Source: a virus | Taxonomy: Duplodnaviria > Heunggongvirae > Uroviricota > Caudoviricetes | Length of the DNA: 24,148 bases | Strand: one strand, 5' to 3' | IMG/VR virus record: IMGVR_UViG_2778261504_000003 | Location: 1-24,148 of that record | Shown: piece by piece, positions 1 through 24,148 of the stretch | Layout of the letters: each line of letters begins with the position of its first letter | Numbering within the stretch: the stretch's first letter is position 1 | The notes under the pieces: generated by a model | The model's input: the letters and a program-made list of their open reading frames with translations, nothing else | Databases searched by the model: none | What the model was told of the DNA's origin: nothing | Translations under genes and position numbers: made by a program

Positions 1-350
1 ACAGCGTTCTGTACTTCAGGGGCCAGCTTGTCAAAAGTGACGTTCATCGGATCGGATTCAGTCTCAACCGGGACAAAGGAAGCAGACTCCTCATCCCAGC
101 GGTTTTCCTGCATATATTCAGCATCCCAGGAATCGAGGGCAGGGCGGGGTATACCGGGTTTATCCTCGCAAACAAGAAATTTATAAGCGCAGTCCTGAGC
201 AGCCGGATATTGCTCCAGGAATTGCCAGGTAAATTTGGCACGGGCGCGGCGTTCGTCACCGGCTTCAATGGCAGTGGCTACAGCAATTGCACCTTCTTCC
301 TTTATTGCCTGTTCGTCCGGAATGGCGGCGCAAATAAAGACTTTACTCAT
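1..350 (-). CDS. Early-left operon protein, partial (C-terminal part continues beyond window start); unknown function
   Basis: Minus-strand ATG at 348-350 (reverse complement reads MSKVFICAAIPDEQAIKEEGAIAVATAIEAGDERRARAK...), GAGG about 9 nt upstream, open to the window edge. Lies downstream of ydfD in the same operon direction. Not in the ORF track because no stop is inside the window. Confidence 0.6.
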   Translation of the reverse strand, partial: MSKVFICAAIPDEQAIKEEGAIAVATAIEAGDERRARAKFTWQFLEQYPAAQDCAYKFLVCEDKPGIPRPALDSWDAEYMQENRWDEESASFVPVETESDPMNVTFDKLAPEVQNA

Positions 351-443
351 TTTGTTTTAACCTCATGACATATTTAAGGATGAACAAATCCCTGCCATTG
401 CTGGCATATAAGAATGAAATCGGATGTTTATTACGGAACTGTT

Positions 444-635
444 TTAAAGACCTGCCGGGATTTCGTTATTATCCTGGTGAATAACTTTATCGACCGGGTA
501 ACAGTTACCGGGAATTTTCTGTTCGGTTGCTGCAGTCACACACTCCTGCATTGTCCTGTGAACACTGACTGCAATATCAACTGGCTCTCCGGAAACAAGA
601 AAAACTGTCAGAACAAGTGCAAATGCTGTATTCAT
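444..635 (-). CDS. ydfD: YdfD-like small membrane/lysis protein (63 aa)
   Basis: Internal Met of track ORF 444..689 gives MNTAFALVLTVFLVSGEPVDIAVSVHRTMQECVTAATEQKIPGNCYPVDKVIHQDNNEIPAGL, matching my memory of E. coli Qin YdfD. Its ATG overlaps the dicB stop (ATGA), implying translational coupling. Confidence 0.75.
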   Translation of the reverse strand: MNTAFALVLTVFLVSGEPVDIAVSVHRTMQECVTAATEQKIPGNCYPVDKVIHQDNNEIPAGL

Positions 636-820
636 TGCCAGCATCCTTTTTGTATCGGACGTAAACGGGCCAGCATTGAAAGAATGCATATTTTATTTAA
701 TAGCTCCCGTTCGTGTTTTCTCTTGTTAATGGCATCTTCAGTAAATACAGGGTTACTGATAGTGACACCAATTTCAAAACAACCTTCAGACGTATTAACG
801 TTTGGTAATAACGTTTCCAT
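632..820 (-). CDS. dicB: Cell division inhibitor DicB (62 aa)
   Basis: Internal Met of track ORF 632..925 gives METLLPNVNTSEGCFEIGVTISNPVFTEDAINKRKHERELLNKICILSMLARLRPIQKGCWQ, near-identical to remembered E. coli K-12 DicB. Lies about 170 nt downstream of DicF as in the K-12 dicB operon. Confidence 0.85.
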   Translation of the reverse strand: METLLPNVNTSEGCFEIGVTISNPVFTEDAINKRKHERELLNKICILSMLARLRPIQKGCWQ

Positions 821-989
821 TATCGCGTCCTCAACAATGAATTTTGTGATGCGGTGCCTGGTGCCTCCAGGTGACGTTAACCAGTTAACAATTAACGCCG
901 GATACAGAGAATCCACCCATAACACTGTTTTTGGTTTTAACTGTTCCGCGTGCGCTCAGCCGCATTCACCGCATCACAAAATTCACTTT

Positions 990-1047
990 AAAAAGGGCGG
1001 CAGAGCAGTCACGGAGTAAAACTGATACCGCCAAACGTCACCAGAAA
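990..1047 (-). ncRNA. dicF: DicF small regulatory RNA (ftsZ-targeting sRNA of the dicB operon) with its 3' stem-loop and U-tail
   Basis: Reverse complement of 990-1047 reads TTTCTGGTGACGTTTGGCGGTATCAGTTTTACTCCGTGACTGCTCTGCCGCCCTTTTT, which matches the DicF sequence as I remember it. It ends in a GGCGG...CCGCC stem followed by a U-run. Position between ydfC and dicB is as in Qin. Confidence 0.85.
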
Positions 1048-1380
1048 ATTGATAACAGAGGGCGTTGCAGCGGGGTTGTCACTTAAGCGTATGGTCAACC
1101 TGACAACCCGGTGTCCTCAACGGGGAAGGAATAACCCCGCCATACTTACCGCCGCGCCATTTCGCGGAGTGCCACAACCGGAAGCGCACGGTCGACGAAA
1201 ATTTAACGACAGGCTATCTATGAACCAACAACCTCGCCGTGCGCTTTCGCGTTATGCTCTGACTTTTCAGAGAAATATCCTTTCAGTAAACTGTCAGTGC
1301 CGGATGTTCACCCGTGTCCGGCGCACGCACTCCATTTCACCCGTGGAGAACTCCTTAATTACCAACCCTCAGGAGGGTGA

Positions 1381-1614
1381 ATGTTAAAATCAACTCTTAT
1401 TGCTAAATGCCTTTATCAAAATCGCATGGTAAGCAGCATTTCAATAGGCGAGTCTGCAGTTAAAAGTATTTTCGAAGAGTACTTTCCCGGGCATGATTTT
1501 AATAAATGGAATACCAAATTACCGCCAGCAGTTTCAACGCGTATTCTGAAAGCAACTGAAAGAGCAAGTACAATTCGCGTTAACTATTTCATTAAAGATT
1601 TGTGGGATCTTTGA
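1381..1614 (+). CDS. Hypothetical protein (77 aa), antisense to the early-left operon, inside the AT-rich insert
   Basis: ATG at 1381 directly preceded by AGGAGG (1371-1376). A 77-codon ORF in AT-rich DNA is unlikely by chance. Its 3' end overlaps the 3' end of the convergent 135-aa ORF by 23 nt. No recognisable family. Confidence 0.4.
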   Translation: MLKSTLIAKCLYQNRMVSSISIGESAVKSIFEEYFPGHDFNKWNTKLPPAVSTRILKATERASTIRVNYFIKDLWDL

Positions 1615-1999
1615 TATCCACAGAGCCTAAAGTATGTGCATATGGATGTGCTATTGTGCGCCCTCGCAGATTTGCATCATTTTCTAAATTCACTGAACGA
1701 AACAGGGCATCAACAAGGCTCTGTACAATGCAAAGGCAATCGAAGACTGTCGCCGTTTCTGTTTTGATTGATGAAAGAACATGGCCATTCACGCAAACAG
1801 AAATTACCCGTTTATTAACATCGCTTTCCTGCTTTTGATTATCAGAACCATATAGCCCAGAAAAAGCATTGCGCACATTACGAACCATATTATCGATGGT
1901 TTCTTTTTTGGTGTATGCCGGGTCAATTTTCACCAGACTATCACCGAGAGTCGTTGCAGCAATTGTCTGGATTTCTTTTGGTAAATCTTTAAATTCCAT
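1592..1999 (-). CDS. Hypothetical protein (135 aa) inserted in the dicB operon between ydfC and DicF
   Basis: Minus-strand ATG at 1999 with GAGG 6 nt upstream, 22 nt after the ydfC stop and in operon orientation. AT-rich relative to flanks. No recognisable family. Confidence 0.5.
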   Translation of the reverse strand: MEFKDLPKEIQTIAATTLGDSLVKIDPAYTKKETIDNMVRNVRNAFSGLYGSDNQKQESDVNKRVISVCVNGHVLSSIKTETATVFDCLCIVQSLVDALFRSVNLENDANLRGRTIAHPYAHTLGSVDIKDPTNL

Positions 2000-2021
2000 T
2001 ATTAGCCTCGTTGGTTAGCTA

Positions 2022-2240
2022 TTAACGCGGGTATGTAATCATTCTGGCAATGCTTAATGCCGCTGCTTTTTCCAGCCTGGTGATATCCTGCTCCAGAGCG
2101 GACAGATTTTCAGCCTGCTTAGCCCTGGCTTCATTGGCCCATTTCAGATCCTGCGCTGCATTAATTTTCTGGCGCATCCACTCATAAAGTTCATCATCGG
2201 TATAGTCTGGCGCGATGATGACGGGTTCTCGTTTCTGCAT
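2022..2240 (-). CDS. ydfC: YdfC-like protein (72 aa)
   Basis: MQKREPVIIAPDYTDDELYEWMRQKINAAQDLKWANEARAKQAENLSALEQDITRLEKAAALSIARMITYPR matches remembered Qin YdfC in sequence and length; position after ydfB. Confidence 0.8.
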   Translation of the reverse strand: MQKREPVIIAPDYTDDELYEWMRQKINAAQDLKWANEARAKQAENLSALEQDITRLEKAAALSIARMITYPR

Positions 2241-2269
2241 ACTGATTCCTCGCGGTGCTGTTTCGCTTA

Positions 2270-2398
2270 TCAGCCGTTAGATTTTGCCGAACTGGAAAGC
2301 GCCTGTTTAAATTCGTTGAAGCTGTGAGCTTCTTCGCCTTCGGCAAGGCCTTCGAAGTATTCTTCGTAAGCCTTTTCCATGATTGTGTCAAAATCCAT
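2270..2398 (-). CDS. ydfB: YdfB-like small acidic protein (42 aa)
   Basis: Hand translation of the minus strand: MDFDTIMEKAYEEYFEGLAEGEEAHSFNEFKQALSSSAKSNG. Starts immediately after the ydfA stop. Below the size cut-off of the ORF track. Confidence 0.7.
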   Translation of the reverse strand: MDFDTIMEKAYEEYFEGLAEGEEAHSFNEFKQALSSSAKSNG

Positions 2399-2399
2399 A

Positions 2400-2555
2400 T
2401 CACTCACCTGAGTTTCTTTCCAGCCAGCGACGGGCACCATTTTCGGTTTTAAACGTTTTGCTTTTGGTATACGTCATTGCGGTGAAGGTGCCGTCCTGGT
2501 TTGGAAACACGCCGTACACCAGAGATTCGTTGTTGCCAAGATCGATAGTATCCAT
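2400..2555 (-). CDS. ydfA: YdfA-like protein (DUF1391-type, 51 aa)
   Basis: Hand translation of the minus strand: MDTIDLGNNESLVYGVFPNQDGTFTAMTYTKSKTFKTENGARRWLERNSGE. First gene after the repressor terminator, as in Qin. Confidence 0.7.
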   Translation of the reverse strand: MDTIDLGNNESLVYGVFPNQDGTFTAMTYTKSKTFKTENGARRWLERNSGE

Positions 2556-2633
2556 GCTGACCTCATTTCCCCTTAACGCCGGGGTAGCGGAACTTTAGCC
2601 TGACAACGATGCGGTTCGTTGTTGATGGAATGA

Positions 2634-2662
2634 ATGGTAAAACTATTGGTTTTATTGGTCAA
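2634..2662 (-). promoter_or_regulatory. Candidate sigma70 promoter of the ydfABC-dicF-dicB operon with overlapping operator-like repeats
   Basis: On the minus strand: TTGACC, 17-nt spacer, TACCAT. Overlaps the repeats CTATTGG / TCAATAG (2643-2665), which resemble the AACTATAGG half-sites in the repressor/cro intergenic region. Confidence 0.35.
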
Positions 2663-2695
2663 TAGACAATGGAACATAAAGTTTTATTTGTGAGG

Positions 2696-2725
2696 ATAAA
2701 AAAAGCGCCAGGGAGGCGCTTTTTT
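2696..2725. terminator. Bidirectional intrinsic terminator between the repressor gene and the dicB-operon promoter
   Basis: A-run, GCGCC, AGGGA loop, GGCGC, then TTTTTT. Reads as hairpin plus U-tract on both strands. Confidence 0.6.
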
Positions 2726-2733
2726 CATGTAAC

Positions 2734-3144
2734 TTATTGTTTTTGAATATCATTGATTATGTCGTATACATCGTTTTTTAGAAGATCCATTTCATGAAGA
2801 ATGCTTTTTGTGTGCATGATTAGTCTCAGCTTTTCCGTTTCTGGCAACTGATTAAAAAGGGACAATAGCGCCTTTTCTTTGTCGTCAAGCTGGATTAGTG
2901 GTGGTGCATCTTCTTCCTTTGAATGTTCATTTAGCGGCATAAAAAACCAATGTTCTGGTTTTCCTGTTACCGCGGCAAGTCTTTTTAATCTTTCTCCGCT
3001 GGCAATGGTTTCTCCTGTTGCCCACTTACGCACAGCGGTATGGGACAGCATAACCTTTTTAGCCAGACCGGCTAACGACCAGCCATGTTCGCTCATTGCT
3101 TGCCGAACTCTCTCAGCAAATATTGGATGGTTTATTTTACTCAT
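2734..3144 (-). CDS. Prophage repressor, DicA-like (XRE-family HTH, 136 aa)
   Basis: N-terminal HTH (GWSLAGLAKKVMLSHTAVRKWATGE) and C-terminal LLSLFNQLPETEKLRL motif resembling DicA (LLELFNALPESEQ). Divergent from the Cro-like gene, upstream of ydfA as dicA is in Qin. Confidence 0.85.
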   Translation of the reverse strand: MSKINHPIFAERVRQAMSEHGWSLAGLAKKVMLSHTAVRKWATGETIASGERLKRLAAVTGKPEHWFFMPLNEHSKEEDAPPLIQLDDKEKALLSLFNQLPETEKLRLIMHTKSILHEMDLLKNDVYDIINDIQKQ

Positions 3145-3229
3145 TTTTTAAGTATACAACCAAAGGTTTCACCAATCAGCAAAACTATAGGTTTTGTGTT
3201 GAAACTTATAGTTTTTGATGGTAGCGTAG
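3145..3229. promoter_or_regulatory. Divergent promoter/operator region between the repressor and Cro-like genes
   Basis: AT-rich 85-nt intergenic region with an imperfect inverted repeat AAACTATAGG ... CTTATAGTTT (3182-3215) and GTTTCA / TGAAAC half-sites. Confidence 0.5.
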
Positions 3230-3256
3230 GTGAAATTAATAGTACTGGTGGAAAGT

Positions 3257-3532
3257 ATGAGTAATCAAATTCACGATAAGATCTCTAAAAAAATGTCGAA
3301 AACTGACATTGGCAAACACTTTGGCATTAGCTCCCAGGCCGTAGGCAAGTGGTTCATTAAAGGCAAGGTTCCTGCTGAACGCGTGTCGTCACTCTGTGCA
3401 TTACTGAATTGGGAAATTACTCCCCACGAACTTCGCCCTGACATTTATCCCAACCCAACAGATGGACTACCTTGTGAAAATAAGTGTATGTCGAATGAAT
3501 CACTGGCGGTGAACAATGATATTCACTCCTGA
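3257..3532 (+). CDS. Cro/DicC-like HTH regulator
   Basis: HTH near the N-terminus (KTDIGKHFGISSQAVGKWF), divergent from the repressor. Start is ambiguous: GTG 3230, ATG 3257 or ATG 3293. Confidence 0.7.
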   Translation: MSNQIHDKISKKMSKTDIGKHFGISSQAVGKWFIKGKVPAERVSSLCALLNWEITPHELRPDIYPNPTDGLPCENKCMSNESLAVNNDIHS

Positions 3533-4037
3533 GCAGGCTCGCGAGGCTCTGGATGCCTGGGTATGCCGACCAGGAATGACGCAGGAGCAGGCGACGATAT
3601 TAATCACGGAAGCATTCTGGGCTCTGAAAGAACGCCCGAACATCGATGTTCATCGCGTCACGTTTGATGATGGCGCGGTTGATCAACGGGCGCTGGGCGT
3701 TAACAGGGTGAAGATATTCGAACGCTGGAAAGCTATCGACACCAGGGATAAGCGTGAAAAATTCACGGCGCTGATTCCGGCAATTATGGAGGCTATCCGG
3801 ATCAGCGATTTCAGGTTGTATTGTGAAATTACTGACGGAAAAAGCATTACGTACATGATCGCCGGGTTAAACAAAGAATATGGCGATGTGGTGGAGTCCG
3901 GGCTGCTTTTTGCGGATCCAGCTGTTGTGGAACGTGAGACTGACGAGCTTATAGAAAAAGCCATTGCTTTCAAGCGTGCGTATCGTCAGCAATATCAACA
4001 AAAAGTCGGATGGAATTATGAGTCTTCTTTTTGCTGA
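3516..4037 (+). CDS. YdaT-like protein (CII-position regulator of Rac/Qin-type phages), 173 aa
   Basis: Immediately follows and overlaps the Cro-like gene. Contains REKFTALIPAIMEAIR, which resembles the YdaT family as I remember it. Family assignment tentative. Confidence 0.5.
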   Translation: MIFTPEQAREALDAWVCRPGMTQEQATILITEAFWALKERPNIDVHRVTFDDGAVDQRALGVNRVKIFERWKAIDTRDKREKFTALIPAIMEAIRISDFRLYCEITDGKSITYMIAGLNKEYGDVVESGLLFADPAVVERETDELIEKAIAFKRAYRQQYQQKVGWNYESSFC

Positions 4038-4983
4038 ACGCCCACTGGTTATTAACACGCAGCTGGCGATGAAAATTGGTCTGAACGAAGCCATCGTGTT
4101 GCAGCAGCTGCATTACTGGTTGAGAGATACCGGTTCCGGCATGGAATGTGATGGTGTTCGCTGGATTTATAACACAACAGAACAATGGCTGGAACAGTTC
4201 CCGTTCTGGTCAGAGTCAACGTTAAAACGCGCATTTGCAAGTCTGAAAGCGCTGGGGCTTTTGCGTTGCGAAAAGCTCAACAAATCAAAGCGTGACATGA
4301 CTAATTTTTACACGATTAATTACGAGAGCGAGCTTTTAGATGGTGGCAAAGTGAGCGAATCCATCAGGTCAAAATGCGCCGCTCCATCAGGTCAAAATGA
4401 CACGATGGAAGAGGCCAAAATGACACGCTCCATTGGTTCAAAACGACACAATGTCATCGGGTCAAAATGGCCTGATGATCTTACAGAGAATACAACAGAG
4501 ATTACTACAGAGAATAAAAACACTTCTCGTCCGGAAGCTTTGCAACCGGACATGCAGACGGCTGAACAGGATTTTTTGACCCGACATCCTGACGCGGTTG
4601 TGTTCAGTGCGAAAAAACGCCAGTGGGGCAGCCAGGAAGATTTAGCGTGTGCGCAGTGGATCTGGGGACGAATCGTGAGTCTTTACGAGCAGGCTGCCAG
4701 CGATGATGGCGAAATCATGCGACCGAAAGAACCCAATTGGACTGCATGGGCCAATGATGTGCGCACAATGCGGATGCTGGATGGCAGAACTCACAGACAA
4801 ATTTGCGAAATGTTTGGTCGGGTGCAGCGGGATCCCTTCTGGGTAAAAAACGTCATGAGCCCGTCAAAGCTTCGCGAAAAATGGGATGAGCTGGTTATTC
4901 GTCTGGGGCGTTCGCCTGTACAGCGTTGCGTGAATCACATTTCTGAACCGGACACCGAAATTCCGCCGGGGTTCAGGGGGTAA
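4015..4983 (+). CDS. Phage replication initiation protein (N-terminal replisome-organizer-like wHTH; C-terminal DnaT-like region)
   Basis: LVINTQLAMKIGLNEAIVLQQLHYWL...WIYNTTEQWLEQFPFWSESTLKRAFASLKALGLL is typical of phage replication initiator N-domains. Position after cro/cII analogues. Start at ATG 4015 (GGATGGAA upstream) preferred over 3964. Confidence 0.65.
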   Translation: MMSLLFAERPLVINTQLAMKIGLNEAIVLQQLHYWLRDTGSGMECDGVRWIYNTTEQWLEQFPFWSESTLKRAFASLKALGLLRCEKLNKSKRDMTNFYTINYESELLDGGKVSESIRSKCAAPSGQNDTMEEAKMTRSIGSKRHNVIGSKWPDDLTENTTEITTENKNTSRPEALQPDMQTAEQDFLTRHPDAVVFSAKKRQWGSQEDLACAQWIWGRIVSLYEQAASDDGEIMRPKEPNWTAWANDVRTMRMLDGRTHRQICEMFGRVQRDPFWVKNVMSPSKLREKWDELVIRLGRSPVQRCVNHISEPDTEIPPGFRG

Positions 4984-5025
4984 GTGTTGATTTGAGGTTA
5001 TGAAGTTATTTTCTCAGGAGAGTTT

Positions 5026-5427
5026 ATGGGGGCTATTTATACCGAAGAACAGCGGGAAAGATTACAGCGTCACATCGTTGACCTTGTACGTAAAAACGGG
5101 CGTATGACAATGCCACAACTGGCATCGACAACATATGCTTCACATGATTCCATTCGCCGGTACCTGAAGATGCTGGTGAGCCAGGGCGAAGTGTATGTTG
5201 TCAGCGGAAAAGGGGTGTTCCTTTCAGAGGGAGTTTACCGTGAATGGCTGGCAAGTTCGGCAAGAAAAGCAAGGGTTATCCGCAAACCAGCACAAAAACA
5301 GGGTAAAGCCGGAGCACAACCCTACGACCGGCACCAGAACATAATTTGCCGTGAGTGCCGTCAGAGTGAGGTTATGCAGCGTGTACTGGCGTTCTATCAG
5401 GGAGATTTTCAGGAGGTGATGGTGTGA
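5026..5427 (+). CDS. Hypothetical early protein with a probable winged-helix DNA-binding N-domain (133 aa)
   Basis: AGGAGA 7 nt upstream of ATG. TMPQLASTTYASHDSIRRYLKMLVSQGEV resembles a wHTH recognition helix. Basic, Cys-containing C-terminus. Confidence 0.6.
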   Translation: MGAIYTEEQRERLQRHIVDLVRKNGRMTMPQLASTTYASHDSIRRYLKMLVSQGEVYVVSGKGVFLSEGVYREWLASSARKARVIRKPAQKQGKAGAQPYDRHQNIICRECRQSEVMQRVLAFYQGDFQEVMV

Positions 5428-5723
5428 GGGTAAGGGTTTATATCGCTGGTCCGATGACCGGGTATAAAAATTTCAACCGTGAGGCGTTCCACAATGCGGA
5501 AGAGGAACTGAAACGGGAAGGGCATACAGTCTTAAACCCGGCAGTACTTCCAGACGGGCTGACACAGCCACACTACATGGATATTTGCATGGCAATGATT
5601 CGTTGTGTGGATGCGATTTACATGCTGAAAGGCTGGCAGTGGTCAACAGGCGCTAAGGCAGAACTGGCACTGGCGGAGAAGCTGGGGCATGCAGTTATTT
5701 TCCAGGAGGCAAACAGTGAGTAA
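5424..5723 (+). CDS. DUF4406-family protein (nucleoside 2-deoxyribosyltransferase-like fold), 99 aa
   Basis: N-terminal VYIAGPMTG motif and ...NPAV... WQWSTGAKAELALAEKLGHAV pattern characteristic of DUF4406. GTG start overlaps the upstream stop (GTGA); AGGAGG upstream. Confidence 0.7.
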   Translation: MRVRVYIAGPMTGYKNFNREAFHNAEEELKREGHTVLNPAVLPDGLTQPHYMDICMAMIRCVDAIYMLKGWQWSTGAKAELALAEKLGHAVIFQEANSE

Positions 5724-6396
5724 TCAATGGCGACCAGATATTTGCCCTATAACCGGACGTGCATTTTTCATGTGGATTGAGCATCCGAAATTGGGAAATG
5801 TACCGACGTACGGTGGCCCATTAGACAGTTACACCATTCCAACAAGGGACAGCGATGGTGAGTTTTCATGTGAGCGTTACGATCATGATTTCGGCGGTTG
5901 GGTAGAAAGCGAATGTCTTGGGTTATATCTGATTGATGATAAAGAGCAATGCAGAGTCTACGAACTGGAGGAACGCATTGCAGGGCTGGAGACTAATCTT
6001 GCTGCGCTTGCGGCGGAGAATGCGGGGCTGAATAAATTTATCGTACAGAGTTGCTACGTGTTTGATGGCGAGCAGGATGAACTATCTGATGCGTATATCT
6101 GTGCAATAGACGGAAGGATGCCGCAAACCCCGGCTACAGATGCTTTCCTGGCTGATGTACGTGCGGAAGCACGCAACGAGGGGATTAACTATACCGCCAG
6201 CCGTCTTGCTGCTGCGTTCAATCACGGATTTATCAATAAGTCTTTACGTGAAGTTTTCGACGTTACGCGCATGATTCTGTCAGCGAAAGAAGAGTTGGCT
6301 AATGAACCGCACCCGATTGATGGTCTGTCCGGTGAATATGCGGAGAAATCCCTTGAAGAATGGGCGGAACAGATTCGCAAAGGAGACAACCAGTGA
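5716..6396 (+). CDS. Hypothetical early protein with a central coiled-coil (possibly Ead/Ea22-like)
   Basis: GTG at 5716 with AGGAGG 6 nt upstream, overlapping the previous stop. Central heptad-like segment ELEERIAGLETNLAALAAENAGL. Family assignment uncertain. Confidence 0.55.
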   Translation: MSNQWRPDICPITGRAFFMWIEHPKLGNVPTYGGPLDSYTIPTRDSDGEFSCERYDHDFGGWVESECLGLYLIDDKEQCRVYELEERIAGLETNLAALAAENAGLNKFIVQSCYVFDGEQDELSDAYICAIDGRMPQTPATDAFLADVRAEARNEGINYTASRLAAAFNHGFINKSLREVFDVTRMILSAKEELANEPHPIDGLSGEYAEKSLEEWAEQIRKGDNQ

Positions 6397-6647
6397 GTGA
6401 GTCAAAATGCCAAATTAATGGCAACAAGATAGAACCATGTGCAGCACTGGCAAAATCCCTTGAGCATGATGCTGAATACACGACGCGAAAAGGTCTGCTG
6501 ATATACAAAATCTGGAATGAGAGTTTAACTCGCGGCCCTGATTTGGTGATGTTGCGTTCCGGTGAATTTTCTAAATCACCAGTGCGGGTTTCATTTTGTC
6601 CGTTCTGTGGTGAAAGTCTGAAAACGTGGGAGAACAGAAATGAATGA
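6393..6647 (+). CDS. Hypothetical small protein with Cys pairs (putative zinc ribbon)
   Basis: GTG start overlapping the upstream stop (GTGA), AAGGAGA upstream. CQINGNKIEPC and CPFCG pairs. Confidence 0.5.
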   Translation: MSESKCQINGNKIEPCAALAKSLEHDAEYTTRKGLLIYKIWNESLTRGPDLVMLRSGEFSKSPVRVSFCPFCGESLKTWENRNE

Positions 6648-6951
6648 AATTAAAGAAATACCAGTAGTACGTGATGAATATGGCTGCTGGACGCATCCTG
6701 AATATGAAAAATTCTGTGATGGTAGAGAACATATTTCAACGGAAGAGTTTAACGCATGGATGGAGGAAAATAATCTTCAATGGACCATCAGAACTATGGA
6801 TGAAGATGATTTTAATCTTGATGCAGATGGTCCTGATATTTCCACCTGGGAACCGGAACGACCAGAGGGCGATGGATGGTTTATTGGTTCAATACATGAC
6901 ACCGAAGATGGCCCGGTTTGTGTCTGGTTGCGAAATAAGGCTGAAGCGTAA
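6640..6951 (+). CDS. Hypothetical strongly acidic protein (103 aa)
   Basis: ATG overlaps the upstream stop. About 27 Asp/Glu against 8 Lys/Arg, with aromatic residues interspersed (WEPERPEGDGWFIGSIHDTEDGP). Confidence 0.6.
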   Translation: MNEIKEIPVVRDEYGCWTHPEYEKFCDGREHISTEEFNAWMEENNLQWTIRTMDEDDFNLDADGPDISTWEPERPEGDGWFIGSIHDTEDGPVCVWLRNKAEA

Positions 6952-7050
6952 AGGCGATAAATCCCCTGGCAACAAAACACTGAAAATTTAAATCAGAAGT
7001 GATTTTTATTAAATCCTTAACCGGAGGGATTCCTGCACCCTCAAAACATC

Positions 7051-7078
7051 AGGAGGCCGCCCGAAAGGGCGGTAATAA
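7051..7078 (+). promoter_or_regulatory. Shine-Dalgarno, GNRA-capped hairpin, start codon arrangement upstream of the 7079 ORF
   Basis: AGGAGG (7051-7056) followed directly by hairpin CCGCCC-GAAA-GGGCGG (7057-7072), then TAATAA and ATG 7079. Confidence 0.4.
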
Positions 7079-7297
7079 ATGACTGCATTATTCAGAAAAG
7101 AATATCCGCGAAAGAGTAGAACAACAGAATTTCTGTTTCTCATTCTGTTTATCGTGTTGATGATACCGATAAACCTGCTGTTTCTGGTTTGGATAATCGG
7201 AAAAATATTTGAGCCGATTGTTGAACTGTATATCGATATGGTATGGGAACCATTCAGGGCGCTACACAACAAAATTAATCCATATAAGGAAAACTGA
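7079..7297 (+). CDS. Hypothetical small membrane protein (72 aa)
   Basis: Hydrophobic core FLFLILFIVLMIPINLLFLVWIIG. Start context as in the preceding feature. Confidence 0.45.
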   Translation: MTALFRKEYPRKSRTTEFLFLILFIVLMIPINLLFLVWIIGKIFEPIVELYIDMVWEPFRALHNKINPYKEN

Positions 7298-7298
7298 A

Positions 7299-8231
7299 AT
7301 GACTGAATTAACCAAAGAACAATTAATCGAAGAAGCGAAATTAAAAATAGCGATTGCGAAATGCCACCCCAATTCAGAGATGGCGCGGGTAGAGGGCGAG
7401 TTATTCAAAATTGCACTGGCATCGCTGGTAGCTGAACCGCTGGTGCCCGTCATGTATAAAGGAATGAAACTGTTAACAAAAGAGGGGCTTGAACTTATTC
7501 GTGACGGTATAGCTGAGGCTACAGGACTGGAAGCAATGTGTATGGCCAAGGCTTTACTGTCTGCGCCGTCAGTTCCGGTTGTGCCGGATAATGTATCAGG
7601 GTCTCTTGCTTATGCTTACAAAGAGCTTACGCCTGAGATTATGCGCGGTCATATCGCTGTATTCGAGCGATATGGAATAGCCCCAAACGATAGCTCTACC
7701 ACAATTCAGGCACTGCGAATCGCGCTGGATGGTATAGAGCGGAGTGCCGCCATGCTTCAGAGTCAGGGGGAAGGCAACCCTCATGTAACCCCGACTCGCC
7801 TGCCTGGTGGTTTCACCATTGAGGATGCGAAGGCGTTACATGAAGACTTGGTACGCAGCCACATAAGCCAGGCTTTAAGTGGCGAGAAGATGAAAAAGAA
7901 AGATCGCGATGCTGATTTGCGCTGGATTCATGGCGTTATAGTTCAGGCAGCGTGGTTTGTAAAAGCATCACTGGAGCAGAATGCGCTATCGGGTACCCCT
8001 CCGGTAACTCCGGCTGGCTGGATAAGCTGTAGTGATGCAGTTCCTGCTGAATATTGCGATGTGATTCTTCTCGATGATCTCGGTAATGTATTCCCCGGTT
8101 CTTGGGATAAGGTTTTTTGCCCCACTTGTGGCGGGAATAAGATGGCTTTTGTGGACAAAGACGGCGTCGAAGTAGAGAGCTCAACTCACTGGATGCCGCT
8201 ACCGGAACCACCGCAGGAGGTGAACGGATGA
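7299..8231 (+). CDS. Phage protein with a C-terminal DUF551-like domain
   Basis: ATG 7299 with AAGGAAAA upstream. C-terminus ...KVFCPTCGGNKMAFVDKDGVEVESSTHWMPLPEPP resembles the DUF551 signature as I remember it. Confidence 0.6.
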   Translation: MTELTKEQLIEEAKLKIAIAKCHPNSEMARVEGELFKIALASLVAEPLVPVMYKGMKLLTKEGLELIRDGIAEATGLEAMCMAKALLSAPSVPVVPDNVSGSLAYAYKELTPEIMRGHIAVFERYGIAPNDSSTTIQALRIALDGIERSAAMLQSQGEGNPHVTPTRLPGGFTIEDAKALHEDLVRSHISQALSGEKMKKKDRDADLRWIHGVIVQAAWFVKASLEQNALSGTPPVTPAGWISCSDAVPAEYCDVILLDDLGNVFPGSWDKVFCPTCGGNKMAFVDKDGVEVESSTHWMPLPEPPQEVNG

Positions 8232-8623
8232 AAAATGAAGTCGACAATGTTATCACTCTGGTACAGCCAAAATCAGAGGAGGAAGGACTCCTCAACGTTG
8301 TGATAACCGACGAAAAAAGTGTCGAGCAAAAATGCTGTCAGCATATCCGTACAACAATTTCAGAAGTGAATCGTACGATTACCTGCAAACGGTGTGGATT
8401 GGCTTTAGATCCGTTCGAACTTGTTCTCGACCGTGCGAGAAACGGTGAAAACATAGTGTCTGAGATTAAATCACTCTATGCAAAGCGGGATGCTCTTCGT
8501 GAAGCTGTGGCAAAACTTGAACGTGAAGAGAAAAATGCCAAAGCCCGGTTACGAGCAGCCAGGACAGCAATACTGTATGCGGAAAATGACCTTAAAAATA
8601 TTGAGCAGGAGGTGAATCGATGA
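8228..8623 (+). CDS. Hypothetical protein, Cys-pair plus C-terminal coiled-coil (131 aa)
   Basis: AGGAGG upstream; ATG overlaps the previous stop. CCQH ... CKRCG pairs; C-terminal KRDALREAVAKLEREEKNAKARLRAA heptads. Confidence 0.55.
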   Translation: MKNEVDNVITLVQPKSEEEGLLNVVITDEKSVEQKCCQHIRTTISEVNRTITCKRCGLALDPFELVLDRARNGENIVSEIKSLYAKRDALREAVAKLEREEKNAKARLRAARTAILYAENDLKNIEQEVNR

Positions 8624-8703
8624 CCTGGCCTGAAGCATTCACAACGGTAGGAATTGCGATGGCGGTGGCGCTGGTGGTGTATTCGATTTGCCGCTGGGGA
8701 TAA
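8620..8703 (+). CDS. Possible small hydrophobic peptide (27 aa), last gene before the terminator
   Basis: ATG overlaps the upstream stop (ATGA), AGGAGG 7 nt upstream. MTWPEAFTTVGIAMAVALVVYSICRWG has a single TM-like segment. Below the ORF-track size cut-off. Confidence 0.3.
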   Translation: MTWPEAFTTVGIAMAVALVVYSICRWG

Positions 8704-8708
8704 CAAAC

Positions 8709-8739
8709 AAAAACCCCGGATTGATGGTCCGGGGTTTTG
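8709..8739. terminator. Bidirectional intrinsic terminator separating the rightward early genes from the convergent toxin-antitoxin operon
   Basis: A-run, CCCCGGA, loop TTGATGG, TCCGGGG, then TTTT. U-tract available on both strands. Confidence 0.65.
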
Positions 8740-8759
8740 CTATTCATGGTGAATTTTTA

Positions 8760-9077
8760 TTAACAGATTGACTGAATTCCGTTTTTCTCAACCACAGAAA
8801 GCAAACGAAGGGCAGGGCCACCAGGGCGCTTTATTCCCCTTTCCCAGTCTGAAATGAGGTTTTTACTGACATTAAGATATCTGGCGAAAACAGGTTGAGA
8901 CAGATGCTCGCGCTCGCGAAGTGCCCGGATTCTTTCTGGCGACATTGTTGGCGCTGGTTGCAGACAGAGTTCATCAAACTCTCTCATAGTTTGTTTTGTA
9001 ACTGCGCCAATATCCTGAAGTGACTCCATCATTTCATGTACGGATGCAAGTGCATCACTGCGGTAATTTTTACTCAT
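8760..9077 (-). CDS. Type II antitoxin, XRE/HigA-like HTH DNA-binding protein (105 aa)
   Basis: C-terminal HTH SPERIRALREREHLSQPVFARYLNVSKNLISDWERGIKRP. Overlaps the 3' end of the upstream toxin gene by 8 nt. Confidence 0.75.
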   Translation of the reverse strand: MSKNYRSDALASVHEMMESLQDIGAVTKQTMREFDELCLQPAPTMSPERIRALREREHLSQPVFARYLNVSKNLISDWERGIKRPGGPALRLLSVVEKNGIQSIC

Positions 9078-9441
9078 TGGGTACCTCCGTAAACTGACCT
9101 TGCAGGATCAATTGCGCCAGTTGTTCATCAGTAAGATTGAGAACGTGATGCGCAGCTTTTCGAAATGCGTTTTCCTCGATGGCTGTAATATTTTCTCTCT
9201 CATTCTTTGCGTACGCATAGATGAAAAAAGCCTTTTCTGCGACGCGGTAAAAAATTATTGTCCTATAACCGCCTGATTTACCGCCACCTCTTCGGGCTAA
9301 TCGCTGCTTAATGACACCACTACCCAAATCTGCGGATATGAGTCCCTTATCAGCTAGTTCCACGACTTCTCGCAGAGCTTTATCGGAAATCCGATTTTTT
9401 CGTGCGAAGCGTTCAAACCAGGCATTTTTGAAAATGCGCAT
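9070..9441 (-). CDS. Type II toxin, RelE/ParE superfamily (HigB-like gene order, toxin first)
   Basis: Internal Met of track ORF 9070..9585 gives MRIFKNAWFERFARKNRISDKALREVVELADKGLISADLGSGVIKQRLARRGGGKSGGYRTIIFYRVAEKAFFIYAYAKNERENI..., typical of RelE/ParE-fold killer proteins paired with an HTH antidote. Alternative start 4 codons upstream. Confidence 0.75.
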   Translation of the reverse strand: MRIFKNAWFERFARKNRISDKALREVVELADKGLISADLGSGVIKQRLARRGGGKSGGYRTIIFYRVAEKAFFIYAYAKNERENITAIEENAFRKAAHHVLNLTDEQLAQLILQGQFTEVPNE

Positions 9442-9682
9442 GTTTGGTTCCATACCGTTGTGTAATACATAGTGTGACACAATTAAATAGGGCAGGCAAT
9501 ATCCATACAGAGGACTTGCTAAGGAATGGCGGCTCAAAAAACACTCTATTTTTAGAGTATACAAATGACAGAAAGAAAAAGTCATTGTTTTTTCTCATGA
9601 AATACGCATTTTTTGGGAGTGAAATCGTTATTTGTAGTGGATATATTCCAGCCATGTTTTATCCAATACCAGAGGTTTTACA

Positions 9683-9895
9683 ATGCAGAAGTTGATCGCC
9701 GCGAATTGTAAGTACGCAGTTATTCGTTGTGACGATATGTCGGTTGTAGCTGAAATGGATTGTTTTCCGGATGGAGCCAGAGCTGTATGGCATCGAAAAG
9801 GGAACATGCTTAGGGTAAGAGCTTTGCGGGCTGATGAGCGAATTGTATCGAAAACAGTGCTCAGGGAGATCGTGTATCAGTTTATGCGGACTTGA
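9683..9895 (+). CDS. Hypothetical protein (70 aa)
   Basis: ATG with AGAGG about 8 nt upstream; first plus-strand gene after the TA promoter region. Overlapped by an antisense ORF (9659..9925), so one of the two is spurious. Confidence 0.35.
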   Translation: MQKLIAANCKYAVIRCDDMSVVAEMDCFPDGARAVWHRKGNMLRVRALRADERIVSKTVLREIVYQFMRT

Positions 9896-9980
9896 ACAAG
9901 TTGTATGTATCAACAATAATGCCACCCAAAATGGCTGAACACCATTTTACCTGACAAAGATGCGCCAGCAGAGAAAACAG

Positions 9981-10259
9981 ATGGCGCACAAGACCAAATT
10001 ACACAATTCTGATAATTCAGCCGTCTTTGCCAGCAGGCACGGGCGGCGTTCTCACACATTCAAATATGACTGGTTCCAGCATGACCCCTGCACTGAAGAA
10101 CAGGCCGAATGGCTGATTCAGAACTACCGCAGACGTGGGTATGAGTTTGAGAAAGACCTCAGCCTTGACCGTCGCCACTGGATAATCTCCGTCAGGCTCC
10201 CTTATTCCGAACGTCCGCCGCGTCCGTCCCGCACATTCCAGCAACGCATCTGGAGGTAA
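9981..10259 (+). CDS. Hypothetical basic protein immediately upstream of DUF968
   Basis: Internal ATG of track ORF 9960..10259. Arg-rich; its last codons carry the GGAGG used by the downstream gene. No recognisable family. Confidence 0.4.
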   Translation: MAHKTKLHNSDNSAVFASRHGRRSHTFKYDWFQHDPCTEEQAEWLIQNYRRRGYEFEKDLSLDRRHWIISVRLPYSERPPRPSRTFQQRIWR

Positions 10260-10260
10260 C

Positions 10261-11319
10261 GTGCGGGTATTACTTCGACCTGTTCCGGTACCGGAACTCG
10301 GGCTGGTGGTCCTTAAGCCTGGTCGTGAATCCATGCAGGTATTTCATAACCCTCGAGTGCTGGTGGAGCCGGAACCGAAAAGCATGCGCGGTCTGCCGTC
10401 CGGGGTCGTTCCTGCCGTTCGCCAGCCGGTGGCGGAGGATAAATCATTACTGCCATTTTTCAGCGACGAACGAGTGATTCGTGCTGCTGGTGGCGCTGGC
10501 GCATTGTCTGACTGGTTACTGCGCCATGTTAAATCCTGCCAGTGGCCACACGGCGATTATCACCACAGTGAAACCGTCATTCACCGTTATGGTACCGGCG
10601 CAATGGTGTTGTGCTGGCACTGCGACAACCAGCTGCGTGACCAGACATCCGAATCACTCGAGCAACTTGCTCATCAAAACCTGTCAGCATGGATGATTGA
10701 CGTCATCGGTCACGCAATAAGCGGTACGCAGGAGCGTGAATTATCTCTGGCTGAATTATCCTGGTGGGCTGTCCGCAATCAGGTGGCGGACGCGCTACCG
10801 GAAGCGGTATTACGTCGTTCGCTGGGGTTGCGTGCGGAAAAAATCCGCTCAATGTACCGTGAAAGCGACATCGTACCGGGAGAGCAGACCGCTACCAGCA
10901 TACTGAAGCAGCGCACAAAAAATCTTGCGCCGTTGCTTCACACCCACCAGCCACAGAACCCAGCACAGGAAAAGACGGTGGTCAGTATTGCCGTTGATCC
11001 GGAGTCACCGGCTCAGTATATCCAGCGCCAGAAACCACAACGGGAAGAGATGCCTGTATACACGCGCTGGGTAAAAACGCAGAAATGCATGACGTGCGGT
11101 AATCAGGCAGATGATCCGCATCACATCATTGGTCATGGACTGGGAGGGATGGGAACAAAGGCGGATGATTTGTTTGTTATTCCGCTGTGCCGTAAATGTC
11201 ATAACGAACTGCACGCCGGGGTAAAAGATTTTGAAGAAAAACACGGCAGCCAGCTGTTGTTGCTGATTCGTTTTTTAATGCACGCGAGAAATTCGGGTGT
11301 CCTGAAGTGGAAAGCATGA
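10261..11319 (+). CDS. DUF968-family protein (YdfU-like) with C-terminal HNH-like Cys/His motif
   Basis: GTG 10261 preceded by GGAGG with a 4-nt spacer. C-terminus CMTCGN...HHIIGHGLGGMGTKADDLFVIPLCRKCHNELH. Position upstream of rusA and Q as in Qin. Confidence 0.75.
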   Translation: MRVLLRPVPVPELGLVVLKPGRESMQVFHNPRVLVEPEPKSMRGLPSGVVPAVRQPVAEDKSLLPFFSDERVIRAAGGAGALSDWLLRHVKSCQWPHGDYHHSETVIHRYGTGAMVLCWHCDNQLRDQTSESLEQLAHQNLSAWMIDVIGHAISGTQERELSLAELSWWAVRNQVADALPEAVLRRSLGLRAEKIRSMYRESDIVPGEQTATSILKQRTKNLAPLLHTHQPQNPAQEKTVVSIAVDPESPAQYIQRQKPQREEMPVYTRWVKTQKCMTCGNQADDPHHIIGHGLGGMGTKADDLFVIPLCRKCHNELHAGVKDFEEKHGSQLLLLIRFLMHARNSGVLKWKA

Positions 11320-11685
11320 ATGACTGAACGCATAGAATTTGTTTTGCCTTACCCGCCGACGGTGAACACCTACTGGCGACGTCGTGGCAGCACATATTTT
11401 GTATCAAAAGCCGGTGAGCGTTATCGCCGGGATGTGGCACTTATTGTTCGCCAGCAGCGGCTGAAATTAAACCTGTCCGGAAGGCTGGCAATAAAGATTA
11501 TTGCAGAGCCACCGGATAAGCGCCGTCGGGACCTGGACAATATTCTGAAAGCACCGCTGGATGCGCTGACGCATGCGGGACTGCTTATCGACGACGAGCA
11601 GTTTGATGAAATCAATATTGTGCGCGGTTTGCCTGTTCCTGGTGGGCGGCTGGGCGTGAAGATTTACAAAATTGAAAGTGAGTGA
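11320..11685 (+). CDS. rusA: Holliday junction resolvase RusA
   Basis: MTERIEFVLPYPPTVNTYWRRRG...DKRRRDLDNILKAPLDALTHAGLLIDDEQ... matches RusA, including the catalytic RRRDLDN motif and size (121 aa). ATG overlaps the upstream stop. Confidence 0.9.
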   Translation: MTERIEFVLPYPPTVNTYWRRRGSTYFVSKAGERYRRDVALIVRQQRLKLNLSGRLAIKIIAEPPDKRRRDLDNILKAPLDALTHAGLLIDDEQFDEINIVRGLPVPGGRLGVKIYKIESE

Positions 11686-11693
11686 GCGTAAAT

Positions 11694-12248
11694 ATGATAT
11701 ACCCGGAAATTACAGGCAAAAGCGGTGAGCATTTACGCCTGAAAACGCTGGAAAGTGTCTGGCTCCAGGGGAAACTGCGTATGTGGGGGCGTTGGTCGTA
11801 TATTGGCGGCGGTAAGACGGGAAATATGTTCAACCAATTACTGACCTCTAAAAAGCTGACGAAAACGGCAATTAACGAGGCGCTCCGGAGGATGAAAAAA
11901 GCGGGTCTGGACAAACCTGAACTTGAGGCTTTTTTGCGGGATATGATCAACGGCAATCAAAAAAGCTGGCTGGCACATTGTACCGATTCAGAGGCGTTAA
12001 TAATCGACAGGGTTATTGGTGAAGCCCTGGCAGGTTATCCCGGGCTGCTCAATGTCCTGAGTCAGCGTTATGTGGGGCGGGGGATGACTAAGCGCAAAAT
12101 GGCTGAACTGCTGAATGATGCACACCCGGAATGGAGTTTAAGAACCTGTGAAAGACGCATTGAGCATTGGCTAAAGGTGGCAGAATTTATTTTGTACAAA
12201 CCAATGGTTATGGCTTTTGGTATAGAGAAAAAAGTTATTGCTTTTTGA
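11694..12248 (+). CDS. Late-gene antiterminator Q-like protein
   Basis: Position between rusA and the terminator/late region; size about 184 aa. Start at ATG 11694 preferred over GTG 11682. Family assigned by position and general similarity only. Confidence 0.7.
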   Translation: MIYPEITGKSGEHLRLKTLESVWLQGKLRMWGRWSYIGGGKTGNMFNQLLTSKKLTKTAINEALRRMKKAGLDKPELEAFLRDMINGNQKSWLAHCTDSEALIIDRVIGEALAGYPGLLNVLSQRYVGRGMTKRKMAELLNDAHPEWSLRTCERRIEHWLKVAEFILYKPMVMAFGIEKKVIAF

Positions 12249-12325
12249 CGTAAAAACTGCTTCAATTCCGGTACGCTTCGCAAAGCTGTACCGCGAGGCG
12301 AATAGCAGACATGGACATTTGAAAG

Positions 12326-12349
12326 AGCCCGCTTTTTGCGGGTTTTTTT
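12326..12349 (+). terminator. Intrinsic terminator downstream of Q (tR'-like)
   Basis: CCCGC, TTTTT loop, GCGGG, followed by 7 T. Confidence 0.65.
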
Positions 12350-12472
12350 ATGCCTGAAAAACGGTACAGGACGTTAAACGCGCTGATGGTTGCGAATACC
12401 GGTCTTTCAGCTTGCTGGCTTTTTCGACAAGAGTTATTGGTATGTCACGTTAACCGGAAAAGGGAAAAAGAC

Positions 12473-12670
12473 ATGCTAAAACAGCAGGATATGACCGAAA
12501 CCGCCAGAGTGGTGTTTAATGAATTAAGCGTCACCGAACCGGCGACCGTCGGGGAAATTGCGCAGAATACTTACCTTTCACGCGAACGCTGCCAGTTAAT
12601 ACTGACCCAGCTTGTTATGGCGGGTCTGGCAGATTATCAGTTCGGTTGTTACAGACGCCTTCCGCAGTGA
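12473..12670 (+). CDS. Hypothetical small protein (65 aa), possible wHTH
   Basis: Internal ATG 12473 with GA-rich RBS (AAAGGGAAAAAG) in track ORF 12350..12670. The upstream part of that ORF runs through the terminator U-tract, so the shorter start is preferred. Confidence 0.4.
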   Translation: MLKQQDMTETARVVFNELSVTEPATVGEIAQNTYLSRERCQLILTQLVMAGLADYQFGCYRRLPQ

Positions 12671-12820
12671 AGGCTTTTTAATTTGTGGTAATGGGCGGCT
12701 GGTGGGTGTTAGCGGCACCTATCAGCCATCTGCTCATGCGTTGGGGTCACAAGCAAACCTCTGGCCCATCTGCTTTGCGCAAAAGCGGTATGAGCCTATC
12801 AGAGAAGTGCTTATTGATCT

Positions 12821-13873
12821 ATGGTTAATACTGTAAAAATATCCAGTTGTGAGTTAATCAACGCTGATTGCCTGGAATTTATCCAGACCTTACCGGAAAA
12901 CTCTGTCGATCTGATAGTCACAGACCCGCCATACTTTAAAGTGAAGCCCGAGGGCTGGGATAACCAGTGGAAGGGCGACGATGATTACCTGAAATGGCTG
13001 GATCAGTGTCTGGCGCAATTCTGGCGGGTACTGAAACCTGCCGGAAGTCTCTACCTGTTCTGTGGTCATCGCCTGGCATCTGACACCGAAATCATGATGC
13101 GTGAACGCTTTAATGTGCTGAATCACATTATCTGGGCGAAACCGTCCGGGCGCTGGAACGGGTGTAACAAGGAAAGCCTGCGGGCGTATTTCCCGGCAAC
13201 AGAACGCATTCTGTTTGCTGAACATTATCAGGGACCATATCAGCCCAAAAGTGACGGCTATGCGGCAAAAGAAAGGGAACTCAAACAGCACATAATGGCA
13301 CCGCTGATATCGTATTTCAGGGATGCTCGTGCCGAACTGGGTATAACGGCAAAACAAATTGCCGAAGCCACAGGTAAGAAAAATATGGTTTCCCACTGGT
13401 TTGGTGCCAGTCAGTGGCAGTTGCCGAATGAGGCTGACTATCGGAAGTTACAGGCACTGTTTTCCCGTATAGCGGCAGAGAAGTTTCAGGAACAACAACT
13501 GGAACAACCACACCACCAGCTGGTGGCATCTTATGATTCACTGAATCGCAAATATTCTGAATTGCTGGATGAGTTTAAATCTCTCCGGCGCTATTTCTCC
13601 GTATCAGTCTCCGTGCCTTATACCGATGTCTGGACGCATAAGCCCGTTCAGTTCTACCCGGGTAAACATCCGTGCGAGAAACCGGCGGATATGCTCCGGC
13701 AAATAATCAATGCCAGTAGTCGACCTGGTGATCTGGTTGCTGATTTCTTTATGGGATCCGGTTCCACAATAAAAGCAGCAATGGCGCTGGGGCGTCGGGC
13801 GTTAGGTGTTGAACTTGAGTCAGAGCGGTTTAATCAGACGGCGAAAGAGGTAAGTGAACTGGTGGGGAAATAA
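12821..13873 (+). CDS. DNA methyltransferase, N6-adenine/N4-cytosine amino-MTase family (motif IV before motif I)
   Basis: DPPY motif near the N-terminus (LIVTDPPYF) and AdoMet-binding FxGxG motif near the C-terminus (DFFMGSGSTIKAA). Located between Q and the lysis cassette, where lambdoid phages commonly carry a methylase. Confidence 0.85.
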   Translation: MVNTVKISSCELINADCLEFIQTLPENSVDLIVTDPPYFKVKPEGWDNQWKGDDDYLKWLDQCLAQFWRVLKPAGSLYLFCGHRLASDTEIMMRERFNVLNHIIWAKPSGRWNGCNKESLRAYFPATERILFAEHYQGPYQPKSDGYAAKERELKQHIMAPLISYFRDARAELGITAKQIAEATGKKNMVSHWFGASQWQLPNEADYRKLQALFSRIAAEKFQEQQLEQPHHQLVASYDSLNRKYSELLDEFKSLRRYFSVSVSVPYTDVWTHKPVQFYPGKHPCEKPADMLRQIINASSRPGDLVADFFMGSGSTIKAAMALGRRALGVELESERFNQTAKEVSELVGK

Positions 13874-13880
13874 TTCTGGT

Positions 13881-13906
13881 GGCCACGTTGCGTGGCCTTT
13901 TTATTT
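13881..13906 (+). terminator. Intrinsic terminator between the methyltransferase and the holin
   Basis: GGCCACG, TTG, CGTGGCC, followed by TTTTTATTT. Confidence 0.6.
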
Positions 13907-13949
13907 CCAACACAGCACCCGCAAATATCGCGAGGTGAGAGATGACGAA

Positions 13950-14285
13950 ATGCCTCATAACCCAAATACCTGGCCGGACTGGCTGGAGTTGTTTCAGAGC
14001 TGGTGGCGTGGAGACACACCGCTGGGTGCAGTGATTATGTCGATCGTTATGGCTGGTTTGCGCATCGCCTATTTTGGCGGTGGTGGTGGCTGGAAGCGAA
14101 AAACGCTCGAGATTTTGCTCTGTGGCGCTCTGACGCTGACCTTTGCATCCGCTCTTGAGTATGTCGGATGGCCTAAATCACTTTCTGTTGCTATTGGTGG
14201 CGGCGTGGGGCTGATCGGTGTCGATGCTATTCGTGGGGCTGCAATGCGAGTAATCGGTAACAAGTTTGGTGGCTCTAAGGAGTAA
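13950..14285 (+). CDS. Holin (three predicted TM segments, class I-like)
   Basis: Immediately upstream of endolysin R. Three hydrophobic stretches (LGAVIMSIVMAGLRIAYF, TLEILLCGALTLTFASAL, LSVAIGGGVGLIGVDAI) and a charged C-terminus. Start at ATG 13950, because the longer track ORF would read through the terminator. Confidence 0.8.
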   Translation: MPHNPNTWPDWLELFQSWWRGDTPLGAVIMSIVMAGLRIAYFGGGGGWKRKTLEILLCGALTLTFASALEYVGWPKSLSVAIGGGVGLIGVDAIRGAAMRVIGNKFGGSKE

Positions 14286-14288
14286 TTT

Positions 14289-14765
14289 ATGCAGGTACTA
14301 AATTCCCAGCGTAAAGCTTTCCTCGATATGTTGGCGTGGTCAGAAGGAACGGATAACGGGCGACAGCCAACCCGCAATCACGGCTACGACGTTATTGTAG
14401 GTGGTGAGCTATTCACGGATTACTCCGATCATCCTCGCAAACTTGTCACGCTAAACCCGCAACTTAAATCAACCGCAGCTGGACGTTACCAGCTTCTTTC
14501 CCGTTGGTGGGATGCCTACCGCAAGCAGCTTGGCCTGAAAGACTTCTCTCCGAAAAGCCAGGACGCTGTTGCACTGCAGCAGATTAAAGAGCGTGGCGCT
14601 TTACCAATGATTGATCGCGGTGATATTCGTCAGGCTATCGACCGTTGCAGCAATATCTGGGCTTCACTGCCGGGCGCTGGTTATGGTCAGTTCGAGCATA
14701 AAGTTGGCAGCCTGATTGCAAAATTCAAAGAAGCAGGCGGAACGGTCAGAGAGATTGAGGTATGA
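14289..14765 (+). CDS. R: Endolysin R (lambda-type lytic transglycosylase)
   Basis: Near-identical to remembered lambda R over almost its whole length ([50 protein letters not shown]...). Confidence 0.92.
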
Positions 14766-15229
14766 GCAGAGTAACCGCGATTATCTCCGCTCTGGTTATC
14801 TGCATCATCGTCTGCCTGTCATGGGCGGTTAATCATTACCGTGATCACGCCATCGCCTACAAAGAACAGCGTGATAAAAAAGTCGGTGAGCTGAAGCAGG
14901 TGATCGCCACCATCGCTGACATGCAGCAGCGTCAGCGTGATGTTGCTGCGCTCGATGCAAAGTACTCGAGAGAATTAGCTAATGCGAAAGCTGAAAATGA
15001 AACTCTGCGCGCTGATGTTGCCGCTGGTCGTAAGCGCCTGCGGGTCAATGCCAGTTGCTCCGCAGCCGTGCGTGAAGCCACCGGACCCACCAGCGTGGAT
15101 AATGCAACCAGCCCCCGACTGGCAGACACCGCTGAACGGGATTATTTCACCCTCAGAGAGCGGCTGATGACGATGCAGATGCAACTGGAAGGGGCACAGG
15201 AGTATATCCGCACTCAGTGCATTAAGTAG
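14762..15229 (+). CDS. Rz: Spanin inner-membrane subunit Rz
   Basis: [28 protein letters not shown]... and C-terminal [19 protein letters not shown] closely match lambda Rz. ATG overlaps the R stop. Confidence 0.9.
14982..15167 (+). CDS. Rz1: Spanin outer-membrane lipoprotein Rz1, embedded in the +1 frame of Rz
   Basis: [22 protein letters not shown]...[30 protein letters not shown] matches lambda Rz1, including a lipobox-like LVVSAC and a Pro-rich body. Confidence 0.85.
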
Positions 15230-15271
15230 CCTTTTTATCGTGGTAAACATTTCGCAGGGTATGAGGTATTT

Positions 15272-15622
15272 ATGCCATCACTAATCCCACGCGCCTGCCG
15301 TAAGCGTGGATGTGCAGCTACAACCACAGACAGTTCTGGTTACTGCGATAAACATCGTGGCGAAGGATGGGCACAGCATCAGCGCGGACTGAGTCGCCAC
15401 CAGCGAGGCTATGGCTCGAAATGGGATGCCATACGTGCGCGCATACTGAAGCGTGATAATCATCTGTGTCAGAACTGCCTGCGCAATGGGAGAGCCGTTG
15501 AAGCCAGAACTGTGGACCACATCATTCCGAAAGCTCATGGTGGCACGGATGCAGACAGTAACCTGCAGAGTCTGTGCTGGCCCTGTCATAAAGCAAAAAC
15601 AGCGCGCGAACGCATCAATTGA
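15272..15622 (+). CDS. HNH endonuclease (packaging-associated)
   Basis: CQNCL...VDHIIPKAHGGTDADSNLQSLCWPCHKAKT HNH motif. Located immediately upstream of the terminase genes, as in HK97-like phages. Confidence 0.85.
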   Translation: MPSLIPRACRKRGCAATTTDSSGYCDKHRGEGWAQHQRGLSRHQRGYGSKWDAIRARILKRDNHLCQNCLRNGRAVEARTVDHIIPKAHGGTDADSNLQSLCWPCHKAKTARERIN

Positions 15623-15769
15623 TAACAGTTCCCATCTGTAGGGGAGGGGCAGGTCAAATCTCTGCAACCCTGGCTGCTCAGTACCGCCGCCTGACCCTTC
15701 CTCACATCGCCGCAGGTTCGAAAACTTTTTTTGGGAATGTGATTAAACGATTGATAGGTAAAACCGATT
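15623..15769. other. Candidate cos/packaging-initiation region between HNH and the terminase small subunit
   Basis: Non-coding, GC-rich segment (CAGTACCGCCGCCTGACCC) in the position where HK97-like phages carry cos. Positional inference only. Confidence 0.25.
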
Positions 15770-16252
15770 ATGCCAGGACCCCCGAAAACCCCGCCACGCC
15801 TGCATTTGATACGAGGCAACCCCTCAAAACGCCCCGTTAAAGACCCCAAAAAAACCGCTAAAAAGGATGAAAAAGGTCTCCCTAAAATTCCGCAACATTT
15901 AGGGGCACAGGGGAAGTACTGGTTCAGGCGAATGGCGGAAGAATTGAATGCGGAAGGGATCATTTCTCAGCTTGATGCGCGTGCACTCGAGTTACTGGTG
16001 GAAGCCTACACCGAATACCGGCATCACTGCGAAACACTCGATGTTGAGGGTTATACCTACCGCACGGAAACGCAGAATGGCGATGTGATGATCAAGGCAC
16101 ATCCGGCTGCGGCGATGAAGGCGGATGCCTGGAAGCGGATCCGGGCGATGCTTGCAGAGTTTGGTATGTCACCGGCAAGCCGGGCTAAAGTAAATACCGC
16201 CGGACCGGATGATGTTGATCCACTGGCAGAGCTTTTAAAAGCGAGAGACTGA
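15770..16252 (+). CDS. Terminase small subunit (P27 family)
   Basis: N-terminal LHLIRGNPSKRP signature of P27-family small terminases; directly upstream of the large subunit with overlapping stop/start. Confidence 0.85.
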   Translation: MPGPPKTPPRLHLIRGNPSKRPVKDPKKTAKKDEKGLPKIPQHLGAQGKYWFRRMAEELNAEGIISQLDARALELLVEAYTEYRHHCETLDVEGYTYRTETQNGDVMIKAHPAAAMKADAWKRIRAMLAEFGMSPASRAKVNTAGPDDVDPLAELLKARD

Positions 16253-18009
16253 TGGCAAAAGTGGCTGACGGGATCCGTTACGCCGAACGTGTTGTTGCAG
16301 GAGAAATTGTTGCTGGCGAATTTGTCCGTCTGGCCTGCCAGCGTTTTCTTGATGATCTGAAGTACGGCGAAGAGCGGGGGATTTATTTCAGTGAACCCCG
16401 TGCACAGCACATCCTGAATTTCTACAAATTTGTGCCCCATGTGAAAGGGGCGCTGGCAGGCCATCCCATTGAGTTGATGGACTGGCATGTATTTATCCTC
16501 ATTAATATTTTTGGTTTTGTCATTCCGCTGGTGAATGAAGAAACCGGGGAAGTTGTCATGCGCAGCGATGGCAGCGGACGCCCGGTGATGGTGCGCCGGT
16601 TCCGGACGGCGTACAACGAAGTCGCCCGTAAAAACGCAAAATCAACCCTGTCATCGGGTATCGGCCTGTATATGACGGGGGCAGATGGTGAAGGCGGTGC
16701 TGAGGTGTATTCAGCCGCAACCACGCGTGACCAGGCCAGAATCGTGTTTGAAGACGCCAAAAATATGGTCAGAAAAGCCCGGTCGACACTCGGGCGGTTG
16801 TTTGATTTCAACAAGCTGGCGATTTACCAGGAGCAGAGCGCATCAAAATTTGAACCGCTTTCCTCGGATGCAAACAACCTGGATGGTCTGAACATCCACT
16901 GCGCCATTATTGATGAGCTGCATGCACATAAAACCCGTGATGTGTGGGACGTTCTGGAAACGGCGACCGGTGCCCGTCTGCAGTCCCTTTTATTTGGTAT
17001 TACCACGGCAGGGTTTAACAAGGAAGGGATTTGTTACGAGCAGCGTGATTACGCCATCAAGGTATTGCGTGGCTATAACAGCGACGTGGAGGGCGCTGTA
17101 AAAGACGACTCCTACTTTGCGATTATTTACACCCTCGATGAGGGAGATGATCCGTTTGATGAAACGGTCTGGCAGAAAGCGAATCCCGGCCTGGGCATCT
17201 GTAAACGCTGGGATGATCTGCGTCGTCTGGCGAAAAAAGCGAAAGAACAGGTCTCTGCGCGGGTGAATTTTTTTACCAAACACATGAATGTGTGGGTAAC
17301 AGCAGAGTCTGCCTGGATGGACATGATTAAGTGGGAGAAGTGCGAATACATTGCCCCACGACATGAGCTGAAAACGTATCCCATGTGGGTCGGCGTTGAC
17401 CTTGCTCATAAGATTGATATCTGTGCGGCGGCAAAACTCTGGCGAACGGATAACGGGCATGTTCATGCCGATTTTAAATTCTGGCTTCCGGAAGGACGGC
17501 TGGAACGATGCTCGCGGCAGCAGGCAGAACTTTACCGGAAGTGGTCGGAGATGGATAAGCTGATTCTGACGGATGGTGATGTTATCGATCATGCTCAGAT
17601 AAAAAATGACTTACTGGAATGGATTGGTGGTGAAAACCTCAGGGAACTGGGATTTGACCCGTGGAGCGCGATGCAGTTCAGCCTGGCACTGGCTGAAGAA
17701 GGGATACCGCTGGTGGAGGTTCCGCAGACGGTTCGCAATCTGTCAGAGGCCATGAAGGAAACGGAATCACTGGTCTATGCCGGGCGTTTCCATCACAGCA
17801 ATCATCCGGTCATGAACTGGATGATGTCTAACGTTACGGTAAAACCGGACAAAAACGACAACATCTTCCCGAATAAATCCACGCCGGAAGCCAAAATCGA
17901 CGGCCCTGTTGCGATGTTTACAGCAATGAGCCGGATGCTGGTCAATGGTGGAGAACCGGAGCCGGATCTGTCTGAACATCTGGTCAGCGTGGGCATCCGC
18001 TCGCTTTAA
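16252..18009 (+). CDS. Terminase large subunit
   Basis: 585 aa, positioned between TerS and portal. Walker-like and nuclease regions consistent with HK97-type TerL (e.g. CAIIDELH). Confidence 0.9.
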
Positions 18010-18020
18010 CCGAGGTCATT

Positions 18021-18203
18021 ATGTTTCTGATAATTCTCGCGCCACTGGTGGGCGTGCTGGGTGCGCTTTTACTGGCGTATGGTGCCTGGCTGATTTATCC
18101 CCCGGCGGGTTTTGTTGTTGCCGGGGTGCTGTGCCTGTTCTGGTCGTGGCTGGTGGCGCGATATCTCGACCGTACACAGCCGTCTGTCGGCGGAGGTAAA
18201 TAG
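18021..18203 (+). CDS. Hypothetical small membrane protein (60 aa) between TerL and portal
   Basis: GAGGT 5 nt upstream of ATG. Two hydrophobic segments. Stop overlaps the portal GTG start. Confidence 0.45.
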
Positions 18204-19444
18204 TGTTCTTTTCGGGATTATTTCAACGAAAAAGTGACGCGCCGGTGACCACGCCAGCAGAGCTGGCGGATGCTATCGGGCTGTCCTACGACACCTATAC
18301 CGGAAAGCAGATCAGCAGCCAGCGGGCCATGCGACTGACGGCGGTTTTTTCCTGCGTCAGGGTGCTGGCAGAGTCGGTCGGGATGTTGCCCTGCAATCTG
18401 TATCACCTGAACGGCAGCCTGAAACAGAGGGCCACCGGCGAACGTCTGCATAAGCTGATCTCCACGCATCCCAATGGCTATATGACGCCGCAGGAGTTCT
18501 GGGAGCTGGTGGTCACCTGTCTGTGCCTGCGGGGAAACTTTTACGCCTACAAAGTGAAAGCATTTGGCGAAGTGGCTGAACTGCTGCCCGTCGATCCCGG
18601 CTGTGTGGTACCGAAGCTTAACAGTAGCTGGGAGCCGGTCTATCAGGTCACATTCCCGGATGGCTCCACGGATGTACTGAGCCAGGAGGATATCTGGCAT
18701 GTGCGCACGCTGACGCTGGACGGACTGATGGGGCTGAATCCCGTCGCCTATGCCCGCGAGGCAATATCGCTGGCGGCAGCGACCGAAGAGCACGGGGCCA
18801 GACTGTTCAGCAATGGCGCGGTGACGTCGGGTGTGTTGCGTACAGAGCAGACGCTGTCAGATCAGGCTTACGAGCGCCTGAAGAAAGATTTTGAGGAGCG
18901 TCACACCGGGCTTGGTAATGCTCACCGCCCGATGATCCTTGAGATGGGGCTGGACTGGAAGTCGATGGCGCTGAACGCCGAGGACAGCCAGTTCCTGGAA
19001 ACCCGCAAGTTTCAGCTTGAAGAAATCTGTCGTCTGTTCCGGGTGCCGTTGCACATGGTGCAGAACACCGATCGCGCCACCTTCAACAATATCGAAGAGC
19101 TGGGGCTGGGATTTATCAACTATTCACTGGTGCCGTATCTGACCCGCATCGAACAGCGGATCAACACCGGACTGGTACGAAAAAGTAAGCAGGGCGTTTA
19201 TTACGCCAAATTTAACGCCGGGGCGTTACTGCGCGGGGATATGAAGTCCCGTTTTGAAGCCTACGCCACCGGGATCAACTGGGGAATTTACTCTCCCAAT
19301 GACTGCCGCGACCTGGAAGATATGAATCCGCGTCCCGGTGGTGATGTCTATCTCACACCGATGAACATGACCACGAAACCCTCCGATGGCAGTAAAGCCG
19401 GTAAGCAGAAGGATAACGCCAATGCAGACGAAACAACGTCTTGA
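18203..19444 (+). CDS. Portal protein (HK97 family)
   Basis: 413 aa, GTG start with GGAGG 5 nt upstream. Position after TerL and before the prohead protease. Family assigned mainly by position and size. Confidence 0.88.
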   Translation: MFFSGLFQRKSDAPVTTPAELADAIGLSYDTYTGKQISSQRAMRLTAVFSCVRVLAESVGMLPCNLYHLNGSLKQRATGERLHKLISTHPNGYMTPQEFWELVVTCLCLRGNFYAYKVKAFGEVAELLPVDPGCVVPKLNSSWEPVYQVTFPDGSTDVLSQEDIWHVRTLTLDGLMGLNPVAYAREAISLAAATEEHGARLFSNGAVTSGVLRTEQTLSDQAYERLKKDFEERHTGLGNAHRPMILEMGLDWKSMALNAEDSQFLETRKFQLEEICRLFRVPLHMVQNTDRATFNNIEELGLGFINYSLVPYLTRIEQRINTGLVRKSKQGVYYAKFNAGALLRGDMKSRFEAYATGINWGIYSPNDCRDLEDMNPRPGGDVYLTPMNMTTKPSDGSKAGKQKDNANADETTS

Positions 19445-20072
19445 TGTACCGCTGAGTCTGAAATCTGTCAGTGACTCCGGTGAGTTTGAAGGGTATGGCT
19501 CCGTCTTTGGTGTAAAGGACAGCCACGATGATGTGGTGATGTCCGGGGCATTTGCTGCTTCCCTGCGGGCGTGGAGTGACAGAAAAGCGTTACCTGCGCT
19601 GCTCTGGCAGCACCGCATGGATGAACCCATCGGTGTTTACACCGAAATGAAGGAAGACGATGTCGGGCTTTACGTCAGGGGACGGTTGCTTATTGATGAT
19701 GATCCCCTCGCAAAACGCGCACATGCACACATGAAGGCCGGTTCGTTAACCGGCCTTTCTATTGGGTACGTCCTGAAAGACTGGGAATACGACCGGAGCA
19801 AAGAAGCCTTTCTGCTGAAAGAAATCGACCTCTGGGAAGTCAGCCTGGTGACGTTCCCGTCTAACGACGAGGCGCGGATCAGCGACGTCAAGAACGCACT
19901 GGCCCGCGGGGAAATTCCCGAACAGAAAAAAATCGAAAGAGTCCTGCGTGATGTCGGACTCTCCCGTACCCAGGCCAAAGCATTCATGGCCGGGGGCTAT
20001 GGCGCACTGTCCCTGCGCGACGCTGAGGATGTGGGCTCTGCACTGAATGCACTGAAAAATCTGAACTTCTAA
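19422..20072 (+). CDS. Prohead maturation protease (HK97 family)
   Basis: Position between portal and capsid; about 216 aa. Start ATG 19422 with AAGGA upstream. Confidence 0.82.
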   Translation: MQTKQRLDVPLSLKSVSDSGEFEGYGSVFGVKDSHDDVVMSGAFAASLRAWSDRKALPALLWQHRMDEPIGVYTEMKEDDVGLYVRGRLLIDDDPLAKRAHAHMKAGSLTGLSIGYVLKDWEYDRSKEAFLLKEIDLWEVSLVTFPSNDEARISDVKNALARGEIPEQKKIERVLRDVGLSRTQAKAFMAGGYGALSLRDAEDVGSALNALKNLNF

Positions 20073-20086
20073 TCAGGAGAAATACG

Positions 20087-21292
20087 ATGGCGGTTGATAT
20101 TAAAGATGTCGAACAGGTCGCGCAGGAGCTGCAGCAGAAGTTTGACGACTTCAAGGCAAAGAACGACAAGCGCGTGGAGGCGATTGAGCAGGAAAAAGGC
20201 AAACTTGCCGGGCAGGTGGAAACCCTGAACGGAAAACTCAGCGAGCTGGAAAATCTCAAAAGCGACCTTGAAAAAGAGCTGCTTGAGCTGAAACGTCCGG
20301 CAGGTGGTGCGCAAAATAAACTGGCCACCGAGCATAAAGAGGCGTTTGTGGGCTTCCTGCGTAAAGGCCGTGAAGACGGTCTGCGCGATCTGGAGCGTAA
20401 GGCATTGCAGGTGGGCACCGATGAAGACGGTGGCTATGCCGTGCCGGAAGCACTGGATCGCAACATTCTCAACCTGCTGAAAGATGAAGTGGTGATGCGC
20501 CAGGAAGCCACGGTGATCACCGTTGGCGGTTCCGACTACAAAAAACTGGTGAATCTGGGCGGTACGGCTTCCGGATGGGTGGGCGAGACTGACGCGCGCT
20601 CCCAGACTGCCACTTCCAGACTGGGGCTGATTGAACCTTTCATGGGGGAAATCTACGGTAACCCGCAGGCCACCCAGAAAATGCTGGATGATGCCTTTTT
20701 CAACGTGGAAGCATGGATCAACAGCGAGCTGGCAACCGAATTTGCCGAACAGGAAGAAATTGCCTTTACCACCGGCGATGGTACCAAGAAGCCGAAAGGG
20801 TTCCTGGCGTATGAATCCACGGATGAAACCGATAAGGTCCGGGCGTTCGGCAAACTTCAGCATATTGTATCCGGCGACGCGACGGCGGTGACCGCAGACG
20901 CCATTATCAAACTGATTTACACGCTGCGTAAGGCACACCGCACCGGCGCGAAGTTCATGATGAACAACAACAGCCTGTTTGCCATTCGTCTGCTGAAAGA
21001 CAGCGAGGGTAACTATCTGTGGCGTCCGGGGCTGGAGCTGGGGCAGCCGTCCTCTCTGGCGGGTTACGGTATCGCTGAAAACGAACAGATGCCGGATATC
21101 GCCGCTGATGCGAAAGCCATTGCATTTGGTAACTTCAAACGGGGTTACACCATCGTTGACCGTATCGGTACCCGCATTCTGCGTGACCCGTACACCAATA
21201 AACCGTTTGTCGGTTTTTATACCACCAAGCGCACCGGCGGCATGCTGGTCGATTCGCAGGCCATCAAACTGCTGAAGATTGCAGCGGCGTAA
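20087..21292 (+). CDS. Major capsid protein (HK97 fold) with N-terminal coiled-coil scaffolding (delta) domain
   Basis: AGGAG 8 nt upstream. N-terminal about 100 aa is coiled-coil (EQEKGKLAGQVETLNGKLSELENLKSDLEKELLELK), followed by a capsid domain of about 300 aa. Confidence 0.9.
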   Translation: MAVDIKDVEQVAQELQQKFDDFKAKNDKRVEAIEQEKGKLAGQVETLNGKLSELENLKSDLEKELLELKRPAGGAQNKLATEHKEAFVGFLRKGREDGLRDLERKALQVGTDEDGGYAVPEALDRNILNLLKDEVVMRQEATVITVGGSDYKKLVNLGGTASGWVGETDARSQTATSRLGLIEPFMGEIYGNPQATQKMLDDAFFNVEAWINSELATEFAEQEEIAFTTGDGTKKPKGFLAYESTDETDKVRAFGKLQHIVSGDATAVTADAIIKLIYTLRKAHRTGAKFMMNNNSLFAIRLLKDSEGNYLWRPGLELGQPSSLAGYGIAENEQMPDIAADAKAIAFGNFKRGYTIVDRIGTRILRDPYTNKPFVGFYTTKRTGGMLVDSQAIKLLKIAAA

Positions 21293-21300
21293 TCATTCAG

Positions 21301-21327
21301 GGGGCGCAGAAGTGCGCCCCTGTTCTG
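21301..21327 (+). terminator. Stem-loop downstream of the capsid gene (weak terminator or RNA stability element)
   Basis: GGGGCGCA, GAAG, TGCGCCCC, then TGTTCTG. The U-tract is poor. Confidence 0.35.
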
Positions 21328-21342
21328 ACAGGTGAAAGAATC

Positions 21343-21531
21343 ATGATCCTGAAACAAGATCTGAAATGGTCACCGGACGGTATGCGTGTTGAGATTATTC
21401 GGGCCGGTGAGTATGAAGATAAAGAATTACCCGAACGGGTACGCGAAATTGCCACTGCAGCTGGGATTGTCTCTGATAAGAGAACACCTGTTGCGCGGGG
21501 GGCTGATAAGTCTAAAAAACAGCATTCATAG
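21343..21531 (+). CDS. Hypothetical small protein (62 aa) between capsid and connector
   Basis: ATG with GGTGAAAG upstream; charged, Lys-rich C-terminus. Confidence 0.45.
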   Translation: MILKQDLKWSPDGMRVEIIRAGEYEDKELPERVREIATAAGIVSDKRTPVARGADKSKKQHS

Positions 21532-21542
21532 AGGTTGCCCAA

Positions 21543-21848
21543 ATGATGCCCACTCTGGAAGAGCTTCGTGTTCAGTGCCGGATTGATGATGACAATGAAC
21601 AGGAGAATTCTCTTCTTATGATGTATCTGGCTGCTGCCAGGGAAGAGACTGAAAAGTTTTTAAACCGGACGCTTTACGATGAAACTGTTTCTGAGCAGGA
21701 TACGACCGGGCTTGTAATAACACCTCTGATAAAACTGCGTCTTATGCAACTGGTTGGCTACTGGTACGAGAACAGGGAAATGCAGGATGCAGTGCCTGAT
21801 TTTTTCTATACCGGACTGCGGATGTATCGGTTTCATCCCGGGACATAG
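21543..21848 (+). CDS. Head-tail connector (gp6-like adaptor)
   Basis: LEELRVQCRIDDDNEQENSLLMMYLAAAREETEKFLNRTL fits the gp6-like connector pattern (hxRID.DDE...L..a.e). Confidence 0.75.
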   Translation: MMPTLEELRVQCRIDDDNEQENSLLMMYLAAAREETEKFLNRTLYDETVSEQDTTGLVITPLIKLRLMQLVGYWYENREMQDAVPDFFYTGLRMYRFHPGT

Positions 21849-21856
21849 GAGGATTC

Positions 21857-22195
21857 ATGCAGGCAGGAAGATTACGTGATCGTGTGGTTATTCTGAATGC
21901 CACCACCGTTCGGTCTCCATCAGGGCACCCTGTGGAAACAATGACGGAAGGGGCAACCATATGGGCAGAAGTTAAGGGGATCAGTGGCAGGGAGAGAATA
22001 TCCGGAGGCGCAGAAACTGCTCAGGCTACAGTGAGGGTCTGGATGAGATTCCGGCGAGATGTGACAGCAACTTCATGTCTGAAAGTGCTGACTGGTGCAT
22101 TCAGAGGCGCGATTCTGAGTATAGACGGTCCGCCGATACCGGATGCCCGTGCCACCCGGCTTGAGATACTCTGTTCTCAGAAGGGGAATGTGTGA
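21857..22195 (+). CDS. Head closure / head-tail joining protein
   Basis: AGGAGG upstream. 112 aa, with the RDRV..L and WAEV motifs typical of head closure proteins; position after the gp6-like connector. Confidence 0.7.
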   Translation: MQAGRLRDRVVILNATTVRSPSGHPVETMTEGATIWAEVKGISGRERISGGAETAQATVRVWMRFRRDVTATSCLKVLTGAFRGAILSIDGPPIPDARATRLEILCSQKGNV

Positions 22196-22641
22196 TGGAT
22201 TTCAGTCTTGATTTTTCAGGTCTGGCGGATATTGCACGGGATCTGGAGACGCTCAGCAGGGCAGAAAACAATAAGGTGCTGCGCGATGCCACCCGTGCCG
22301 GTGCTGAAGTTATGCGGGATGCAGTTGTTGAACGTGCGCCGGAGCGAACCGGGAAACTGAAGAAAAATGTGGTTGTTCTCACTCAGCGTTCAAAGCGTCG
22401 GGGGGAAATTATCTCGGGTGTCCACATTCGTGGACGGAACCTGCGAACCGGAAACAGTGATAACAGCATGAAAGCCAGCGATCCCCGAAATGCGTTTTAC
22501 TGGCGCTTTGTGGAGCTGGGAACGATAAACATGCCCGCGCATCCGTTCATTCGCCCGGCTTTCGATACGACAGAGGAACTGGCAGCACAGATTGCCATAC
22601 AGCGAATGAATCAGGCTATTGATGAGGTCTTAAGTAAATGA
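22195..22641 (+). CDS. HK97 gp10-like tail component
   Basis: About 148 aa at the head-to-tail junction, with ...INMPAHPFIRPAFD... typical of the gp10 family. Start could instead be the GTG at 22192. Confidence 0.7.
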   Translation: MDFSLDFSGLADIARDLETLSRAENNKVLRDATRAGAEVMRDAVVERAPERTGKLKKNVVVLTQRSKRRGEIISGVHIRGRNLRTGNSDNSMKASDPRNAFYWRFVELGTINMPAHPFIRPAFDTTEELAAQIAIQRMNQAIDEVLSK

Positions 22642-22982
22642 GAGAGACCACACTGTATTCCCTGCTGTCTCAACTGGCCGGAGGACAGGTTTATCCTTAT
22701 GTGGTCCCGCTGACGGAGGGAAAGCCTGCGGTATCTCCGCCATGGCTGGTGTTTTCTGTGGTGTCTGACACGGCATCTGATGTGCTTGATGGTCAGGCTG
22801 AATCAAGAATTACCGTGCAGATCGATGTCTGGGCGACAGTACCTGATGACGCAGATGATATCCGTGAGCAGGCGCTTGATGCGGTAAGGCAACTGGCACC
22901 CTCCGTTATTTCTAAAACGCAGGGTTATGATCCTGATTCCCGTCTGAGCAGAGCCACGCTTGAATTTCAGGTAATAGCCTGA
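22638..22982 (+). CDS. Tail completion/terminator-like protein (DUF3168-like)
   Basis: 114 aa, last gene before the strong terminator that precedes the major tail protein. Assignment mainly positional. Confidence 0.55.
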   Translation: MRETTLYSLLSQLAGGQVYPYVVPLTEGKPAVSPPWLVFSVVSDTASDVLDGQAESRITVQIDVWATVPDDADDIREQALDAVRQLAPSVISKTQGYDPDSRLSRATLEFQVIA

Positions 22983-23003
22983 GATCGTTAATGATTTTAC
23001 CCA

Positions 23004-23027
23004 CCCGCCGCTGGCGGGTTTTTTTAT
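23004..23027 (+). terminator. Intrinsic terminator upstream of the major tail protein gene
   Basis: CCCGCC, GCT, GGCGGG, followed by 9 T; then AGGAGA RBS and ATG 23043. Confidence 0.7.
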
Positions 23028-23042
23028 TTTCAGGAGACGAGT

Positions 23043-23747
23043 ATGTCCTCTAATTTTGAACGTTCTCAGCAGACCAAAGTCATGATCTCGTCTGCACCGG
23101 TAACGGCAGAAACGCTGAGTTCTGCCAGTTTTCTTGAACTGAGCTGTACGATTAAAGAGGTTCAGTTTACCGCCGGGCAGAAACAGGATATTGATGTCAC
23201 CACGCTGTGTTCTGTTGAGCAGGAAAATATTAACGGTCTTGGTGCCGCGTCAGAGATTTCCATGTCAGGCAACTTTTACCTCAATGCTGCCCAGAACGCG
23301 TTGCGCAGTGCCTATGACAATGACACCACGTATGGCTTTAAAGTTATTTTTCCGTCAGGCAACGGATTTACCTTTATGGCAGAGGTGCGTCAGCATACCT
23401 GGTCTGCAGGAACCAATGGTGTTGTGGCTGCAACGTTTTCCCTGCGCCTGAAAGGTAAACCTGTACTGACGACAGAGCCGCTGAAAGTGAAGGTCGATTT
23501 AAACAGCACGCTGCAGGTTTCTGCCGGAGCGAAACTCGAAATGGTGGTTGAGGCTGCCGGTGGTGTGCCGCCTTATTCTTATGTCTGGAAGAAAGGTGGT
23601 TCTCCTGTTTCCGGACAGACGGCGGCAACGTTCAGTAAGGCATCAGCAGCATCCGGTGATGCCGGTGCGTATACCTGCGAGATTTCTGATTCAGCAAGCC
23701 CTGTTAACAAGGTGACCTCCACTTCCTGCACTGTTACCGTCAGTTAA
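23043..23747 (+). CDS. Major tail protein with C-terminal Ig-like domain
   Basis: Position, size, and a C-terminal about 80 aa with Ig-like hallmarks (PPYSYVWKKGGSPVSGQTAATFSKASAASGDAGAYTCEISD), as in lambda gpV-type tail tube proteins. Confidence 0.8.
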   Translation: MSSNFERSQQTKVMISSAPVTAETLSSASFLELSCTIKEVQFTAGQKQDIDVTTLCSVEQENINGLGAASEISMSGNFYLNAAQNALRSAYDNDTTYGFKVIFPSGNGFTFMAEVRQHTWSAGTNGVVAATFSLRLKGKPVLTTEPLKVKVDLNSTLQVSAGAKLEMVVEAAGGVPPYSYVWKKGGSPVSGQTAATFSKASAASGDAGAYTCEISDSASPVNKVTSTSCTVTVS

Positions 23748-24118
23748 TGAGGATAGATGTGATGACTAAAAATATCCGTAATCTGGCACTGGCAACGATG
23801 TCGGGGTTTCGCCATAAAACTGTTGATGTGCCTGAATGGGAAGGGGCAACGGTTGTATTACGGGAACCTTCTGCAGAAGCCTGGTTGCGCTGGCAGGAGA
23901 TCGTTAAAGCAAAAGATGATGAGACACCGTTATCCGTTGCGGAGCGCGCCCGCCGAAATCTGGAGGCAGATGTTGAACTGTTCATTGATGTTCTGTGTGA
24001 TACCGGACTGCAACCTGTATTTTCAGAGGATGATCGTGAACAGGTGATTGCCGTGTATGGCCCGGTGCATGGTAATGTTCCGGTGACCTCATCTTCACAG
24101 AAATTTTCACGCCATTAG
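23747..24118 (+). CDS. Tail assembly chaperone (gpG-like)
   Basis: Directly after the major tail protein; acidic, about 120 aa. The -1 frame is open from about 24076 to the window end, consistent with a G/GT frameshift product. Start is ATG 23747 or ATG 23762. Confidence 0.6.
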   Translation: MRIDVMTKNIRNLALATMSGFRHKTVDVPEWEGATVVLREPSAEAWLRWQEIVKAKDDETPLSVAERARRNLEADVELFIDVLCDTGLQPVFSEDDREQVIAVYGPVHGNVPVTSSSQKFSRH

Positions 24119-24148
24119 CATTCCGGTATTCGTATAACTTCCTTCTGT

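Follow-up and report, generated by a model that had tools for sequence, protein, structure and literature searches.

The dicBF module has been described from the defective Qin prophage of Escherichia coli K-12, where the genes run in the order ydfABC-dicF-dicB-ydfDE. The small RNA DicF represses the ftsZ, xylR, and pykA mRNAs and has been reported to be toxic (PMC5069750), and manX is included among the DicF-repressed mRNAs in the legend to Fig. 8 of PMC10448788. K-12 DicB brings MinC to the septum and, together with MinC, inhibits ManYZ, thereby blocking the entry of lambda DNA (PMC6832061). With respect to the lambda control circuit, the dicB promoter dicBp corresponds to PL, and DicA and DicC are the analogues of CI and Cro (PMC10448788).

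Lambda Kil and Rac KilR are likewise small proteins of PL-type operons that block FtsZ-ring formation upon induction (PMC3961180). Kil and DicB have no sequence relationship; the target of Kil is FtsZ/ZipA, DicB works through MinC, and lambda lacks an sRNA partner. Several copies of dicF or dicBF are also found in large lambdoid prophages of EHEC O157:H7 (CP-933M, O, and P, and the Sakai prophages) (PMC5069750), which are described as defective elements. In 2016, Balasubramanian et al. found neither DicB nor DicF in ~2,000 phage genomes and suggested that the module persists in defective prophages (PMC5069750). In 2023, Ragunathan et al. reported that the functional temperate phage mEp460_ev081 carries dicB, dicF, dicAC, and rem (PMC10448788).

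Here, we analyzed a 24,148-nucleotide stretch of IMG/VR record IMGVR_UViG_2778261504_000003 (hereafter, the window). Our data indicate that it very probably carries a canonical dicBF module, which belongs to the early-left operon (the PL equivalent) of a lambdoid prophage of E. coli and works as it does in K-12. No sequence evidence contradicting the identification of the module was seen. The module and its immediate surroundings comprise the following features:

1..350, minus strand: 5' part of an exonuclease gene (open frame from the ATG at 350; synteny in relatives)
444..635, minus strand: ydfD (DUF1482), 63 aa (Pfam DUF1482, E 3.7e-25; 93.7% identical to K-12 YdfD)
632..820, minus strand: dicB, 62-aa cell-division inhibitor (Pfam, NCBIfam, and K-12 comparison)
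821..994, minus strand: DicF-dicB spacer, 174 nt (same length as in K-12)
995..1047, minus strand: dicF, 53-nt Hfq-type small RNA (Rfam RF00039, K-12 alignment, and fold)
1048..1369, minus strand: leader of the DicF precursor, ~320 nt (nearly identical to K-12 along its full length)

DicF is the only above-threshold Rfam match when the entire window is scanned. It matches RF00039 at positions 995-1046 over the whole model (1-52 of 52), with 76.7 bits against a gathering threshold of 48 (E 1.4e-15). An alignment with the Qin region of MG1655 revealed that all 53 nucleotides are identical to K-12 dicF (0 substitutions), the pairing (seed) region included. In the predicted fold, the 5' part is single-stranded and is followed by a hairpin at 996-1032 and a U tract at 990-994 (CUUUUU), so that the RNA combines a K-12-like pairing region with a 3' end resembling a Rho-independent terminator. 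The fold energy of this short hairpin is not significant by itself (z -1.6); the hairpin belongs to the consensus structure of the matched Rfam family. The preliminary description of this DNA had proposed, for positions 632-1047, a DicF with a terminator-like 3' stem-loop and a DicB about 170 nt downstream, and both elements are borne out. That span begins exactly at the dicB stop codon and ends at the 5' end of DicF, and 174 nt separate the DicF 3' end (995) from the dicB ATG (820).

The RNA sequences flanking DicF are conserved as well. The leader is predicted to be structured (z -3.4), and it contains a stem formed by an inverted repeat (1179-1191/1237-1249) ~137 nt upstream of DicF. Section 6 of PMC10448788 reports that RNase III produces a 190-nt DicF species at that leader site and that RNase E subsequently shortens this species to 53 nt. 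Close to the dicB ribosome-binding site, on its upstream side, the spacer contains a perfect, long-range inverted repeat of 19 bp (arms at 838-856 and 967-985), and the spacer folds much more stably than shuffled sequence does (z -5.6). Reading the alignment by eye, we found only 2 differences from the K-12 spacer, both inside the 19-bp helix. These changes convert a C-G and a G-C pair into G.U wobbles, and the pairing of the helix is therefore preserved.

DicB is likewise full length. It matches Pfam PF05358 along positions 1-62 of 62 (E 1.7e-37; 127.4 bits versus a cut-off of 27) and NCBIfam NF049927 with 132.7 bits versus a cut-off of 100. Together with the full-model RNA match, these values greatly exceed what chance would produce and agree with the earlier proposal that both dicF and dicB are intact. 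Window DicB shares 55 of 62 residues (89%) with K-12 DicB; the 7 differences fall at positions 2, 36, 47, 54-56, and 61. Since 5 of them lie within the last 16 residues (the C-terminal tail is RLRPIQKGCWQ in the window versus RLRLMPKGCAQ in K-12), it could be argued that this allele is functionally altered, for example in its specificity for MinC, ZipA, or ManYZ. We consider such an alteration very unlikely. In an alignment of 24 full-length representatives, all 7 substitutions occur in family-variable columns, and none of the 31 conserved columns (19 invariant, 12 near-invariant) is altered. Moreover, an allele 98% identical to that of the window represents a cluster of 689 members, and the functional phage mEp460_ev081 carries an almost identical DicB (61 of 62 residues). 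Our search for a solved DicB structure on which the C-terminal substitutions could be mapped returned none. Comparison with K-12 thus uncovered neither divergence in the DicF seed nor the loss of a conserved DicB residue. A homology search with DicB recovered just 152 clusters among 5.8 billion proteins, nearly all from Escherichia or Shigella and a few from Salmonella and Citrobacter.

The module lies in an operon of the Qin type. dicF, dicB, and their operon companions all occupy the minus strand in the order ydfA-ydfB-ydfC-dicF-(174 nt)-dicB-ydfD-exonuclease, with one extra cassette between ydfC and the leader. The ydfD start overlaps the dicB stop (ATGA). The exonuclease gene extends past the left end of the window (the gene annotated as exonuclease in syntenic relatives measures 2472 nt), and its start is intact, whereas its Qin counterpart is the pseudogene ydfE. 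Overall, the leader and the 174-nt spacer are near-identical to those of Qin, and YdfA, B, C, and D are 94-100% identical. The upstream part of the operon contains:

2022-2240, minus strand: ydfC (98.6% identical to K-12; tblastn with K-12 proteins)
2270-2398, minus strand: ydfB (95% identical to K-12; tblastn)
2400-2555, minus strand: ydfA (100% identical to K-12; tblastn)
2662..2634 (region 2634..2685), minus strand: candidate early-left promoter TTGACC-17 nt-TACCAT, the putative dicBp/PL equivalent (consensus match)

The dicBF-type early-left operon opens with ydfA, ydfB, and ydfC. A simple promoter scan found 6 sites versus 6.6 expected in shuffled sequence and was not enriched, and so our proposal of an early-left promoter is based on its position and on its overlap with operator-like repeats. 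The 14-nt motif AAAACTATAGGTTT occurs 11 times in the window (with up to 3 mismatches) versus 1.9 times expected, and 9 of the 11 occurrences are clustered either upstream of ydfA (2639-2743) or between the repressor and Cro-like genes (3156-3215). We infer that these clusters may represent PL- and PR-type operators, respectively.

The immunity region itself departs from Qin and includes the following elements:

2696-2728, minus strand: hairpin terminator 3' of the repressor gene (hairpin repeat)
2734..3144, minus strand: prophage repressor, 136 aa, HTH only (Pfam HTH_3)
3156-3215, plus strand: putative PR/PRM-like operator cluster (AAAACTATAGGTTT cluster)
3230-3532 (start probably 3257), plus strand: Cro-like gene of the YdaS family (Pfam YdaS_toxin)

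The repressor shares 30% identity with DicA, and its score with the NCBIfam DicA model (47.6 bits) is under the cut-off of 101; Pfam detected no S24 peptidase domain in it. We also considered the Cro-like gene as a candidate DicC and rejected this assignment, as the two show no similarity and the gene is of the YdaS type instead. A homologue of the Rem antirepressor is absent both at the syntenic position and across the window, and Qin-type control by DicA, DicC, and Rem is accordingly missing from the window. Judged by sequence, its immunity cassette is heteroimmune relative to Qin. The window contains no LexA box (CTGT-N8-ACAG), and for this reason we do not propose an SOS-linked route of induction. 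The sequences flanking the immunity cassette are again Qin-like: ydfA borders it on one side, and the other side has a YdaT-like gene that shares 90% identity with K-12 YdfX at its N-terminus. As a separate observation, across the five loci that we compare below, the dicBF arm was seen with three kinds of immunity: DicA/DicC, an S24-peptidase CI with a P22-type Cro, and the HTH repressor with YdaS.

The likeness to Qin that had been claimed for this locus therefore holds for gene order and strand; it does not extend to the heteroimmune repressor/Cro pair, the lack of Rem, or a cassette inserted upstream of the DicF leader. Relative to K-12, this cassette is a clean 634-bp insertion of two ORFs between the ydfC stop and the DicF leader:

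1381..1614, plus strand: orf77 (ORF list; phrog_10348, E 1.1e-47; annotated in RefSeq relatives)
1592..1999, minus strand: orf135 (insertion versus K-12; phrog_1363, E 3.8e-47)

orf135, which is missing from K-12 Qin, runs in the direction of the operon, and orf77 lies on the opposite strand, convergent with it and overlapping it by 23 nt at the 3' ends. orf77 has a strong Shine-Dalgarno sequence (AGGAGGGTGAATG) at the edge of the DicF leader, and our search for its promoter found no convincing candidate. The orf135 family comprises 52 clusters in which the N-terminal ~50 aa are conserved (17 invariant columns) and the C-terminus is hypervariable, with at least 5 unrelated C-terminal domains. 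We compared this slot at five loci (the window, L008/L009, L010, L011, and mEp460_ev081). At all five, a forward gene with the N-terminus MEFKDLP... is followed by a small convergent ORF, and the gene pair is situated between ydfA/ydfC and the DicF leader. The convergent ORFs (77, 63, 69, 80, and 66 aa) differ from one another, save for an MPNKP start in two of them, and each is preceded by a strong Shine-Dalgarno sequence.

One explanation that we tried for this cassette is that orf135 is merely a 201-aa gene truncated by the insertion of orf77. We rejected it as a full account because a convergent partner, different from orf77, also accompanies the 201-aa form. Searches of Pfam, NCBIfam, PADLOC, and PDB sequences returned no match for orf135 or orf77, and the variant partner proteins from the other loci had no match in Pfam or PADLOC. 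The available copies of the cassette are nearly identical, and AlphaFold2 models were unusable for both proteins (pLDDT 56 for orf77 from a single sequence; pLDDT 48 for orf135 with a 24-sequence alignment). The slot might hold an uncharacterized polymorphic two-gene system, such as toxin/immunity, exclusion, or anti-defense, although we regard this as a rather improbable reading. Transcription of the reverse gene would start inside the DicF precursor, on its antisense strand, and so this gene could also modulate DicF/DicB output; orf77, which lies within the transcription unit but on the other strand, could hamper read-through toward dicF.

The modules that surround dicBF are deleted in Qin, whereas those of the prophage in the window are intact. 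An O-like replication initiator was identified (phrog_391, E 7e-96) that shares 94% identity with the replication protein of mEp460_ev081, and RusA and a Q-like antiterminator are present. Among the lysis genes, the holin and Rz were matched, with an endolysin ORF between them; this ORF has no Pfam match and owes the name GH24 solely to how RefSeq annotates a prophage of E. coli JB2 that is 99% identical. The packaging and head genes encode HNH, TerS, TerL, portal, prohead protease, and major capsid proteins, and they are accompanied by head-tail connectors, a tail tube, and a tail assembly chaperone. The genes for immunity, replication, antitermination, lysis, packaging, and head are all intact, and their lengths equal those in the JB2 prophage.

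The earlier proposal of a complete phage is thus upheld for replication, Q, lysis, packaging, head, and proximal tail; the integrase, excisionase, and distal tail lie outside the window. "Apparently complete" is a fair description of the prophage, yet it is an extrapolation from the genes in the window. It may be that this prophage is defective, like Qin and the CP-933 elements, that the module is a remnant, and that completeness is an illusion created by viewing 24 kb, an alternative that we consider unlikely. In line with it, the integrase, excisionase, attachment sites, tape measure, tail tip, and tail fibers all fall outside the 24-kb window, and most E. coli prophages are defective, as stated in the introduction of PMC6832061. 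In addition, an exact match to the entire window was found in none of the collection's complete genomes; the best two cover 98% of it and differ at the dicB site. However, all comparable genes in the window are full length with strong family matches, and the 99%-identical JB2 prophage, which adjoins potC, spans from integrase to tail fibers. The phage collection also contains two near relatives, mEp460_ev081 and vB_EcoM-606R7, the latter covering 54% of the window at 96.7% identity.

Comparison with these relatives and with the EHEC elements illustrates how the module is combined with other sequences. mEp460_ev081 (LR597641.1) is almost base-for-base the same as the window from the DicF leader through ydfD. 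Downstream, the phage continues with the same exonuclease, excisionase, and integrase genes. In contrast, its repressor is only 27% identical to that of the window, and another variant of the forward/reverse cassette occupies the position upstream of the leader. The EHEC O157:H7 elements differ from the window in their immunity and late regions through mosaic exchange. In the JB2 prophage, DicF and the spacer are kept, and kil stands precisely in place of dicB-ydfD; one breakpoint of this swap falls a few bases before the dicB start and the other immediately after the ydfD stop.

The window provides an intact RNA and protein with conserved order, leader, stems, and spacer, and work in K-12 supplies the regulatory and functional steps of the model that we propose for a canonical dicBF module. 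In the lysogen, the 136-aa HTH repressor would bind the operator repeats over the promoter upstream of ydfA and keep the operon nearly silent. Derepression would then give one long transcript encompassing ydfABC, orf135, the DicF leader, dicF, dicB, ydfD, and the exonuclease gene. RNase III would cut the leader stem ~137 nt upstream of DicF and RNase E would trim the product to the 53-nt DicF, with the terminator-like hairpin forming the 3' end. DicF, with Hfq, would base-pair with the ftsZ, xylR, pykA, and manX mRNAs. DicB would recruit MinC to the septum, so that FtsZ rings are blocked, and the DicB-MinC complex would inhibit ManYZ and exclude phages that inject their DNA via ManYZ. Given that the repressor is 30% identical to DicA and that no DicC or Rem homologue accompanies it, the K-12 regulation may not transfer to this prophage. 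The inhibition of division and the protection from phage that the preliminary description had attributed to the module are indeed documented in the literature (PMC5069750, PMC6832061).

We envision the module as a functional counterpart of lambda kil that may delay division in early lytic growth, an analogy supported by the replacement of dicB-ydfD by kil in the JB2 relative. Leaky or stationary-phase expression may also give the lysogen some phage exclusion. We know of no phage for which a role of DicF or DicB in its own lytic cycle has been shown.

A related possibility, to which we give some credence while not favoring it, is that the module benefits mainly the lysogen in the manner of a moron. 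Low-level, stationary-phase, or stochastic expression would then provide exclusion by DicB and tuning of metabolism and morphology by DicF, and selection on the host side would explain how widespread the module is. Indeed, in K-12, DicF accumulates in stationary phase and ~1% of cells spontaneously switch dicBp on (PMC10448788), and protection from lambda by DicB (PMC6832061) also favors a benefit to the lysogen. The distribution of the module fits as well: at least 80% of the 416-nt module is covered in 3838 of 5426 complete E. coli genomes, often in multiple copies and including decayed prophages such as Qin. Any match to the module was found in 4648 of the same genomes, with a per-genome median of 2 places and a maximum of 9. 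Yet the module is placed and oriented as a gene of the early-left operon without a promoter of its own (none was found; PMC10448788), it is retained in phages isolated as particles, and at the same site a close relative has kil, the classic lytic-phase inhibitor of division. A benefit to the lysogen and a lytic role are not mutually exclusive.

These distribution data also bear on the novelty that had been implied for a dicBF module in an apparently complete phage. The module present here is already known and ordinary: the majority of E. coli genomes carry it, as do functional phages that have been isolated, a fact published in 2023. Copies 100% identical over the 416 nt are found in several bovine and human E. 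coli genomes. Of the 50,697 records in the phage collection, 20 encode DicB and 22 encode DicF.

Collectively, the window adds one intact dicBF copy to thousands and in this respect matters little. The inserted cassette is the sole mildly interesting difference from Qin, and it belongs to a hypervariable, uncharacterized slot. More broadly, the dicBF left arm recombines freely with differing immunity cassettes, and directly downstream of DicF, dicB-ydfD is exchangeable for kil.

Compared with the cryptic K-12 prophage Qin, the immunity cassette of the window (region 2634-3215) is heteroimmune, with a repressor only 30% identical to Qin DicA and a Cro of the YdaS type. An operator-like motif, AAAACTATAGGTTT, is common to two clusters, one at 2639-2743, upstream of ydfA, and the other at 3156-3215. 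The repressor contains no S24 domain, and neither a LexA box nor a homologue of the Qin antirepressor Rem was found within the window.

The upstream side of the DicF leader is adjoined by a two-gene slot, the contents of which proved to be hypervariable across the five loci compared.

Two-gene slot in the window and in comparison loci (own coordinates)
1370-2003, window: orf135 (1592-1999, minus) and orf77 (1381-1614, plus)
4964-5498, L005
2501-3275, L008
2501-3349, L010
2501-3263, L011

In the forward gene, i.e., that read in the operon direction, the N-terminal ~50 aa (MEFKDLP...) are conserved, whereas the C-terminal domains are unrelated between loci. It is accompanied in every locus compared by a small convergent ORF that varies by locus and has a strong SD. 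The slot gene variants had no match in the family libraries searched (Pfam and PADLOC, and for the window pair also NCBIfam and PDB sequences).

Two further features were noted elsewhere in the window.

8760-9441, minus: RelE-family toxin (Pfam PF06296) and HTH antitoxin pair
12821-13873: type II-like DNA methyltransferase

With the replication genes on one side and the DUF968/RusA/Q genes on the other, the toxin/antitoxin pair is oriented opposite to the early-right genes. The methyltransferase has no adjoining restriction gene; it separates the Q-like antiterminator from the holin, at the location occupied by stx in Stx phages.

Within the module itself, a perfect 19-bp long-range inverted repeat (arms 838-856 and 967-985) encloses most of the DicF-dicB spacer, a short distance 5' of the dicB ribosome-binding site. 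When the alignment with K-12 was read by eye, the repeat displayed two changes only, giving G.U wobbles. We postulate a possible role for it as a second RNase III element or in the control of dicB translation. Near the end of the 254-kb record of the Aeromonas jumbo phage AP1 (GenBank MT713136.1), 247 bp (249906-250152) also match the E. coli DicF-spacer region at 98% identity; an artefact of assembly or contamination is the probable cause, not genuine transfer.

In one related locus (L011, 3843-4697), dicB is directly preceded by an inserted antirepressor-like gene with Phage_ASH and Phage_pRha domains. Furthermore, we compared window positions 380-1400 with L003 (13380-14290), the E. coli JB2 prophage (99% identical), which is the closest relative of the whole window. 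In JB2, a Rac-type kil gene exactly substitutes for dicB-ydfD and is placed directly 3' of the retained DicF and spacer, with DicF carrying one A-to-G change in its 5' part. Division inhibitors of analogous function are exchanged at one site.

What the first reader, a model, noticed from the sequence alone, without database searches (positions are those of the whole stretch)
1048..2021. About 0.95 kb insertion in the dicB operon between ydfC and DicF: AT-rich two-ORF cassette plus GC-rich structured spacer
In Qin, ydfC and DicF are as I remember only about 100-200 nt apart. Here they are separated by about 975 nt. The insert holds a 135-aa ORF in operon orientation (good RBS, 22 nt after ydfC), a convergent 77-aa ORF with a near-perfect AGGAGG RBS, and a 330-nt hairpin-dense non-coding stretch. 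Positions 1381-2000 are visibly AT-rich while flanks are about 50% GC, suggesting horizontally acquired cargo. Neither protein resembles a family I know. The dicBF operon is itself a host-manipulation and superinfection-exclusion locus, so cargo inserted here is a plausible site for an undescribed exclusion or abortive-infection module. This is the most likely novel element in the window.
Basis: partly seen in the sequence, partly recalled or inferred. Interest (0 to 1): 0.8.

Follow-up and report, generated by a model that had tools for sequence, protein, structure and literature searches.

The report
Paired antisense genes in prophage sieB slot
The extra DNA between ydfC and DicF is a 634-bp cassette of two real, uncharacterised, tail-to-tail overlapping phage genes that travel together across many enterobacterial prophages and sit where phage lambda keeps its exclusion gene sieB, so they are a good but unproven candidate for a new prophage-expressed function with its own built-in antagonist.

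Summary
Compared with K-12 Qin, the extra DNA is exactly window 1368-2001 (634 bp), not about 975 bp. The "GC-rich structured spacer" (1048-1367) is the native Qin ydfC-dicF untranslated region.

The cassette holds two real genes that overlap by 23 nt at their 3' ends:
- ORF135 (1592-1999, operon sense).
- ORF77 (1381-1614, antisense).

Neither gene matches Pfam, NCBIfam, PADLOC or any solved fold. ORF77 models with pLDDT 96.7.

ORF77 and the C-terminal domain of ORF135 form a conserved pair. In 96 of 98 loci from at least 9 genera they lie convergently near the repressor, at the head of the early-left operon. In 85 loci the overlap is again 23 nt.

The DNA flanking the ORF77 start in other genera is homologous to the stretch just upstream of lambda/P22 sieB. 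sieB is likewise antisense and convergent with the first pL gene.

In E. coli the slot is polymorphic. A constant N-domain is joined to different C-terminal modules, each with its own unrelated antisense ORF (77, 63, 69 or 80 aa).

Best reading (confidence 0.4): a cognate antagonistic pair toggled by the lysis-lysogeny switch. Function is untested.

The parts
1368..2001 (.). Two-gene cassette: the exact indel relative to K-12 Qin (634 bp).
   Evidence: blastn of the window against NC_000913: window 329-1367 and 2002-2607 are collinear with K-12 at 96.5-96.9%, and nothing in K-12 corresponds to 1368-2001. The cassette alone is found in 646 of 5426 complete E. coli genomes.
1592..1999 (-). ORF135, in operon (dicBp/early-left) sense. 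It has two modules: an N-domain (about residues 1-55, window about 1835-1999) and a C-domain (about residues 62-135, window 1592-1816), joined by a disordered linker.
   Evidence: ORF call. phrog_1363 at 3.8e-47, with other PHROG families matching the N-terminal 55-70 residues and phrog_23433 matching the C-terminal part. AlphaFold model pLDDT 71.9: helical hairpin 8-50, low confidence at 52-62, beta-hairpin plus helices at 65-111. The C-domain family has 118 clusters, all Enterobacterales among those named by a source.
1381..1614 (+). ORF77, antisense to the operon. A compact five-helix protein of unknown function.
1592..1614 (.). 23-nt overlap of the two convergent coding regions at their 3' ends.
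   Evidence: Coordinates. The same 23-nt stop-to-stop overlap occurs in 85 of 96 paired loci from many genera.
1296..1367 (+). Leader/flank of ORF77, also present in K-12. It contains a strong hairpin (about 1297-1325), a 10-nt direct repeat TTCACCCGTG (1307 and 1336), and a pyrimidine arm CTCCT (1351-1355) complementary to the SD AGGAG. It is a diverged version of the element that flanks the sieB slot in other phages.
   Evidence: Alignments A5 and A8. Direct repeat D5. RNA fold z = -2.4 for 1296-1395. The homology of the E. coli version to the lambda/P22 element is weaker than for the other genera, so this is an inference.
1264..1292 (+). Weak sigma-70-like promoter candidate for ORF77 (TTTTCA, 17 nt, TAAACT).
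   Evidence: Own hexamer scoring: 8 of 12 matches. It is conserved upstream of all four E. coli antisense ORFs. It was not reported by the stricter consensus scan. Prediction only.
1048..1367 (-). Native Qin ydfC-dicF untranslated region (DicF precursor). It is structured and is not part of the cassette.
   Evidence: 96.5% identical to K-12. The K-12 gap is 340 nt. Fold z = -2.9. [quoted passage not shown]
995..1046 (-). DicF small RNA.
   Evidence: Rfam RF00039, 76.7 bits, E = 2.3e-16, full-length match.
2022..2240 (-). ydfC, the gene immediately upstream of the cassette.
   Evidence: 98.6% identical to K-12 YdfC by tblastn. Annotated as ydfC in near-identical genomes.

Best explanation
The cassette is a cognate pair of antagonistic phage genes in the prophage position that lambda and P22 use for sieB.

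Shown:
- ORF77 is a real, conserved, antisense-encoded small protein.
- It is almost always convergent with, and overlapping, a gene that encodes the "VNG" C-domain. In E. coli that domain is the C-terminal half of ORF135.
- The pair sits at the head of the repressor-controlled early-left operon.
- The DNA flanking the ORF77 start is homologous to the DNA flanking the sieB start in lambda and P22.
- In E. coli the slot is polymorphic. The N-domain is constant, and the C-terminal module and the antisense ORF change together.

Inferred:
- ORF77 is transcribed from its own promoter while the early-left operon is repressed, that is, in the lysogen, as sieB is.
- When the operon fires on induction or infection, two things happen. 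Convergent transcription and antisense RNA damp ORF77 expression. The sense-strand protein is also made and neutralises ORF77, or is neutralised by it, through direct binding.
- Which partner is the "effector" and which the "antidote" is not known, nor is the target. The two candidate roles are exclusion of other phages and protection from a toxic early protein.
For: Real genes:
- PHROG families for both ORFs.
- 55-72% identical 77-aa homologs in many genera.
- pLDDT 96.7 for ORF77.

Pairing:
- 96 of 98 ORF77 loci have a convergent C-domain gene, and 85 of them have a 23-nt overlap.
- About 30 distinct ORF77 variants are all paired.
- Loci chosen through the C-domain alone (Citrobacter, Erwinia, Providencia) all carry ORF77.
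- Adjacent locus tags confirm pairing in Klebsiella and Xenorhabdus.

Position:
- The pair lies directly downstream of CI-type repressors in Serratia, Dickeya, Erwinia and Citrobacter.

sieB slot:
- Lambda sieB is antisense to the pL operon and ends stop-to-stop against N.
- The 35-nt core GTGCCTGTCTTTT(A/C)ACCAC.TCAGGC..GGTGGT and the hairpin that follows it are shared between the lambda/P22 sieB upstream region and the ORF77 upstream region.
- In P22 the mapped sieB promoter and RNA start lie immediately next to this core.

Own promoter:
- An extended -10-like TGnTATYCT sits 31-34 nt before the ATG in nearly all lineages outside E. coli.

Precedent for control by the opposite strand:
- The P22 sas antisense RNA switches sieB translation (PMC12197685, PMC7067206).

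Polymorphism in E. coli:
- Four sense/antisense combinations occur at one slot: 135/77, 201/63, 212/69 and 179/80.
- They share about 90% identical N-domain DNA and a shared distal flank, but the antisense ORFs are unrelated.
- They occur in 646, 8, 594 and 387 genomes respectively.
Against: - There are no expression data. In the E. coli window the extended -10 is not conserved (TGGAGAACT replaces TGGTATCTT), and only a weak promoter candidate exists.
- There is no evidence of physical interaction. AlphaFold-multimer was not available.
- The C-domain occurs without ORF77 in the rare ORF201/ORF63 allele. An ORF77-like gene stands alone in a non-phage context in Psychrosphaera. The partners are therefore not strictly obligate.
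- Neither protein resembles SieB, Esc, any toxin, antitoxin or defence protein.
- Net charge of ORF77, counted by eye from the sequences, is not conserved between genera, so no nucleic-acid-binding role is suggested.
- Adjacent genes co-inherit anyway, so co-occurrence alone does not prove a functional link.
Confidence: 0.4

Rival explanations
1. Two independent accessory genes (morons) happen to be neighbours. ORF135 is an ordinary early-left accessory protein. ORF77 is a separate prophage-expressed cargo in the sieB slot. There is no functional interaction between them.
For: - The early-left region is a mosaic of small genes of unknown function.
- The same flank element precedes other, unrelated antisense ORFs that have no evident fixed partner: 66 aa in phage Evi, 147 aa in Citrobacter and 107 aa in Erwinia.
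- A solo ORF77-like gene exists in Psychrosphaera.
- Stx-phage relatives of ORF135 share mainly its N-domain, and no gene is annotated in the short gap downstream of them.
Against: - 96 of 98 loci keep the pair, usually with an identical 23-nt overlap, across at least 9 genera at only 30-45% C-domain identity.
- In E. coli the antisense ORF and the sense C-terminal module are exchanged together.
Confidence: 0.25
2. The pair is a toxin-antitoxin-like addiction or abortive-infection module. One product is a growth inhibitor and the other its antidote, and the pair stabilises the prophage or kills infected cells.
For: - It is a tightly linked pair of small proteins.
- The neighbourhood hosts toxin-antitoxin and defence genes: PaaA2-ParE in L017 and the PADLOC candidate PDC-S42 in Serratia L006.
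- The modular N-terminal additions (ClpX-type zinc finger, helical N-domain) are reminiscent of modular toxin-antitoxin components.
Against: - The genes are convergent, not co-transcribed.
- There is no Pfam, NCBIfam or PADLOC match to any toxin or antitoxin family.
- The fold searches returned no convincing match of any kind, and no DNA-binding antitoxin fold appeared among the listed hits.
- Either partner can occur without the other. Loci with one partner decayed exist: L100, L096 and L014.
Confidence: 0.1
3. The main effect is in cis on the dicBF operon. A convergent transcription unit placed between ydfC and dicF attenuates or gates read-through into DicF and DicB by transcriptional interference or double-stranded RNA processing. 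On this reading the proteins are secondary.
For: - The cassette lies between the promoter-proximal genes and dicF/dicB, which are toxic and under layered control (10.1101/2023.04.14.536235).
- DicF is processed by RNase III and RNase E from the polycistronic RNA.
- Convergent overlapping transcripts would create RNase III substrates. This step is an inference.
Against: - The same pair occurs in prophages that have no dicF or dicB downstream: Serratia, Dickeya and Erwinia (Rfam finds no DicF in L008, L020 or L019).
- Both proteins are conserved at the amino-acid level, and ORF77 has a confident fold. The coding function is therefore under selection.
Confidence: 0.1
4. One or both ORFs are chance reading frames in AT-rich inserted DNA.
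For: They are short ORFs, annotated only as hypothetical proteins.
Against: - Both belong to recurring phage protein families.
- ORF77 keeps its length and 20 invariant residues across 30 aligned sequences from many genera and models at pLDDT 96.7.
- The C-domain family has 118 clusters with a clear motif.
Confidence: 0.02

Closest known systems
sieB / esc / sas of phages P22 and lambda (superinfection exclusion B with self-protection)
   Same: - The gene is antisense to the early-left operon and convergent with the first pL gene (lambda N and sieB end stop-to-stop).
- The DNA flanking the gene start is homologous.
- sieB is a prophage-expressed gene whose action is countered, when the phage itself grows, by a phage product (Esc) and by an antisense RNA from the opposite strand (sas) (PMC12197685, PMC7067206).
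   Different: - ORF77 has no Pfam match at all, to a SieB family or any other, and is a 77-aa protein. That it is soluble is judged from the sequence.
- The putative antagonist is a separate convergent gene, not an in-frame internal product.
- ORF77's ATG lies where P22 has the sieB -10 and leader, so the promoter must differ.
- No exclusion phenotype is known.
Pore-forming colicin operons: an SOS-repressed colicin gene with a convergent immunity gene expressed from its own promoter (established knowledge, recalled; not tested here)
   Same: - A repressed "effector" gene is followed by a small gene on the opposite strand that has its own promoter-like element.
- The effector has a constant N-terminal part and a variable C-terminal part, and each variant has its own small partner.
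   Different: - There is no sequence or fold similarity.
- The products are phage early proteins, not secreted bacteriocins.
- Effector and immunity roles are hypothetical here.
Prophage morons / accessory loci encoded antisense to lytic genes (for example STMMW_20121 of ST64B; bstA of BTP1 next to the repressor)
   Same: - Antisense orientation within lytic operons is described as characteristic of accessory loci (PMC7067206).
- The position is next to the immunity region.
- The composition is AT-richer than the flanks.
   Different: - A classic moron has its own promoter and terminator and acts alone. Here no terminator was found, the 3' end overlaps the neighbouring gene, and the neighbour co-varies with it.
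Type II toxin-antitoxin modules
   Same: A tightly linked pair of small proteins on a mobile element. Modular additions occur on one partner.
   Different: The orientation is convergent. There is no homology to known toxins or antitoxins. No autoregulatory DNA-binding domain was detected.

Membership tests
DicF RNA / dicBF operon of Qin-type prophages (context) | DicF covariance-model match, flanked by ydfABC upstream and dicB-ydfD downstream. | tested here: met
   Rfam RF00039 at 76.7 bits. Pfam DicB at 1.7e-37, DUF1391 (YdfA) and DUF1482 (YdfD). Collinear with K-12 outside 1368-2001.
SieB superinfection-exclusion protein family | Sequence membership in the SieB protein family. | tested here: not met
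   ORF77 and ORF135 give no Pfam or NCBIfam hit of any kind at E <= 0.1-1. PHROG families 10348 and 1363 have unknown function.
SieB superinfection-exclusion locus (positional/regulatory kind) | The gene is antisense within the early-left operon, convergent with the first pL gene, and flanked at its 5' side by the conserved element found upstream of lambda/P22 sieB. | tested here: met
   Lambda annotation. Element alignment A8. P22 annotation. The match is clear for the Serratia, Citrobacter, Erwinia, Proteus and Providencia versions. The E. coli window version is diverged, so its homology is weaker.
SieB superinfection-exclusion locus (positional/regulatory kind) | Expression from the prophage and exclusion of superinfecting phages. 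Self-protection by a phage product or antisense RNA. | not testable with these tools
   Needs transcriptomics and phage challenge. Only promoter-like sequences were predicted.
Known anti-phage defence systems (PADLOC-DB 2.0) | A profile match of any component to a known or candidate defence protein. | tested here: not met
   No PADLOC hit for ORF77, ORF135, the stand-alone C-domain (P0089), the zinc-finger fusion (P0175), ORF201, ORF63 or the 212- and 179-aa sense proteins. ORF69 and ORF80 were not scanned against PADLOC.
Type II toxin-antitoxin | A co-directional bicistronic operon. | tested here: not met
   The genes are convergent with a 23-nt 3' overlap.
Type II toxin-antitoxin | A recognisable toxin fold or family, and an antitoxin with a DNA-binding domain. 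| tested here: not met
Moron (independent prophage transcription unit) | Own promoter. | tested here: inconclusive
   An extended -10-like TGnTATYCT is conserved 31-34 nt before the ATG outside E. coli. In the window there is only a weak TTTTCA-17-TAAACT candidate, and the stricter scan found nothing upstream of ORF77.
Moron (independent prophage transcription unit) | Own terminator and compositional difference from the flanks. | tested here: inconclusive
   GC is 37-43% against 47-55% in the flanks. No intrinsic terminator was found downstream of ORF77, and terminator-like sites in the region are at the level expected by chance.
Polymorphic effector-immunity layout (colicin / polymorphic-toxin type) | A constant N-terminal region, a variable C-terminal module, and a distinct small gene adjacent to each variant. 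| tested here: met
   Four E. coli alleles share the N-domain (about 90% DNA identity, window 1862-1999). They have different C-terminal modules and mutually unrelated antisense ORFs of 77, 63, 69 and 80 aa.
Polymorphic effector-immunity layout (colicin / polymorphic-toxin type) | Toxic activity of the C-terminal module and specific neutralisation by the cognate small protein. | not testable with these tools
   No homology to known toxin or immunity domains. Needs expression experiments.

The most novel reading that the evidence does not exclude
The sieB-equivalent slot of lambdoid prophages in Enterobacterales carries a family of polymorphic, unrelated-in-sequence effector/antidote pairs. Each pair has a sense gene with a variable C-terminal module expressed from the early-left promoter, and a cognate antisense small protein expressed from the prophage. 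On this reading the pairs mediate type-specific competition between related phages or prophages (exclusion with built-in self-immunity). ORF77 with the VNG domain would be the most widespread pair, with an orphan fold.
Probability: 0.22. Interest if true: 0.8.

Novelty: new variant of a known kind. Interest (0 to 1): 0.55.

Why it matters
- **Prevalence.** At least four alternative cassettes occupy this slot. Each is found in 8 to 646 of 5426 complete E. coli genomes. Enterohaemorrhagic O157:H7, O26, O111 and O145 strains are among the carriers of the ORF135/ORF77 cassette. Every component is annotated "hypothetical".
- **Regulatory logic.** The slot is the one lambda and P22 use for sieB, one of the oldest known prophage exclusion genes. 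The logic there is prophage expression, countered by the phage's own early transcription. Showing that this logic is reused for a set of unrelated protein pairs would extend a classical paradigm. It would also give a rule for finding new prophage-encoded exclusion or counter-exclusion functions from genome layout alone.
- **DicF and DicB.** In dicBF-type prophages the cassette separates the operon promoter from DicF and DicB. It could therefore alter production of a small RNA implicated in cell division and, by my recollection of published work not checked here, in EHEC virulence regulation.
- **Testability.** All of this can be tested with simple cloning, phage plating and RNA-seq.

Tried and rejected
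- **Protein family searches.** Pfam, NCBIfam and PADLOC gave nothing for either protein. PHROGs gave only families of unknown function.
- **Solved structures by sequence.** No hit for ORF135.
- **Exhaustive phmmer with the C-domain.** It found few true clusters. Three repeat-protein hits (P0086, P0092, P0093) I judged spurious from their repetitive sequences.
- **Transposon-like inverted repeats at the cassette ends.** Only an 8-nt TWACCAAC similarity was noted by eye, and the repeat finder reported no terminal repeats. Rejected.
- **The upstream palindrome as an operator shared with the prophage's own immunity region.** The CCAC..GTGG pattern search gave one to three hits per locus. The extra hits that carry the conserved TCAGGC core lie upstream of other antisense ORFs. 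Rejected.
- **A conserved RNA structure for the flank element.**
  - RNAalifold on the gappy alignment recovered only a 4-pair stem with one covarying pair.
  - Single-sequence folds repeatedly show an anti-SD hairpin, but z-scores are -0.3 to -1.9, which is not significant.
  - There is no Rfam family.
  - I kept this only as a tentative idea.
- **The element as the mapped sieB promoter.** Rejected. The P22 annotation places the promoter and RNA start just downstream of it.
- **The stray source label "dGTP triphosphohydrolase" for ORF77.** It is implausible for 77 aa and unsupported by any profile.
- **Literature.** Searches by accession number and gene name found nothing on these proteins.

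Full report
**1. What is in the window**

The dicBF-type operon runs on the minus strand. In transcription order it contains:
- a DicA-like HTH repressor (2734-3144);
- ydfA (2400-2555, DUF1391);
- ydfB;
- ydfC (2022-2240);
- a 135-aa ORF (1592-1999);
- DicF (995-1046, Rfam 76.7 bits);
- dicB (632-820);
- ydfD (444-635).

A 77-aa ORF (1381-1614) lies on the plus strand. It is convergent with the 135-aa ORF and overlaps it by 23 nt. GC falls to 37-43% between 1401 and 2000, against 47-55% in the flanks.

**2. Boundaries**

- blastn shows window 329-1367 and 2002-2607 are collinear with Qin at 96.5-96.9% identity. The only extra DNA is 1368-2001, or 634 bp.
- The "GC-rich structured spacer" (1048-1367) is therefore the native untranslated region from which DicF is processed (PMC5069750). 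It does fold better than shuffles (z = -2.9).
- The junctions are clean and have no terminal repeats.

**3. Both ORFs are real genes without known relatives**

- ORF135 matches phrog_1363, and ORF77 matches phrog_10348. Both families have unknown function.
- Pfam, NCBIfam, PADLOC and PDB sequence searches gave nothing.
- ORF77 has 77-aa homologs at 55-72% identity in Klebsiella, Dickeya, Xenorhabdus, Yersinia, Serratia, Morganella and Salmonella, with 20 invariant residues.
- ORF135 models as two modules joined by a disordered linker (pLDDT 71.9), with no convincing fold match.

**4. A conserved convergent pair**

- In Serratia and Dickeya prophages the ORF77 homolog lies just downstream of the CI-type repressor and antisense to the early-left operon. 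It is convergent with a 77-79-aa gene, again with a 23-nt overlap. That partner is homologous to the C-terminal half of ORF135.
- A profile of this "VNG" C-domain finds 118 clusters. All those named by a source are Enterobacterales. Most are stand-alone proteins of 75-90 aa. Seven carry an N-terminal ClpX-type C4 zinc finger.
- Over all fetched loci, 96 of 98 ORF77 hits have the convergent C-domain gene, and 85 have exactly a 23-nt overlap. The two exceptions are a contig end and a solo gene in a marine Psychrosphaera.
- About 30 distinct ORF77 variants are all paired.
- Loci selected through the C-domain alone (Citrobacter, Erwinia, Providencia) all carry ORF77.
- In Proteus a YdfC homolog precedes the pair.

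**5. The slot is the sieB slot**

- Upstream of ORF77 in the other genera lies a conserved block of about 75 nt. The same block precedes unrelated antisense ORFs: 66 aa in phage Evi, 147 aa in Citrobacter and 107 aa in Erwinia. The ATG is always 31-34 nt after a TGnTATYCT extended -10-like motif.
- The core GTGCCTGTCTTTT(A/C)ACCAC.TCAGGC..GGTGGT, and the hairpin that follows it, are nearly identical to the sequence upstream of lambda sieB and P22 sieB.
- In lambda, sieB is antisense to the pL operon and ends stop-to-stop against N.
- In the curated P22 record, the mapped sieB promoter and RNA start lie just downstream of the core. The core is thus a landmark of the slot rather than the mapped promoter.
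- P22 counters its own SieB by Esc and by the pL-strand antisense RNA sas (PMC12197685, PMC7067206).
- The E. coli version of the flank (window about 1296-1367, also present in K-12) is a diverged form. It lacks the extended -10, and only a weak TTTTCA-17-TAAACT candidate (1264-1292) is seen.
- Because K-12 keeps this flank, and ydfC-like genes are linked to the pair elsewhere, K-12 Qin may have lost the cassette rather than this prophage having gained it. The direction remains unproven.

**6. The slot is polymorphic in E. coli**

Four alleles share about 90% identical N-domain DNA (window 1862-1999) and the distal flank (window at or below 1327). They differ in between:

| Sense gene | Antisense ORF | Genomes (of 5426) |
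|---|---|---|
| ORF135 | ORF77 | 646 |
| 212 aa | ORF69 | 594 |
| 179 aa | ORF80 | 387 |
| ORF201 | ORF63 | 8 |
| empty K-12-type junction | none | 2333 |

The four antisense ORFs are mutually unrelated, and each belongs to its own PHROG family. The layout is a constant N-terminal part, a variable C-terminal module and a distinct small partner. That is the layout of polymorphic effector/immunity systems. The convergent orientation recalls pore-forming colicin operons (established knowledge, recalled).

**7. Interpretation**

What is shown is a conserved, co-varying, convergent gene pair in the sieB-equivalent position. What is inferred:
- ORF77 is expressed from the prophage while the operon is repressed.
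- The sense-strand protein, made on derepression, is its cognate antagonist or target.
- Convergent transcription adds a second layer of control.

I put this at 0.4. The rivals are independent neighbours (0.25), a toxin-antitoxin-like module (0.1), a purely cis effect on DicF/DicB (0.1) and chance ORFs (0.02). No specific activity, such as abortive infection, is supported by any homology.

**8. Verdict**

It mis-sized the element, counted native sequence as part of it, and could not see that it is one allele of a widespread, polymorphic pair system in a classical exclusion slot. I rate it as a new variant of a known kind (prophage accessory locus of the sieB type), with moderate interest (0.55).

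Noticed in passing
window 788-997 (-): The stretch between DicF and dicB gives a sub-threshold Rfam match to STnc100, a gammaproteobacterial sRNA (40.1 bits against a gathering score of 47, E = 1.9e-6). The same match appears in phage Evi (L004 5007-5192).
   Followed up: no
window 2699-2728: AAAAAAGCGCC-AGGGA-GGCGCTTTTTT is a symmetric hairpin with an A-run before it and a T-run after it. It lies just downstream of the DicA-like repressor gene (stop at 2734, minus strand) and looks like a bidirectional intrinsic terminator separating the repressor from ydfA. It was read directly from the sequence and was not listed by the consensus scan.
   Followed up: no
window 1307-1316 and 1336-1345: A 10-nt direct repeat TTCACCCGTG brackets a 29-nt duplication in the ORF77 leader. 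One E. coli variant (L062 and six identical loci) has a single copy, which removes one arm of the strong leader hairpin.
   Followed up: partly
L004 (phage Evi) about 3467-3667 (-); L011 (O157:H7) element at 4415 (+): A second antisense ORF of 66 aa (CxxC...CxxC, zinc-ribbon-like) sits upstream of ydfC behind the same sieB-slot element. It is intact in phage Evi and interrupted by a stop codon in the O157:H7 prophage.
   Followed up: partly
L006 (Serratia) 5713-6636 (-): A 307-aa gene lies between the CI repressor and the ORF77 pair. It matches the PADLOC candidate defence family PDC-S42 (E = 1.2e-85). This is consistent with the neighbourhood being a defence hotspot.
   Followed up: partly
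L017 (E. coli) 2694-3172 (+): A PaaA2-ParE toxin-antitoxin pair is inserted between the DicA-like repressor and ydfA in a prophage that carries the ORF201/ORF63 allele.
   Followed up: no
L015 (Psychrosphaera sp. MAG) 5989-6228 (+): A solo ORF77-like gene (43% identity) lies between a methyl-accepting chemotaxis-type protein and a large glycosidase-like protein (both judged from their translated sequences). It has no C-domain partner and no phage genes nearby.
   Followed up: partly
P0103, P0145, P0166, P0169, P0170, P0174, P0175; L019 4001-4420; L082: Some C-domain proteins carry an N-terminal ClpX-type C4 zinc finger (PF06689) instead of the E. coli helical N-domain. This hints at a link to ClpX adaptor or substrate recognition.
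   Followed up: partly
L019 (Citrobacter) 5089-5532 (-); L021 (Erwinia) 3558-3881 (-): Other cargos sit behind the same element: a 147-aa protein in Citrobacter and a 107-aa protein in Erwinia that looks like a membrane protein from its hydrophobic stretches. Both are antisense in the early-left region and neither has a Pfam match (the Erwinia protein was scanned over its first 60 residues only).
   Followed up: partly
cluster of window ORF77: One public source names the 77-aa protein "dGTP triphosphohydrolase". No profile supports this, and the size makes it implausible. It is probably an annotation-transfer error.
   Followed up: partly
window 3516-4037 (+) and 3230-3532 (+): Divergent from the repressor are a Cro-type gene and a gene that RefSeq annotates as a YdaT-toxin-family protein in a near-identical genome. 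Replication genes follow. The rest of the window looks like an ordinary lambdoid prophage with long same-strand ORFs through to the window end.
   Followed up: no

Follow-up and report, generated by a model that had tools for sequence, protein, structure and literature searches.

A predicted GtgR-type immunity region with AAC-N5-GTT operators at the repressor/cro and ydfA-operon promoters of a prophage

Does one and the same repressor govern both its own promoter region and the operon leading to DicF and DicB in this prophage and, if so, through which operators? The original prediction held that a short motif, AACTATWGG, recurs as an inverted half-site between the divergent repressor and cro-type genes and again at the promoter of the ydfA operon, and that a DicA-like repressor acts on both. 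Here, we examine this proposal in the window, i.e. the whole 24,148-nucleotide stretch of DNA under analysis, and in related prophages. Our answer, to which we assign a probability of roughly 0.8, is that positions 2634-3229 form the immunity region of a lambdoid prophage in which a GtgR-type repressor is predicted to act on AAC-N5-GTT operators at both control regions. Judged by its sequence, the prophage follows the usual plan of lambda and Qin, except that its repressor is of the Gifsy-2 type.

The repeated box and its distribution in the window

The repeated motif is genuine and not a product of chance, although the 9-mer by itself is only marginal. Namely, AACTATWGG has two exact copies in the 24-kb window (2641-2649 and 3183-3191) where 0.28 would be expected, and 3 of 100 shuffles reach two. 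The longer sequence AAAACTATWGGTTTT is found exactly at 2639-2653 and 3181-3195 and, inverted and with two mismatches, at 3201-3215; with up to three mismatches allowed, it gives 10 matches against 1.48 expected, a count that none of 100 shuffles attains. The inverted pair 3181-3194/3202-3215 (I4) is 93% complementary. In this sense, the recurrence at both regions and the inverted repeats at 3182-3215 stand as originally described, while the division into half-sites does not: the unit is a whole pseudo-palindrome of 11-15 bp. In particular, the operator box is 15 bp long, AAAAC-N5-GTTTT, with an invariant AAC-N5-GTT core and an A/T-rich centre, and it encloses the 9-mer.

The core occurs 13 times in the window, and six of these occurrences (at 2641, 2673, 2731, 3158, 3183 and 3203) fall inside 573 bp; the clustered six have A/T-rich centres, which most of the other core matches in the window do not. 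Scored against shuffles that preserve local dinucleotide composition, the intergenic region 3145-3256 holds three cores where 0.118 are expected (P = 2e-4), and 2556-2733 holds two where 0.088 are expected (P = 0.003). As for the individual sites, the box at 3158-3168 had been overlooked. A further site had been placed at 2641-2665: the box at 2641 is upheld, but its supposed inverted partner at 2657-2665 (CAATAG), though present, coincides with the -35 hexamer TTGACC and is unconserved, relatives having TTTACA there, and we place the second operator at 2673-2683 instead. Another match, at 12199 (AACCAATGGTT), lies in coding DNA near the end of ORF 11682-12248 and is probably due to chance.

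Table 1. Positions of the genes, predicted operators, promoters and hairpins discussed in the text.
Feature	Position	Strand	Basis or comment
dicB	632-820	-	DicB translation
DicF RNA	995-1046	-	Rfam DicF, 76.7 bits
Opposite-strand ORF, 77 aa	1381-1614		phrog_10348 match; inside operon
Extra ORF, 135 aa	1592-1999	-	between ydfC and DicF
ydfC	2022-2240	-	
ydfB	2270-2398	-	
ydfA	2400-2555	-	
Cargo operon	632-2555	-	Pfam DUF1391; RefSeq annotation of a 99.1% identical locus
Left-operon 5' leader	2569-2622	-	hairpin 2603-2622 and second hairpin 2569-2584, before ydfA ribosome-binding site
Early-left promoter (PL/dicBp-equivalent)	2634-2662	-	-35 TTGACC 2662-2657, 17-nt spacer, -10 TACCAT 2639-2634
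OL1, candidate operator AAAACTATTGGTTTT	2639-2653, core 2641-2651		exact 15-mer and strict core
OL2, candidate operator GGAACATAAAGTTTT	2671-2685, core 2673-2683		strict core match
Hairpin and T-run (AAAAAAGCGCC...GGCGCTTTTTT)	2696-2728	-	inverted repeat I5, 93% complementary
Possible extra box AACTTATTGTT	2731-2741		strict core match over repressor stop codon; status uncertain
Repressor gene, 136 aa	2734-3144	-	HTH_3 domain (Pfam)
Candidate PRM-like promoter	3151-3179	-	predicted; weak -35 CTGATT 3179-3174, 17 nt, -10 TATACT 3156-3151
OR3-like candidate operator ACAACCAAAGGTTTC	3156-3170, core 3158-3168		strict core
OR2-like candidate operator AAAACTATAGGTTTT	3181-3195, core 3183-3193		exact 15-mer
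Candidate PR	3199-3227	+	predicted; -35 TTGAAA 3199-3204, 17 nt, -10 TAGCGT 3222-3227
OR1-like candidate operator GAAACTTATAGTTTT	3201-3215, core 3203-3213		inverted copy with 2 mismatches and strict core
Cro-position gene, YdaS family, 91 aa	3257-3532	+	Pfam YdaS_toxin
YdaT/CII-like gene	3516-4037		after YdaS-family gene; Pfam YdaT_toxin

Promoters, candidate operators and the repressor

Between the repressor gene and the divergent cro-type gene lie 112 bp, and the three cores in this interval overlap promoter-like hexamers (Table 1). Within the promoter of the repressor itself, the OR3-like box occupies the spacer, at a distance of 1 nt from the -10; it is the best-conserved block of the intergenic alignment, and almost all of 70 relatives have it at the same offset, -24 relative to the repressor ATG. 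The OR2-like box is centred at about -44 from the ATG/predicted start, with 3 nt between it and the PRM -35 further downstream, and it is conserved in relatives at offset -49. The OR1-like box covers part of the cro-side promoter, overlapping both its -35 and its spacer. The window lacks 4 bp between OR1 and OR2, so that the offset of OR1 is -69 here as opposed to -73 in relatives. The OR1-OR2 spacing of 20 bp, compared with 23-24 bp in relatives, would put cooperatively binding repressors in a different helical phase, and this counts against our model. At the positions aligned with PR, relatives have TTGGAA-17-TATTCT or TAATCT. The PRM-like -10 is followed by 6 nt and then by the repressor ATG at 3144, so that a leaderless repressor mRNA is predicted; relatives keep TAAAAT, 6 nt and ATG, without a Shine-Dalgarno sequence. 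The YdaS- and YdaT-family genes match phrog_35 and phrog_163, and no similarity was found between the cro-position protein and DicC.

The early-left promoter upstream of ydfA, TTGACC-17-TACCAT, has cores of this operator type on either side of its -35, at 2641 and 2673. This is the sole promoter-like match of the promoter scan in 2300-3500; the cro-side and repressor promoters score only 8/12, below the threshold of the scan, and are therefore not called. OL1 lies inside the early-left promoter, filling its spacer and touching the -10, whereas OL2 lies 10 nt upstream of the -35, at a centre-to-centre distance of 32 bp from OL1. What is more, the left promoter and the repressor's own promoter have their box geometry in common, the box being placed between the hexamers, 5 nt from the -35 and 1 nt from the -10. 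Relatives also carry a box at the OL1 position, 23-24 nt before the leader hairpin, and a conserved second one 54-58 nt before it. In K-12 Qin, the -35 is aligned with a TTGACC upstream of ydfA, and the position aligned to OL1 reads TTAGTCATGGCTAA. Transcription is predicted to start at about 2626-2627. Relatives have a hairpin plus T-run at the same place as that of 2696-2728, which would terminate the repressor transcript and insulate the left promoter. The box over the repressor stop codon falls within a 27-nt direct repeat shared with the OR1 region (2720-2746 and 3192-3218, 81% identical) and was not found in relatives with repressors 76-80% identical. The leader of the left operon is conserved in 49 distinct relatives, heteroimmune ones included, and K-12 Qin keeps the hairpin with a different stem sequence. 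Folding of the leader alignment gives one hairpin with a single compensatory change, i.e. weak covariation, and a comparison of the leader with Rfam gave no match at E <= 1.

Which protein would read these boxes? The neighbouring repressor has LSHTAVRKWATG as its recognition helix, and the only Pfam domains found in it are HTH_3 and HTH_31, with no S24 peptidase or RecA-cleavage domain. Its N-terminus is conserved in 28 homologs, which favours the start at 3144 over RefSeq's Met17, and homologs are 133-142 aa long. Its closest characterised relative is the Gifsy-2/LT2 Gifsy-1 repressor, GtgR, with 63.2% identity over residues 1-135. In position, the repressor gene matches that of DicA, with a divergent cro-type gene on one side and the ydfA-DicF-dicB operon on the other. 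The epithet "DicA-like" is nevertheless apt only at the level of the superfamily, not in the sense of orthology. Namely, identity to K-12 DicA is 30% over 100 residues, the match to NCBIfam NF007257 (DicA) reaches 47.6 bits (E = 1.4e-12) where the curated cutoff is 101, and Oc-type TTAG-N6-CTAA sites number zero upstream and downstream of the window's repressor gene, compared with 2+1 in K-12. By length, N-terminal HTH_3 domain and lack of a peptidase, the repressor fits the short non-cleavable lambdoid group of GtgR, GfoR, DicA and RacR, a grouping of Gifsy-type short repressors made previously (PMC3121763). A search of solved structures gave only weak matches, to the N-terminal domain of P22 C2, and no complex with DNA near enough to allow contacts to be modelled. 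A core of 11 bp is rather little for a dimer of helix-turn-helix proteins to read, so the true contacts may not coincide with it.

Following the placement of the boxes, we infer a switch of the following kind. The 136-aa repressor most likely binds the 15-bp pseudo-palindromes, presumably as a dimer, at five predicted sites, three of them between the repressor and cro-type genes and the other two at the early-left promoter. With OL1 and OL2, the latter three helical turns upstream, both occupied, RNA polymerase would be excluded, and ydfA-ydfB-ydfC, the extra ORF, DicF and DicB, presumed to be co-transcribed, would be silenced. Occupancy of OR1 and OR2, which overlap the cro-side promoter, would shut off the YdaS/YdaT/replication arm. 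OR2 also adjoins the weak -35 of the repressor promoter and may activate it, in the way that lambda CI activates its own promoter from OR2, while OR3, in the spacer of that promoter, would provide for negative autoregulation. It is probable that the Cro-position protein acts at these sites as well.

Induction would proceed via an antirepressor rather than via RecA-mediated cleavage. In Gifsy phages, a small LexA-controlled antirepressor is encoded outside the immunity region, next to dinI, and both operator binding by GtgR and its release by the antirepressor GftA were seen by gel shift (PMC3121763). In the window, tblastn found no homologs of GftA, DinI or Rem, and there is no strict LexA box; the best relaxed match, at 12829, has four mismatches and lies in the late region, and we rejected it as an SOS link. 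ORF 9683-9895 (70 aa, phrog_1813) occupies the position of rem in Qin, with weak similarity to Rem, and by that position is a candidate antirepressor only; an unrelated or trans-acting antirepressor may serve.

Conservation in relatives and competing explanations

A search of IMG/VR with a repressor alignment yielded 80 loci and a search of genome contigs with a single protein yielded 5; 13 diverse relatives were aligned for footprinting, and 70 distinct regulatory regions were used for offsets. In the 13-relative alignment, conservation is concentrated in islands, namely the AAC and GTT columns, the hexamers of the promoters and the T-run of the terminator, and the DNA between them diverges. 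The motif search across related prophages that the original prediction had proposed speaks in its favour: in 70 distinct loci, the boxes are kept at -73/-49/-24 relative to the repressor ATG and, on the left side, at about -56/-24 relative to the leader hairpin, fixed offsets that partly reflect common descent, the relatives being homologous. Box density is 17.9 per kb in the regulatory regions and 0.27 per kb elsewhere in the loci (66-fold). The repressors of this AAC-N5-GTT clade are non-cleavable, are 56-80% identical to one another and come from prophages of Salmonella (Gifsy-2), Citrobacter, Enterobacter, Klebsiella, Yersinia and E. coli. Subgroups of the clade differ in flanking bases only, the flanks being mostly AAAAC...GTTTT here as against T-N-(G/A)-AAC in the Gifsy-2 group; one subgroup (LSHTAVQNWAKG) has a single strict core upstream, its other boxes being AAG-N5-GTT.

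The box type changes together with the repressor. Namely, repressors with an LSHT-type helix are accompanied by AAC-N5-GTT boxes, K-12 DicA by TTAG-N6-CTAA in both regulatory regions, including Oc, and repressors with a VSPQAVQQ-type helix by ACAAG-N5-CTTGT. In other words, three helix classes go with three box types at equivalent positions, and the one cross-match, a stray AAC-N5-GTT in locus L005, lies downstream, in the leader hairpin (AACGCATTGTT), and not at an operator position. Because the box type follows the recognition helix at kept positions, an operator role is supported; together with position and conservation, this swap argues for one repressor acting on its own region and on the ydfA-operon promoter. 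Homology to K-12 Qin DNA starts at about 2593-2607, only downstream of the promoter and operators, so that the immunity module has been exchanged as a whole relative to K-12 Qin. In L012 and L013, another first gene follows the identical module of repressor, operators and leader. The recombination joint is thus located just downstream of the promoter relative to K-12 Qin and just after the leader relative to L012 and L013.

Would our conclusions be different if the operators controlled the ydfA promoter while transcription were interrupted or re-initiated in 1381-1999, with DicF and DicB levels set elsewhere? The ydfC-DicF interval does carry about 600-700 bp of extra DNA relative to K-12, with the 135-aa ORF and the opposite-strand 77-aa ORF (phrog_10348), the latter making read-through to DicF and DicB an assumption, and there are promoter-like matches inside 400-2300. 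However, these matches number five, little more than the 3.1 that shuffles give on average, and a search of the minus strand from 2300 to 400 found nothing resembling a terminator. In K-12, a polycistronic transcript starting at dicBp is processed to yield DicF, and no internal promoter was found there (PMC10448788). We therefore regard such an uncoupling as unlikely.

It is highly improbable, in our view, that the 136-aa repressor is not the main protein to bind the boxes and that this part falls to the YdaS-family Cro-position protein or the YdaT/CII-like one. Lambdoid Cro proteins share the operators of CI, and such sharing here would not contradict our main model. Rac YdaT does footprint three operators in the racR-ydaS intergenic region, but the known YdaT boxes are a different palindrome, ATGATT-N6-AATCAA (PMC11879457), and the window's own palindrome at 3509-3526 is likewise unlike AAC-N5-GTT; YdaT/CII boxes were accordingly discarded as the source of the repeats. 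What is more, the box type tracks the repressor helix across groups, and boxes also lie downstream of the repressor gene in phages such as Gifsy-2, whose Cro and CII analogs differ by annotation description from the YdaS/YdaT-family genes of the window. Finally, one can ask whether the repeats arose by chance or merely reflect the A/T-rich composition of promoters, as UP-like elements and bent DNA do, without any sequence-specific regulator being involved. The low G+C content of the repressor/cro intergenic region (32%) and the marginal score of the 9-mer would suit this explanation, but it is hardly credible given the core excess over local dinucleotide shuffles, the concentration of boxes at fixed offsets in relatives, and the heteroimmune relatives, where another palindrome stands at the same positions, something that composition cannot explain. 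We thus retain the reading in which one GtgR-type repressor would act at both control regions.

Meaning and likeness to known systems

This reading supplies an explicit operator definition, AAAAC-N5-GTTTT with five predicted sites, for a widespread GtgR-related repressor clade whose operators, in the literature searched, are defined only as a gel-shift fragment. DicF and DicB, a toxic cargo known above all from the defective Qin prophage, would also come under another immunity specificity here, in a complete-looking prophage. The architecture is otherwise that expected of a lambdoid switch and should hold no surprise for a phage specialist. Rather unlikely, in our estimate, is the further idea that repressors of co-resident prophages might partly cross-occupy each other's AAC-N5-GTT operators. 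If true, the Gifsy-2-type repressor of one prophage could silence another's DicF and DicB, and its loss could unleash them, adding crosstalk at the level of operators to that already described for Gifsy phages at the level of antirepressors.

With K-12 Qin, the window shares the order of cro-type gene, divergent short helix-turn-helix repressor, terminator hairpin, TTGACC promoter and ydfA-ydfB-ydfC-DicF-dicB, as well as the use of one palindromic box type in the intergenic region and the left-promoter spacer. A one-repressor architecture has been described for Qin, where DicA represses dicBp 22-fold (PMC10448788), and Oc, TTGTTAGTCATAACTAACAA, is a verified DicA target (PMC3441716). The two differ in the repressor (30% identical), in the operator (TTAG-N6-CTAA in Qin) and in the gene at the cro position (DicC in Qin, a YdaS-family gene here), and the window, with lysis, terminase and head genes, belongs to a prophage that looks far more complete than Qin. 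With Gifsy-2 and LT2 Gifsy-1, it shares the leader hairpin and the AAC-N5-GTT boxes, which lie both in the intergenic region and, downstream of the repressor gene, on either side of the -35, and the fragment gel-shifted by GtgR (PMC3121763; L003, 1321-1587) contains the homologous boxes. The left operon of Gifsy-2, in contrast, carries recombination genes in place of ydfABC-DicF-dicB, and its Cro and CII analogs are set apart from the window's YdaS and YdaT by their annotation descriptions. The racR-ydaS-ydaT region of Rac resembles the right arm, with YdaS- and YdaT-family proteins and a palindrome over the ydaT start codon (Rac YdaT box: PMC11879457), although the palindrome is ATGATT-N6-AATCAA in Rac and GTGAAC-N6-ATTCAC at 3509-3526 here.

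Lambda, 434 and P22 have the same divergent repressor and cro genes, with three operators over PR and PRM, one of them abutting a weak PRM -35, and operators of the same type at PL. They differ in that the window's repressor is without the S24 peptidase/RecA-cleavage domain, that two clear left operators are seen here instead of three, and that the 11-bp core is shorter. The lambda cI mRNA is leaderless, as is predicted for the repressor mRNA of the window, and the 434 operators, ACAA-N6-TTGT, have short conserved arms around an A/T-rich centre, much like the box described here.

The shared box

According to the original prediction, the 9-mer AACTATWGG is the half-site of an operator shared by the divergent repressor/cro promoter region and the ydfA promoter. 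A motif is indeed common to both places. The 9-mer is found in the window at 2641 and 3183 only, a count reached in 3 of 100 shuffles and marginal by itself. The longer repeat AAAACTATWGGTTTT, however, is present in exact copies at 2639-2653 and 3181-3195 and in an inverted copy with two mismatches at 3201-3215, while allowing up to three mismatches gives 10 matches against 1.48 expected, which none of 100 shuffles attains. The part common to all copies is AAC-N5-GTT with an A/T-rich centre, found in strict form at 2641, 2673, 2731, 3158, 3183 and 3203, such that 6 of the 13 copies in the window fall inside 573 bp. Relative to shuffles preserving local dinucleotide composition, the intergenic region carries three copies where 0.118 are expected (P = 2e-4), and 2556-2733 carries two where 0.088 are expected (P = 0.003). 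The motif is not a half-site, but rather a complete pseudo-palindromic site. What is more, the inverted partner proposed at 2657-2665 coincides with the -35 hexamer, the actual second site of the ydfA promoter being 2673-2683, and a third intergenic site, at 3158-3168, adds to those predicted.

The sixth box, 2731-2741, overlaps the repressor stop codon and lies within a 27-nt direct repeat (2720-2746), 81% identical to the OR1 region at 3192-3218; it is missing in relatives with 76-80% identical repressors, and may be either a remote extra operator or due to chance. Another match, AACCAATGGTT, with an A/T-rich centre, at 12199-12209 near the end of ORF 11682-12248, is probably due to chance.

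Recognition helix and conservation in relatives

The strongest argument, on sequence grounds, for regarding these boxes as operators is that the type of box goes with the recognition helix of the repressor, while its position is retained. Namely, the helix LSHT(A/S)V(R/Q)(K/N)W (window and the Salmonella prophage Gifsy-2) accompanies AAC-N5-GTT in the intergenic region and at the left promoter. The helix ISHVSVSQW of K-12 DicA accompanies TTAG-N6-CTAA, found twice in the intergenic region, where one of the sites, Oc, has been verified in vivo as a target of DicA (PMC3441716), and once upstream of ydfA, in the spacer that follows TTGACC, exactly at the OL1 position of the window. Finally, VSPQAVQQW, as in the related prophage loci L005 and L008, accompanies ACAAG-N5-CTTGT (CTTGTA half-sites) at equivalent positions. 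Motifs of the other helix groups were sought in the operator regions and none was found, except for one downstream AAC-N5-GTT in L005, located in the leader hairpin and away from operator positions. Base composition or generic promoter elements, as an alternative source of the boxes, cannot account for helix-linked box types.

The motif search across related prophages covered Gifsy-2, Gifsy-1, a Klebsiella phage, five genome loci and 80 IMG/VR loci, and is in line with the prediction. Nearly all loci with an LSHT-type helix have three strict cores in the 140 bp before the repressor ATG and two in the 230 bp after its stop. Across 70 distinct regulatory regions, the offsets from the ATG are fixed at -73/-49/-24 (window, -69/-49/-24), and the left boxes lie about -56/-24 from the conserved leader hairpin; core density is 17.9 per kb upstream versus 0.27 per kb in the remaining parts of the loci. 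When 13 diverse members are aligned, islands of conservation appear at the AAC and GTT columns, at the hexamers of the promoters and at the T-run of the terminator, while the N5 centres and the DNA between boxes vary. Homologous boxes also lie inside the fragment (L003 1321-1587) amplified by the primers of the published gel shift with GtgR, the Gifsy-2 repressor (PMC3121763). Flanking bases differ between subgroups of the AAC-N5-GTT clade (AAAAC...GTTTT in the window's group, T-N-(G/A)-AAC in the Gifsy-2 group, GAAAC in QN-helix groups), and so a functional site of 15-17 bp is probable, with outer positions that may set immunity specificity, as far as small and related samples indicate.

Promoters and gene layout

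The left promoter is the only one called by the promoter scan within 2300-3500, and its two putative operators are 32 bp apart, centre to centre. The repressor and cro-side promoters, at 8/12 each, are not called; they are proposed from sequence and conservation in relatives. In particular, the minus strand at the repressor start reads GTTG-TATACT-TAAAAA-ATG, i.e. a good -10 and, six nt further on, the ATG; there is no Shine-Dalgarno sequence, and a leaderless repressor mRNA is thus predicted. The -35 (CTGATT) is weak. The OR1-OR2 spacing (3181-3215) is 20 bp in the window's immunity type versus 23-24 bp in relatives, since 4 bp are missing, and this would alter the helical phasing between the two.

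Features of the immunity region, the cargo operon and other elements
Feature	Position	Strand	Description
dicB	632-820	-	intact
DicF RNA	995-1046	-	Rfam, 76.7 bits
Opposite-strand ORF	1381-1614	+	77 aa, phrog_10348; inside operon
Extra ORF	1592-1999	-	135 aa, phrog_1363
ydfA	2400-2555	-	ydfB, ydfC next in order
Leader hairpin 2	2569-2584	-	CCCC-GGCGTTAA-GGGG, before ydfA ribosome-binding site
Leader hairpin 1	2603-2622	-	ACAACGA/TCGTTGT, then GTTCCGC
Left promoter-like site	TTGACC 2662-2657, TACCAT 2639-2634	-	17-nt spacer; promoter scan
OL1, putative operator	2639-2653		fills left-promoter spacer, reaches into -10
OL2, putative operator	2671-2685		10 nt upstream of left-promoter -35
Hairpin and T-run	2696-2728	-	downstream of repressor gene
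Repressor gene	2734-3144	-	136 aa, one HTH_3 domain
OR3, putative operator	3158-3168 (core)		fills spacer of repressor promoter
OR2, putative operator	3181-3195		ends 3 nt upstream of repressor-promoter -35
Candidate cro-side promoter	TTGAAA 3199-3204, TAGCGT 3222-3227	+	17-nt spacer; best for cro-position gene
OR1, putative operator	3201-3215		overlaps cro-side -35 and spacer
YdaS-family gene	3257-3532	+	Cro position
YdaT/CII-like gene	3516-4037		after YdaS-family gene
105-aa HTH protein (phrog_2104) and 171-aa protein (phrog_5869)	8760-9585	-	overlapping ORFs

No terminator-like site was found on the operon strand between the left promoter and dicB. Between ydfC and DicF, 1381-1999 is additional to K-12 Qin and holds the 135-aa and 77-aa ORFs, which overlap at 1592-1614. 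The 5' leader (2569-2622, minus-strand RNA) is conserved in 49 distinct relatives, heteroimmune ones among them, and K-12 Qin has it with another stem sequence; it has no match in Rfam and a single compensatory pair, and may be nutL-like or serve in processing or in stabilising the mRNA. A palindrome, GTGAAC-AATGAT-ATTCAC (3509-3526), whose spacer contains the start codon of the ydaT-like gene (3516), is laid out like the YdaT-box of Rac, ATGATT-N6-AATCAA (PMC11879457), but differs from it in sequence. The pair at 8760-9585, amid plus-strand early genes, resembles by arrangement a HigB/HigA-type toxin-antitoxin or moron cassette.

The repressor and the proposed switch

The prediction of a DicA-like repressor is supported in substance, in that a single repressor for its own region and the dicB-operon promoter fits the boxes at both, their conserved offsets and the helix-linked box type. 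The repressor is, however, no DicA ortholog (NF007257, 47.6 bits versus a cutoff of 101; 30% identity to K-12 DicA), nor is the cro-position protein related to DicC. Among characterised proteins, the repressor is closest to GtgR of Gifsy-2 (also LT2 Gifsy-1), with 63% identity over the full length. The GtgR family, with which DicA and RacR have been put into the same broad group, is short, not cleaved upon induction and inactivated by small antirepressors (PMC3121763); the window's repressor likewise has no cleavage domain. At E <= 1e-10, a large protein collection yields 136 homologs; most have 133-142 aa, and they come from Citrobacter, Enterobacter, Klebsiella, Salmonella, Yersinia and E. 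coli. At a 99.1% identical locus (JB2), the RefSeq start of the repressor is Met17, giving 120 aa and a truncated first helix; residues 1-16 are conserved among homologs, which supports the 136-aa form starting at 3144.

Among 5426 complete E. coli genomes, the ydfABC part has matches in about 4150, the window's immunity region in only five. Homology to K-12 Qin ends at about 2593-2607, just downstream of promoter and operators, while loci L012 and L013 share identical repressor, terminator, OL2, -35, OL1, -10 and leader and differ in the first gene. As expected of an immunity module, the operators thus stay with the repressor rather than the cargo.

Most likely, this is a lambda-type switch, in which repressor on OL1 and OL2 would occlude the left promoter, so that ydfABC, the extra ORF, DicF and DicB would not be expressed in the lysogen; on OR1 and OR2 it would turn off the cro/YdaT/replication arm, while OR2 may activate the repressor's own leaderless transcript and OR3 may repress it. 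In Qin, DicA represses dicBp 22-fold and DicF is processed from the dicBp transcript (PMC10448788); by analogy, the window's left promoter would be repressed and DicF processed from its transcript, with putative read-through to DicF/dicB past the opposite-strand ORF 1381-1614.

As for induction, neither GftA, DinI or Rem homologs nor a strict LexA box were found in the window; the best relaxed LexA-like site, TACTGTAAAAATATCCAGTT (12829-12848, at the start of ORF 12821-13873), is probably due to chance. A 70-aa ORF of unknown function (9683-9895, +; phrog_1813) occupies rem's Qin position, directly upstream of homologs (9981-11304) of the two genes following rem. It weakly resembles Rem (E = 0.006), shows no similarity to GftA and is, by position only, a candidate antirepressor.

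What is gained is a computed operator definition for a widespread repressor clade, together with a map of the module joint. The arrangement itself is not surprising: the region is a heteroimmune counterpart, of Gifsy-2 type, to the layout known from Qin and lambda.

Follow-up and report, generated by a model that had tools for sequence, protein, structure and literature searches.

Acidic gene in the early region of a Rac-like prophage

The stretch of DNA analysed here, called the window, is 24,148 nucleotides long and is 99% identical to a prophage of E. coli JB2 and of other strains. In the PGAP annotation this prophage opens with an integrase, an excisionase, a RecE-like exonuclease, kil and a dicB remnant, continues with cI-like and cro-like regulators and a YdaT-family protein, and then carries a replication protein, DUF977 and DUF4406. 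These are followed by an Ead/Ea22-like protein, a small hypothetical protein and the gene that is the subject of this study (WP_001002669.1). Downstream of it lie DUF4014, DUF551 and a hypothetical protein, then a pair on the opposite strand made up of an HTH gene and RelE/ParE, and finally DUF968, RusA, DUF1133, a DNA methyltransferase, the lysis genes, and the terminase and head genes. Near the left end, a gene for DicF RNA confirms a Rac/Qin-type element, and the host element is a Rac-like lambdoid prophage of E. coli. The features on which the following paragraphs draw are:

995-1046, minus strand: DicF RNA gene
6393..6647, plus strand: upstream coupled gene (PHROG 4030), 84 aa by the PGAP start, its reading frame open from 6360
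6628..6632, plus strand: Shine-Dalgarno-like GGGAG, read from the sequence, inside the upstream gene and 7 nt before the ATG
6640..6647, plus strand: overlap ATGAATGA of 8 nt between the start of the acidic gene and the end of the upstream gene, the site of translational coupling
6640..6951, plus strand: coding sequence of the acidic protein (orf184 / PHROG 1372 family), ATG to TAA with the stop included, 103 aa

The protein encoded at 6640..6951 contains 27 aspartates and glutamates and 8 lysines and arginines, with a net charge of -19.2 at pH 7, a pI of 4.13 and 12 aromatic residues (6 W, 4 F, 2 Y). This recount agrees with an initial annotation of the same DNA, which had given about 27 acidic against 8 basic residues in 103 aa, a net charge near -19 and interspersed aromatic residues. 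The window has 79 ORFs of 60 aa or more, and this one ranks first among them in acidity, carrying 0.18 net negative charges per residue versus 0.10 for the next ORF. PGAP labels the identical gene a 'hypothetical protein'. The reading frame is real: the variable sites among 39 distinct close alleles, drawn from 71 full-length close copies, number 31/23/70 at codon positions 1, 2 and 3, and the median dN/dS of these alleles is 0.09. The ORF is thus a genuine gene under strong purifying selection.

The gene is tightly packed against its upstream neighbor, whose ORF (6360..6647) stops at 6645-6647 so that the ATG at 6640 overlaps its final 8 nt, and PGAP gives the same 6640..6647 arrangement in the 99% identical prophage. 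Genes further upstream overlap likewise, at 5427/5424 and, with the PGAP start, through a GTGA at 6393-6396. Together with the GGGAG placed 7 nt ahead of the start codon, these head-to-tail overlaps bear out the translational coupling proposed in the initial annotation. The upstream gene itself matches phrog_4030 (E 8e-41) and, weakly, a Lar-like profile (E 0.058), and it ends in a CPFCG motif at its C-terminus. As a neighbor it is absent from 30 diverse loci of the family described below and is specific to close relatives of the acidic gene; it is not a conserved partner of the family.

With respect to the lambdoid map, the acidic gene lies 3' of the cro-like, cII-position and replication genes and 5' of RusA and the Q-like and lysis genes, a slot that corresponds to the lambda nin region. 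No promoter- or terminator-like site was found on the plus strand between 4900 and 8800, and the gene is therefore read as an internal cistron of the rightward early operon. Its description as a small phage gene holds up, in that it is an accessory gene of a temperate phage; its early expression is suggested by synteny.

The location also raises the question of whether the prophage might express the gene as a moron, for defence or superinfection exclusion. The surrounding accessory region is variable, and the neighbors include a Ren-like exclusion protein (DUF977) and the RelE/ParE toxin-antitoxin pair. Set against this are the lack of a promoter of its own for a cistron translationally coupled inside a repressed early operon, a search of the PADLOC defence models that returned 0 families at E <= 0.1, and the behavior of the homologue orf184, which triggers a defence and is not a defence itself. 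A moron is therefore highly improbable.

The orf184 / PHROG 1372 family and its predicted fold

The acidic protein matches phrog_1372, a group of 'unknown function', at E 2.2e-54, and no model in Pfam (at E <= 0.1) or NCBIfam matches it. A word-indexed search for relatives returned 161 clusters, and a profile search extended the family to 891 representatives clustered at 50% identity. In a phage collection searched by tblastn, the family was found in 50 phage records, every copy annotated 'hypothetical'. These phages come from enteric hosts (Escherichia, Erwinia, Klebsiella, Yersinia PY54, Pectobacterium, Dickeya, Serratia and Providencia) and further from Pseudomonas, Nitrincola and Burkholderia phi1026b. 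Among 5426 complete E. coli genomes, 899 (~17%) carry the family, with up to four copies per genome, and the 101 plasmid-borne copies in these genomes are consistent with P1-like phage-plasmids such as D6. The family HMM recovers the copies of the window, of D6 and of phage mEp213 at E <= 1e-40. Literature searches with identifiers and full-text searches with motif strings gave no match to the family.

The mEp213 copy is a member with a described phenotype. A search of the supplementary tables of Silas et al. with the invariant motifs identified their entry UDP0184, 'orf184', as mEp213 protein AFM76385.1 (mEp213_045), which is 44% identical to the protein studied here over 100 of its 103 residues (BLASTP, E 4e-32). 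Both are recovered by the same family HMM at E <= 1e-40, carry the same motifs, are encoded by lambdoid early accessory genes and are strongly acidic, orf184 having 23 acidic versus 6 basic residues. They differ in location: orf184 occupies a leftward operon in mEp213, between N and cIII with Erf and Abc2 further downstream, whereas the gene in the window lies in the nin-like rightward region. In lambda, the pL accessory slot corresponding to this N-cIII interval of mEp213 holds ral and ea10.

Strong acidity extends to the whole family. The net charge averages -14.5 across 231 domain instances, ranging from -21 to -2 with none positive, so the acidity of the protein in the window is a family trait rather than a product of chance. 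It also carries both family motifs, WTHP and GWF-x-GSIHDTEDGP-x-C-x-W-x-R. It is a member of the orf184 / PHROG 1372 family, a known but functionally unsolved group of early accessory proteins. The anatomy of the protein, as seen in the family alignment A1, is the following:

6664..6705, plus strand: N-terminal motif V-x-R-D-x-x-G-x-W-T-H-P-x-Y, residues 9-22
6799..6837, plus strand: acidic linker DEDDFNLDADGPD, residues 54-66, of variable length in alignment A1
6847..6933, plus strand: C-terminal block, residues 70-98, conserved in alignment A1 and in 137 non-redundant domains
6895-6912, plus strand: beta-hairpin tip HDTEDG, within the C-terminal block

In the 137 non-redundant domains, conservation within the N-terminal motif reaches 0.96 at R11, 0.99 at G15, 0.89 at W17, 0.99 at H19 and 0.93 at P20. 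The C-terminal block follows the pattern W-x-P-x-x-P-x-G-x-G-W-F-x-G-S-I-H-D-T-E-D-G-P-x-C-x-W-x-R. The linker between the two is acidic by composition, as judged from the acidic fraction per column, and is six residues shorter than that of orf184; model confidence is lowest around it (pLDDT about 71 over residues 51-70). A hypervariable or diversifying linker was considered and rejected, since among close alleles residues 47-69 have a pN/pS of 0.20 and the flanks have 0.17 and 0.10. Strong purifying selection that leaves no patch hypervariable is atypical of a fast arms-race factor, an observation that counts against the reading preferred below.

An AlphaFold2 model built on alignment A1 (pLDDT 83.3, pTM 0.72) places helices at residues 20-26 and 34-43, a strand at 46-52, an acidic coil at 53-79 with the lowest confidence, and a C-terminal beta-hairpin of strands 80-88 and 91-99. 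The order of these elements agrees with the coordinates of orf184. Foldseek of the model against all PDB chains gave nothing at E <= 1e-3, PDB searches with the single sequence and with the profile were empty, and the matches in BFVD (TM 0.86, 0.71 and 0.70; E 4e-10 to 5e-6) are uncharacterised members of the same family. Because the PDB fold, sequence and profile searches were empty and BFVD returned the protein's own family, the fold has no characterised relative, and the family is predicted to form a compact alpha/beta domain of about 100 aa with a new fold.

Details of side-chain geometry were taken from the AlphaFold model of ORF184 by Silas et al. (pLDDT mostly 90-98), transcribed from their supplement and checked by sequence and Calpha spacing. 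The model is compact and globular, measuring about 41x33x23 A. In it the invariant residues (Trp, Pro, Gly, Ile, Cys and Arg) are mostly buried, His89 hydrogen-bonds Ser87 at 2.64 A and Arg101 forms a salt bridge with Glu44 at 3.4 A. The hairpin tip (E89/D90) is the only acidic feature of the family that is both strongly conserved and exposed, its exposure being read from the corresponding E92/D93 of the orf184 model.

Conserved histidines and acids invite the idea of a small metalloprotein or enzyme built on His19/His86, Cys94 and Asp/Glu residues. Indeed, the family keeps H19 and H86 invariant or almost so, conserves C94 at 79% and retains the D87-T-E-D motif. In the orf184 model, however, the two invariant histidines stand 11.7-14.5 A apart and the conserved cysteine 7.9 and 12.4 A from them, among invariant residues that are mostly buried, and a metal or catalytic site was rejected on these distances. 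As the Pfam, NCBIfam and PDB fold searches also gave no enzyme family or fold match, the probability of such an activity is next to negligible.

DNA mimicry, restriction and the gop-beta-cII response

The initial annotation had proposed that so acidic a protein might be a DNA mimic that inhibits restriction enzymes or other DNA-binding host factors, with Ocr and ArdA as the paradigm. On an Ocr/ArdA-type reading, its acidic surface would pass for B-DNA and so block restriction enzymes of type I (or type III/BREX); Ocr and ArdA themselves form elongated, B-DNA-like dimers. The family resembles Ocr (T7 gp0.3) and ArdA in being small, early and very acidic and in its place in the accessory regions of phages and mobile elements. 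The net charge of -19 and pI of 4.1 are similar to the pI of about 4 of Ocr and ArdA (bioRxiv 10.1101/2023.04.06.535777), the early accessory position fits, the mEp213 copy sits in the slot of lambda's ral, and family members are recurrently fused to Lar-type 'restriction alleviation' zinc ribbons.

Of the properties that define Ocr and ArdA, acidity is the only one that the protein clearly shows. It belongs to neither family by sequence and resembles neither in fold: it has no Pfam, PHROG or PDB similarity to Ocr (PF08684), ArdA (PF07275) or other mimics, and the PDB search gave no fold match to any solved DNA mimic. Unlike the elongated dimers, the modelled family protein is compact and globular, its charge pointing in no preferred direction. 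The directions of the 23 carboxylates in orf184 sum to a resultant length of 0.17-0.18 versus 0.17 for random residue sets (p = 0.41), a value computed on a monomer model. Carboxylate nearest-neighbour spacing in the same monomeric model is irregular (4.9-12.7 A), and the columns that are acidic family-wide are also unpolarised on it (p = 0.22). As far as a monomeric model of a homologue, analysed by itself, can show, the geometry leans against the DNA-like charge distribution expected from the initial annotation.

Experimental data on the homologue point the same way. orf184 came from a 200-gene library of phage accessory genes (Silas et al., bioRxiv 10.1101/2023.04.06.535777), and it had no host-sensitising phenotype when 45 restricted phage-host pairs were screened as a pool; the host-sensitising genes listed are Ocr, Ral, ArdA, six novel ones and IpII only (bioRxiv 10.1101/2023.04.06.535777). 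For MG1655, which carries EcoKI, challenged with lambda, the screen log reads 'ardA, ral, ocr are hits' in 3/3 replicates with no UDP0184 entry, so that orf184 gave no relief from EcoKI where three other members of the same library did (bioRxiv 10.1101/2023.04.06.535777). The lack of a phenotype for orf184 in the pooled screen leaves no positive counter-defence evidence for any family member. Ocr and ArdA also trip PARIS, Ronin and EcoR22I and can, like orf184, trigger abortive or programmed-cell-death systems, but the sensor differs: the triggers reported for Ronin, which is an HsdMS decoy, and for EcoR22I are Ocr, ArdA and Aop1, and orf184 is not listed with them (bioRxiv 10.1101/2023.04.06.535777).

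Lar of Rac and Ral of lambda provide a further comparison. They occupy the same genomic slots as the family, and Lar-type zinc ribbons are repeatedly found fused to its members, but the protein in the window has no zinc ribbon and no similarity to either. Ral acts by methyltransferase stimulation and not by charge (bioRxiv 10.1101/2023.04.06.535777), and the Lar Pfam family is named after one tested member, which weakens an argument for mimicry drawn from the Lar link. A B-DNA mimic of the Ocr/ArdA type that blocks type I restriction is therefore not supported, given the absence of sequence and fold similarity and the silence of orf184 against EcoKI, and we regard it as very unlikely.

The sole phenotype given for orf184 is that of a cell-death trigger: its expression leads to programmed cell death in ECOR59, transposon suppressors of this death map to beta and gop of gop-beta-cII, a P4-encoded abortive-infection system whose locus lies in a P4-satellite hotspot, and a lab strain could be made to show the effect by reconstitution (bioRxiv 10.1101/2023.04.06.535777). 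As orf184 activates gop-beta-cII, bacterial immunity senses the family, although activation is a property shown for mEp213 orf184 only, to which the protein studied here is 44% identical. The initial proposal of an anti-defence factor thus survives in the sense that the family takes part in the interplay between phage and immunity, as a trigger in the case of orf184.

gop-beta-cII is also known to protect against lambda and P1 (Rousset et al., PMC9122126). A profile search for a cryptic family homologue in lambda or in P1 nt 1-48000 found none (best E about 1), and tblastn over the whole phage collection gave no P1 match. Since lambda and P1 nt 1-48000 have no homologue, gop-beta-cII answers either more than one trigger or a shared downstream perturbation. 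In the 5426 complete E. coli genomes, gop-beta is carried by 39 versus the 899 that carry the acidic family.

Of the three P4 components, Gop has two N-terminal hydrophobic segments and in this resembles a membrane toxin, beta is acidic (pI 5.3), and cII, of the sce7726 family, is basic (pI 9.4, net +11). It is conceivable, as pure speculation, that a protein of charge -19 binds the basic cII component. Beside this idea stands the observation that the suppressors lie in beta and gop. Separately, Rac-SA53 carries 'beta' and 'cII-like' genes next to rac22; their homology to P4 beta and cII is genuine, if distant, and no gop accompanies them. A literature search on sce7726 and beta-family proteins yielded nothing useful.

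orf184 is not alone in its behavior. Abc1/orf116, orf24 and Aop1/orf7 are likewise variable early accessory genes located beside known counter-defence genes, and their only known phenotype is the activation of a prophage- or satellite-encoded cell-death system (bioRxiv 10.1101/2023.04.06.535777). They are unlike the family in being unrelated proteins, each triggering a different system; for instance, Abc1 has an HTH and Aop1 is basic, with a pI of about 8 (bioRxiv 10.1101/2023.04.06.535777).

Domain fusions, genomic slots and candidate functions

The domain architecture of the family was examined in 146 profile matches. Of these, 62 stand alone, and extensions of at least 50 aa are N-terminal in 34 and C-terminal in 38, falling into 45 partner clusters; fusions thus make up about half of the representatives and occur at either terminus. 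The commonest partner is a conserved non-Pfam module, ERxRQ...EGWT..HDD...WPW...AEIERLDR, which also ends many Ead/Ea22-like mosaic proteins. Coiled coils and the Lar-type zinc ribbons recur, and other partners include an Rv2179c-like exonuclease, RdgC, a DHH/DHHA1 phosphoesterase, a Tad2-like domain and KTSC.

Genomic neighborhoods were surveyed by clustering the ORFs within +-3.5 kb of 31 diverse loci. A conserved partner gene was looked for and rejected, no neighbor being universal in the 31 loci. The most frequent arrangement, in 12/31, has the family gene flanked by recombination genes (ERF, DUF2303) on one side and by xis-int on the other, all on one strand. The family occurs in three early slots: the nin-like region in the window, the N-cIII interval in mEp213, and the interval between recombination genes and xis-int in those 12/31 prophages. 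Frequent fusions, stand-alone forms and the lack of a universal neighbor together indicate that the domain is self-sufficient and travels as a module from one early accessory zone to another in temperate phages.

Such promiscuity could be explained by a passive acidic module that aids solubility, acts in a chaperone-like manner or serves as an adaptor, with no specific target of its own. Fusion in about half of the representatives, at either terminus and to 45 partner clusters, would agree with this, as would the isotropic charge of the orf184 model and the small number of conserved exposed residues. A passive module is nevertheless distinctly unlikely, because 62/146 representatives stand alone, the motifs are very strongly conserved with the exposed hairpin tip included, and orf184 is specific in its effect, setting off one Abi system in one strain among those tested.

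A more serious rival, the main one, though still rather doubtful in our estimate, is an accessory factor of phage DNA metabolism that modulates a phage or host nuclease, recombinase, SSB or replisome part and is not directed at immunity. Fusions to RdgC, to the Rv2179c-like 3'-5' exonuclease and to the DHH/DHHA1 phosphoesterase would suit such a role, as would the replication genes adjoining the gene in the window, the ERF/DUF2303 recombination genes adjoining the family in other prophages, the strong purifying selection (dN/dS 0.09) and the wide spread of the family across Proteobacteria. Each enzyme fusion is, however, found in 1-2 representatives only, and no neighbor or obligate partner is conserved, the best being xis/int at 12/31 loci. 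Furthermore, the gene is dispensable in most lambdoid phages, lambda having no homologue, and the Abi system responds to orf184 expressed alone, in the absence of phage DNA.

The explanation that we favor, with middling confidence, is an early accessory protein that binds a basic host or defence protein stoichiometrically and is not a mimic of the Ocr/ArdA type. The protein would be made early from the rightward operon and act as a soluble 12-kDa protein-binding factor in stoichiometric amounts. Its acidic surface and the exposed hairpin tip HDTEDG would make contact with a basic protein of the host or of a defence system, one that probably binds nucleic acid itself, with the tip as the likely specific contact. 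gop-beta-cII would then detect the family protein or its consequence. That the partner may be a basic protein is suggested by charge, size, early timing and analogy.

Extending this stoichiometric-binder reading, it is possible, and here put forward tentatively, that the family represents a widespread class of early-phage inhibitors with a new fold that use their acidic surface and conserved hairpin tip to neutralise a factor of host immunity or of DNA transactions, and that gop-beta-cII is a guard evolved to detect the inhibitor or its effect. Since gop-beta-cII restricts lambda and lambda has no family member, such a guard would sense a host perturbation that several phage proteins can cause.

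Taken together, these results draw attention to an unnamed but common protein family, present in ~17% of complete E. coli genomes and comprising 891 clusters, that ranges over phages of Enterobacterales, Pseudomonas, Burkholderia and others with neither a Pfam model nor a structural precedent. They also caution that charge alone is insufficient to annotate acidic early proteins as DNA mimics. For the protein in the window, the family link puts a testable hypothesis in the place of a guess from composition. Few protein triggers of abortive-infection systems have been defined, orf184 being one of them, and the partner of a 12-kDa soluble protein is a tractable question.

Type of prophage element

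The element can be classed as Rac/Qin-like because it carries a DicF gene, with a kil gene and a dicB remnant lying near the DicF position in the matching E. coli prophage.

995-1046, minus strand: gene for the antisense sRNA DicF (Rfam RF00039; 76.7 bits, E = 1.4e-15)
12821-13873, plus strand: stand-alone DNA methyltransferase gene, just 5' of the lysis genes (annotated by PGAP in the matching prophage, 99% identical)

Self-methylation by this methyltransferase may provide a restriction-evasion route within the same phage.

Neighbours and fusion partners of the acidic protein

The gene for the acidic protein has several neighbours, one of which is translationally coupled to it from upstream.

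6393-6647, plus strand: PHROG 4030 gene, with a C-terminal CPFCG motif
7050-7081, plus strand: Shine-Dalgarno (SD)-like AGGAGG, GC-rich hairpin, AATAA and the ATG of the DUF4014 gene
8760-9077, minus strand: HTH antitoxin-like gene
9070-9441 (PGAP start), minus strand: RelE/ParE-family toxin gene

When compared to Lar-like and other zinc-ribbon families, the PHROG 4030 protein gave marginal matches only (E about 0.06). True Lar-type ribbons do occur fused to the acidic domain in other proteins. The antitoxin-like and toxin genes are inserted antisense midway through the rightward early operon.

Ahead of DUF4014, the SD-like AGGAGG (7050-7055) is separated from the start codon (ATG at 7079, preceded by AATAA) by the hairpin GGCCGCCC-GAAA-GGGCGGT at 7056-7074 on the plus strand. 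This hairpin lacks a T-tract, which rules out its being an intrinsic terminator. It could draw the SD-like site and the DUF4014 start close together, or gate translation.

The commonest partner fused to the acidic domain is a roughly 95-aa conserved module (consensus ERxRQ...EG(W/Y)T..HDD...GEL.AAA.CY...WPW...KP...R.L.KAGAL.LAEIERLDR), which Pfam does not detect. It is carried by the fusion proteins P0183, P0154, P0185, P0211, P0227, P0215, P0193 and P0256 from the profile matches, and also constitutes the C-terminus of PHROG 14548 and the end of Ead/Ea22-like mosaic proteins.

Components and triggers of the gop-beta-cII system

Another orf184-family member, rac22 of Escherichia phage Rac-SA53, is followed directly on its 3' side by an IS1, beyond which lies a pair of convergent genes (KU052037.1, 6001-9028). 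One gene of the pair encodes a distant but genuine homologue of P4 cII/sce7726 (E = 1e-16) and the other a distant but genuine, full-length homologue of P4 beta (E = 3.5e-8); no gop-like ORF is present. Two of the three components of the orf184-sensing system gop-beta-cII adjoin an orf184-family gene here.

Among 5426 complete E. coli genomes, the orf184 family is present in 899 (plasmid-borne copies, n = 101); P4-type gop-beta occurs in only 39, every copy at least 99% identical. At the profile level, neither phage lambda nor P1 nt 1-48000 contains an orf184-family homologue (best E about 1), yet both lambda and P1 are reported to be restricted by gop-beta-cII (PMC9122126). Therefore, further triggers of this system must exist, or it must respond to a shared perturbation.

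Follow-up and report, generated by a model that had tools for sequence, protein, structure and literature searches.

A conserved Shine-Dalgarno hairpin module in Escherichia coli prophages, a candidate split ribosome-binding site resembling that of T4 gene 38

A Shine-Dalgarno (SD) sequence directly abutting a very stable predicted GC hairpin, with a start codon at a nearly fixed position behind the stem, is widely distributed among prophages of Escherichia coli. We found it ahead of a DUF4014 gene in the window, by which we mean the whole stretch of 24,148 nucleotides analyzed here. From this anatomy, and by analogy with T4 gene 38, we consider it probable, at about 0.58, that the SD-hairpin is a constitutive, portable split ribosome-binding site (RBS), and we infer that ribosomes recognize the SD upstream of the hairpin while the latter remains folded. 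Comparison of the sequences indicates that the functional unit is wider than DUF4014 and is a conserved portable SD-hairpin module for many accessory genes.

The SD, the hairpin and the DUF4014 gene

The coordinates of the features are collected in Table 1. An earlier note on this DNA had described an AGGAGG, a 22-nt gap, a 6-bp GC stem with a GAAA loop, and an effective spacing of about 6 nt, and these coordinates were found to be exact in the sequence. The distance from the last G of AGGAGG to the A of the ATG is 22 nt, which becomes 6 nt when the 16-nt hairpin is looped out; the same site with the hairpin (7057 to 7072) removed reads AGGAGGTAATAAATG. The nucleotides separating the stem from the ATG contain no alternative SD, the only nearby G-rich run being the GGGCGG 3' arm, which is locked in the stem.

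Table 1. Features of the SD-hairpin site and its surroundings (positions in the window)
Feature	Coordinates	Strand	Remarks
Upstream gene	6640–6951	+	103 aa, phrog_1372, function unknown
Conserved linker ATTAAATCCTTAACC	7008–7022	+	5' part of cassette A
Orphan SD-like GGAGGG	7023–7028	+	no start codon behind it
Weak hairpin 1	7024–7042	+	GAGGG 7024–7028 with CCCTC 7038–7042, 9-nt loop; sequesters the orphan SD
Shine-Dalgarno AGGAGG	7051–7056	+	directly 5' of the stem
Hairpin	7056–7073	+	CCGCCC 7057–7062 / GGGCGG 7067–7072, GAAA loop 7063–7066, outer G7056·U7073 pair
Spacer TAATAA	7073–7078	+	A/U-only; two in-frame stops; stem to start 6 nt
Start ATG of the DUF4014 gene	7079–7081	+
DUF4014 gene	7079–7297	+	72 aa, one hydrophobic segment
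DUF551-domain gene (MTELTK...)	7299–8231	+	homologue elsewhere directly behind SD-hairpin

ViennaRNA added the outer G7056·U7073 pair to the 6-bp all-GC stem, giving 7 pairs. The predicted fold of the 31-nt stretch had an energy of −15.5 kcal/mol (z = −3.8), and none of 200 shuffles was equally stable. Only one all-GC hairpin with a 6-bp stem and a 4-nt loop occurs in the 24-kb window, where 200 dinucleotide shuffles gave an expectation of 0.11. Temperature-dependent control, which the earlier note had also raised, is unlikely, because the stem includes neither the SD nor the AUG, and the hairpin is predicted to remain folded up to 90 °C (the probability of its central pair being at least 0.96 throughout). 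An RNA thermometer was rejected because neither the SD nor the AUG is sequestered in a structure melting at approximately 30–42 °C. An Rfam scan of positions 6000 to 8000 (E up to 10) returned only chance-level matches with E of at least 3, none of them at gathering score, and the hairpin sequence was absent from the open literature searched.

The ORF behind the hairpin is a full-length DUF4014 (PF13198, 84.9 bits vs. a cutoff of 23.2) and matches phrog_1832 with an E value of 2.5e-39. Its dN/dS was 0.20–0.45 against four homologues; at the sequence level, the gene is judged to be real and under purifying selection. To call its product a small membrane protein is reasonable, since a hydrophobic segment of about 25 residues follows the basic N-terminus of the predicted protein. 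The two in-frame stops of the spacer exclude any start earlier than 7079, and the DUF4014 homologues begin at the same residue. A literature search on DUF4014 and DUF7167 found nothing relevant.

The DUF4014 gene lies in an early prophage operon (+ strand genes 3516 to 8623) that includes cII-like, O-like replication initiator, Ren-like and small accessory genes, most of its operon neighbors having an ordinary SD 5–8 nt from the start. The upstream gene ends 127 nt before the DUF4014 start, and the resulting gap (6952 to 7078) is the one sizeable intergenic space in the tightly packed run of + strand genes between 5026 and 8623, where the other genes overlap or abut. No sigma-70-like site was found in this gap by promoter scan. 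A leader peptide was rejected, because no ORF started by ATG, GTG or TTG is in frame and ends at the TAA at 7073; the only small ORF in the gap (6999 to 7082, 27 aa, GTG start) is read in a different frame, and its first nucleotides (those before about 7008) vary between contexts in the alignment. The operon ends at a perfect bidirectional terminator (8710–8738; AAAACCCCGG...CCGGGGTTTT), beyond which a convergent pair, a RelE-family toxin (PF06296) and an HTH_3 antitoxin-like gene, occupies positions 8760 to 9585 of the − strand. The hairpin and the DUF551-type gene look as if they had been separated by an insertion of 220 nt, the DUF4014 ORF (region 7079 to 7301); in other phages the homologue of that gene starts 9 nt after the hairpin (…GGGCGGTAATGAAAAATGACTGAATTAACC).

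Distribution, start spacing and conservation of the cassette

A 161-nt probe recovered a conserved element of approximately 72 nt, here called cassette A, from many E. coli phages in which the flanking genes differed on both sides. Its consensus is TTAATCCTTAACCGGAGGGATTyCTGCACCCTCArAACATCAGGAGG-CCGCCCGAAAGGGCGG-TAAT. Of 5426 complete E. coli genomes, 2313 (43%) contained the SD-hairpin cassette, at 3764 places and in up to 6 copies per genome, strain PK8241 having a 100% match; about 150 of the 3764 copies were sampled for analysis. Among 185,579 species representatives (GTDB), cassette A occurred in E. coli and Shigella flexneri only. The Rac prophage of K-12, which is deleted after ydaW, is without the cassette.

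In BLAST comparisons with phage genomes, the homology breakpoints fell exactly at the SD-hairpin element. The homology of mEp460 and Rac-SA53 covered the upstream gene and the gap, up to 7072–7090, and that of Stx phages with the window began only at 7080. The gene behind this SD-hairpin in mEp460 is a different one, of 155 aa, and in Stx phage P27 the DUF4014 homologue has a GTG start and an ordinary AAAGGAGAG with no hairpin. A hairpin-only probe revealed a second upstream context, in which the unit lies 4 nt past the stop of a 70-aa gene (...GATTAA-TGTC-(A/G)GGAGG-hairpin); both contexts occur in one operon, approximately 1 kb apart, in some prophages. Common to the two is only TC-(A/G)GGAG(G/A)-CCGCCC-GAAA-GGGCGG-T(A), so the unit begins slightly upstream of the SD and ends shortly ahead of the start codon. 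A purine-rich SD-like hexamer abutted the stem in all 137 copies that the hairpin-only probe recovered in these two unrelated upstream contexts. Hairpin-less versions of either context gave 0 matches in IMG/VR.

In relatives, the linker, a GGAGG, 7 nt and an ATG form the ordinary RBS of the 70-aa gene (MSNTQK...), and the 3' flank of that gene is the SD-hairpin. From this arrangement, the orphan GGAGGG is probably the RBS left by the deleted 70-aa gene, and cassette A looks like that RBS fused to the SD-hairpin after the gene was lost. Such a fusion would explain the presence of the orphan GGAGGG, which pairs with CCCTC in hairpin 1. The loop bases UCCUG (7031–7035) of hairpin 1 are complementary to CAGGA (7050–7054) of the functional SD, and their pairing is a possible alternative conformation to hairpin 1. 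In folds made with 130–400 nt of context, the SD bases CAGGA were mostly paired, for example with this UCCUG, and SD accessibility is therefore not guaranteed. Other upstream bases also paired with 7050–7054 in the longer folds; the helices, of 5 bp, are weak, and the prediction lacks robustness. On these models, upstream pairing may modulate SD accessibility in cassette A. In some copies of cassette A (ON470614.1 at approximately 715–735, and several IMG/VR contigs), a G-homopolymer that varies in length (CCGGAGGGGGGGGCTGCACC vs. GGGGGGG) takes the place of the hairpin 1 loop, and these copies also have a G·G mismatch in the main stem (CGGCCC/GGGCGG).

PP818812.1, deposited as 'Actinobacillus phage vB_Apl-pPE4' with Actinobacillus pleuropneumoniae as host, has a cassette (701–775) approximately 95% identical to those of E. 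coli prophages, together with DUF7167 and DUF4014 genes; its host assignment looks doubtful. The SD-hairpin unit is present in the P1-like plasmid prophage MH160767.1 (Punavirus; L014, 700–760), it occurs with a degenerate GGGATG as its SD in Ro157c2YLVW, and the P1-like phage D6 (L277) has a DUF4014 gene. Because P1-like prophages carry the unit or the DUF4014 gene, the module crosses phage types. Variants of the form TAATCCTTAACCGGATAATAG...GGGCCGCGAAAGCGGCCCTTTTTTTT, considered as a true terminator at the equivalent position, were discarded as a chance 15-mer match in an unrelated phage context: the 15-mer TAATCCTTAACCGGA (L113, 7637; L132, reverse complement, 6651) lies at the end of an unrelated gene of approximately 270–290 aa and is followed by the strong terminator GGGCCGCGAAAGCGGCCCTTTTTTTT.

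The distance from the stem to the first long ORF was determined for 115 hairpin-bearing copies retrieved with a probe that did not include the hairpin. The start lay 6 nt after the stem for DUF4014 (9 copies), 7 nt for DUF7167 (67 copies) and a 66-aa ORF (1 copy), and 9 nt for the DUF551-type MTELTK gene (16 copies, with 3 more called at +2 in another frame by the simple rule) and for a 158-aa and a 133-aa ORF (1 copy each); a family with its own GGAG after the stem started at 11 nt (4 copies). Approximately 10 of the 115 copies received no call, as the rule found no ORF of 30 aa or more up to 45 nt from the stem. Some keep an intact ATG right behind the stem, and there a truncated locus or an interrupted ORF may be the cause. 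The unit stood ahead of at least 6 unrelated gene families, nearly all intact copies having the start 6–9 nt past the stem; in a few copies the stem is not directly followed by a start codon, or a separate SD lies after it (TGGAGATAATAATG). The DUF551-type gene of seven contigs starts with GTG rather than ATG at the same position.

The converse comparison was made with the DUF4014 genes. Among the 80 best DUF4014 loci in IMG/VR, 61 had the SD-hairpin, and the remaining 19 had a conventional GGAG with a spacer of approximately 6 nt. Hairpin-less DUF4014 genes (those 19 loci and the genes of P27, D6, MG40, epsilon15 and HK225) always had a conventional strong SD 5–7 nt upstream, so the effective spacing is equal in both architectures when the hairpin is discounted. 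No different hairpin was found at the same place in the distant DUF4014 homologues of D6, MG40, epsilon15 and HK225, where the genes are tightly packed and have ordinary SDs. The earlier note had treated the hairpin as a feature of the DUF4014 gene; that view has to be given up, the hairpin belonging to a portable cassette of many genes and DUF4014 homologues elsewhere having ordinary SDs.

Conservation of the stem was examined in 42 distinct haplotypes from a set unbiased with respect to the hairpin; these haplotypes are not independent. The GGAG core was invariant in all 42 and abutted the stem in every copy seen, and 94.9% of the stem cells were paired. Most changes were C to U in the 5' arm (19–20 haplotype cells, vs. 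3 G to A in the 3' arm), which convert pairs to G·U and are thus valid in the + strand RNA only. The total numbers of haplotype changes in the two arms were likewise unequal (28 vs. 7), the 3' arm and the GAAA loop being nearly invariant. There was one compensatory change (CCACCC/GGGTGG), and the outer pair changed from G·U to A-U when the SD changed from AGGAGG to AGGAGA. The loops GGCA, AAAA and TAAA and wobbles in the 5' arm were tolerated, and stem variants with an A·C or G·G mismatch persist in several contigs.

In a formal covariation test of the 42 haplotypes, no measure rose above that of shuffles, because the copies, approximately 92% identical, are too similar; divergent copies for such a test are lacking because only E. 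coli and Shigella flexneri carry cassette A. The conservation of the cassette may reflect recent spread rather than constraint, and the excess of C to U changes could come in part from transcription-associated deamination of the coding strand. As a sign of a selected structure, the substitution pattern of the stem is suggestive only.

Proposed mechanism and alternative explanations

In the mechanism that we propose, the 16–18-nt GC hairpin would fold constitutively on the + strand mRNA of the early prophage operon and would be looped out of the mRNA path of the 30S subunit. The AGGAGG 5' of the stem would pair with the tail of the 16S rRNA, and the P site would be reached by the AUG, which lies 6 nt beyond the stem, making the effective spacing approximately 6 nt instead of 22. 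Recombination would have placed the unit (SD, hairpin and U) before many accessory genes in lambdoid, Rac-like, Stx and some P1-like prophages of E. coli. We speculate that the hairpin makes the initiation region context-independent ('insulated'), gives some protection from nucleases, or both. A more elaborate version, in which a mobile 'plug-in' initiation cassette has its GAAA loop and 3' arm bound by a phage or host RNA-binding factor, creating a post-transcriptional regulon of up to 6 copies per genome, seems to us rather unlikely. Such a regulon would be comparable to the T4 RegA targets but would be set by the structured spacer.

The hairpin might instead serve as an intercistronic element for mRNA stability or processing, its position in the RBS being secondary. 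This reading is compatible with a split SD, and the two may coexist; by itself we regard it as doubtful but worth keeping in mind. Once the A/U-rich stretch downstream of it had been cleaved, the hairpin would stop 3'-to-5' exonucleases from degrading the upstream message, or, as a 5' stem-loop, it would stabilize the downstream message. The GNRA-capped all-GC hairpin is predicted to be very stable, an A/U-only single-stranded stretch follows it, it is present whatever gene lies up- or downstream (and can be present twice in one operon), and the adjacent start codon is missing in a few copies. A stabilizer, however, leaves unexplained why a strong SD always abuts its 5' side and why the starts of unrelated genes lie 6–9 nt from its 3' side, and a cut in the A/U spacer would break up the initiation region of the downstream gene. 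The position of the element exactly at mosaic breakpoints (where BLAST homology to one phage or another stops at 7072 or sets in at 7080) would also suit a passive recombination linker or scar, a young sequence spread by homologous recombination at module boundaries with a hairpin that has no function at the RNA level. Its restriction to E. coli and Shigella, its high identity with no significant covariation, and the likeness of cassette A to a deletion product of the 70-aa gene point in the same direction. A scar would nevertheless leave the downstream genes without a usable SD, although the same genes elsewhere and most neighbors use strong SDs; it also fits poorly with substitutions biased toward pair-preserving G·U, with unit edges that coincide with those of the initiation region, and with persistence in 43% of complete E. 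coli genomes. We consider this explanation quite unlikely.

Two further roles would make the hairpin a binding site or a stop signal. As an operator for a phage or host RNA-binding protein, of the boxB/N or the RegA/coat-protein kind, it would co-regulate translation or antitermination of the genes that carry it. The repetition of an identical hairpin before different genes of one prophage and the near invariance of the 3' arm and GAAA loop speak for an operator, as does the upper stem GCCC-GAAA-GGGC, which we take to resemble the lambda boxB stem; but the loop has 4 nt and is not the boxB pentaloop, the position is mid-operon, no boxA-like match exists on the + strand near 6950–7060, loop variants and 5'-arm wobbles are tolerated, and no candidate binding protein is consistently linked. 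An operator is thus very unlikely, and a lambda-type nut site was rejected on the missing boxA, the tetraloop, the mid-operon position and the multiple copies. The GC-rich perfect inverted repeat could also suggest an intrinsic terminator or attenuator, or a DNA palindrome recognized by a homing endonuclease or a repressor, and HNH endonuclease genes do lie beside DUF4014 in some phages. There is, however, no U-tract on either strand (UAAUAAAUG on the +, CCUCCUGAUG on the −); a terminator scan made no call for the + strand hairpin and one weak call on the − strand (7049–7064) that comprises one hairpin arm and the SD; and the real terminator of the operon is at 8710–8738. An intrinsic (Rho-independent) terminator was rejected on the tail and the absent + strand call, and the asymmetry of changes between the arms would be unexpected for a DNA palindrome. 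We regard this last group of roles as highly improbable.

If the SD-hairpin is indeed a split RBS, initiation from an SD bridged by a hairpin would reach beyond the two documented T4 genes (38 and 25) and extend to a module that more than 40% of the complete E. coli genomes sequenced contain, Stx phages being among its carriers. An RBS could then be transferred as a unit and work with genes unrelated to one another, which bears on how translation of newly joined genes is maintained in mosaic phages and on the design of context-insulated synthetic ribosome-binding sites. It would bear on start-site annotation as well, because gene callers penalize a 22-nt spacing. If the stability explanation is right, the element is simply a common intercistronic stabilizer hairpin.

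Comparison with known systems

Conserved boundary ('linker') sequences at the module junctions of mosaic lambdoid phages are a described concept. The SD-hairpin resembles them in being a short conserved intergenic sequence exactly at the homology breakpoints between gene modules, and differs from them in that it has every part of an initiation region, together with a strong RNA hairpin. The E. coli thrS message offers a split ribosome-binding site around a folded hairpin, the ribosome accommodating the hairpin between two single-stranded parts of the RBS (PMC3936740). The thrS hairpin, however, is a ThrRS-bound regulatory operator upstream of a normally spaced SD, and does not lie between SD and AUG as the hairpin in the window does.

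The closest likenesses are in T4, where RNA structure shortens the spacing between SD and AUG from 22 to 5 nt in gene 38 and from 27 to 11 nt in gene 25, and where mutations that destabilize the structure reduce initiation (review, PMC3014915). For gene 25 the structure is supported by reporter assays, DMS probing and T-even phylogeny (PMC3014915). The gene 25 site, an 'accommodated' RBS at the gene 26-25 junction, is like the window site in that an intervening RNA structure reduces the spacing. It differs in that its structure lies inside the overlapping upstream coding sequence at one gene junction, whereas the unit in the window is intergenic and portable. In a generic scan of 1.88 Mb for a GGAG, a hairpin, 4–10 nt and a start, T4 gene 38 was included as the positive control and was recovered; all other matches were the SD-hairpin cassette, except for three singletons.

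The analogy with T4 gene 38 drawn in the earlier note held up well on inspection. The gene 38 region reads AAGGAG-AGGGGC-UUCG-GCCCUU-CUAAAU-AUG, with a 22-nt spacing and 6 nt between stem and AUG, and the two sites share an SD directly 5' of a tetraloop hairpin, a 22-nt linear and a 5–6-nt effective spacing, and an A/U-rich spacer. The predicted energies of 46-nt stretches are also similar (−16.7 kcal/mol for gene 38 vs. −16.6 for the window). The stems and loops themselves (AGGGGC-UUCG-GCCCUU vs. CCGCCC-GAAA-GGGCGG) have no sequence homology, and the phages belong to different lineages; common descent with the T4 elements was rejected on these differences. The T4 element serves one late gene of a virulent phage, whereas that of the window is a multi-copy cassette associated with many unrelated accessory genes in temperate E. 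coli prophages. As far as the sequences indicate, the resemblance to T4 gene 38 is one of mechanism and architecture only.

What the first reader, a model, noticed from the sequence alone, without database searches (positions are those of the whole stretch)
8709..9680. Reverse-strand RelE/ParE-type toxin plus HTH antitoxin moron in the early-right region
The pair sits on the opposite strand to every surrounding gene, is insulated from the rightward operon by a bidirectional terminator (8709-8739), and has its own AT-rich upstream region (9442-9680) with near-palindromic GTGTGACAC-type repeats that could be an autoregulatory operator. The toxin reading frame stays open for 48 codons upstream of the preferred Met. 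Prophage TA modules can act as abortive-infection or stabilisation cargo.
Basis: partly seen in the sequence, partly recalled or inferred. Interest (0 to 1): 0.5.

Follow-up and report, generated by a model that had tools for sequence, protein, structure and literature searches.

The report
HigBA2-type toxin-antitoxin pair in prophage
This is an ordinary, already annotated toxin-antitoxin gene pair of the HigB2/HigA2 (Pfam RelE, PF06296) family. It is carried as exchangeable cargo in an E. coli lambda-like prophage, at a site where related prophages carry other toxin-antitoxin systems.

Summary
Two overlapping minus-strand genes, a 123-aa toxin (9441..9070) and a 105-aa HTH antitoxin (9077..8760), lie between plus-strand prophage genes. 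A strong hairpin terminator (8710-8738) follows them, and a 35%-GC region with one 19-bp imperfect palindrome (9461-9479) precedes them.

The toxin matches Pfam PF06296 'RelE' end to end (159.7 bits). For both proteins the best solved relatives are Vibrio cholerae HigB2 and HigA2. All five HigB2 active-site residues are present. The closest experimentally validated relative is Coxiella ToxP/AntitoxP (43% and 44% identity).

The 48-codon upstream extension is not coding. The palindrome is conserved at the same position in about 70 relatives from many phyla, with the geometry of the mapped HigA2 operator. It is therefore very likely the autoregulatory operator.

The pair sits in a variable slot (8707-9960). 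Related prophages with the same flanks carry hokD-rem, ParDE or Phd/Doc-like genes there, and K-12 Qin carries relBE-hokD.

The exact proteins are in RefSeq, annotated as a RelE/ParE toxin and an HTH protein. About 4% of complete E. coli genomes carry the module.

Toxicity and any role in phage defence or prophage stabilisation remain untested.

The parts
8710..8738 (.). GC-rich hairpin terminator, 21 nt past the antitoxin stop and 4 nt past the stop of the upstream + strand small ORF. It ends the TA operon and probably attenuates rightward early transcription.
   Evidence: Scan hit on the - strand. It folds at -19.9 kcal/mol (+) and -20.5 kcal/mol (-), z -2.9 and -3.95. It lies inside the variable cassette, because flank homology ends at 8703-8706.
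8760..9077 (-). HigA2-like antitoxin and autorepressor, 105 aa. The N-terminal region (about residues 1-43) is presumed to neutralise the toxin. The C-terminal part (residues 44-105) is an XRE HTH domain. A GGAGG Shine-Dalgarno at 9088-9084 lies inside the toxin gene.
   Evidence: Pfam HTH_3 and HTH_31. The best PDB match by sequence is HigA-2, E 9e-8. The AF2 model has pLDDT 79.9, and its C-terminal domain superposes on the HigA2 C-terminal domain at 0.5-0.8 A with 38% identity. It is 44% identical to Coxiella AntitoxP. A homolog lies directly downstream of the toxin gene in 77 of 80 relatives.
9070..9441 (-). HigB2-like toxin, 123 aa. It is a predicted ribosome-dependent mRNA endonuclease of the RelE/ParE superfamily (Pfam PF06296).
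   Evidence: PF06296 at 159.7 bits, profile positions 1-120 of 120. PDB hits are HigB-2. AF2 pLDDT is 82.5, and the Foldseek top six are all VcHigB2, prob 0.99-1.0. K45, R47, R60, Y77 and K79 align with the VcHigB2 active-site residues K49, R51, R64, Y82 and K84 (PMC5416850; PMC10098735). It is 43% identical to Coxiella ToxP.
9461..9479 (.). 19-bp imperfect palindrome TGTCACAC-TAT-GTATTACA, the predicted HigA2-type operator. It ends 19 nt before the toxin ATG.
   Evidence: Inverted repeat. It is unique in the window, with 0.01 expected. It is conserved in L002, L003 and L004, although the rest of the L002 upstream region is unrelated. The family motif TRTMAYAC-N3-GTRTKAYA lies 13-38 nt upstream of the start codon in about 70 of 77 relatives. 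It has the same 19-bp geometry as the footprinted VcHigA2 operator TGTACGC-N5-GCGTACA (PMC11006873).
9471..9499 (-). Candidate TA promoter: -35 TTGCCT (9499-9494), a 17-nt spacer, and an extended -10 TGT-CACACT (9479-9471) that overlaps the left operator arm. The predicted transcription start is near 9464. This is weak and inferred.
   Evidence: Read directly from the sequence. It matches 7 of 12 consensus positions. TTGCCT is conserved in L003 and L004. Relatives show TTGnnn-17/18-(A/C)A(C/T)ACT, or alternatively TTGAAC-17-TAGAAT around the palindrome. The consensus scan did not report it.
9556..9585 (-). Upstream promoter-like site ATGACT-18-TATACT, of unknown role. It could be a second TA promoter or a remnant.
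   Evidence: Scan hit at 9 of 12. It is conserved in L003 and L004 but absent from PhiR12_3. It is flanked by the inverted repeat 9536-9553 / 9576-9593.
9683..9895 (+). Divergent 70-aa ORF inside the same variable cassette, function unknown. It is probably a real gene.
   Evidence: phrog_1813, E 6.9e-16. An AGAGG Shine-Dalgarno lies 7 nt upstream. RefSeq does not annotate it. It is not homologous to the ORF at this position in L004.
8707..9960 (.). Variable cargo slot of the prophage, between the conserved phrog_1621/small-ORF flank and the phrog_1212-DUF968-RusA-Q flank. This is the 'moron' cassette.
   Evidence: Flank homology of 91-97% ends at 8703/8706 and resumes at 9961/9964 in L087 (hokD+rem) and L088 (ParDE). 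The right flank also matches K-12 Qin downstream of relBE-hokD-rem.

Best explanation
The locus is an intact type II toxin-antitoxin operon of the HigBA2 family (toxin Pfam PF06296). It is carried as a self-contained cargo cassette in a Qin/Rac-like lambdoid prophage of E. coli.

Shown here:
- Family membership of both proteins.
- Toxin-first order with an 8-nt overlap and a strong Shine-Dalgarno for the antitoxin.
- A terminator after the pair.
- A family-wide conserved palindrome just upstream.

Inferred from characterised relatives (V. cholerae HigBA2 and Coxiella ToxP/AntitoxP):
- A weak promoter overlapping the palindrome makes one bicistronic mRNA.
- The antitoxin dimer binds the palindrome through its C-terminal HTH domains and represses the operon.
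- The antitoxin N-terminal region wraps the toxin and keeps it off the ribosome.
- When antitoxin synthesis stops or it is degraded, the free toxin enters the ribosomal A site and cleaves mRNA. Translation stops and growth arrests.

The biological pay-off in the prophage is not resolved by sequence. Candidates are stabilisation of the element, exclusion of other phages, or simple selfish persistence.
For: - Toxin family: PF06296 full-length match, 159.7 bits against a cutoff of 27. The best PDB sequence matches of both proteins are HigB-2 and HigA-2.
- Folds: the AF2 models (pLDDT 82.5 and 79.9) have HigB2 and HigA2 as top structural hits. The HTH domain superposes at 0.5-0.8 A.
- Active site: K45, R47, R60, Y77 and K79 align to K49, R51, R64, Y82 and K84. 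K45, R60 and K79 are invariant and R47 is at least 90% conserved in 30 homologs. Y77 is Phe in most of them (PMC5416850; PMC10098735).
- Validated relative: 43% and 44% identity to the experimentally validated ToxP and AntitoxP (PMC10098735).
- Synteny: an antitoxin homolog lies directly downstream in 77 of 80 relatives.
- Operator: the motif is conserved (score at least 10 in 39 loci against 1.4 in shuffles). It is unique in the window. Its geometry equals the footprinted VcHigA2 operator, which spans the -35 to -10 region (PMC11006873). The Coxiella upstream region shows TTGACA-17-TATAGT around a matching palindrome.
- Terminator.
- Cassette nature.
- Intactness: both ORFs are intact, and the locus is 98.4-100% identical in 10 other complete genomes.
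Against: - Nothing functional was measured. Toxicity, neutralisation, RNA cleavage and DNA binding are all inferred.
- The window's promoter is weak by consensus (7 of 12) and the promoter scan did not find it. The right operator arm has two departures from the family consensus (GTAT for GTGT, TACA for TATA).
- The residue aligned to the catalytic Tyr82 (Y77) is Phe in most homologs, and the invariant Tyr is Y75. The exact catalytic assignment is therefore uncertain.
- The N-terminal neutralising region has no detectable sequence similarity to VcHigA2, and its model confidence is only moderate (pLDDT 57-75).
- The toxin gene is broken in 9 of 60 sampled E. coli carriers of the related allele and in phage PhiR12_3. 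Selection to keep the toxin is therefore not universal.
Confidence: 0.85

Rival explanations
1. The module's main role is anti-phage abortive infection, or exclusion of superinfecting phages. Infection shuts off host transcription or triggers antitoxin loss, and the freed mRNase then halts translation before the invader completes its cycle. This concerns the biological role and is compatible with the mechanism above.
For: It is prophage cargo in a slot that collects toxin-antitoxin systems of at least five families. Both proteins belong to phage protein families (phrog_5869 and phrog_2104). A 2025 review treats RelE/ParE-superfamily toxins as defence toxins (PMC11980606).
Against: The toxin has no hit in PADLOC, and the antitoxin hits only generic HTH models. 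None of the papers read here reports defence by a PF06296 member. The toxin is pseudogenised in about 15% of sampled carriers. Only one of 50,697 phage records carries the module, and its toxin is frameshifted.
Confidence: 0.2
2. The pair is a decaying or domesticated remnant. The toxin is no longer toxic, and the HTH protein acts only as a transcription factor, for itself or for prophage genes.
For: Toxin genes are split or frameshifted in related alleles while the antitoxin stays intact. The antitoxin is more conserved than the toxin in 72 of 74 pairs. The window's operator arm and promoter are degenerate.
Against: In the window allele both ORFs are intact, and all five active-site positions are retained. 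The allele is 98.4-100% identical across 11 genomes. The operator motif occurs nowhere else in the 24-kb window, so no second target is evident.
Confidence: 0.07
3. The toxin is a ParE-type gyrase poison rather than a RelE-type mRNase.
For: RefSeq names it only as a 'RelE/ParE family toxin'. The two classes share one fold.
Against: Only PF06296 is hit, with no PF05016 (ParE_toxin) match at E up to 0.01. The top sequence and structure matches are HigB2, with ParE structures far down the list (prob 0.3 or less). The RelE-like catalytic K/R/R/Y/K set is present. The validated relatives inhibit translation (PMC5416850; PMC10098735).
Confidence: 0.03

Closest known systems
Coxiella burnetii QpH1 plasmid ToxP/AntitoxP (CBUA0028/CBUA0027)
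   Same: The toxin is 43% identical over 120 aa, and the antitoxin 44% over 96 aa including the N-terminal region. The gene order is toxin first with overlapping genes. An upstream palindrome is embedded in a -35/-10 pair. Experiments showed toxicity rescued by the antitoxin, inhibition of translation, and antitoxin binding to the promoter (PMC10098735). Its annotated toxin ORF is also over-extended at the N-terminus.
   Different: It is plasmid-borne and serves plasmid maintenance in an obligate intracellular pathogen. The module here is prophage cargo on the opposite strand to the phage genes. The operator half-sites differ (TTCAC/GTGA against TCACAC/GTATTA).
Vibrio cholerae HigB2/HigA2 (superintegron; PDB 5JA8, 5JAA, 8A0X)
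   Same: It belongs to the same Pfam family (PF06296, per PMC11980606). It gives the best solved-structure matches for both proteins. The active-site residues are conserved. The antitoxin has an N-terminal neutralising segment and a C-terminal HTH dimer. It has a single 19-bp inverted-repeat operator overlapping the promoter (PMC11006873).
   Different: Identity is only about 25-27% for the toxin, and 38% for the HTH domain. The window toxin is 13 aa longer at the C-terminus. The four base-contacting residues of HigA2 (R68, E71, N72, R77) are N, S, D and I here (alignment), so the operator sequence differs. The N-terminal antitoxin region shows no sequence similarity.
E. coli K-12 RelBE (with hokD) in the cryptic prophage Qin
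   Same: It occupies the equivalent position of a related prophage, just upstream of the DUF968 (ydfU) and Q-like genes (right-flank homology). The toxin is likewise a ribosome-dependent mRNase of the same superfamily.
   Different: The Pfam family differs (PF05016). The gene order is antitoxin first. The antitoxin is a ribbon-helix-helix protein. It is co-directional with the phage genes rather than on the opposite strand.
Proteus vulgaris Rts1 HigB/HigA
   Same: Toxin-first gene order, an HTH antitoxin, and a RelE-superfamily mRNase toxin.
   Different: The toxin family and active site differ, and the toxin lacks the C-terminal helix. The antitoxin does not neutralise through an N-terminal disordered segment (PMC5416850).

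Membership tests
Pfam PF06296 'RelE' (HigB2-type toxins of the RelE/ParE superfamily) | Full-length match to the family profile above the gathering score | tested here: met
   159.7 bits against a cutoff of 27, residues 1-120 on profile positions 1-120 of 120. All 120 listed homologs carry PF06296.
Pfam PF06296 'RelE' (HigB2-type toxins of the RelE/ParE superfamily) | RelE/BECR fold resembling HigB2 | tested here: met
   The AF2 model has pLDDT 82.5. The Foldseek top six hits are VcHigB2 chains (prob 0.99-1.0, TM 0.49-0.63), followed by HigB1, YoeB, RelE, YafQ and ParE. TM-scores are moderate.
Pfam PF06296 'RelE' (HigB2-type toxins of the RelE/ParE superfamily) | Active-site residues equivalent to VcHigB2 K49, R51, R64, Y82, K84 | tested here: met
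   The HMMER alignment maps them to K45, R47, R60, Y77 and K79. K45, R60 and K79 are invariant and R47 is at least 90% conserved. Y77 is Phe in many homologs, and the invariant Tyr is Y75.
Pfam PF06296 'RelE' (HigB2-type toxins of the RelE/ParE superfamily) | Ribosome-dependent mRNA cleavage and growth arrest | not testable with these tools
   Known only for the relatives VcHigB2 and ToxP (PMC5416850; PMC10098735).
HigBA2-type type II TA operon | Toxin gene first, with the HTH antitoxin gene immediately downstream and overlapping | tested here: met
   The genes overlap by 8 nt here. An antitoxin homolog lies directly downstream on the same strand in 77 of 80 relatives, and the other three loci end at a contig edge.
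HigBA2-type type II TA operon | Antitoxin with a C-terminal XRE HTH dimerisation and DNA-binding domain like HigA2 | tested here: met
   phmmer E 9e-8 to HigA-2. Foldseek gives rmsd 0.5-0.8 A over 55-57 residues at 38% identity against 5J9I.
HigBA2-type type II TA operon | N-terminal toxin-neutralising segment in the antitoxin | tested here: inconclusive
   Residues 1-43 precede the HTH domain and are conserved in the family. They align with AntitoxP from residue 10. There is no similarity to the VcHigA2 N-terminus, and the model there has pLDDT 57-75 with two helices. No complex was modelled.
HigBA2-type type II TA operon | A single inverted-repeat operator overlapping the operon promoter | tested here: met
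   The palindrome at 9461-9479 is present, unique in the window and conserved across the family. It overlaps promoter-like hexamers in the window and in relatives. Actual binding and repression are not testable here.
ParE gyrase-poison toxins (PF05016) | Match to the ParE_toxin profile; absence of RNase catalytic residues | tested here: not met
   No PF05016 hit at E up to 0.01. The catalytic set is present. ParE structures rank low.
MqsA-family antitoxins (TIGR03830) | N-terminal CxxC...CxxC zinc domain plus HTH, scoring above the family cutoff | tested here: not met
   31.8 bits against a cutoff of 61.8, with only the HTH part aligned. The N-terminus has no CxxC pairs (sequence).
Phage 'moron' (autonomous cargo cassette) | Inserted between conserved phage genes, variably present, with its own promoter and terminator | tested here: met
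   The flanks are conserved at 91-97% while the slot content differs. The terminator lies within the cassette. A promoter-like region with an operator is present. The promoter is predicted, not mapped.
Known anti-phage defence systems (PADLOC-DB) | Match of the effector to a defence-system model | tested here: not met
   The toxin has no hit. The antitoxin matches only generic HTH models such as RmrA, control protein and capH, at E 3e-5 or weaker.

The most novel reading that the evidence does not exclude
The site between the nin-like genes and the DUF968-RusA-Q block of Qin/Rac-like lambdoid prophages may be a dedicated, recombination-delimited hot spot. It would be marked on its left by a conserved 86-nt segment encoding a 28-aa membrane peptide, and it would exchange toxin-antitoxin or defence cargo.

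Here the HigBA2-type pair faces the phage's rightward transcription. It could therefore act as an induction-coupled or infection-coupled switch. Antiterminated early transcription running antisense through the operon would shut off antitoxin supply and release the mRNase.
Probability: 0.12. Interest if true: 0.45.

Novelty: already known. Interest (0 to 1): 0.15.

Why it matters
It matters little for discovery. The exact proteins are already in RefSeq (WP_001217946.1 and WP_000042399.1), annotated as a RelE/ParE-family toxin and an HTH protein. The family has solved structures and two experimentally validated members.

The useful outcomes are practical:
- The correct start codon is the one giving the 123-aa protein. 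Some records annotate the 171-aa form.
- The subfamily is assigned as HigB2-type mRNase, not ParE.
- The closest validated relative is named (Coxiella ToxP/AntitoxP).
- A concrete operator prediction can be tested by EMSA.

A modest wider point is that this prophage position exchanges at least five TA families (hok, RelBE, ParDE, Phd/Doc-like and HigBA2-like). That could guide searches for prophage-borne defence or addiction cargo in E. coli, including STEC lineages, where the related allele is common.

Tried and rejected
- The long 171-aa reading of the toxin was rejected. The profile starts at Met49, relatives are 120-129 aa, and the frame is closed in the sister allele. An in-frame ATG four codons upstream (9453) cannot be fully excluded, but it lies at or before the predicted transcription start. 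The sister alleles in L004 and L002 have no in-frame ATG there.
- NCBIfam gave no family for the toxin.
- PADLOC gave no toxin hit.
- Rfam gave nothing near its thresholds in 8400-10300, so no known RNA element or type I/III antitoxin RNA was found.
- The ParE and MqsA assignments were rejected (see the membership table).
- The promoter could not be fixed from sequence. Two architectures occur in relatives: the -10 in the left operator arm, or the -35 just upstream with the -10 at the right arm. The window fits the first only weakly, and the counts have no chance control, so I do not rely on them.
- The divergent ORF 9683-9895 and the 99-aa ORF 9960-10259 are not homologous to the ORFs at the same positions in L004 or to K-12 Rem.
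- Literature searches for COG4737 and DUF1044 led nowhere useful.
- A literature search for this module in O157 prophages found only the unrelated paaR2-paaA2-parE2 system.
Full report
**What is there**

The window is a lambdoid prophage of E. coli of the Qin/Rac type. Strain JB2 matches 98% of the window at 99.0% identity. Its RefSeq annotation reads as follows:
- an exonuclease, kil and the ydfABC genes on one side;
- a DicA-like repressor facing a cro-like gene;
- YdaT and replication genes, and a string of small nin-like genes;
- DUF968, RusA and a Q-like antiterminator;
- a methyltransferase, lysis genes, terminase, portal, capsid and tail genes.

All genes from the cro-like gene to the tail are on the + strand, except two. 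These are 8760..9077(-) at 105 aa and 9070..9441(-) at 123 aa. RefSeq already names them 'helix-turn-helix domain-containing protein' (WP_000042399.1) and 'type II toxin-antitoxin system RelE/ParE family toxin' (WP_001217946.1). The exact toxin sequence has been seen on 773 contigs and the antitoxin on 957.

**Checking the observation**

- The two genes overlap by 8 nt (ATGAGTAA). A GGAGG Shine-Dalgarno for the second gene lies inside the first.
- A hairpin at 8710-8738 lies 21 nt beyond the antitoxin stop. It folds at about -20 kcal/mol on either strand, z -2.9 and -3.95. Its T tract is better for the minus-strand transcript, so it is a good terminator for the pair and a plausible but weaker one for rightward transcription.
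- The 240 bp upstream of the toxin gene has 35% GC, against 42-59% around it.
- That region holds one imperfect palindrome, not several repeats. The arms are 9458-9468 and 9472-9482.
- The reading frame is indeed open for 48 codons above the Met at 9441, but that stretch is not coding. The Pfam profile begins exactly at that Met. The homologs are 120-129 aa. In the 85%-identical sister allele a TAA closes the frame six codons upstream. The extension would also run across the operator.
- Some public records do carry the 171-aa call. The Coxiella homolog is over-extended in the same way.

**What the proteins are**

The toxin:
- It matches Pfam PF06296 ('RelE') over the whole profile at 159.7 bits, and no other toxin family at E up to 0.01.
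- Gerdes (2025, PMC11980606) lists PF06296 as the family that contains V. cholerae HigB2. That family has toxin-first gene order and ribosome-dependent mRNA cleavage.
- Against all PDB sequences, the best hits are HigB-2 chains.
- An AlphaFold model built on 30 homologs (pLDDT 82.5) finds VcHigB2 chains as its six best structural matches. HigB1, YoeB, RelE, YafQ and ParE follow at lower scores.
- The five residues reported to form the HigB2 active site are K49, R51, R64, Y82 and K84 (PMC5416850; PMC10098735). They align with K45, R47, R60, Y77 and K79. K45, R60 and K79 are invariant and R47 is nearly invariant in the homolog alignment.
- One caveat: position 77 is Phe in most homologs, and the invariant Tyr is two residues earlier (Y75).

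The antitoxin:
- It carries an XRE-type HTH domain.
- Its best PDB matches are HigA-2 (E 9e-8).
- Its modelled C-terminal domain superposes on the HigA2 C-terminal domain at 0.5-0.8 A with 38% identity.
- The N-terminal 43 residues are conserved within the family. They show no similarity to VcHigA2 and are modelled with only moderate confidence. Their role as the toxin-binding segment is therefore inferred by analogy.

The closest experimentally studied relative is not the Vibrio system. It is ToxP/AntitoxP of the Coxiella burnetii plasmid QpH1, at 43% identity over 120 aa for the toxin and 44% over 96 aa for the antitoxin. For that pair, experiments showed toxicity rescued by the antitoxin, inhibition of translation, toxin-antitoxin binding and promoter binding (PMC10098735).

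**The operator**

The palindrome is the only non-coding stretch shared by the window, the sister allele in STEC prophages (L003, L004) and phage PhiR12_3 (L002). In PhiR12_3 the rest of the upstream region is unrelated.

I then fetched 80 loci that encode toxin relatives from genomes of many phyla.
- In 77 of them a homolog of the antitoxin follows directly on the same strand. The other three loci end at a contig edge.
- About 70 of 77 upstream regions contain the same 19-bp motif, TRTMAYAC-N3-GTRTKAYA. It lies 13-38 nt (median 24) before the start codon.
- A score of at least 10 was reached in 39 regions, against 1.4 in shuffled controls.
- In the window the motif occurs once (9461-9479), where 0.01 is expected by chance.

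This conservation fits the near-invariance of the antitoxin's HTH segment across the family. The footprinted V. cholerae HigA2 operator is also a single 19-bp inverted repeat, TGTACGC-N5-GCGTACA. It starts after the -35 element and extends over the -10 element (PMC11006873). The four base-contacting residues of HigA2 differ here (N, S, D, I against R, E, N, R; alignment). That agrees with the different inner bases.

In many relatives, and in Coxiella, a -35 hexamer sits just 5' of the palindrome and a -10 overlaps its 3' arm, for example TTGAAC-17-TAGAAT. In others the left arm itself reads as an extended -10 with TTGnnn 17-18 nt upstream.

The window fits the second pattern: TTGCCT (9499-9494), a 17-nt spacer, then TGT-CACACT (9479-9471). 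This matches only 7 of 12 consensus positions and the promoter scan did not report it. The promoter assignment is therefore a prediction. A second promoter-like site, ATGACT-18-TATACT (9585-9556), is conserved in the sister allele but absent from PhiR12_3. Its role is unknown.

**Cargo status**

The flanks of the pair are conserved at 91-97% in prophages whose intervening DNA is different. Homology stops at 8703-8706 and resumes at 9961-9964. The slot holds:
- hokD and rem in L087;
- a ParD/ParE pair, also on the reverse strand, in L088;
- hokD, a small ORF with a Doc-family toxin, and the HigBA2-type pair in L089;
- relB-relE-hokD-rem in K-12 Qin.

In PhiR12_3 the module sits in a quite different place, near the integrase.

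The pair is therefore an exchangeable cassette, a moron in Hendrix's sense. The position is a collecting point for toxin-antitoxin systems. The cassette in the window spans 8707-9960. It also contains a divergent 70-aa ORF (9683-9895) with a good Shine-Dalgarno and a PHROG match (phrog_1813, E 7e-16), which RefSeq does not annotate.

**Distribution**

- 215 of 5426 complete E. coli genomes carry a module at least 80% identical. All copies are chromosomal.
- The window allele (at least 99% identical) is in 10 genomes, mostly poultry isolates.
- The common allele (about 85% identical) is frequent in O157:H7, O145, O103 and other STEC. O104:H4 carries an allele about 80% identical.
- In 9 of 60 sampled genomes the toxin gene is split into two CDS. 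In PhiR12_3 it is frameshifted while the antitoxin is intact.
- More distant family members are on 204 plasmid records, including 19 from Coxiella.
- Only one of 50,697 deposited phage genomes carries the module.

**How it most likely works**

Shown by this analysis: family membership, active-site conservation, gene order and coupling, the terminator, the conserved operator and the cassette nature.

Inferred from V. cholerae HigBA2 and Coxiella ToxP/AntitoxP:
- One bicistronic mRNA starts at a weak, operator-overlapped promoter.
- The antitoxin is translated better than the toxin. It has a GGAGG Shine-Dalgarno, while the toxin's is weak. In relatives, 48 of 70 toxin genes even start with GTG or TTG.
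- The antitoxin dimer, alone or with toxin, represses the promoter.
- The N-terminal segment of the antitoxin holds the toxin off the ribosome.
- Loss of antitoxin frees an A-site mRNA endonuclease, which arrests translation.

Sequence cannot say what this does for the prophage. Stabilisation, exclusion of other phages and selfish persistence all remain open.

PADLOC has no model that matches the toxin. None of the papers I read reports defence by a member of this family.

One speculative point follows from the orientation. Antiterminated rightward transcription heading for the Q gene must pass the hairpin and then run antisense through the operon. This could lower antitoxin supply during induction. 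I have no evidence for it.

**Verdict**

The finding is an already annotated member of a well-characterised family. Novelty is 'already known' and interest is low. The refinements are:
- the subfamily is HigB2/HigA2, with ToxP/AntitoxP as the closest validated relative;
- the long ORF is rejected;
- the operator is identified with comparative support;
- the prophage position is recognised as a toxin-antitoxin hot spot.

Noticed in passing
window 8620-8706 (+): An unannotated 28-aa hydrophobic ORF (MTWPEAFTTVGIAMAVALVVYSICRWG) is ATGA-coupled to the preceding phrog_1621 gene. Its DNA (8618-8703) is 88-98% conserved and forms the left junction of the variable cargo slot in L003, L004, L087, L088 and L089. 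It has no PHROG hit.
   Followed up: partly
window 9683-9895 (+): A 70-aa ORF has an AGAGG Shine-Dalgarno and a match to phrog_1813 (E 6.9e-16). RefSeq does not annotate it. It lies inside the variable cassette, divergent from the toxin gene, with a promoter-like site at 9619-9647. It is not homologous to the ORF at this position in the sister allele.
   Followed up: partly
window 8707-9960; L087, L088, L089, L005: The same prophage position holds hokD+rem, ParD/ParE, hokD+Doc-family toxin+HigBA2-type pair, or relBE-hokD-rem (K-12 Qin) in related prophages. It is a hot spot that exchanges at least five TA families.
   Followed up: partly
L006-L085 (relatives), window 8760-9441: The antitoxin is more conserved than the toxin in 72 of 74 pairs (mean identity 70% against 60%), although the loci were selected by toxin similarity. 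The HTH segment is nearly invariant, and the operator motif is conserved across phyla.
   Followed up: partly
E. coli genomes; L002 6415-6669; L003 6299-6671: The toxin gene of the related allele is split into two CDS in 9 of 60 sampled genomes. It is frameshifted in phage PhiR12_3 while the antitoxin stays intact.
   Followed up: partly
window 9556-9593 (-): The promoter-like site ATGACT-18-TATACT is conserved in L003 and L004 but not in PhiR12_3. It is bracketed by an 18-nt inverted repeat (9536-9553 / 9576-9593). It lies about 100 nt upstream of the operator. Its role is unknown.
   Followed up: no
L006-L085, toxin start codons: 48 of 70 relatives start the toxin gene with GTG or TTG. The window uses ATG with a weak Shine-Dalgarno, while the antitoxin has GGAGG. 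This is consistent with keeping toxin translation below that of the antitoxin in a toxin-first operon.
   Followed up: no
L090 25720-26175 (-) (Coxiella QpH1 CBUA0028): The annotated 151-aa ToxP starts 30 codons upstream of the conserved MRIFK start. This is the same kind of N-terminal over-call as the 171-aa ORF in the window. The true start is preceded by TTGACA-17-TATAGT around a TTCAC-TTA-GTGA palindrome.
   Followed up: no

Follow-up and report, generated by a model that had tools for sequence, protein, structure and literature searches.

A methyltransferase cargo module of lambdoid prophages contains a conserved leader RNA with two alternative folds and a putative gating role

The window, the whole stretch of 24,148 nt analysed here, holds a methyltransferase gene between a Q-like late antiterminator gene and the lysis genes, with all features described on the plus strand. 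The antiterminator gene (11694-12248) belongs to the DUF1133 family, as indicated by profile matches (PF06576, E = 4.8e-105; phrog_753 'anti-termination protein Q-like', E = 4e-80) and by its position between RusA and the lysis genes in the RefSeq annotation of an identical prophage; PF06530 (Phage_antitermQ) is matched weakly (29.3 bits at a cut-off of 26). It is followed by an intrinsic terminator of the tR' type (terminator 1, 12326-12349), a small open reading frame (12473-12670), a non-coding gap (12671-12820), the methyltransferase gene (12821-13873), a second intrinsic terminator (terminator 2, 13881-13906) and a lambda-family holin gene (13950-14285; PF05106, E = 2.6e-27; RefSeq), which opens a lysis cassette of holin, endolysin and Rz genes.

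Two features of a lambda-type Q-dependent late unit are present, the Q gene immediately upstream and a terminator shortly downstream of it. As no pR' promoter between Q and terminator 1 was recognised by a consensus scan, by which the Q-binding element is likewise not identifiable, Q dependence of the region rests on gene order and homology; the scan found no sigma-70 consensus promoter between 11000 and 15500, where 4.8 were expected. The best candidate for pR' by eye is TTGCTT-17-TTCAAT (12238-12266), and the interval from Q to the terminator is conserved with prophage L087, which lacks the methyltransferase region. At 12275-12348 Rfam gives a weak isrK-like match (19.8 bits, gathering score 50), which is treated as unproven. 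Unlike in Stx phages, no tRNA genes were found between Q and the lysis genes.

The terminators called after Q and after the methyltransferase in the first-pass annotation are indeed both strong hairpins followed by a U run. Terminator 1, GAGCCCGC-UUUUU-GCGGGUUU with a U run behind it, has a folding energy of -20.7 kcal/mol (shuffle-based z = -5.3) and is absent from the list of the simple consensus scan; its position is kept in phiP27, mEp460 and phiNP, and a rho-independent terminator is annotated at the homologous position in SfV. Terminator 2, GGCCACG-UUG-CGUGGCC then UUUUUAUUU, a GC-rich 7-bp stem followed by TTTTTATTT, was picked up by the scan, folds at -19.1 kcal/mol (z = -3.5) and is annotated in the SfV record too. 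A weak terminator-like hairpin followed by UUUUU (12657-12674), also in the scan list, lies over the stop codon of the small open reading frame; it matches the terminator pattern, but its energy is unexceptional alone (z = -0.8), and its stem covaries across genera (GCCTTC/GAAGGC, GCCTCC/GGGGGC, GCTGCC/GGCGGT, GTCGCC/GGCGGC). This third hairpin with a T run and the strong conservation of the gap had both been missed initially.

Prophage L087, with the same Q and holin types, provides an empty site: its similarity to the window stops at about 12357 and restarts at about 13915, which delimits an inserted cargo module (12358-13914) of winged-helix cassette, RNA leader, methyltransferase and 3' terminator. 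Terminator 1 lies at the 5' mosaic junction of the module and is common to L087, while similarity of the window to SfV, phiP27 and mEp460 begins at about 12338. SfV carries this two-gene module too, with both terminators annotated, and the module occurs also in phiP27, mEp460, Flotzy and phiNP, behind differing Q genes and ahead of differing cargo or lysis genes. The window is a recombinant, with a phiP27-like small open reading frame and leader (95-97%) and an SfV/mEp460-like methylase (94% on the amino acid level). As judged from these comparisons, the methyltransferase region is a widely shared lambdoid-phage cargo module between the Q terminator and the lysis genes. The proposal of a self-contained unit between two terminators consequently stands for the mosaic unit, given the empty site in L087, but not for methylase expression: terminator 1, as a tR'-type terminator, would be read through by Q-modified polymerase and is also present in the module-less L087, so that the bracketing terminators do not delimit an independent expression unit.

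The methyltransferase gene encodes a 350-aa protein assigned to the beta-class N6-adenine DNA methyltransferases of the M.EcoGII family. Its match to PF01555 (E = 4e-43, 148.3 bits, cut-off 26.7) spans positions 1-220 of the 221-position profile and is interrupted by an insertion of about 130 residues between the two halves. The protein shows the beta-class motif order of an N-terminal DPPY (residues 35-38, within VTDPPYF, 33-39), a central target-recognition domain and a C-terminal FxGxG (FMGSG, about 310-314, within DFFMGSGST, 308-316); the nearest solved structures are those of the beta-class enzymes RsrI, CcrM and MboIIA. M.EcoGII is the closest known methylase, with 291/349 residues identical over the full length, target-recognition domain included (83%; 92% positives, 2 gaps), in an alignment to a reference sequence machine-read from the PDF of Table S1 of PMC11551740, in which a few residues are misread. 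With DPPY and FxGxG intact on the alignment and no restriction endonuclease annotated across the identical 24,148-bp RefSeq stretch, in which the neighbours are Q, the winged-helix open reading frame and the holin, the initial assignment as an intact orphan amino-methyltransferase is supported. The nucleases of the window are a DUF968/HNH protein (10261-11319), RusA and a terminase-associated HNH protein; DUF968 is found also in phages without the methylase.

M.EcoGII methylates adenine non-specifically, is prophage-borne and unexpressed in the lysogen and is deleterious once expressed (PMC5778455; PMC12707154). Membership in this family, non-specific for adenine context and toxic, displaces the earlier reading as a generic site-specific methylase, while the protection of phage DNA from host restriction proposed for the window gene agrees with the role suggested for M.EcoGII, to which it is closely related (PMC5778455). 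M.EcoGII and M.EcoGI of E. coli O104:H4 C227-11 (Murray et al., 2018, PMC5778455) resemble the window enzyme in beta-class order, length (349-350 aa) and identity (83%) and as orphan enzymes of prophages, and their silence in the lysogen is predicted also for the window gene; on the other hand, the sequences diverge by 17%, and non-specificity is known for M.EcoGII, while for the window allele adenine methylation in any context would be an extrapolation from this relative. Taken on its own, the methylase islet is ordinary and already described; the paper on M.EcoGII, however, describes neither a leader RNA nor a small upstream open reading frame nor the position relative to Q (PMC5778455).

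The small open reading frame upstream (12473-12670; RefSeq CDS in the identical prophage) encodes a stand-alone winged helix of 65 aa (phrog_331), named 'TrmB family' or 'DprA-like winged helix' in the sources. A 106-aa open reading frame starting at 12350 was rejected as the small gene, as it is not the conserved form and both the RefSeq call and the length of the homologues, likewise 65 aa, favour 12473-12670. The AlphaFold2 model (pLDDT 91) shows H1-H2-H3 plus a beta wing, and as Foldseek matched only generic winged-helix domains (methyltransferase N-terminal dimerisation, IclR, MarR and SelB RNA-binding domains), the fold search does not distinguish between DNA and RNA binding; the Cys4 motif of a Com-like zinc finger is absent from the protein. 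A homologue is located 5' of the methylase in 63/86 genome loci and 105/120 viral loci, but is missing from 15/52 leader-bearing loci, so that the winged-helix protein is not obligatory for leader function. Upstream of the gene lies a conserved non-coding block, CTTGCTG-N12-CAAGAGTTATTGGTATGTC (12411-12447), with TTG, AGAG and TA invariant across 39 sequences from several genera and the spacing of a promoter (TTG, then TA after a 17-nt spacer), which was nevertheless not called as a promoter by the consensus scan. RNA structure is not detected in the block (consensus energy -0.68 kcal/mol, no covariation), and it is present in none of the 15 leader-bearing loci that lack the small gene and in 61/73 of the other loci checked. 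If the leader has a trans-acting partner, whether activator or repressor, the winged-helix protein is the foremost candidate.

The gap of 150 nt before the methyltransferase gene had been noted for its short direct repeats. These are real and local, as the window as a whole contains exactly two copies each of CCATCTGCT (12726, 12766) and CCTATCAG (12718, 12795), all of them in the gap, with 0.26 and 0.44 occurrences expected by chance, respectively. The gap is, however, no spacer: alignments, pair counts and a covariance model identify a structured mRNA leader of about 130 nt (12690-12820), which is 73% identical compared with 43% at four-fold degenerate sites (50 loci) and more conserved than the neighbouring open reading frame. 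Matches to the covariance model score 101-178 bits, one per locus, and each ends at the methylase ATG; the leader abuts this ATG in 100/100 IMG/VR loci and in 52 genome loci, taken at species level, that range from Escherichia to Proteus and Morganella. Matches to a sequence pattern of the leader have the methylase 118-134 nt downstream in 112 of 120 cases (129-131 nt in 101 of these 112), the other eight being contig ends, one remnant or chance. The leader was not found 5' of any other gene, as every true match in genome loci and viral contigs precedes the methylase, and the open-access literature yielded no description of the element. No Shine-Dalgarno sequence is found before the methylase start codon.

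The leader can be divided into the segments a (12691-12696), b (12731-12738), c (12744-12755), d (12763-12769), e (12790-12796) and f (12808-12820) and the hairpins P1 (12697-12708/12716-12727) and P3 (12770-12776/12782-12788). Fold A pairs a:d, b:c and e:f and fold B pairs a:b, d:e and c:f, which makes the two mutually exclusive. Across the alignments, the fold-A-specific helices are paired in 93-94% compared with 24-41% when the partners are slid, and the fold-B-specific helices in 93.5-93.7% compared with 28-45%, while double-change cells exceed all 500 shuffles in two independent collections. P1 changes from GGCTGGTGGGTG/CACC..CCAGCC to GACTGTAAAAGTG/CACCTTTACAGTC and GACAGTGAGGATG/CATCCCCGCTGTC, and a single position in segment c shows covariation towards b (UA41/CG7) as well as towards f (AU44/GC4), its two possible partners. 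The closing helix a:d of fold A is invariant in sequence and therefore gives no covariation support, and since much of the covariation stems from one divergent clade (Morganella and Proteus), the independent covariation events are few; RNAalifold unaided recovers only a:d plus P1. The ensemble free energies of the folds differ by 1.0 +/- 3.4 kcal/mol, with fold A lower in 19/52 sequences. On this computational evidence, the leader is a conserved RNA capable of two mutually exclusive, near-isoenergetic folds.

The two folds differ in the region of the start codon. Fold B pairs nucleotides -13 to -1 before the AUG, while fold A frees -6 to -1, the AUG itself being unpaired in both. With the partner of c fixed, the unpaired probability of -6 to -1 is 0.50 in fold A and 0.10 in fold B; a constraint on the partner of segment a alone leaves the start region almost equally accessible in the two folds (0.37 vs 0.32). 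By analogy to com-mom of phage Mu, the leader may thus act as a translational gate.

The reading we favour, and consider probably correct, is that of a cargo module with a non-specific methylase that shields phage DNA and the expression of which is gated by both Q read-through and the two-fold leader. The enzyme, by homology, would methylate adenines with little or no sequence preference, whereby progeny phage DNA could escape many adenine-sensitive restriction systems at once, and expression would have to be gated because the same activity harms the cell. At the first gate, modelled on lambda biology, only a Q-modified, terminator-resistant RNA polymerase would pass 12326-12349 and the weaker 12657-12674, so that the methylase would remain silent in the lysogen and be expressed late. 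The leader before the start codon, computationally structured, would constitute the second gate. Fold B, consisting of local hairpins (a:b extending P1, d:e around P3), should form first during transcription, and here the internal segment c would pair with the 13 nt immediately 5' of the AUG; in fold A, a:d would close a three-way junction, b capture c and nucleotides -6 to -1 become free. The balance between the folds may set the level of methylase translation, as Com and the inhibitory hairpin do for mom, and the 65-aa winged-helix protein, with its own conserved upstream block and co-inherited with the methylase in most lineages, might intervene as a trans-acting partner. Whether the leader beyond this constitutes an undescribed two-state regulatory RNA family for M.EcoGII-type genes, which answers to the winged-helix protein acting on RNA, to a small molecule (SAM or SAH, for example) or to the speed of the Q-modified polymerase, is a tentative proposition.

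The locus could alternatively be an ordinary orphan methylase islet in which the gap is a spacer and the repeats arose by chance or serve as DNA iterons or operators, for example for a winged-helix protein such as the one encoded by the adjoining gene. There are three 18-nt copies about 40 nt apart, and P3 is a palindrome also as DNA, with a centre that stays palindromic in all variants (GCGC, GTGCAC, GTCGAC, AACGTT) as the operator of a dimer would. But the words diverge in other lineages, where they are not kept as repeats while base-pairing is kept; they read CCATTCGCT/CCCACTGCT in SfV, the Proteus copies show no similarity, and it is the complementarity of distant segments that compensatory changes preserve. 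As the leader is moreover unchanged in the 15 loci without the winged-helix gene, we consider this explanation unlikely, and the direct repeats are by-products of leader base-pairing. Still less is to be said for a leader peptide, the translation of which would control the methylase: the ATG in segment a (12692) is invariant and its frame in the window extends over 45 codons to a stop overlapping the methylase start, but the frame varies from 3 to 45 codons (only 7 in 23/52 sequences), the peptides are unrelated past MGGWWVL, indels shift the frame, the Trp codons are lost in Proteus and inspection of the sequence reveals no properly spaced Shine-Dalgarno sequence. With a frame so short and variable and without homology beyond the first seven codons, a protein-coding gap was rejected, and control by an upstream frame is most improbable.

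A riboswitch that senses a metabolite such as SAM, SAH or a nucleotide, with the three-way junction of fold A as the aptamer and the c:f helix as the expression platform, would accommodate the highly conserved joining nucleotides, the alternative helix that occludes the start region, the lack of the small protein in 15 leader loci and the SAM dependence of the regulated gene. Yet region 12660-12850 matches none of the 4227 families of Rfam 15, all riboswitch classes and thus those for SAM and SAH included, at E <= 10 (nor did a search of 11000-15500 at E <= 1 give a match in the leader region), the two alternative partners explain most of the conserved 'unpaired' nucleotides, and metabolite riboswitches are seldom confined, as this leader is, to a single gene family of Enterobacterales prophages; we regard a riboswitch as improbable. 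There is similarly little reason to expect autoregulation, in which the methyltransferase binds or methylates its own leader, shifts the fold and caps its own synthesis. Two studies report activity of M.EcoGII on RNA and single-stranded nucleic acid besides duplex DNA (PMC5778455; PMC11551740), and the leader is strictly tied to the methylase family and to nothing else, but a non-specific enzyme has no obvious means of recognising one RNA. Finally, the leader might be no translational switch: the long, nearly continuous helix of fold B might serve in mRNA processing or stability, with the approximately 20-bp a:b plus P1 hairpin as an RNase III site for instance, or the leader be the precursor of a trans-acting sRNA, as late-leader regions of prophages are known sources of sRNAs, although the weak isrK-like match upstream is the sole related signal. 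Either role is very unlikely, as it leaves unexplained the covariation of c:f beside the start codon and the fixed spacing to the ATG.

Among known systems, the proposed gating of the methylase by the leader finds a parallel in com-mom of Mu, and in the Mu-like prophages where Com homologues are located upstream of non-specific adenine methyltransferases: a toxic, promiscuous, late adenine-modifying enzyme is preceded by a small open reading frame, and, as predicted for the window leader, mRNA structure at the start region needs to be remodelled for translation (PMC3299994). The analogy is one of layout only, as homology is absent, a winged helix takes the place of the zinc finger and a beta-class enzyme that of Mom or an alpha-class enzyme, a 130-nt two-state RNA replaces a single hairpin, and the small gene is dispensable in approximately 30% of the lineages. 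Two-state leaders of toxic genes (hok-type metastable folds, attenuators and riboswitch platforms) likewise have exclusive helices that share a strand, sequestration of the start region, predicted here, and covariation with two partners, but no sequence or Rfam relationship to them is seen. M.EcoGII is a widely used reagent. Its native silencing and release have so far been guessed at, the original paper stating only that it is off in the lysogen (PMC5778455), and a bistable leader offers a concrete, directly testable mechanism by which a phage may carry a host-damaging enzyme. If true, the two-state leader would provide lambdoid phages with a post-transcriptional safeguard against a methylase that acts on adenines genome-wide, a non-homologous re-invention of com-mom; the leader represents a new candidate RNA family, of which over 150 examples occur in Enterobacterales prophages, Shiga-toxin phages included.

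In its overall arrangement the region resembles the late operon of lambda (Q, pR', tR'), with a Q homologue, a strong terminator, cargo and then holin, endolysin and Rz, but differs in that Q is from the DUF1133 group and in that pR' and the Q-binding element escape the consensus. Both genes, in this order after Q and at 85-95% DNA identity, are present in SfV (orf47-orf48), phiP27 (L23-L24), mEp460 (gp52-gp53), cdtI and Stx2 phages; in these records the genes are labelled as unknown or DNA methylase and the intergenic region is unannotated. The stx genes of Stx phages are likewise cargo between Q and the lysis genes. In Shiga-toxin phages the module shares its late transcript with stx, and in phiP27 it is located ahead of the tRNA genes and stx2e.

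The element of interest in this module is the supposed gap between the small ORF and the methyltransferase gene, which is a candidate for a new cis-regulatory RNA that has two alternative folds, both conserved. The first-pass annotation had described this stretch (12671-12820) as non-coding with short direct repeats, and the repeated words are real, each occurring exactly twice, but the gap is a conserved structured RNA and no mere spacer. CCATCTGCT and CCTATCAG are found in two copies each in the 24-kb window, all of them in the gap, against expected numbers of 0.26 and 0.44. The leader RNA (12690-12820) is conserved, possesses two competing folds supported by covariation and is strictly linked to the methylase gene.

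In an alignment of the window with phiP27, SfV, mEp460 and the Citrobacter phage phiNP, 12685-12820 is nearly invariant and the adjoining small ORF divergent. Among 80 loci with methylase relatives at 60-92% identity, collected from one-genome-per-species contigs, a single-sequence nhmmer search showed 51 fetched loci to carry the leader immediately 5' of the ATG, as far as Morganella and Proteus. A covariance model built from 43 sequences detects a single full-length leader in each locus (101-178 bits), with its end always at the methylase start, in 52 genome or phage loci and in 100/100 IMG/VR loci, and finds no second match besides the leader in the window. Pattern hits in IMG/VR are followed by the methylase 118-134 nt downstream in 112/120 cases (129-131 nt in 101 of the 112); of the remaining eight, five match by chance, two are contig ends and one is a remnant. 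Over 50 loci, mean leader identity to the window is 73% versus 43% at four-fold degenerate sites of the adjoining gene, and no Rfam family matches the leader, even at E <= 10. A structured RNA under selection is the highly probable reading of the leader. A conserved peptide starting at the invariant ATG 12692 is excluded, as the frame already closes after 3-45 codons (after 7 in 23/52 sequences) and lacks homology past MGGWWVL. In Photorhabdus, where the methylase relatives are 64-67% identical, the leader is shortened to approximately 100 nt with segment a, hairpin P1 and segment b kept and little else, and scores 13.8-30 bits; Xenorhabdus loci, the upstream sequences of which were read by eye only, gave no covariance-model match.

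Six segments engage in two mutually exclusive pairing schemes around two constant hairpins, P1 (12697-12727), which in Proteus shows wholesale compensatory change, and P3 (12770-12788). Fold A, a three-way junction plus two hairpins, pairs a with d (12692-12696 with 12764-12768), b (12731-12738) with c (12744-12755) and e (12790-12796) with f, while in fold B a:b extends P1, d:e encloses P3 and c pairs with f, the 13 nt (12808-12820) up to the base before the AUG at 12821. In the model-aligned set of 52 sequences, with partners slid by 1-3 columns as the control, fold-A-specific pairs are 93.2% paired versus 24-40% when slid, and fold-B-specific pairs 93.5% versus 28-43%; double-change cells number 32 versus 7.8 +/- 2.3 in shuffles for fold A and 23 versus 6.7 +/- 2.2 for fold B, with much of the covariation coming from one divergent clade. 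Helix a:d, being invariant, is devoid of such support. The 48 distinct IMG/VR sequences agree (94.4% paired for fold A and 93.7% for fold B). One column of segment c covaries with both partners, going from U-A to C-G opposite b and from A-U to G-C opposite f. On its own, RNAalifold returns no helices but a:d and P1. When either b:c or c:f is imposed, the difference in ensemble free energy is 1.0 +/- 3.4 kcal/mol, fold A being lower in 19/52 sequences, and the six nucleotides before the AUG have an unpaired probability of 0.50 in fold A versus 0.10 in fold B, a difference that is small when only the partner of segment a is constrained. Between them, the two CCATCTGCT copies contain segments b and d, each complementary to a, and the first CCTATCAG copy is the 3' strand of P1; the extreme conservation of the leader and its repeated words are explained by each strand requiring two partners.

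A GATC (Dam) site at 12815-12818, immediately before the methylase ATG, is kept in no fewer than 90% of leaders; the GGTCA/GATCA of segment c, with which it pairs, accounts for this conservation, and a DNA-level role may exist. Hairpin loops need not be palindromic. The centre of P3 (12770-12788) is always a self-complementary 4-6-mer, GCGC, GTGCAC, GTCGAC or AACGTT, in 91 distinct leaders of the compared loci L001-L196, which could reflect RNA dimerisation through kissing loops, an operator in duplex DNA to which a dimeric protein binds, or the correction of quasi-palindromes as the DNA is replicated.

No Shine-Dalgarno sequence precedes the methylase AUG and a scan of 11000-15500 revealed no consensus promoter. 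Presumably only Q-modified polymerase would reach the gene. Fold B, consisting of local hairpins, would form first and damp initiation, and a trigger would move the leader RNA into fold A. On balance we lean slightly towards the leader being such a two-state translational gate. The layout of the module resembles that of com-mom in Mu and of the operons in Mu-like prophages that combine Com with a methyltransferase, where the mRNA of a toxic adenine-modifying enzyme has an inhibitory structure that is opened by a small protein encoded upstream (PMC3299994).

The methylase itself almost certainly belongs to the M.EcoGII enzyme family. It matches the PF01555 profile (E = 4e-43), an insertion of about 130 residues separating the two profile halves, its nearest solved structures are beta-class amino-methyltransferases, and 291/349 residues (83%) are identical end to end to M.EcoGII as given in Supplementary Table S1 of PMC11551740, a machine-read reference with a few reading errors. 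Aligned to M.EcoGII, the catalytic motifs DPPY and FxGxG are intact. M.EcoGII, carried by a prophage of E. coli O104:H4 C227-11 and belonging to a very extensive family in prophages of E. coli and phages of enterobacteria, is silent in the lysogen, deleterious upon constitutive expression and presumed to defeat host restriction (PMC5778455). By homology, the allele of the window would be non-specific.

The window is an E. coli prophage, lambdoid and Rac/Qin-like, in which 11682-14285 is 100% identical to chromosomes NZ_CP148401 and NZ_CP182203. In the RefSeq annotation of the corresponding 24,148 bp in NZ_CP148401, with which Pfam and PHROGs searches are consistent, exonuclease, kil, ydfABC, repressor-like genes, a RelE/ParE pair, DUF968, RusA and DUF1133 are followed by the 65-aa hypothetical protein, the 'site-specific DNA-methyltransferase', holin, endolysin and Rz, and these by HNH, terminase, portal, protease, capsid and tail genes. 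The DUF1133 protein belongs to the 'anti-termination protein Q-like' family (phrog_753, E = 4e-80) and weakly matches Phage_antitermQ. The toxin gene of the RelE/ParE family and its helix-turn-helix partner lie at 8760-9441 on the minus strand in the early region; tRNA genes were searched for and none were found. As had been proposed, the methylase is an orphan, no restriction endonuclease being annotated anywhere in the window by RefSeq, and the HNH endonuclease at 15272-15622, beside the P27-family small terminase, is the usual packaging-associated HNH and not a restriction partner; it weakly matches IscB and ZorE HNH domains.

Two real terminators flank the islet, a GC-rich hairpin between A and U tracts at 12326-12349 (-20.7 kcal/mol, z = -5.3) and a second at 13881-13906 (-19.1 kcal/mol, z = -3.5), and the SfV record annotates rho-independent terminators at both homologous positions. 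A pattern scan listed the second and not the first, plus a third, weaker hairpin with T run at 12657-12674 absent from the first-pass annotation. That the islet is self-contained holds for a mosaic unit, but the first terminator is part of the Q-proximal region in common with L087, a module-less prophage whose Q and holin are of the same type. Homology of L087 to the window stops at 12357 and restarts at 13915, therefore the insert spans approximately 12358-13914 and carries its own 3' terminator. The small ORF (12473-12670) and the methylase gene (12821-13873) recur at 85-95% DNA identity in SfV (orf47-orf48), phiP27, mEp460, cdtI, Ayreon and many Stx2 phages, located 3' of unrelated Q genes and 5' of lysis genes or of tRNA genes and stx. 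The islet and, in SfV, its terminators are thus already annotated in literature and databases, and the initial description is correct but ordinary: the lambdoid prophage carries, in its late leader, a known module with an orphan methylase of the M.EcoGII family. In a comparison of 12338-13873 with the reference phages phiP27, SfV and mEp460 (L001-L003), small ORF and leader are nearest to phiP27 (95-97% DNA identity) and the methylase to SfV and mEp460 (94% amino acid identity versus 86% for phiP27), which implies a crossover near the methylase start; the module of the window is itself recombinant. From just after Q to the terminator, 12275-12348 is a weak full-length match to Rfam isrK (19.8 bits, gathering score 50, E = 0.42) and, by analogy to lambda 6S RNA, might give a short terminated transcript.

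The 65-aa protein is confidently predicted as a stand-alone winged helix (pLDDT 91). Its family of 334 hits, restricted to Enterobacterales prophages, goes variously by TrmB-family or DprA-like winged helix, the PHROG it falls in has no assigned function, and Foldseek returns only generic winged-helix matches, RNA-binding SelB domains among them. The methylase is preceded by a homologue in 63/86 genome loci and 105/120 viral loci, the ORF is missing from 15/52 leader-bearing loci, and phiSTEC1575-Stx2k has it without the methylase. A conserved non-coding block at 12411-12447, CTTGCTG-N12-CAGAGTTAYNTGTRTGTC, also given as CTTGCTG-N12-CAAGAGTTATTGGTATGTC, lies some 30 nt 5' of the ribosome-binding site of the small ORF and is kept from Escherichia to Xenorhabdus; found in 61/73 other loci checked and in 0/15 leader-bearing loci without the small ORF, it is linked to this ORF and not to the methylase. 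The TTG/TA spacing of the block is promoter-like with a poor -10 element, and no RNA structure was found in it. The stop codon of the small ORF lies within a hairpin that covaries across genera. On these data the 65-aa protein is a separable cassette, one usually travelling with the methylase. A regulatory partnership of the two, activating or repressing, is plausible, and it is rather doubtful that the winged-helix protein is the effector of the leader gate. In phiSTEC1575-Stx2k (L005, 3110-4181), the small ORF remains, as do the leader's first ~74 nt, but a helix-turn-helix protein takes the place of the methylase, with tRNA genes and stx2k coming next. In two loci without the winged-helix ORF (L021 and L023, 2558-2797), a 79-aa cysteine-rich, zinc-ribbon-like protein (CxxC...CxxC...CxxC) directly upstream of the leader recalls the zinc finger protein Com of Mu.
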